Shown one piece after another: positions 1 to 20,248 of a stretch of DNA of 20,248 bases. Below the pieces are notes generated by a model, which was given only the letters and a program-made list of their open reading frames with translations, was not told the DNA's origin and ran no database searches. A program made the position numbers and the translations under genes. The stretch covers positions 1 through 20,248 of the forward strand of contig JBBSVV010000056.1 of the NCBI GenBank assembly GCA_038046625.1. Direction: 5' to 3'. Source of the stretch: an archaeon. GTDB lineage: Archaea; Iainarchaeota; Iainarchaeia; Iainarchaeales; Iainarchaeaceae. Every line of letters starts with the position of its first letter. Position 1 is the stretch's first letter.

Positions 1-65
1 GCGAAGATAGTACTCGCACCCAACAGCCGAAACTGTTGCGTGTCCACAACCGCGATTTTTTTCAT
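1..65 (-). CDS. ribC: Archaeal riboflavin synthase (RibC), 5' end only, with an apparent 10-aa in-frame insertion
   Basis: Manual translation from ATG at 65: MKKIAVVDT-QQFRLLGAST-IFA. Without the 10 aa it matches the archaeal RibC start K(I/V)GIVDTxFAR. GGAGG Shine-Dalgarno at 73-77 (minus strand); lies directly downstream of riboflavin kinase. Truncated by the window edge. Confidence 0.7.
   Translation of the reverse strand, partial: MKKIAVVDTQQFRLLGASTIF
10..39. repeat. 30-bp miniature palindromic element, copy 1 (inside ribC)
   Basis: gtactcgcacccaacagccgaaactgttgc; stem caacag(21-26)/ctgttg(33-38); 14-38 matches 5983-6025 at 24 of 25 positions apart from an 18-nt insert in the second copy. 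Confidence 0.7.
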
Positions 66-84
66 TTTCTTGCCTCCTTCGGAA

Positions 85-732
85 TCATTTGCGCTCAACC
101 TTCACAATTGAACCGTTTTTTAACGAGAGTTTTTTCCTCAAATTGTGGCGCGCAATGAGTTCCAGAATATTTTTCGGGTGGTTTGTGCGGTGCGGAATTA
201 TCGCGAATGCGTCCACTTTTCCGTTAAGCATGCATGGCCAGCAGTCTATGCCGCCGAAAGTCCTTTGTTTGTCCGTAAAGCCCGCGATTTTTGTCGGCGC
301 CGCAGAAGTGAACACCTCGCGCTGTTCAGGTTCAACCTCGAGGTTTAATGTGCCGGGAAAAATTTCCTTTCCGAACAACTGCTTGAACTGCCTGTTGTAT
401 TCCGGAAGCGAGGTGTAATACGCGCCCTCGCCATGGCCGTCAACAAGCTTTCCGGTGAGCACAAATTTTTTTCCGGAAAAAATTTCCTTGAGTTCGAGGT
501 AAAGCGATTCGAGTTCCGCACGGCCTTTCTGCGTGAACGATACCTCCATCCCCGAAGCGGAAGCGTTTCTCGCGATTATGCCTTCGGTTTCCATTTCGCG
601 CAATTTTCTGGAAATGCTCTGCTGCGAGAACCCCGTCTGCTCCGCGAGCCGCGAGGTTGAGGTTGCCAGTTTCCCGCGCAGCGAGGACTGCTTCGCGAGC
701 AGCATTGCGAGGCCGAGATTTTCCTCTTTCAT
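85..732 (-). CDS. ribK: CTP-dependent riboflavin kinase with N-terminal winged HTH (RbkR/RibK type)
   Basis: Likely start MKEENLG at 732 (the ORF track extends to 1167). HTH STSRLAEQTGFSQQSISRKLREME; kinase motifs GxGEGAYY, FPGTLN, PHRT, ELIA..LR. Confidence 0.92.
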   Translation of the reverse strand: MKEENLGLAMLLAKQSSLRGKLATSTSRLAEQTGFSQQSISRKLREMETEGIIARNASASGMEVSFTQKGRAELESLYLELKEIFSGKKFVLTGKLVDGHGEGAYYTSLPEYNRQFKQLFGKEIFPGTLNLEVEPEQREVFTSAAPTKIAGFTDKQRTFGGIDCWPCMLNGKVDAFAIIPHRTNHPKNILELIARHNLRKKLSLKNGSIVKVERK

Positions 733-823
733 ACCAAAAACGCGCCAGTAACTACTTAAAAATGTGTTGCTTAACGGAAACGGGTTGCAAAACTTTTTTA
801 TTTGCGGACGGCTTCTTTCTTGC

Positions 824-1240
824 ATGGCGAGGCCGAAACGACTGGGAGATCCTAAACCACTCAGCCGAAATTTGGATTCCAGCATCCGGGGCCAGGTTGA
901 CGCTGCAGCAAAGAGGGCGTTCAGAAACACGCCTGGTTTCAGAGGTAACTTCAACCAAAGGAGAGAAGACCATTCGAACAAAATCGGGAATTTTGGTGCA
1001 AGATTCCCAAACGCAAAAAAAACTGTTGATGCAATAAGGCGGCACGTGGCTCTTGAAATAATTGGAACAGGCAGGCTCACAAAGTTCGAAACCACGAACG
1101 ACAAGGCAAGGGAAGCCCTGCATCTCATTGAAAAGGAAAAAACTGCGGAGTGGAAAGCCTTAAACAAAATGTCAAGAGCTCACGGAATTGAATTTCTTTA
1201 TGATGATTGGCTGGTTTTCTTCAAGAAGATGGTGAAGTAG
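824..1240 (+). CDS. Hypothetical basic protein (138 aa)
   Basis: ATG at 824 (MARPKRLG...) lies about 25 nt downstream of a TATA-like ttttttat (794-801), consistent with a leaderless transcript; fills the gap between ribK and mscS; T-run follows the stop. No recognisable domain. Confidence 0.65.
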   Translation: MARPKRLGDPKPLSRNLDSSIRGQVDAAAKRAFRNTPGFRGNFNQRREDHSNKIGNFGARFPNAKKTVDAIRRHVALEIIGTGRLTKFETTNDKAREALHLIEKEKTAEWKALNKMSRAHGIEFLYDDWLVFFKKMVK

Positions 1241-1317
1241 TTTTTAGCCGCAGAAAAGCCAAGCATACCACACAGGAGCCCATGAGAAAGGCTTTGAAGA
1301 ACCGCATCAGCCACAAA

Positions 1318-2409
1318 TCATTTCTTCGCGCTTGGCATCTTCCCTATATAAATGCTCTGCGTCGGGAACGCGAACTCTATGCCCGCTTTCTTGAACTGCT
1401 TCTTTATTTCGAGGTTGATTTCACCCATCACGTGGAATTTTTTCTCGCCGTCCTGGAAATTTTTGATGAAGTAAATCATGCCGATGTTGAGCGAGAAATC
1501 ACCATAATCCTTGAAAGTAATCTGCATATTTTTGTGGTCGGTATCCGGATGGTTTTTCACGGTGTTTTCGAGAATCCGGATTGCCTTCTGCATTTTTTCG
1601 TGCGAGGTTCCATAAGTTACGCCGAGTGTCATTGAAACCTTGCGTGATGGCTCCGCTGAAATGTTCACCATGAGACCCTGCGCCACACTGGAATTCGGAA
1701 GCGTGTTCAATCTGCCTTCAAGGTCGCGGATTCGCGTGTAGCGCAGTCCGATGGATTCAACCGTTCCTTCAACTCCCGCAACCTTCACCATGTCCCCGAC
1801 AACGAAAGGCTTTGAAGTGAAAATGCTTAAGCCGCCGAACAGGTCTTCCACGGTTTTCTGTGCGGCAAAAGCAATCGCGAGGCCGCTGATTCCGAGGCCC
1901 GCAAGCAATGGAAGGACATTGATTCCGAATGATGAGAGTATCACGAGTGCTGAAATGAATATGATGCTTGCCTTCAGCAGCTTTCGTATTACGGGGATGA
2001 ACTGGCCATCGAGCTTTGAATCTGTTTTTGCCGCAAGCGGCATCACAAAGTGCGCTATTATTCCGTCAACTATTTTGAGCGCGAACCACATTATGTCGAG
2101 GATTATGAGCGCCTGGATTGCGTTCATGAAATTACTGGAAATGAAAACAGCGTCAACCGTAAGGAACTGGTAGCCGGCATAGGCGCCTGCAATGAAGCCG
2201 GCAAAAAGCAGCGGTTTTTCAATCGCAATTATCAGCACGTCGTCGAATTCCGTTTCGGTTTTGGAGGCAATTATTGAGCCGTATTTTTTGATGAGGTAGT
2301 AAATGATTTTCGCGCCGATAACGAACCCGATTATTGACAAAAGGAAGAGCCCGTATTGCCCGGGTTCCGAGCCGAAATAGTTCGCGGCCAAAAATAGGTC
2401 TGCAGCCAT
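1318..2409 (-). CDS. mscS: Small-conductance mechanosensitive channel (MscS family)
   Basis: Several TM segments, then LLAGLGISGLAIAFAAQ..., KPFVVGDMV, GTVESIGLRYTRIR, LPNS, and C-terminal GIEFAFPTQSIY. Start chosen at MAADLF (2409). Confidence 0.93.
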   Translation of the reverse strand: MAADLFLAANYFGSEPGQYGLFLLSIIGFVIGAKIIYYLIKKYGSIIASKTETEFDDVLIIAIEKPLLFAGFIAGAYAGYQFLTVDAVFISSNFMNAIQALIILDIMWFALKIVDGIIAHFVMPLAAKTDSKLDGQFIPVIRKLLKASIIFISALVILSSFGINVLPLLAGLGISGLAIAFAAQKTVEDLFGGLSIFTSKPFVVGDMVKVAGVEGTVESIGLRYTRIRDLEGRLNTLPNSSVAQGLMVNISAEPSRKVSMTLGVTYGTSHEKMQKAIRILENTVKNHPDTDHKNMQITFKDYGDFSLNIGMIYFIKNFQDGEKKFHVMGEINLEIKKQFKKAGIEFAFPTQSIYIGKMPSAKK

Positions 2410-2726
2410 GCTTAGTTTTATGTGTTTAATCGTTAAAAAATCTTTGTTGAGGAAATTGTTTCTTTGGGGGGATTGGTTGCCGCGCCCCGAAAAGCAGGCC
2501 TTTCCAGCCATAAAAGGCATTTTGGAGGCAGATTAATAAGAATTTGCCAAAAAAAAGCGGAAATTTCGCACCCTGGTGGTAGTTTTAAATTCCTTTCTAT
2601 AGTCTATTAAGTATTAATTTTGAGCGCACTCGACTTTTTGGCCGGCACGATTTGAATTGAGCCTGAAATCGCTTTGCCGTCAGCTTGTCCGCGCTTGGAA
2701 TGGCATATTTTTGGAGTTTGGTTAGC

Positions 2727-2960
2727 TTGGGGTTGGACAGCATCAGAGGCCATTTTTTGGTTCCTAAGCACGAAATAGTGCAGGAAGACAAAATCAAGGA
2801 ACTGGTGCAGAAGTTCGGTTCCGCTCCCGACAAATTCCCACAGATTCTCAAGGACGACCCTATTGTGCTGGAAATAGGCGCAAAAAGGGGCGATGTAATC
2901 AAAATCACCCGAAACAGCCCCACAGCCGGGCAATGCAGTTACTACAGGGTTGTGGCTTGA
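2727..2960 (+). CDS. rpoH: DNA-directed RNA polymerase subunit H (Rpo5)
   Basis: HFLVPKHEI...FPQILKDDP...GDVIKITRNSPTAG..YYRVV. Start uncertain (ATG 2700 or TTG 2718/2727/2733). Confidence 0.95.
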   Translation: MGLDSIRGHFLVPKHEIVQEDKIKELVQKFGSAPDKFPQILKDDPIVLEIGAKRGDVIKITRNSPTAGQCSYYRVVA

Positions 2961-5939
2961 ATGCTGGACGGCTGGGCACTCATCAATTCTTACTTCAGGA
3001 CCAAGAATATTTCGCAGATGGAAATCGACAGCTTCAACCAGTTTATTGACAAGAAGCTGCCTGAAATAATCCGCGAGAACAATGAGGTTACCCCAAAAAT
3101 CGAGGAGGTTCGCGTTGAATTCGAGAAGATTGAAGTTTTGAGGCCGCGCATTGTCGAGGCCGATGGGAGCATCAGGAACGAATTTTATCCTTTGGAAGCG
3201 AGGCTCAGGAACAGGACTTATTCATCGCCCATTTATTTGACAATGAGGCTTTTGAGGCGCGACGTGGAGCAGGACAAGAAGAAAACGCATGTAGGCGAAT
3301 TGCCGATAATGCTGAAGAGCAACCGCTGCTGGCTCTCCGGAAAAACCGGGCAGGAGCTCATTGAAATGGGCGAGGACCCGATGGACTTCGGGGGTTATTT
3401 CATAATCAACGGCTCGGAAAAAGCGTTGATGACGCAGGAAGTGCTTGCCTCGGATCGCGTAATTGTTTCAGACCAGCTTGACAAGATTGTTGCTGAAGTA
3501 ATAAGCACAAGAGGGGCGTTCAAGGGGCGGGTCAGGATAATCAGGGGCGCGGACGGGATGCTCAACGTAACATTTCCTGCCTCGCCGAGAAAACTCAAGC
3601 TCTTTGTATTGCTGAAGGCGCTCGGATTGAAGAGCGCTCAGGCAATAAGGGAGGCATTCATTGACCAAACAGAAATACAGAATGATGTTTTGATCAACAT
3701 CGAGAATCTCCTCGTGAAGAGCGAAAAGGAAGCATTGGACAAAATCGGGAAATTCGTTGCGCCGGGACAGGTTGAAGAGTACAGGCTTAGGAGAGCGCAG
3801 GAAGTAATTGACGCGTTTTTGCTGCCGCACATCGGCCAGGACCAGAAGAACAGGCTCGCGAAGGCATACTACTTGGTCATGATGGCCACAAAGGCAATTG
3901 AACGCGCTTATAATTTGAGGGTTGAGGACGACAAGGACCATTACGCGAACAAGCGCCTTGAACTTTCCGGAAAATTAATGGAGCATTTGTTCAGGTACAG
4001 CTTCAAGTACTTCATCAAGGATTTGAAATTCCAGATTGACCGCACAGTTACAAGGAGAAGGAAGCTCAACATTTCAACTATTGTGAGGCCGGGCGCGGTT
4101 TCCGAAAGGATAAGGTTTGCAATGAGCACGGGCAACTGGATCGGGCGCGCAACCGGAGTTTCAAAGTTCATGGACCGCGTGAATTACCTTTCGCCTTTGA
4201 CTGATTTGAGGAAAGTAAAGAGCCCTTTGGACAAGAACCGCGAGCTTTATGAAGCAAGGGACGTGCACGGAACCCATTGGGGGCGCTTGTGCCCGATTGA
4301 GACTCCGGACGGGCCTCAATGCGTTACGCCTGACACTGAAATGACGCTTGCGAGCGGGGAAAAGGTCACGATTGCACAGTATGGGACAATGTGGAAAGAG
4401 CATAAGGTAGCGGCGCTTGACTGGCAAAGCAAGACGGAGGCAGATGCCAACACCACAAGGTTCCTTAGTATGGAGCCACGCAAAAAGGTGGTAGAACTTA
4501 CTACAACAGAAACAGGAAGAAAAATAACCGCAACGATCGACCACCCATTCTATTCGGAACGCGTGGGCAAGACCGAACTCGAAAACCTTAAGGCAGGTGA
4601 CAGGGTGGCAGTGATGCCGGCAAACCACATTCAATTCGAAAAACCTGAAGGCAGAATAATACTCTCTGCACAAGACATCATATCCGCATGCCCACCAAAA
4701 ACCGATATTGAAATGACACTCACAACACTTGCAGAAAAAGGATTAGTGCCATTGCATGACAACGACCAGAGGCTTCTTGCACTTACAAGGCTGCTTGGGC
4801 ATGCATTTGGGGATGGTTCACTCACAATTTCAATGAAAAAACATAAATCGGCATGCACCACCGTGTTCAGTGGCACTGAACCCGATCTAGAGGAAATCCG
4901 CAAAGACCTTGCCATATTAGGTTTCAGTGCATCAAAGCAAAGTGTTTACAGGAAGGAATCAGTGCTCAGCGACGGCAGGAAGATATCAGGGCTAAGCAGG
5001 AGAATGGACTGCTATTCAAAGCCATTCTGGATTCTCCTGCATGCACTTGGAGCCCCTGCAGGGGACAAGGCTACACAGGAAATGCACGTGCCACATTGGA
5101 TTGATGGGCAGAGGAAAATCATTGTGAAAGAGTTCTTGGCATCATACTTTGGCAGTGAAATGACAACGCCGACAGTGGACAAGAGGGATGGAAAAACGTT
5201 GCTGCAACCAGTGTTTTCGCTGAACAAAGTCGCTGGACTTACTCAGAACGGCATCGCATTTGTTGAGGAAATAAAAGGATTGCTTTCAAAATTTGGGATT
5301 GAAATGGCAAGCACGAAAATAGTTTACGGTACCACTAGGAAAAATGGAATCCAAACAAGGAAAATCAAGGCAAAGCTCAAGGGGAACCTTGAAAACCTCC
5401 TGAAGCTTTACGGGACAATATCGTTCAACTACTGTGCCAAGAGGAAGAGCCTTGCAAGAATTACTTACTCTTATCTCCAACACAAGAAATTCTCTGCTGA
5501 AAACAGGGCAGGTATGATGGAGCAGGCCATTTCACTGCACAGCAACGGGGCTAGCGTTTCACAAATAACAAGAAAGTTTGCAGGAGAACTCAGAAACCAC
5601 GATGTCATGAACTGGGTAAAGGCAACCAGGAAAGGCAGGCAGGCCAAGGCAAGGGTTTCGGAGATTGACTTCCCGAAGTTCAACGACTGGATAAGGGAGC
5701 ACGCAATCAGCGAAAATGGTATGATGTGGGAAACAATTGGCAGCATCGTGGAAGCACAGGCAACAAAAGTCATGGACATAACCACGCTCGAGGATTACCA
5801 TAATTTCTTCGCGAACGGATTCCTCACTGGCAATTGTGGCCTTGTGAAAAACCTTGCCTTGCTCGCGGAAGTCACAACCGAAAATGACGAGGAGCCCGTT
5901 GAAAAATTATTGAAGGACATGGGAGTGAAGTTGAAATGA
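2961..5939 (+). CDS. rpoB2: RNA polymerase subunit B'' (Rpo2N), intein-containing precursor (992 aa; 487 aa after splicing)
   Basis: YPLEARLRNRTYSSP, GGYFIINGSEK, DDKDHYANKRL, HWGRLCPIETPDGPQ|intein|CGLVKNLALLA. Confidence 0.96.
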   Translation: MLDGWALINSYFRTKNISQMEIDSFNQFIDKKLPEIIRENNEVTPKIEEVRVEFEKIEVLRPRIVEADGSIRNEFYPLEARLRNRTYSSPIYLTMRLLRRDVEQDKKKTHVGELPIMLKSNRCWLSGKTGQELIEMGEDPMDFGGYFIINGSEKALMTQEVLASDRVIVSDQLDKIVAEVISTRGAFKGRVRIIRGADGMLNVTFPASPRKLKLFVLLKALGLKSAQAIREAFIDQTEIQNDVLINIENLLVKSEKEALDKIGKFVAPGQVEEYRLRRAQEVIDAFLLPHIGQDQKNRLAKAYYLVMMATKAIERAYNLRVEDDKDHYANKRLELSGKLMEHLFRYSFKYFIKDLKFQIDRTVTRRRKLNISTIVRPGAVSERIRFAMSTGNWIGRATGVSKFMDRVNYLSPLTDLRKVKSPLDKNRELYEARDVHGTHWGRLCPIETPDGPQCVTPDTEMTLASGEKVTIAQYGTMWKEHKVAALDWQSKTEADANTTRFLSMEPRKKVVELTTTETGRKITATIDHPFYSERVGKTELENLKAGDRVAVMPANHIQFEKPEGRIILSAQDIISACPPKTDIEMTLTTLAEKGLVPLHDNDQRLLALTRLLGHAFGDGSLTISMKKHKSACTTVFSGTEPDLEEIRKDLAILGFSASKQSVYRKESVLSDGRKISGLSRRMDCYSKPFWILLHALGAPAGDKATQEMHVPHWIDGQRKIIVKEFLASYFGSEMTTPTVDKRDGKTLLQPVFSLNKVAGLTQNGIAFVEEIKGLLSKFGIEMASTKIVYGTTRKNGIQTRKIKAKLKGNLENLLKLYGTISFNYCAKRKSLARITYSYLQHKKFSAENRAGMMEQAISLHSNGASVSQITRKFAGELRNHDVMNWVKATRKGRQAKARVSEIDFPKFNDWIREHAISENGMMWETIGSIVEAQATKVMDITTLEDYHNFFANGFLTGNCGLVKNLALLAEVTTENDEEPVEKLLKDMGVKLK
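4320..5834 (+). mobile_element. Intein with LAGLIDADG-type homing endonuclease in RpoB'' (505 aa, Cys1...Gly-Asn, +1 Cys)
   Basis: Block A CVTPDTEM; block B ITATIDHPF; endonuclease motifs LLGHAFGDG and FLASYFGSE; blocks F/G VMDITT..HNFFANGFLTGN/C. Removal restores ETPDGPQ-CGLVKN. Confidence 0.95.
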
Positions 5940-5940
5940 T

Positions 5941-6025
5941 TACGGCGAGCGGAGCGAGCATGGTCCTGCGAAGCAGGATCAGTCGTACCCAACAGCCGCG
6001 AAGTCCTCGAAGAGGGAAACTGTTG
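5941..6025. repeat. Composite nested-hairpin element between rpoB'' and rpoB' (contains copy 2 of the mini-element)
   Basis: tacggc(5941-46)/gtcgta(5982-87) encloses the hairpin tggtcctgc-GAA-gcaggatca; caacag(5990-95)/ctgttg(6020-25) encloses cctc-GAA-gagg; shares sequence with 14-38. Confidence 0.7.
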
Positions 6026-6036
6026 TGGTGATGGTT

Positions 6037-7860
6037 ATGGTGTCTGAAGCGAAGAATGCAAAGGTTTACATCAATGGAAGGCTGATTGGGTTCCATAGCG
6101 ACCCGATAAAGCTCACGCGCGAAATAATCGGCAGGAGAAGGGAAAGCAAAATCTCCGCGCAGATAAATGTGGCGTACCACGAGGACACCAACGAGGTTTA
6201 CATCAACACAGACGCGGGCCGTGTCCAGAGGCCGCTGCTTGTTGTCGAAAACGGAAAAATAAGGATGAAAGAGGAGCACGTGAAGCAGCTCAATGAGGGA
6301 AAGCTCGCTTGGAAAGACCTCATTGAACAGGGCCTCGTCGAATATTTGGATTCTGAAGAGGAGGAGAATGCGTTCATTGCCTCAAAGGAAGAGGAGCTTT
6401 CAAAGGAGCACACCCACCTTGAAATCAGCGGTGCCACGATTCTGAGCATAATCAGCAGCATGGTCCCCTTCCTCGAGCATGACATGGTGGGAAAGGTCCT
6501 GCACGGCGCAAAAATGTTCAAGCAGGCGCAGGGGTTCGGCGCGGCCAACTTCGGATTGAGGACGGACACAGAGGGGTTCTTTTTGTACTATCCACAGAAG
6601 TCGCTCGTCAAGACAAAAACAATGGACGTTATAGGAATTGACCAGAGGCCGGAGATACAGAATTTCGTGGTTGCAATAATGCCATTCTACGGCTTCAACA
6701 TTCTGGACGCAATAATTCTGAATAAAGGCGCTGTCGACAGGGGCTTGGGAAGAAGCACTTATTTCAGGACTTATGAGAGCGCGGAGAACCGCTATCCGGG
6801 GGGCCAGATTGACAAGTTCGAGATTCCTCCCGAGGACACAATCGGGTTTTTGGGCGAGGAATCCTACAAGAAGCTGGGCGCCGACGGTTTTGTGCAGCCC
6901 GAATCGTTTGTCGGGGAAAACGAAATAATTGTGGGAATAACTTCTCCGCCGAGATTTTTGGAGGAGATTAACGAGTTCGGTGTCGTGCAGGAAAAAAGAA
7001 GGGACGCGAGCATAAGCATCAGGAAAGGAAAGGAAGGGCACGTGGACAAGGTTTTTGTAACGGAATCCGAATCAGGAAACAAGCTCGTGAAGGTAAAGGT
7101 CAGGAGCGAGAGGGTCCCTGCTTTGGGCGACAAGTTCAGTTCGAGGCACGGGCAGAAAGGCGTTGTAGGATTGATTGTTCCGGAGGAAGACATGCCTTTT
7201 ACTCCGGATGGAATAAAGCCGGACCTGATTTTGAATCCGCACTCGCTTCCAAGCAGGATGACAATCGGGCACATGATTGAAATGCTGGGCGGAAAGGCTG
7301 CAGCCATGAAGGGGATGCACATTGACGGAACGCCTTTTGAAGGAACGAAAGAGGAAGAGATTGAGAAGATGCTTGATGAGGCCGGATTCAAGAAGAACGG
7401 CCGCGAAGTATTCTATGACGGGACAACCGGCAAGAGAATCAACGCAGAAATTTTTACAGGGATTGTCGCTTACAGGAGGCTGTTCCACATGACCGCGCAC
7501 AAGATACAATCAAGGGCAAAGGGGCCTGTGCAGATACTCACGAGGCAGCCGACAGAAGGAAAGGAAAAGGAAGGCGGGCTCAGGTTTGGAGAAATGGAAG
7601 GCGAAACTTTGGTCGGGCACGGCGCGGCCATGCTTCTGCAGGAAAAATTCATTGACGATTCTGACAAAGTCACCATGTGGGTTTCGGAAACCGCGGGAGT
7701 AATAGGCTTTGAGGACCAGATAAGGAAAACCAGGCGCGTGCTCGAGGCGAGCGACAGCAAGATTTACGCGGTTGAAATGAGCTACGGATTCAAATTGCTT
7801 TTGGATGAGTTGAAGGCTTTGGGAGTTTACCCGAAACTGATATTGAAGGACAAGGTGTGA
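6037..7860 (+). CDS. rpoB1: RNA polymerase subunit B' (Rpo2C)
   Basis: KVYINGRLIG, TDAGRVQRPL, GDKFSSRHGQKG, PDLILNPHSLPSRMTIG, RQPTEG..GGLRFGEME. Start at ATG 6037 after SD ggtgat (6027-6032). Confidence 0.96.
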   Translation: MVSEAKNAKVYINGRLIGFHSDPIKLTREIIGRRRESKISAQINVAYHEDTNEVYINTDAGRVQRPLLVVENGKIRMKEEHVKQLNEGKLAWKDLIEQGLVEYLDSEEEENAFIASKEEELSKEHTHLEISGATILSIISSMVPFLEHDMVGKVLHGAKMFKQAQGFGAANFGLRTDTEGFFLYYPQKSLVKTKTMDVIGIDQRPEIQNFVVAIMPFYGFNILDAIILNKGAVDRGLGRSTYFRTYESAENRYPGGQIDKFEIPPEDTIGFLGEESYKKLGADGFVQPESFVGENEIIVGITSPPRFLEEINEFGVVQEKRRDASISIRKGKEGHVDKVFVTESESGNKLVKVKVRSERVPALGDKFSSRHGQKGVVGLIVPEEDMPFTPDGIKPDLILNPHSLPSRMTIGHMIEMLGGKAAAMKGMHIDGTPFEGTKEEEIEKMLDEAGFKKNGREVFYDGTTGKRINAEIFTGIVAYRRLFHMTAHKIQSRAKGPVQILTRQPTEGKEKEGGLRFGEMEGETLVGHGAAMLLQEKFIDDSDKVTMWVSETAGVIGFEDQIRKTRRVLEASDSKIYAVEMSYGFKLLLDELKALGVYPKLILKDKV

Positions 7861-8079
7861 ATGATGAATTTGAAACCAGGAAAATTGAACAGTGCAATTG
7901 GAATAATTGCGTTCATTATCACATGGATAATTGTCGGAAATTTCAATCAGATTTGCACTAAGTTGTACCCTAGTACATGTGGACCTGAAATTTATTCGAC
8001 AACTATTATTGCGTTAATTGCAGGAATCATAGCGTACTTGATTGGAAGCATTTTTGAAAAGGAAAAAGGGAAGATGTGA
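7861..8079 (+). CDS. Small hypothetical membrane protein (72 aa, two TM helices, Cys pair in the loop)
   Basis: Exactly fills the rpoB'-rpoA' gap. Hydrophobic AIGIIAFIITWIIVG and TTIIALIAGIIAYLIGSIF flank QICTKLYPSTCGPE; visibly AT-richer than neighbours. Confidence 0.75.
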   Translation: MMNLKPGKLNSAIGIIAFIITWIIVGNFNQICTKLYPSTCGPEIYSTTIIALIAGIIAYLIGSIFEKEKGKM

Positions 8080-8085
8080 TTGGAA

Positions 8086-10698
8086 ATGTTGTCAAAAAGA
8101 ATTGTCGGGGTTGAATTCAGGGTCCTGGGCCCGACAATGGTAAGGAAAATGAGCGCAATAGACATCAAGAGCCCCGAGACTTACGATAAGGACGGCTTCC
8201 CGATGGAAGGCGGATTAATGGACAACCATCTCGGAGTAATTAACCCCGGTTTGAGGTGCAAAACCTGCGGAAACACGATGAAGAAATGCCCGGGGCACTT
8301 CGGGCACATTGAGCTTGTGAGGCCGGTTTCGCACAGCGAGTTCACGAAAAAGGTGGAAGCGCTCATGATGGCGACATGCCAGCACTGCGGAAGGATTGCG
8401 ATTCCCGATGACAAGCTTGACCAATTGAGGCCTTACATCGGGGATTCTGACATTGACGTTGATAAAAAAATATTGTCGCGCACGAAGAAAGTGAAGAAGT
8501 GCCCGTATTGCACCGGCGAAAGGAAAGTCGTTCTTTTGGACAAGCCGACAAATTTCTATTTGGACAAGGACAGGATTTATCCGACGGAAATAAGGGAGTG
8601 GATGGAGAAAATCCCCGACAAGGATCTGGAATTTTTTGGTTACGAGCCGCAGAAACTGAGGCCCGAGTGGTTTGTCCTTACTGTTCTGCAGGTTCCGCCT
8701 ATAAATCTGAGGCCGAGCATTACCCTTGAATCCGGAATAAAGAGCGAAGACGATTTGACGCACAAGCTCGTTGACATAATAAGAATCAACATGCGCCTGA
8801 AGGACAACATTGATGCGGGTGCGCCGCAGCTCATCATTGAGGATTTGTGGGATTTGCTGCAGTACCACGTGAGCACTTACTTCAACAACAATACCGCAGG
8901 AGTTCCGCCGGCGAAGCACAGGTCCGGGAGAGCATTGAGGACTCTTGTCCAAAGGTTGCAGGGAAAGAAAGGGCGCTTCAGGTACAACTTAACGGGAAAG
9001 CGCGTCAACTTTGCGGCGCGTTCAATCATTACTCCGGATCCAATGCTTTCAATCAATGAATTGGGCGTTCCGCAGGAGATTGCGGAGAACATGACTGTTC
9101 CCGAAACAATAACCAAGGGAAATGTGCCTGTTTACAAGGAAATGGTGAAGGAAGGAAAGGTCCTTTACGTGCAAAGGCCTGATGGCATGAGGAGAAAAAT
9201 CGTGGATGTGAACCGCGACCTCATCCTCGAGGAACTCGATGTCGGCTACAGGGTTGAAAGGAAACTCAAGAACGGGGACATTGTGCTGTTCAACAGGCAG
9301 CCTTCGCTGCACAGGCTTTCGATGATGGCGCATTACGCGAAAATAATGCCGGACAAGACTTTCAGGTTGAACCCGATTGTCTGCAAGCCATACAACGCGG
9401 ACTTTGATGGGGATGAAATGAACATGCATGTTCCGCAGACGCCCGAAGGAATCGCGGAAGCCTCGGAGCTGATGCTTGTGCAGAAGCTCATTATTTCGCC
9501 GCGCTACGGTGCGCCTGTGATTATACTTGACGAGGACGGAATCTCGGGCTGCTTCATGCTTACCATGAAGCAGACCACATTCAGCAGGGAGGACGCGTTC
9601 AGGTTCTTCCAGATAATGGGTTTGGAGGATATCCCCAAGCCGGATGCGGGAAAGGACAGGTACAGCGGAAAACTCATTTTCTCGCAGCTTTTGCCAAAAG
9701 ACCTGAACATGGAGTACAAGTCAAGGTTCTACCACCACGTGAAGAGCATGGATGCGAACCATCCCGCATTGAAGGACCCGTACAAGCACGATTTGATTGT
9801 GAAAATCGAGAAAGGCGTCCTGAAGTCCGGGGTAATCGACTCGATGAGCCTTGGGGAAGGAAAGGGAAAGCTCGTTGATGCGCTCGCGAGGGATTATGAC
9901 AGGTCTGTCATTGCGGACTTTTACGACAAGATTTCAAAAATCATTTCCGCACTGATTACTTCGGTCGGAATGACCGTTAGTTTGGAGGAATATACCCCAA
10001 GCCAGAAAGTAACCAAGATACGCGAAAAGGCGATTGAGGAAATGAGGGAAGCCGCAAAGGAGCACGTGCAAAAATTCCACAGGGGAAGCCTCGAGCTCAT
10101 TCCCGGAAGGACGCTTACCGAATCCTTTGAAATCAACATGATGAGGACTGCGGCCGCGGCAAAGGAAAAGGTGCAGAAGCAGATAATGAGGGAAGTCGTT
10201 GAAAGCACAATGGTTGAGGAGCCGGAGTTCAACAGCAATGTAATGATACTCTCGGGTTCAAGGGGAAGCGTAATCAACCTCACGAACCTTTACGGAATGT
10301 GGGGCCAGGCATCCGTAAGGGAAGGGCGCCCCAAGAGGGGATTCAGCAACAGGCTCATTGCATTGAACAGGCGCGATGATGTCGGCATTGATGCCGGCGG
10401 ATTCATAAACCACAACTTCAGGGAAGGAATGAGCAGCTTCGAGTACTTCTACCACGCGATGGGTGGAAGGCAGGGAGAAGTCGACACAGGGGTTTCCACA
10501 AAAGTATCCGGATACTTATACAGGAGGCTCGCGAATTCACTGAAGGATTTGGTCGTGAACAACGATGCAACCGTAAGGACCGCGAACAAGAACATTGTGC
10601 AGTACAAGTACGGGGAAGACGGCGTATTCCCGGAAAAGTCATTTAAGGGAAGGAGCATTTCGGTCAAAAGGGAACTCGAAAAGCTCAGGGGCAAGTGA
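8086..10698 (+). CDS. rpoA1: RNA polymerase subunit A' (Rpo1N)
   Basis: CKTC..CPGHFGH, GKRVNFAARS, LFNRQPSLH, catalytic YNADFDGDEMN, bridge-helix region GYLYRRL. ATG 8086 preferred to TTG 8080. Confidence 0.97.
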   Translation: MLSKRIVGVEFRVLGPTMVRKMSAIDIKSPETYDKDGFPMEGGLMDNHLGVINPGLRCKTCGNTMKKCPGHFGHIELVRPVSHSEFTKKVEALMMATCQHCGRIAIPDDKLDQLRPYIGDSDIDVDKKILSRTKKVKKCPYCTGERKVVLLDKPTNFYLDKDRIYPTEIREWMEKIPDKDLEFFGYEPQKLRPEWFVLTVLQVPPINLRPSITLESGIKSEDDLTHKLVDIIRINMRLKDNIDAGAPQLIIEDLWDLLQYHVSTYFNNNTAGVPPAKHRSGRALRTLVQRLQGKKGRFRYNLTGKRVNFAARSIITPDPMLSINELGVPQEIAENMTVPETITKGNVPVYKEMVKEGKVLYVQRPDGMRRKIVDVNRDLILEELDVGYRVERKLKNGDIVLFNRQPSLHRLSMMAHYAKIMPDKTFRLNPIVCKPYNADFDGDEMNMHVPQTPEGIAEASELMLVQKLIISPRYGAPVIILDEDGISGCFMLTMKQTTFSREDAFRFFQIMGLEDIPKPDAGKDRYSGKLIFSQLLPKDLNMEYKSRFYHHVKSMDANHPALKDPYKHDLIVKIEKGVLKSGVIDSMSLGEGKGKLVDALARDYDRSVIADFYDKISKIISALITSVGMTVSLEEYTPSQKVTKIREKAIEEMREAAKEHVQKFHRGSLELIPGRTLTESFEINMMRTAAAAKEKVQKQIMREVVESTMVEEPEFNSNVMILSGSRGSVINLTNLYGMWGQASVREGRPKRGFSNRLIALNRRDDVGIDAGGFINHNFREGMSSFEYFYHAMGGRQGEVDTGVSTKVSGYLYRRLANSLKDLVVNNDATVRTANKNIVQYKYGEDGVFPEKSFKGRSISVKRELEKLRGK

Positions 10699-10704
10699 AG
10701 GCGC

Positions 10705-11946
10705 ATGACGGCAAAGAAAACTGAAAAGAAAGCACACCACGAAAAAAAGGAAAAGAAGCCCGCACAGAAAAAGGAGCCGAAGAAGAAGCCAGAGCCCGAA
10801 ATTGAAGTGGAAAGGGTAATGCTTCAGGGCAACCTCATGGATGAAGACGGCCTGCCGCAGAAGGTCCTTGAGGAATTCGAGAACGTGACCGAAGAGCTCA
10901 AGGTAAAGGACAAGGAAAAGAAGGAGCTCTTTGAGCGCATTGTGAAGCACTTCGAGGACAGCATTGTCGAGCCCGGCGAGGCCGTGGGAATAATCACCGC
11001 ACAGAGCCTTGGAGAGCCCGGAACGCAATTGACCTTGAGGACAAAGCACTACGCGGGTTCGGCCGAAGTTTCTGTCGGCTCGGGAATTCAAAGAGTCGAG
11101 GAAATCGTTGACGGCAGGAGCAAGGCAAAATACCCCACAATGACGATTCACATTGCCGACCACGCAATGAGGAAGGACTTCGACAAGGTTGACTTGTTCG
11201 CGAGAACGCTTATTGATGTGCGCGTGGACGACGTAATAAAAGTCAAGGAAGACTTGAACACGGGAAAGGTCACGATTGAACTGGACAAGGATGCAATCCA
11301 CTCGAGGAACGTGAACGCAGAGGAACTGATTGACAAGATTGAGAAACAGATGAAGAAGGAAGCGAGGAAAAGGGACAAATATACGCTGGATTTTGTTTTC
11401 AAGAACGAGGCGCTCCTCAAAATAAGGAGAGCCCTCAACAAGCTGCGCAATCTCCGCATACAGGGAATACGCGGAATAGAGAAAATCATTGTCGTGAAGG
11501 AAGAGAACGAGTACGTGATAAAGACCCGGGGAACGAACCTCAAGACAATCATAAAGCTAGAGGAAGTTGACGGCTCGAGAACCATGACGAACGACATAAA
11601 GGAAATCAGCAAGGTTTTGGGGATTGAGGCCGGAAGGATTTCAATTGTGAATGAGCTGCACAAGGTCCTGCAGGAAAACGGAATCTCGGTTGACATCAGG
11701 CACATAATGCTTCTCGCTGACCTGATGACATGGGATGGCGACATACGCGGAATAGTGAGGACAGGAATCACGCGCGGAAAATCAAGCCCATTTGCGAGAG
11801 CGGCCTTTGAAGAAACCGTGAAGCACCTTCTCGATGCGAGCTTCAAGGGAGAGGTTGAAAACCTTGAAGGGGTTGTCGAGAACATCATTGTCGGGCAGCC
11901 GATTAAGGTGGGCACCGGAAGGGTAAACTTGGTGATGAAGAAATGA
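10705..11946 (+). CDS. rpoA2: RNA polymerase subunit A'' (Rpo1C) with Lys-rich N-terminal extension
   Basis: [73 protein letters not shown]. Confidence 0.96.
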
Positions 11947-11980
11947 ATGCAATGATTAGGCTGAAAGGGGGGAAGCGGGG

Positions 11981-12286
11981 ATGGCGAAGGTTGATTCTGC
12001 AAAGGAAATAAGGAGAAGCGTGGATACAGGCAAAGTGATTTTCGGGACAAAGGAGACGGAGCAAAGCATTAAAAATGGTTCCGCGAAGTTAATAATAATC
12101 ACGAACAACGCACCCAGGCTTTCAAAGGAGAAGCTTGCTTCTTTTGCCGAAATGGCGAAGATAATGGTTTTCGATTTTGCCGGAACCGGCTTGGAGCTTG
12201 GAAGCATCTGCGGAAAGCCATTCACGGTGAGCGCAATGGCGATTCTGGATCCCGGCAAGAGCAAAGTGCTCGAAATATCAAAGTGA
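11981..12286 (+). CDS. rpl30e: 50S ribosomal protein L30e
   Basis: VDTGKVIFG, ELGSICGKPFTVSAMAILDPGKS; conserved position after rpoA''. Confidence 0.95.
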   Translation: MAKVDSAKEIRRSVDTGKVIFGTKETEQSIKNGSAKLIIITNNAPRLSKEKLASFAEMAKIMVFDFAGTGLELGSICGKPFTVSAMAILDPGKSKVLEISK

Positions 12287-12292
12287 TTTGGA

Positions 12293-12706
12293 TTGAAGCT
12301 TGGGATGCAGCAGATTCAGCTCATGAATTCGCTGGACGCGATTGCGCGCGTTAATGCGAAGGACTGCTTCGTCAGGGGCGAAAGCATCGTTTTTTTGGTC
12401 CCGGAAAGCCAGATGAGGCAGGCAATAGGAAAGAACGGTTCGGTGGTTGAAAAGCTGAAGAAAATGCTCGGCAAGAACGTCGAGCTGTTCGAGTACAACG
12501 AGGACCCGAAAAAGTTCTTCGAGAAGGCCTTTTACAGGGCCAAAATAAATGAAATAGAAATAAGCGAAAAGGAAGGAAGCAAGGCCGCAACAATAAAGGT
12601 TGACGGCACGAACAAAAGGATAATACTGCAGAACATGGGGAGACTGAAGAAAATAAAAGAGTTAGCTGAAAGGAATTATAACATTGACGAAGTAAGAGTA
12701 CGGTGA
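12293..12706 (+). CDS. nusA: Archaeal NusA (KH-domain transcription factor)
   Basis: KDC, AIGKNGSVVEKL..GKNVELFEY; conserved position between L30e and S12; second KH GxxG is degenerate. Confidence 0.9.
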   Translation: MKLGMQQIQLMNSLDAIARVNAKDCFVRGESIVFLVPESQMRQAIGKNGSVVEKLKKMLGKNVELFEYNEDPKKFFEKAFYRAKINEIEISEKEGSKAATIKVDGTNKRIILQNMGRLKKIKELAERNYNIDEVRVR

Positions 12707-12715
12707 ACAAAAAAA

Positions 12716-13150
12716 ATGGCGGGAGAATTTGCGGCAAGGAGCCTTCAGAAAAAAAGGAAAAAGTGGAGCCACAAGGACATAAGGCACAACAAAAAAGTGA
12801 AGGCCAAAATGGGCAAGGGCAAGAGGGAGGACCTTTTAGGCGGCTCGCCACAAGCACGCGGAATAGTGATTGAAAAGCGCGGAGTAACGGCAAAGCAGCC
12901 GAACTCAGGCATAAGGAAGTGCGTGCGCGTCCAGCTCATAAAGAACGGGCGCCAGTTGACCGCGCTTGCGCCTTACGACGGCGCAATAAAGTTCATTGAT
13001 GAGCATGACGAGGTTACGATTGAAGGAATTGGCGGCGCGCAGGGCGGCCCGAAAGGGGATTTGTGGGGAGTGAAGTACAGAGTTACGCATGTTAACGGGA
13101 TTGCGCTGGAAATGCTGAGGACGGGAAGAAAGGAAAAAGTGAAAAGGTAA
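12716..13150 (+). CDS. rps12: 30S ribosomal protein S12 (uS12)
   Basis: [48 protein letters not shown]. Confidence 0.97.
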
Positions 13151-13158
13151 ATGTATTG

Positions 13159-13167
13159 TTTTTTTTT
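13159..13167 (+). terminator. Possible oligo-T intrinsic terminator/attenuator between rps12 and rps7
   Basis: Run of nine T starting 9 nt after the S12 stop; archaeal intrinsic terminators are oligo-T tracts. Confidence 0.3.
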
Positions 13168-13181
13168 GGAAATGATGCCGC

Positions 13182-13799
13182 ATGGTTGAAAAGGGAAATC
13201 TTCTTGTATTCGGGAAATGGGATCCGGCAGAGGTAATGATTAATGACGCGAGCCTCGCGAAGTACGTGAGCCTGCAGACGAAAATGATTCCGCACACCTT
13301 CGGCAAGGGAACAAGGAAAAGGTTCGAGAAGGGAAACGTGAGCATTGTCGAGAGGCTCATAAACAAGTGCATGAGAAGCGGACAGGGAAAAAGGAAGCTC
13401 TCCGGAAAATACATCCGCGGAAGGGGCGGATGCGGAAAAAAAGTAATGGTAATGCACATGGTGGAAAAGGCATTCGAGATTGTGGAGAAGCGCACAGGGA
13501 AAAACCCCATTCAGGTTCTGGTTGACGCGATACAGAACGCGGGCCCCCGCGAAGACACGACAAGGATAAAGAGGGGCGGGGTTTCATATGCGGTTTCGGT
13601 TGACGTTGCGCCGTTGAAGAAGATTGATGAGGCGCTCAAGAACATTGCGCTCGCGGCTTTTTCGGGCTCTTACAGGACCAAGACGAATTCCGCGGAGGCG
13701 CTTGCAAAGGAACTTGTTTCATGCGCCGCCGAAGAGGCAACGAGCTTCAGCGTGAAGAGACGCGACGAAGTCGAGAGGATTGCCAAGGCATCAAGGTAA
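13182..13799 (+). CDS. rps7: 30S ribosomal protein S7 (uS7)
   Basis: PHTFG, SIVERLINK, NPIQVLVDAIQNAGPREDTT, SVDVAP, ERIAKASR. Confidence 0.97.
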   Translation: MVEKGNLLVFGKWDPAEVMINDASLAKYVSLQTKMIPHTFGKGTRKRFEKGNVSIVERLINKCMRSGQGKRKLSGKYIRGRGGCGKKVMVMHMVEKAFEIVEKRTGKNPIQVLVDAIQNAGPREDTTRIKRGGVSYAVSVDVAPLKKIDEALKNIALAAFSGSYRTKTNSAEALAKELVSCAAEEATSFSVKRRDEVERIAKASR

Positions 13800-13813
13800 G
13801 GGTCTGATTCTGG

Positions 13814-16800
13814 ATGGCCAAGAAAGAGGAAATTGCGAGGCTTGCGGAAAAGCTGATGGGAAACCGCGAAAACATCCGCAACATTGGGATTGTCGCGCAC
13901 ATAGACCACGGAAAATGCGTGGCGCCGCAAACGAGGCTCCAGATTGCCGACGGCGAATTCGTTACTGCACAGGAACTTTTCAACAAAACATCCTTGAGCG
14001 GCACAAAAGTAAGGGAAACTTCTTCGGAAATTGTTTACGAGTCAAAGGATAACGTGAAAATTTTTTCTGTGGAAAAAAACGGGAAAATTTCGAGAAAAAG
14101 GATTTCACATGCATGGAAACTAAAGGGTGGGCAGACACTTTCCATTACACTCAGAAACGGAGCATGTATTACAACTACTCCCGAGCACGAGTTCATGCTT
14201 TTTGACGGCGCACAATTCTCCTACAGGCAAGCAAAAGAAATAATGGTTGGCGAGAGGATTGTGGCTGCGCGCGAAACACCAGTGGAAACTATTCGGGACG
14301 TCAACATGGAGGCACTTAAACTGCTTTCCAGAAACGGGTTTTTTGCCACGGTAAAGAGTGATGTGAAAGTGCGCCTCAGGGAATCAATAATTAATTATGG
14401 CGTGAAGCGGGCTTGGATTGAATCAGGAACCGCTCTCAAGGAAAAATCTTTTTATCACTGCATCTGGAAGGGGAAATATGGGCTCGCTGAGTTGTTTGGC
14501 CTCGCAAAAATACTGCACATGGAAGAAGAAGCTGTTGCAGGCTGGGTTGAAAAAGTGGGGACAAAAGGGAGCGATTACATACAGTGGCCTGTGGATTTTC
14601 ATGATTTGTTTTATGTTGCCGGCCTCATGGTCGGAGATGGCACAGGCCAAAAATTCGTTGCGGGCAAACAGTTTTTGGCACAGGAATTCAAAAGGATTTG
14701 TTTAGGGTTTGGCATAAAGTACTTTGACAGGAACTATGAAGGAAAAACACCAGAAGTCGGGGCGTCGAAAACGCTTGCAAAAATGCTCAATGCGTTGTTT
14801 GACTATCCTTTAAGGAAAAAATCGCACAACGTGAGGGTTTCAAAGTTTCTCCAGAAGGCGCCGACCGAACTGGCCGCGCTTTTCATCAAAGGTTATTTTG
14901 ACTGCGATGGCTCTGTTGAAAAAGCAAGAAAAGCCGCCACGATAAGCAGCGCAAGTGCTTTGATGATTGAAGAAATGCAGTTGCTGTTAAGCAGGTTCGG
15001 TTGCGTGGCAATAAGGGAAAAGGACAATACGCTCAGCATTTCAGGCGAGTCACTGAAAAACTTTGCTTCAAAAATAGGTTTCAAGCTTGAGGAAAAACAA
15101 TCCAAAGCCGAAATACTGGCAAAACTCTCCACAGGCAGTCTTGTTGCGGATTTGGTGCCGATGCACGGGCTTAGGCAGGCAAGGGAAGGGATTGGGATTT
15201 CGAGAAATGCCGTAAGCAGGCATTACTACAAATACGAAAGCGATTCATACACGCCGACAATTTCCACTTACAACAAACTCATAATGAAAATGAAACAAAA
15301 AGGCATTGAGGCGCATATTGACGTAAGCCAACTGGCTTTCATTGAAGTCACATCCATAAAAGAATCTTTCACGGAAACGGTGTATGATTTCAGTGTCCCT
15401 GAAACGAGGAACTTTGTGGCGGAAACTTTCGTAGTGCACAACACAACCCTTTCTGATAATCTTGTCGCGGCCTCGGGAATGATGAGCCAGGAGCTCGCTG
15501 GAAAGCAGCTTGTAATGGATTTTGAGGACCAGGAGCAGGAACGCGGAATAACAATCAACGCGGCAAACATCTCGCTTTTGTATGACCACGGCGGAAAAGA
15601 GTACCTCGTGAATCTCATCGACACTCCGGGTCATGTTGACTTTGGCGGGGAAGTCATACGCGCAATGAGGGCTGTTGACGGCGTCGTTCTTGTCATTGAT
15701 GCGGTTGAAGGCGTAATGCCACAGACCGAAACCGTCATAAGGCAGGCGCTGCGCGAATACGTGAAGCCTGTTTTGTTCGTGAACAAGGTCGACAGATTGA
15801 TCAAGGAACTGCAGGTGAATGAGCAGCAGATGCAGGAACGCTTTTTAAAGGTAATTGCGCACGTCAATGCGCTCATAAAAAAGAATGCGCCGAAAGAGTT
15901 TGCGGACGAATGGACTGTGAAGGTGCAGGACGGTTCCGTGACATTCGGGAGCGCCTACAACAACTGGGCAGTTTCGGTTCCGAGGATGAAGGAAACCGGA
16001 ATTTCCTTCAAGGACGTTTACGAATATTTGAAAAGCGGCAGGCAGAAGGAGCTCGCCGAGAAAAGCCATTTGAGCGACGCATTGTTCCAGATGGTCATAA
16101 CGCATCTGCCTAGCCCGCTCAAGGCACAGAAATACAGGATACCCGTCATCTGGAAAGGGGAACTGGAAAGCCCGATTGCGAAGTCAATGAGGGCGTGCGA
16201 CCAGAGCGGGCCTTTCGCAATGATGGTTACCGATGTTTCCGTTGACAAGCACTCGGGGGACATTGCAACCGGAAGGGTTTACTCGGGAACCGTGAAGAAA
16301 GGAATGAAGGTCAGGCTCGTGGGTTTGCAGAAGGAAGCGCCGATACAAAAAGTCGGCCTGTTCATGGGCGCGGATTTCACGGATGTTACCGAGGTTCCTG
16401 CGGGAAACATTGTTTCGCTCGTGGGAATGAAGGAAGTGTTTGCCGGAGAAACGATAACTGATGACCCGGAAATGAATTCATTTGAAAGCTTCATGACCGA
16501 GGTCGAGCCCGTAATAACGATTTCGATTGAGGCAAAGAACACAAAGGATTTGCCGAAGCTCATCGAGACAATCAGGCAGGTTACAAAGGAAGACCCTAAC
16601 GTCAAAGCCACTATAAACCAGGAGACAGGGGAACATTTGCTTTCCGGAATGGGCGAACTGCACCTTGAGATTATCCAGTACAGGATTGAGAAGCACCACC
16701 ATGTGCCGATACAGGTTTCGCCGCCGATTGTTGTTTACCACGAGACAATAAACAGCGGAAGCCGCTCGCTCGAATCAAAGAGCCCGAACAGGCACAACAA

Positions 16801-17536
16801 ACTCTTGATGAAGGTTCAGAAGCTGCCGAACGAGGTTCTTGAGAATCTTATTAAGAGCCACTTTGTGGGAAAGGTCAAGCCGAAGGACAAGGACAAAATT
16901 GCGATGTTTCAGGAAATGGGATTCGACAACGAAATATCCAAGAAAATCTGGGCGGTGCACAATAATTGTGTTTTGATTGATTCGACGCGCGGAATAGATT
17001 CGCTGCACGAAATACGCGAACTCGTTATCCAGGGCTTCAATGACGCAATGGACGCGGGGCCGCTTTCAAAGGAAAAATGCTTCGGCATGGCCGTTTTCCT
17101 CGAGGATGCTTCTCTGCACGAGGATGCGATTCATCGCGGGCCGGCACAGATGCTTCCGACAGTAACGAGGGGAATTTTTGCATGCATGATGGATGCCGAC
17201 CCGGTTCTTTACGAGCCTAAGCAGATGCTCACAATCAGCGTTCCGGAAGATTACTTGGGCGCGGTTTCAAAGGAGCTTGGTTCGAGAAGGACGCAGATTA
17301 CGGAAATGCGCCAGGAAGGGGACTCGAGCGTAATCATCGGCAAGGCGCCGGTAAAGGAACTCATTGGTTTTTCACAGAGCATCAGGAGTGCTACTCAGGG
17401 ACGCGTGATTTGGACGGCGGAGTACGCGGGCTATGAATTGCTGCCGCGCGAACTGCAGAAGCAAACCATTACTGAAATCAGGAAGCGCAAGGGCATGGAT
17501 TCTGATGTCAAGCCGGCTTCGTTCTGGCTCGAGTGA
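13814..17536 (+). CDS. fusA: Translation elongation factor aEF-2, intein-containing precursor (1240 aa; 731 aa after splicing)
   Basis: IRNIGIVAHIDHGK|intein|TTLSDNL, EQERGITI, NLIDTPGHVDF, NKVD, SGMGELHLE, diphthamide loop LHEDAIHRGPAQ. Confidence 0.97.
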   Translation: MAKKEEIARLAEKLMGNRENIRNIGIVAHIDHGKCVAPQTRLQIADGEFVTAQELFNKTSLSGTKVRETSSEIVYESKDNVKIFSVEKNGKISRKRISHAWKLKGGQTLSITLRNGACITTTPEHEFMLFDGAQFSYRQAKEIMVGERIVAARETPVETIRDVNMEALKLLSRNGFFATVKSDVKVRLRESIINYGVKRAWIESGTALKEKSFYHCIWKGKYGLAELFGLAKILHMEEEAVAGWVEKVGTKGSDYIQWPVDFHDLFYVAGLMVGDGTGQKFVAGKQFLAQEFKRICLGFGIKYFDRNYEGKTPEVGASKTLAKMLNALFDYPLRKKSHNVRVSKFLQKAPTELAALFIKGYFDCDGSVEKARKAATISSASALMIEEMQLLLSRFGCVAIREKDNTLSISGESLKNFASKIGFKLEEKQSKAEILAKLSTGSLVADLVPMHGLRQAREGIGISRNAVSRHYYKYESDSYTPTISTYNKLIMKMKQKGIEAHIDVSQLAFIEVTSIKESFTETVYDFSVPETRNFVAETFVVHNTTLSDNLVAASGMMSQELAGKQLVMDFEDQEQERGITINAANISLLYDHGGKEYLVNLIDTPGHVDFGGEVIRAMRAVDGVVLVIDAVEGVMPQTETVIRQALREYVKPVLFVNKVDRLIKELQVNEQQMQERFLKVIAHVNALIKKNAPKEFADEWTVKVQDGSVTFGSAYNNWAVSVPRMKETGISFKDVYEYLKSGRQKELAEKSHLSDALFQMVITHLPSPLKAQKYRIPVIWKGELESPIAKSMRACDQSGPFAMMVTDVSVDKHSGDIATGRVYSGTVKKGMKVRLVGLQKEAPIQKVGLFMGADFTDVTEVPAGNIVSLVGMKEVFAGETITDDPEMNSFESFMTEVEPVITISIEAKNTKDLPKLIETIRQVTKEDPNVKATINQETGEHLLSGMGELHLEIIQYRIEKHHHVPIQVSPPIVVYHETINSGSRSLESKSPNRHNKLLMKVQKLPNEVLENLIKSHFVGKVKPKDKDKIAMFQEMGFDNEISKKIWAVHNNCVLIDSTRGIDSLHEIRELVIQGFNDAMDAGPLSKEKCFGMAVFLEDASLHEDAIHRGPAQMLPTVTRGIFACMMDADPVLYEPKQMLTISVPEDYLGAVSKELGSRRTQITEMRQEGDSSVIIGKAPVKELIGFSQSIRSATQGRVIWTAEYAGYELLPRELQKQTITEIRKRKGMDSDVKPASFWLE
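13916..15442 (+). mobile_element. Intein with LAGLIDADG homing endonuclease and HTH in the EF-2 P-loop (509 aa, Cys1...His-Asn, +1 Thr)
   Basis: CVAPQT; ITTTPEHEF; YVAGLMVGDG and FIKGYFDCDGSV; XRE-like LRQAREGIGISRNAVS; VYDFSVPETRNFVAETFVVHN/T. Confidence 0.96.
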
Positions 17537-17537
17537 A
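17510..17537 (+). repeat. 28-bp direct repeat, copy 1 (3' end of fusA including stop codon; att-like)
   Basis: aagccggcttcgttctggctcgagtgaa is identical to 18737-18764. Confidence 0.95.
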
Positions 17538-17893
17538 TAATTCCAATCGGCCAAACGGAGCCACAAATTATTTCACGGTAAACTGCACCCCCACATCAAG
17601 CACCATGGCCATAATCTACAGAACAAAAACCAACCCATCATGCTCCGGAAGCGGAACAATAGATGATGTCAACATCACGAGCAATGCTTAACCTTTGACA
17701 CAAACGACATGCCAAAAGACGCAAAGCAGGATGCATACTGAACTGGCAAAGGCCCGACACGAATTTGAACGAACAAGGAACACTTGATGCGGGACAATAC
17801 AAAAGCATAAACACTTACGAATTAATGGCTTGCCGAGACTGCCACCCATCCAACAGCATGGATTTTCTTGCGCCCGGTCGCCGAAACATTTAA
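17533..17893 (+). pseudogene. Possible frameshifted remnant of a secreted/surface protein
   Basis: Successive frames give N/T/S/C-rich pieces: VNNSNRPNGATNYFTVNCTPTSSTMAIIYRTKTNPSCSGSGTIDDVNITSNA* (17533-17691), LTFDTNDMPKD..., GCILNWQRPDTNLNEQGTLDAGQYKSINTYEL...; no intact long ORF. Confidence 0.35.
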
Positions 17894-17917
17894 ATTGTTG
17901 TATTACACTGTATTACA
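17889..17917 (+). promoter_or_regulatory. TATA box plus tandem palindromic operator for TA module 1
   Basis: tttaaat at 17889-17895, followed by two TGTA-T-TACA palindromes at 17899-17907 and 17909-17917 (10-bp period). Confidence 0.7.
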
Positions 17918-17928
17918 TTGGTGTTTCT

Positions 17929-18216
17929 GTGCCTTCTGATGTAGTGACCGTGCGTTTTGACGACAAGACAAAAAAACAGATTTCAAAATTTTTGCGGCAG
18001 AGGCTTGAATCGCAATCGGAAGTTATCAGAAAAGCCGTTGCGCAGTACGTGCAAAAAGAAAACGAGCTCGGCGAAATCAAGCAGGTGGTTGCGCAAAAAT
18101 TTGCTGAAGGAAAAATTTCCTTTGACGAGCTTGTGCGGATTATTGGATATGAGGAAGCCAAAAAAGTAGCTTACCTTGTTGATGTAACTGAAAAATCCCT
18201 CAAAGAAGGGATTTAA
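17929..18216 (+). CDS. Antitoxin: ribbon-helix-helix (CopG-like) N-terminus with UPF0175-like C-terminus
   Basis: GTG start after ggtg SD: MPSDVVTVRFDD...SQSEVIRKAVAQYV (RHH pattern), KFAEGKISFDELVRIIG; 1 nt upstream of a PIN gene. Confidence 0.8.
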   Translation: MPSDVVTVRFDDKTKKQISKFLRQRLESQSEVIRKAVAQYVQKENELGEIKQVVAQKFAEGKISFDELVRIIGYEEAKKVAYLVDVTEKSLKEGI

Positions 18217-18217
18217 A

Positions 18218-18736
18218 GTGAAAAAAGCAGTGGCGGACACCTCCGCACTTGTGTCACTCTCTTTCAGCGGACAGCTTGCACCCGCAAGCAAAGCACTGCA
18301 TATTTTTGTTCCGATGCAGGTGAAAAAAGAGCTTGAAGAAATAGCCGCTTTTGCCGATGAAAAAGCGGCGGCAGCCAAAGAGGCATTAAGCATAATAAAA
18401 TCCGGAGCCATTCAGGCCAAAACCGTTGATGCCAAAAAAGCCGAGGCGCTCGTGAACAAGAATGTCGACTTCGGGGAAGCCGAATGCTTCCAATTGGCAA
18501 CGGAGCGGGAAATACCCGTAATGCTCATGGATGATTTGAACGCGGGGTTCGCGCTCGAAGGAATGGCAAAGGCGCGCGGCATAAGCATCAAAATCTCGGC
18601 GGCCGCAGTTGTTGAACTGGCAAACCGGAAACAAATAACCAAAAAAACCGCCAAGGAAAGCCTCTTGAAAATGGTGAAACGCCGCAACTGGGAAAAAACA
18701 ACACTCGAATACCTGATTCATAAATACTTTCCCTGA
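18218..18736 (+). CDS. PIN-domain toxin (VapC-like, DUF3368/COG2405 type)
   Basis: AVADTSAL, VPMQVKKEL, DFGEAEC, LMDDLNA: the conserved acidic PIN residues. Confidence 0.88.
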   Translation: MKKAVADTSALVSLSFSGQLAPASKALHIFVPMQVKKELEEIAAFADEKAAAAKEALSIIKSGAIQAKTVDAKKAEALVNKNVDFGEAECFQLATEREIPVMLMDDLNAGFALEGMAKARGISIKISAAAVVELANRKQITKKTAKESLLKMVKRRNWEKTTLEYLIHKYFP

Positions 18737-18764
18737 AAGCCGGCTTCGTTCTGGCTCGAGTGAA
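18737..18764 (+). repeat. 28-bp direct repeat, copy 2 (duplicate of the fusA 3' end)
   Basis: Identical to 17510-17537; starts at the base immediately after the PIN gene stop codon. Confidence 0.95.
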
Positions 18765-18801
18765 CTCCGGGAAAACAACACCCTGAAATACCCCCTCAAG
18801 C

Positions 18802-18837
18802 AAAAACATTAATAAGTATACATATACATATGTATAC
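18802..18837 (+). promoter_or_regulatory. BRE/TATA and palindromic operator for TA module 2 (leaderless)
   Basis: aaaaac-attaataa (TATA-like 18808-18815); gtatac at 18816-21 and 18832-37; perfect 14-bp palindrome tatacatatgtata at 18823-18836 just before ATG 18838. Confidence 0.7.
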
Positions 18838-19074
18838 ATGGCTCGTGCAATAATGGTTTCGGACAGAATCTATGGCAGGCTCTCGAAAATAAAAAAAGGG
18901 GCGAGCAGGAGCTTCAGCGAGGTTCTGGATGGCCTCCTCGAAAAGGAAAGCGATAGCTCAAAAACCGGGGGCATTCTCGGGCTTTACGGCTCTTGGAAGG
19001 AAAGCCCGGAAGATGCGAAAGCGGCGAAAGAAATCAAGGAAGCGTGGAAAAAATGGGACCGCCAGTATGCCTAG
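18838..19074 (+). CDS. vapB: VapB-family antitoxin (archaeal DUF217/COG1753-like)
   Basis: MARAIMVSDRIYGRLSKIK...SFSEVLDGLL...LYGSW pattern; 3' end overlaps the downstream PIN gene. Confidence 0.85.
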   Translation: MARAIMVSDRIYGRLSKIKKGASRSFSEVLDGLLEKESDSSKTGGILGLYGSWKESPEDAKAAKEIKEAWKKWDRQYA

Positions 19075-19421
19075 ACACAGATGTGATAATAGAGTTCCTG
19101 AAAGGAAGGAATCCTGAACTCAGAAAATCTTTCCAGGAAGGCAAGGAATACTGCACTACAAGCATAACTGCCTTTGAGCTGAGGATGAGGAAAACCAACC
19201 TCAAGCCGGTAGAAGAATTCCTGGCCAGAACCAAGGTTTTCTCTTTTGATGATTTATGTTCAGCCATAGCGGCCGACACGAACAAGGAACTCAAAGAGCG
19301 TGGGAAAACAATTGAATTGCGTGACCTGTTCATAGCTGCCACCTGCATCAGGAACAATTGCGCCCTACTCACGAAAAACCAAAAGCATTTCAGGCAGATG
19401 AAAGGCCTGGAACTGGCATAA
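19053..19421 (+). CDS. vapC: VapC PIN-domain ribonuclease toxin
   Basis: Likely start MGPPVCLDTDVIIEFL; TTSITAFEL, ELRDLFIAATC, LLTKNQKHF. Confidence 0.92.
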   Translation: MGPPVCLDTDVIIEFLKGRNPELRKSFQEGKEYCTTSITAFELRMRKTNLKPVEEFLARTKVFSFDDLCSAIAADTNKELKERGKTIELRDLFIAATCIRNNCALLTKNQKHFRQMKGLELA

Positions 19422-19422
19422 C

Positions 19423-19459
19423 CTCAGCGCGAACTCCGGAAGCAGACAATCCTCAAAAT
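19423..19459 (+). repeat. Degenerate copy of the sequence at and after repeat copy 2
   Basis: ctcagcgcgaactccggaagcagacaatcctcaaaat resembles ctcgagtgaactccgggaaaacaacaccctgaaat (18755-18789); exact core gaactccgg at 19431-39 and 18762-70. Confidence 0.45.
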
Positions 19460-19570
19460 CAGGAGGGGAAAAAGGAGGACGGAACCAAGGCCAAGGGACC
19501 TTATGAAAAGGGCAATGTCAATTGAATGCAATTCAAGCTTATAGGCAATTTGAAGGGTTTCGAAGAGTTA

Positions 19571-19579
19571 TTTTATAAA
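19571..19579 (+). promoter_or_regulatory. Putative TATA box for tuf
   Basis: ttttataaa about 85 nt upstream of the EF-1alpha start; SD ggaggt at 19650-19655. Confidence 0.5.
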
Positions 19580-19663
19580 CCTTTATTATTAGTAGTATTA
19601 GCTGTAAAACGCCCCAATTTTGCGTAATTTTGGCATTTATGTTTGTTTTGGAGGTATGGAACA

Positions 19664-20248
19664 ATGGCAGAAAAACCACATATTAACCTGGTCTTTATCG
19701 GACACGTCGATCATGGCAAGTCAACCACAGTCGGAAGGCTGCTCTACGATACAGGAGCCCTGCCGGAACAGGAATACAGGAAGCTCAAGGCGGAAGCCGA
19801 GTCAAGGGGAAAGGGAACATTTGCATTTGCGTATGTCATGGACAACCTCAAGGAAGAAAGGGAAAGGGGAGTAACCATTGATGTTGCTTACAGGAAGTTC
19901 ATCGGCCAGAAAAACCAGTTCACAATCATAGACGCGCCGGGACATCGCGATTTCGTAAAGAACATGATTACAGGAACCTCGCAGGCCGATGCGGCGGTTC
20001 TCGTTGTTGCGGCAAAAGAAGGGCCGCAGCCCCAGACCAAGGAACACGCATTCCTCGCACAGGTCATGGGTCTTAAGCAGCTGATTTTGGCAATTAACAA
20101 AATGGATGAAGTAAAGTATGATGAGAAAAAGTTCAACGAAGTCCGCGATGAAATGAAGAAAATGCTTACAGGAATAGGCTACAAGGAAGACCAGGTAAAG
20201 TACGTTCCGGTTTCCTCATGGGAAGGCGAGAATGTGGCCAAGACCTCG
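19664..20248 (+). CDS. tuf: Translation elongation factor aEF-1alpha, 5' part (runs off the window)
   Basis: Manual translation: [27 protein letters not shown]...ERERGVTID...[24 protein letters not shown]...INKMD. Absent from the ORF track because there is no stop in the window. Confidence 0.97.

Follow-up and report, generated by a model that had tools for sequence, protein, structure and literature searches.

In this archaeal genome, the 97-nt spacer between the two halves of the gene for RNA polymerase subunit B is, with a probability that we put at roughly 0.7, a copy of a small modular repeat of DPANN archaea, about 60-90 nt long and non-coding. Three repeat modules make up this rpoB''|rpoB' spacer: GCGAGCGGAGCGAGC, a 9-bp hairpin capped by GAA, and a 25-nt core that carries an 18-nt addition in its loop. 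The element family is dispersed within one DPANN lineage, whose nearest named relatives are Diapherotrites/Iainarchaeum, and the copy at the rpoB junction is probably tolerated because ribosomes can read across it.

The window, i.e. the whole stretch of 20,248 nt that was analysed, is contig C56 of a 986-kb, 57-contig archaeal genome (G000) that is 85% complete, and all of its features described here lie on the forward strand. RpoB' is 63-66% identical to its counterparts in Candidatus Diapherotrites / Candidatus Iainarchaeum, and 82-83% identical to those of closer archaeal relatives. The upstream gene, rpoB'' (N-terminal half of the subunit; ORF at 2961-5939), carries Pfam Rpb2 domains 1-3 and an intein (Pfam Intein_splicing over residues 466-956), and ends in a TGA at 5937-5939. 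The downstream gene, rpoB' (C-terminal half; 6037-7860, Pfam Rpb2 domains 4-7), has its ATG at 6037 and begins with MVSEAK, a start that aligns with relatives. Between that stop and this start lies the spacer, 5940-6036. Near its end, 4 nt 5' of the rpoB' ATG, the sequence reads GGTGAT (6027-6032), which is Shine-Dalgarno-like given what we take to be the anti-Shine-Dalgarno sequence; AGGTGA or GGTG is found at the equivalent place in relatives with short junctions. Elsewhere in the same window, a perfect 28-nt gene-end repeat stands on both sides of a 1.2-kb cassette that contains no hairpin modules.

Family alignments place the inserted element at 5940-6025 and give it an A-H-C architecture, with a sharp family boundary at its 3' end (6025) and an approximate 5' end (5940-5945). 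Module A (GCGAGCGGAGCGAGC, 5945-5959) was recognised from genome repeats and is not self-complementary. A scan with the pattern GCGAGCG[AG]AGCGAGC, which the first-pass annotation had put forward for it, gave four exact matches in the genome and about 20 at three mismatches or fewer, and these copies often lie directly 5' of an H hairpin. Module H (5961-5981; folding and shuffles) is a 9-bp stem, one pair of which is G.T, topped by a GAA loop (cap GCGAAGC), and its position is taken in other copies by homologous hairpins with different stems. Module C, the core (5983-6025; covariation and repetition), consists of TCGTACC, CAACAG, a 24-nt loop and CTGTTG. Once 5999-6016 are removed it is a 25-mer, identical at 24 of 25 positions to a second, canonical core at the start of the contig (14-38; sequence match), which lies 3' of the end of a T-type hairpin module. 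The first-pass annotation had named this core the ribC element and had described the 18-nt insert in the loop of the spacer copy; the comparison with 14-38 confirmed the match and the insert, and every other spacer feature that it had listed was found at the position it gave.

The loop insert (5999-6016) is a mini-hairpin module that is absent from canonical cores and amounts to six codons in the frame of the mini-ORF described below. Its stem is formed by CCTC (6005-6008) and GAGG (6012-6015) around GAA (CCTC-GAA-GAGG, 6005-6015). An outer stem that had also been proposed, TACGGC (5941-5946) with GTCGTA (5982-5987), is present in the DNA fold but was not seen as a feature of the family. In the family, copies end 3' in a sharply bounded module C; 5' of it come hairpin modules that vary, either H (ccaag-stem-GNA-stem) or T (tactatcgag..gaagatagta), and the 5' end is often module A (GCGAGCGNAGCGAGCC) or the short form aATGCGAAGCC.

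Repetition is the first line of evidence for this reading. The 25-mer core has 15 copies in the genome at three mismatches or fewer, against 0 for five shuffled cores, and a looser 11-nt 5' motif gave 29 genome sites (from which C16:14236 and C36:1473 were set aside), 27 of them continuing as a hairpin. There are at least 27 copies of the core in the 0.99-Mb genome, several of them at contig ends, as repeats would be. Across the phylum the core was found in 27 of 215 genomes, including 17 of the 22 others of its own family, and the reversed-pattern control gave 0 everywhere. Its neighbours are unrelated genes, in gene calls made by a crude longest-ORF rule, and tRNA 3' ends, and it stands in both orientations relative to them; when orientation to flanking genes was read from 300-nt flanks, 63 of 100 copies gave no call and the rest were mixed. 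Modules occur in many combinations and orientations (for example, module A is found on either side of an inverted core), and the element together with its duplication can form tandem arrays, such as the one in L096 with an 87-nt period. The earlier suggestion that dispersed modules, nested within each other, compose the spacer is borne out by these 15 close copies of the core, by a recurrent 23-mer and by other loop inserts (see below). Nor is this a locus conserved across the lineage without dispersed copies, as copies are dispersed and the junction of a same-genus genome lacks the element. Literature searches found no description of this hairpin family, which is apparently undescribed; a MITE census reports high MITE density in some DPANN genomes (PMC11602168), and the family could be among its supplementary lists.

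The second line of evidence is covariation. Two pairings interleave in the core: in stem S1, TCG (5983-5985) pairs with a loop CGA (5999-6001 here), and in stem S2, CAACAG (5990-5995) pairs with CTGTTG (6020-6025). Interleaved in this way, they form an H-type pseudoknot, and the comparison of copies predicts a compact fold of this kind in which both helices covary. In an alignment of 86 cores (28 distinct), picked by likeness to the consensus and subject to the kinship that inflates such statistics, the covariation score was 0.148, against 0.043 ± 0.015 in shuffles (0/500) and at most 0.03 in slid controls. Pair 1-17 (the first base of NCG with loop CGN') is UA in 19 cases, CG in 3 and GC in 3, and pair 12-21, in the CAACAG/CTGTTG stem, is AU in 19 and CG in 6. 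Whole stems are swapped in other copies (CCACAG/CTGTGG, CAACTG/CAGTTG, GCCG/CGGC), with TCG..ACC..CGA..AA retained. Mismatches in 69 upstream hairpins (11 G.T versus 8 A.C) do not separate RNA from DNA as the folded molecule, and the RNA fold of the forward strand has a z of -2.0, versus -1.25 for the reverse strand.

Folding energy singles out one module. The hairpin at 5961-5981 is far more stable than its shuffles (z of -4.9 as RNA and -4.5 as DNA; 0/200 shuffles each). For 5930-6040 the z is -1.7 (RNA) and -0.7 (DNA), for 5940-6026 it is -2.0 and -0.8, and for the core with its mini-hairpin alone it is an unremarkable -0.7 and -0.2. The spacer had been described as nearly all secondary structure; by these values it has no unusual stability as a whole, and its significance therefore rests on repetition and covariation, not on energy. 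C-GAA-G caps also fell short as a genome-wide signature, being present in only 7 of 442 perfect hairpins with a stem of at least 6 and a loop of 3.

The 18-nt loop hairpin itself appears to be a recurrent, covarying and site-specific module. An exact 23-mer comprising the insert and its flanks, CGCGAAGTCCTCGAAGAGGGAAA, is also found at C5:28303 of this genome, in a core with a different stem (TACCG/CGGTG). At three mismatches or fewer it has 15 matches in 4 of the 23 family genomes, and the reversed control has 0. Eleven of the 15 are placed in core loops, where the flanks are always CG and AAA, and the stems of these cores are of at least four types; the other four matches all come from G001 and are part of a different composite. 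In three other genomes, variants whose stems show compensatory changes occupy this loop position in at least four core stem types, and the third pair of the mini-stem in the 11 loop modules is T-A in 3, C-G in 5, A-T in 1 and mismatched in 2. As each of four core stem types is found both with and without the module, it would have been gained or lost site-specifically, or would be an old optional arm of the core. The module in the window begins with CGA, so that TCG 5983-5985 retains a pairing partner (5999-6001). Loop inserts of 30, 48, 48, 50, 51 and 56 nt are found in other cores of this genome, and in some of them 18 nt of the 5' part of the core are duplicated. Module lengths had been suspected of running in multiples of three, and five of the seven loop inserts do so (18, 30, 48, 48 and 51, versus 50 and 56), a set in which two share one sequence and which is too small to test. 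The idea was not confirmed in that form, but it could be refined, since element plus duplication amounts to 3n+2 in 12 of 17 gene-end cases.

From the relatives we infer that the element was inserted at the rpoB junction of this genome. Both gene ends were found in 18 relatives, and in seven of them the rpoB''|rpoB' junction is 12-26 nt long or overlapping, with a plain Shine-Dalgarno and no element. A same-genus genome, with 99% identity in RpoB', has a 319-nt spacer with a small ORF, and the element is absent from it. Only L003 and L008, of another genus (2/18), have this core at the junction, and in both a diverged second rpoB'' 3' end comes after the core (in L008, KDMGVKLK* and later KGMGAKLK*). 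The remaining 8 of the 18 junctions hold other fillers; in one of these, L004, the spacer ends in a second GVKLR* copy with synonymous changes only. With the element or another filler at the junctions of several relatives, the rpoB junction is thus a site that has been invaded repeatedly, across genera. Contigs of three runs (X1, X6 and X7, from two studies) have the filled form with 0 differences, and one X6 contig follows the window as far as 5939 and then continues into different sequence, that of a relative's junction. Among these run contigs, which drop rare variants and some of which may come from the source runs, none had a joint that skips the element, and thus none showed an empty allele.

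Target duplications were sought around 100 copies of the element in fetched loci and in this genome, 18 of which were dropped for short flanks or N, leaving 82 usable. The upstream and downstream flanks aligned above the 95th percentile of mismatched flank pairs in 31 of the 82. These duplications are 9-61 nt long, and the downstream target copy mostly starts 0-2 nt after CTGTTG. What is duplicated is a gene 3' end including its stop codon, the 3' end of a tRNA or a gene start, and the duplications rebuild the interrupted gene end or gene start. At the rpoB junction itself no target duplication was detectable (best alignment of the rpoB'' end with the sequence after 6025, p = 0.32 against shuffles); the pair GTTGaaaTGAT and GTTGtggTGAT, alike at 8 of 11 positions, is possibly a vestige of one.

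A mini-ORF of 31 codons (5936-6031; translation MITASGASMVLRSRISRTQQPRSPRRGKLLW*) bridges the two rpoB genes. Its ATG overlaps the rpoB'' stop (ATGA, 5936-5939), and its TGA (6029-6031) falls within the GGTGAT Shine-Dalgarno, 5 nt before the rpoB' ATG. The distance from stop to stop is 92 nt (2 mod 3), and the same remainder is found in 12 of 17 gene-end copies elsewhere (binomial p = 0.002) and in 16 of the 31 bounded copies as a whole (p = 0.03), p values that overstate the rule because at least one orthologous pair is among the copies. A distance of 2 mod 3 is what the arithmetic of an ATGA start requires. In 15 of 17 gene-end duplications, no stop interrupts the frame of the second stop codon between it and the first, and often an ATG overlaps the first stop. 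Of 34 copies, 14 have an ATG joined directly to the 5' motif, and of 18 frames that begin with ATG, 17 are open to the end of the core. The peptide varies by frame (RTQQPKLL or YPTAETVV), so it is openness that is conserved and not the product. Stop codons are about two-fold depleted in the elements (60 and 43 on the two strands, versus 115 and 110 in shuffles). Because this holds on both strands, openness is partly compositional, and stop avoidance as proof of translation was rejected since the depletion is not strand-specific. By arithmetic, (61/64)^31, the prior for an open 31-codon frame at the junction is about 0.2.

We propose that insertion took place precisely where the rpoB'' stop and the rpoB' start used to adjoin, and that the element would be co-transcribed with both genes. 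Ribosomes ending rpoB'' at its TGA would restart on the overlapping ATG at 5936, translate the 31 codons, melting the hairpins as they go, up to the TGA inside the ribosome-binding site of rpoB', and reinitiate 5 nt further on at the rpoB' ATG. The loop module, 18 nt or six codons, would leave this frame intact. Such a relay of termination, restart and reinitiation would be the most likely working at the junction, and through it the rpoB halves would stay coupled despite 97 extra bases. Translational coupling in Haloferax and E. coli is described as fading beyond a spacing of about 30-40 nt (PMC12548453). The predicted mini-ORF likely gives the element an incidental effect on rpoB' translation.

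As to how the element spreads, we propose that some machinery, to which no transposase, reverse transcriptase (RT) or Cas1 could be assigned, would recognise the folded single strand (DNA or RNA). The sharp 3' end after CTGTTG would be joined at one break, the 5' end would be joined at another in the opposite strand at a distance of 9-61 nt, and fill-in would yield the duplication. A sharp 3' end, a variable duplication length and a conserved fold together argue for structure-specific recognition of a single strand and for two loosely spaced breaks. Searches for a master copy were negative: repeats in the self-BLAST did not exceed 416 nt, which leaves no assembled autonomous partner, and no A...C pair encloses an ORF. 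A more far-reaching reading, which we hold to be less likely than not, would make these elements a class of mobile DNA that is new for prokaryotes. At about 60 nt, each would use its conserved 3' pseudoknot, folded in a single strand, as the handle for a structure-specific, target-primed insertion, catalysed by a housekeeping or unrecognised enzyme and not by a known transposase, RT or Cas1. The insertion would leave variable duplications of 9-61 nt, so that the interrupted gene end is rebuilt; the built-in start codon would make the element translationally transparent, and the loop of the core would have a site-specific passenger of its own, smaller still, in the 18-nt mini-hairpin. Casposon-like or CRISPR-adaptation-like integration was rejected, as Cas1 (PF01867) is present in 1 of the 23 family genomes and absent from G000.

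The rival that fares best, although we consider it doubtful, dispenses with a dedicated enzyme altogether. Through template switching or break repair at hairpins, a nascent strand would copy a module elsewhere and resume upstream of its point of departure, giving insert and duplication at once. This would account for the many module combinations and orientations, for duplication lengths that vary widely and for tandem arrays of element plus duplication (L096, 87-nt period), and the 1.2-kb cassette of the window, bracketed by a perfect 28-nt gene-end repeat and free of hairpin modules, would fit it too. It accords less well with a 3' junction that is exact in dozens of independent copies, with an 18-nt module that always sits between CG and AAA of the loop, and with a core that is conserved across genera with compensatory changes. 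An exact junction, a fixed module site and a conserved core argue instead for specific recognition.

The first-pass annotation had favoured a REP-like system, as in REPIN elements, in which the hairpins are recognition sites of an HUH transposase (Y1, RAYT or IS200-type) acting on single-stranded DNA. The hairpins are indeed small, stable, nested and dispersed. Y1_Tnp (PF01797) is present in 9 of the 23 family genomes (8 over the cut-off), the same-genus genome having seven matches, and it tends to be present where elements are numerous, in a comparison among kin that are not independent. In addition, the base 5' of the hairpin covaries with another position, which recalls the pairing of guide and cleavage site in IS608. 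Against this, profile searches of G000 (85% complete) found 0 matches to the Y1 transposase (PF01797), TnpB or RT. Elsewhere the Y1 genes sit in IS200-like units of about 0.6 kb with end hairpins, CCCCATCTC.. and CCCACGCC.. in the unit of G001 and G010, that are unlike modules A, H and C; the right-end hairpin of this unit has at least eight orphan copies in G000, and these orphan ends make up a family of their own that is truly REP-like. The 5' ends of the elements have no conserved tetranucleotide before them, and 31 of 82 copies have target duplications of 9-61 nt, while to our knowledge IS200/IS605 and REP elements insert without any. We therefore regard this reading as improbable.

The annotation's other suggestion was a structured RNA tuning rpoB'. 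As a dedicated cis-regulatory RNA (leader, riboswitch or thermosensor), it would mask the rpoB' Shine-Dalgarno. The conserved pseudoknot covaries, the element adjoins GGTGAT, the Shine-Dalgarno region pairs with GUCGUACC in the RNA minimum-energy fold, and the forward strand folds slightly better as RNA than the reverse strand (z of -2.0 versus -1.25). However, neither the same-genus genome nor any of the seven relatives with short junctions has the element at this place, and its core follows unrelated genes and lies inside tRNA 3' ends, in both orientations. Rfam 15, in which a match would have pointed to a known RNA family, gave 0 matches at gathering score on the window, and only two chance rows (E of 3.2 and 8.6) for 5880-6100. 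A dedicated regulator at this place is thus very unlikely. We give equally little credence to a SINE-like retroelement, whose small structured RNA would serve as template for target-primed reverse transcription into nicked targets, beginning at the 3' pseudoknot. This would yield the observed sharp 3' boundary adjoining the downstream target copy, the heterogeneous A/T-rich leaders 5' of module A and the 9-61-nt duplications, but RVT_1 (PF00078) is found in 0 of the 23 family genomes while control genomes gave matches, and many 5' ends share the defined motif aATGCGAAGCC instead of being randomly truncated.

Among known systems, the closest likeness in working is to MIRUs, whose own ORF overlaps the start or stop of the neighbouring gene, coupled at -4 nt, so that expression is barely disturbed (PMC12548453). 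Like them, our element is a short repeat between co-oriented genes with an internal ORF (here the ATGA overlap and a TGA 5 nt before the rpoB' ATG), and the family shows read-through in 15 of 17 gene-end copies and tandem arrays (L096). The likeness is one of working and not of homology. The domain of life differs, and the 3' pseudoknot, the nested hairpin modules and the 9-61-nt duplications are not part of the MIRU description in the passages considered here (PMC12548453). With REP/BIME and REPIN-RAYT systems the family shares small GC-rich hairpins, mosaic modules and intergenic sites near gene ends; unlike them, it has long target duplications, and G000 has no RAYT or Y1 gene. Nor does it resemble PATEs derived from IS200/IS605, since its ends differ from the LE/RE hairpins of the IS200-like unit of G001 and G010. 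Non-autonomous spread, tens of copies, nested insertions and target duplication recall MITEs such as Correia/NEMIS; MITEs are characterised by terminal inverted repeats and fixed duplications of 2-10 bp (PMC11602168), whereas the duplications of this family vary between 9 and 61 nt. When 21 aligned elements of A'-H-C type and the 31 bounded copies were inspected, they showed no terminal inverted repeat (5' aATGCGAAGCC versus 3' CCGAAACTGTTG). Identity with MITEs was rejected, for lack of both terminal inverted repeats (10-15 bp or more) and a short fixed duplication.

Two further systems offer partial parallels. Rickettsia palindromic elements (RPEs) are palindromic repeats that are tolerated because they are translated, and tolerance through translation is what the junction element would share with them; RPEs, however, lie in frame inside proteins, while the junction element forms its own mini-ORF between two genes. 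In the mitochondria of fungi and algae, double-hairpin elements and GC clusters are tiny hairpins that invade each other, intergenic DNA and gene ends, with no known enzyme, and Volvox reportedly has organelle palindromes as well. The likeness lies in tiny, mutually invading hairpin modules at intergenic DNA and gene ends, but those elements are organellar, share no sequence with ours and are not known to us to have a pseudoknot core or mini-ORFs.

Split rpoB genes are normally tightly coupled, and here a selfish insert sits in an essential-operon junction of a 1-Mb genome, apparently at little cost. The junction is accordingly a natural test case for termination-reinitiation in archaea. For annotation, spacers of this kind should not be labelled riboswitches or terminators. 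We know of no other prokaryotic repeat that joins all the traits of this family: a sharp 3' end formed by a covarying pseudoknot, mini-hairpins nested at specific sites, target duplications that are long and variable and repair the gene hit, and the lack of a recognisable enzyme. Its mode of movement could reveal a new insertion mechanism in DPANN archaea, and could account for the large number of short duplications at their gene ends, tRNA ends and operon junctions.

Two sequences from outside the window's genome assembly show other contents at the rpoB''|rpoB' junction. The spacer of the same-genus genome G001 (locus L002, contig C38) is 319 nt long and without the hairpin element; it carries an ORF that begins at ATGA, is roughly 100 codons long and looks like a small membrane protein. 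In sequencing run X6, one contig agrees with the window up to the rpoB'' stop (5939) and then diverges, the divergent part including AAACTGTTG; it probably represents a related strain in which the junction has been filled differently. At locus L096 of G002 (contig C116, contig coordinates 1424-2735), the hairpin element and its target duplication together form a unit that recurs every 87 nt in a tandem, VNTR-like array. In G018 (loci L064, L065 and L068), cores are found in pairs, 61-76 nt apart.

The gap between rpoB' and rpoA' measures 220 nt in the window. A stretch of it and the rpoA' start region form a 23-nt similar pair (8039-8061 and 8077-8099; 74% identity), reading TGATTGGAAG.. and TGATTGGAAA.., respectively. 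This pair is possibly another old gene-start duplication. A 72-codon ORF also lies between the two genes (7861-8079), for which a Pfam search gave no matches.

Two genes of the window bear inteins: rpoB'' (2961-5939; intein at residues about 466-956) and EF-2 (13814-17536), whose intein spans residues about 65-543 and includes a LAGLIDADG domain. The C-terminal part of the rpoB'' intein could be aligned in only 1 of 18 relatives (L009), G001 being among those without alignment.

G000, the genome of the window, holds other repeat families. At least eight orphan hairpins (C3:28979, C53:11237, C36:7767, C31:5951, C31:6226, C35:1644, C29:5732 and C5:62597) are copies of the right end of an IS200-like element and constitute a second, REP-like repeat family. 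The element with its Y1 transposase was not found in the G000 assembly; G001 contains it seven times. A separate family of about 140 nt has at least nine copies with 77-94% identity (C39:908-1049, C41:34262-34402, C50:18914-19054, C18:18562-18695, C3:26346-26485, C2:14335-14475, C1:9030-9173, C1:13731-13870 and C39:14586-14726).

At the end of EF-2, perfect 28-nt direct repeats of the 3' end of the gene, including its TGA (17510-17537 and 18737-18764), bracket a 1.2-kb insert. Two ORFs lie in this cassette: one for a ribbon-helix-helix protein (17830-18216), the other of 172 aa, without Pfam matches, terminating on the second repeat. Further downstream is an ORF with a PIN domain (18993-19421). 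Gene-end duplication thus occurs beyond the hairpin elements too.
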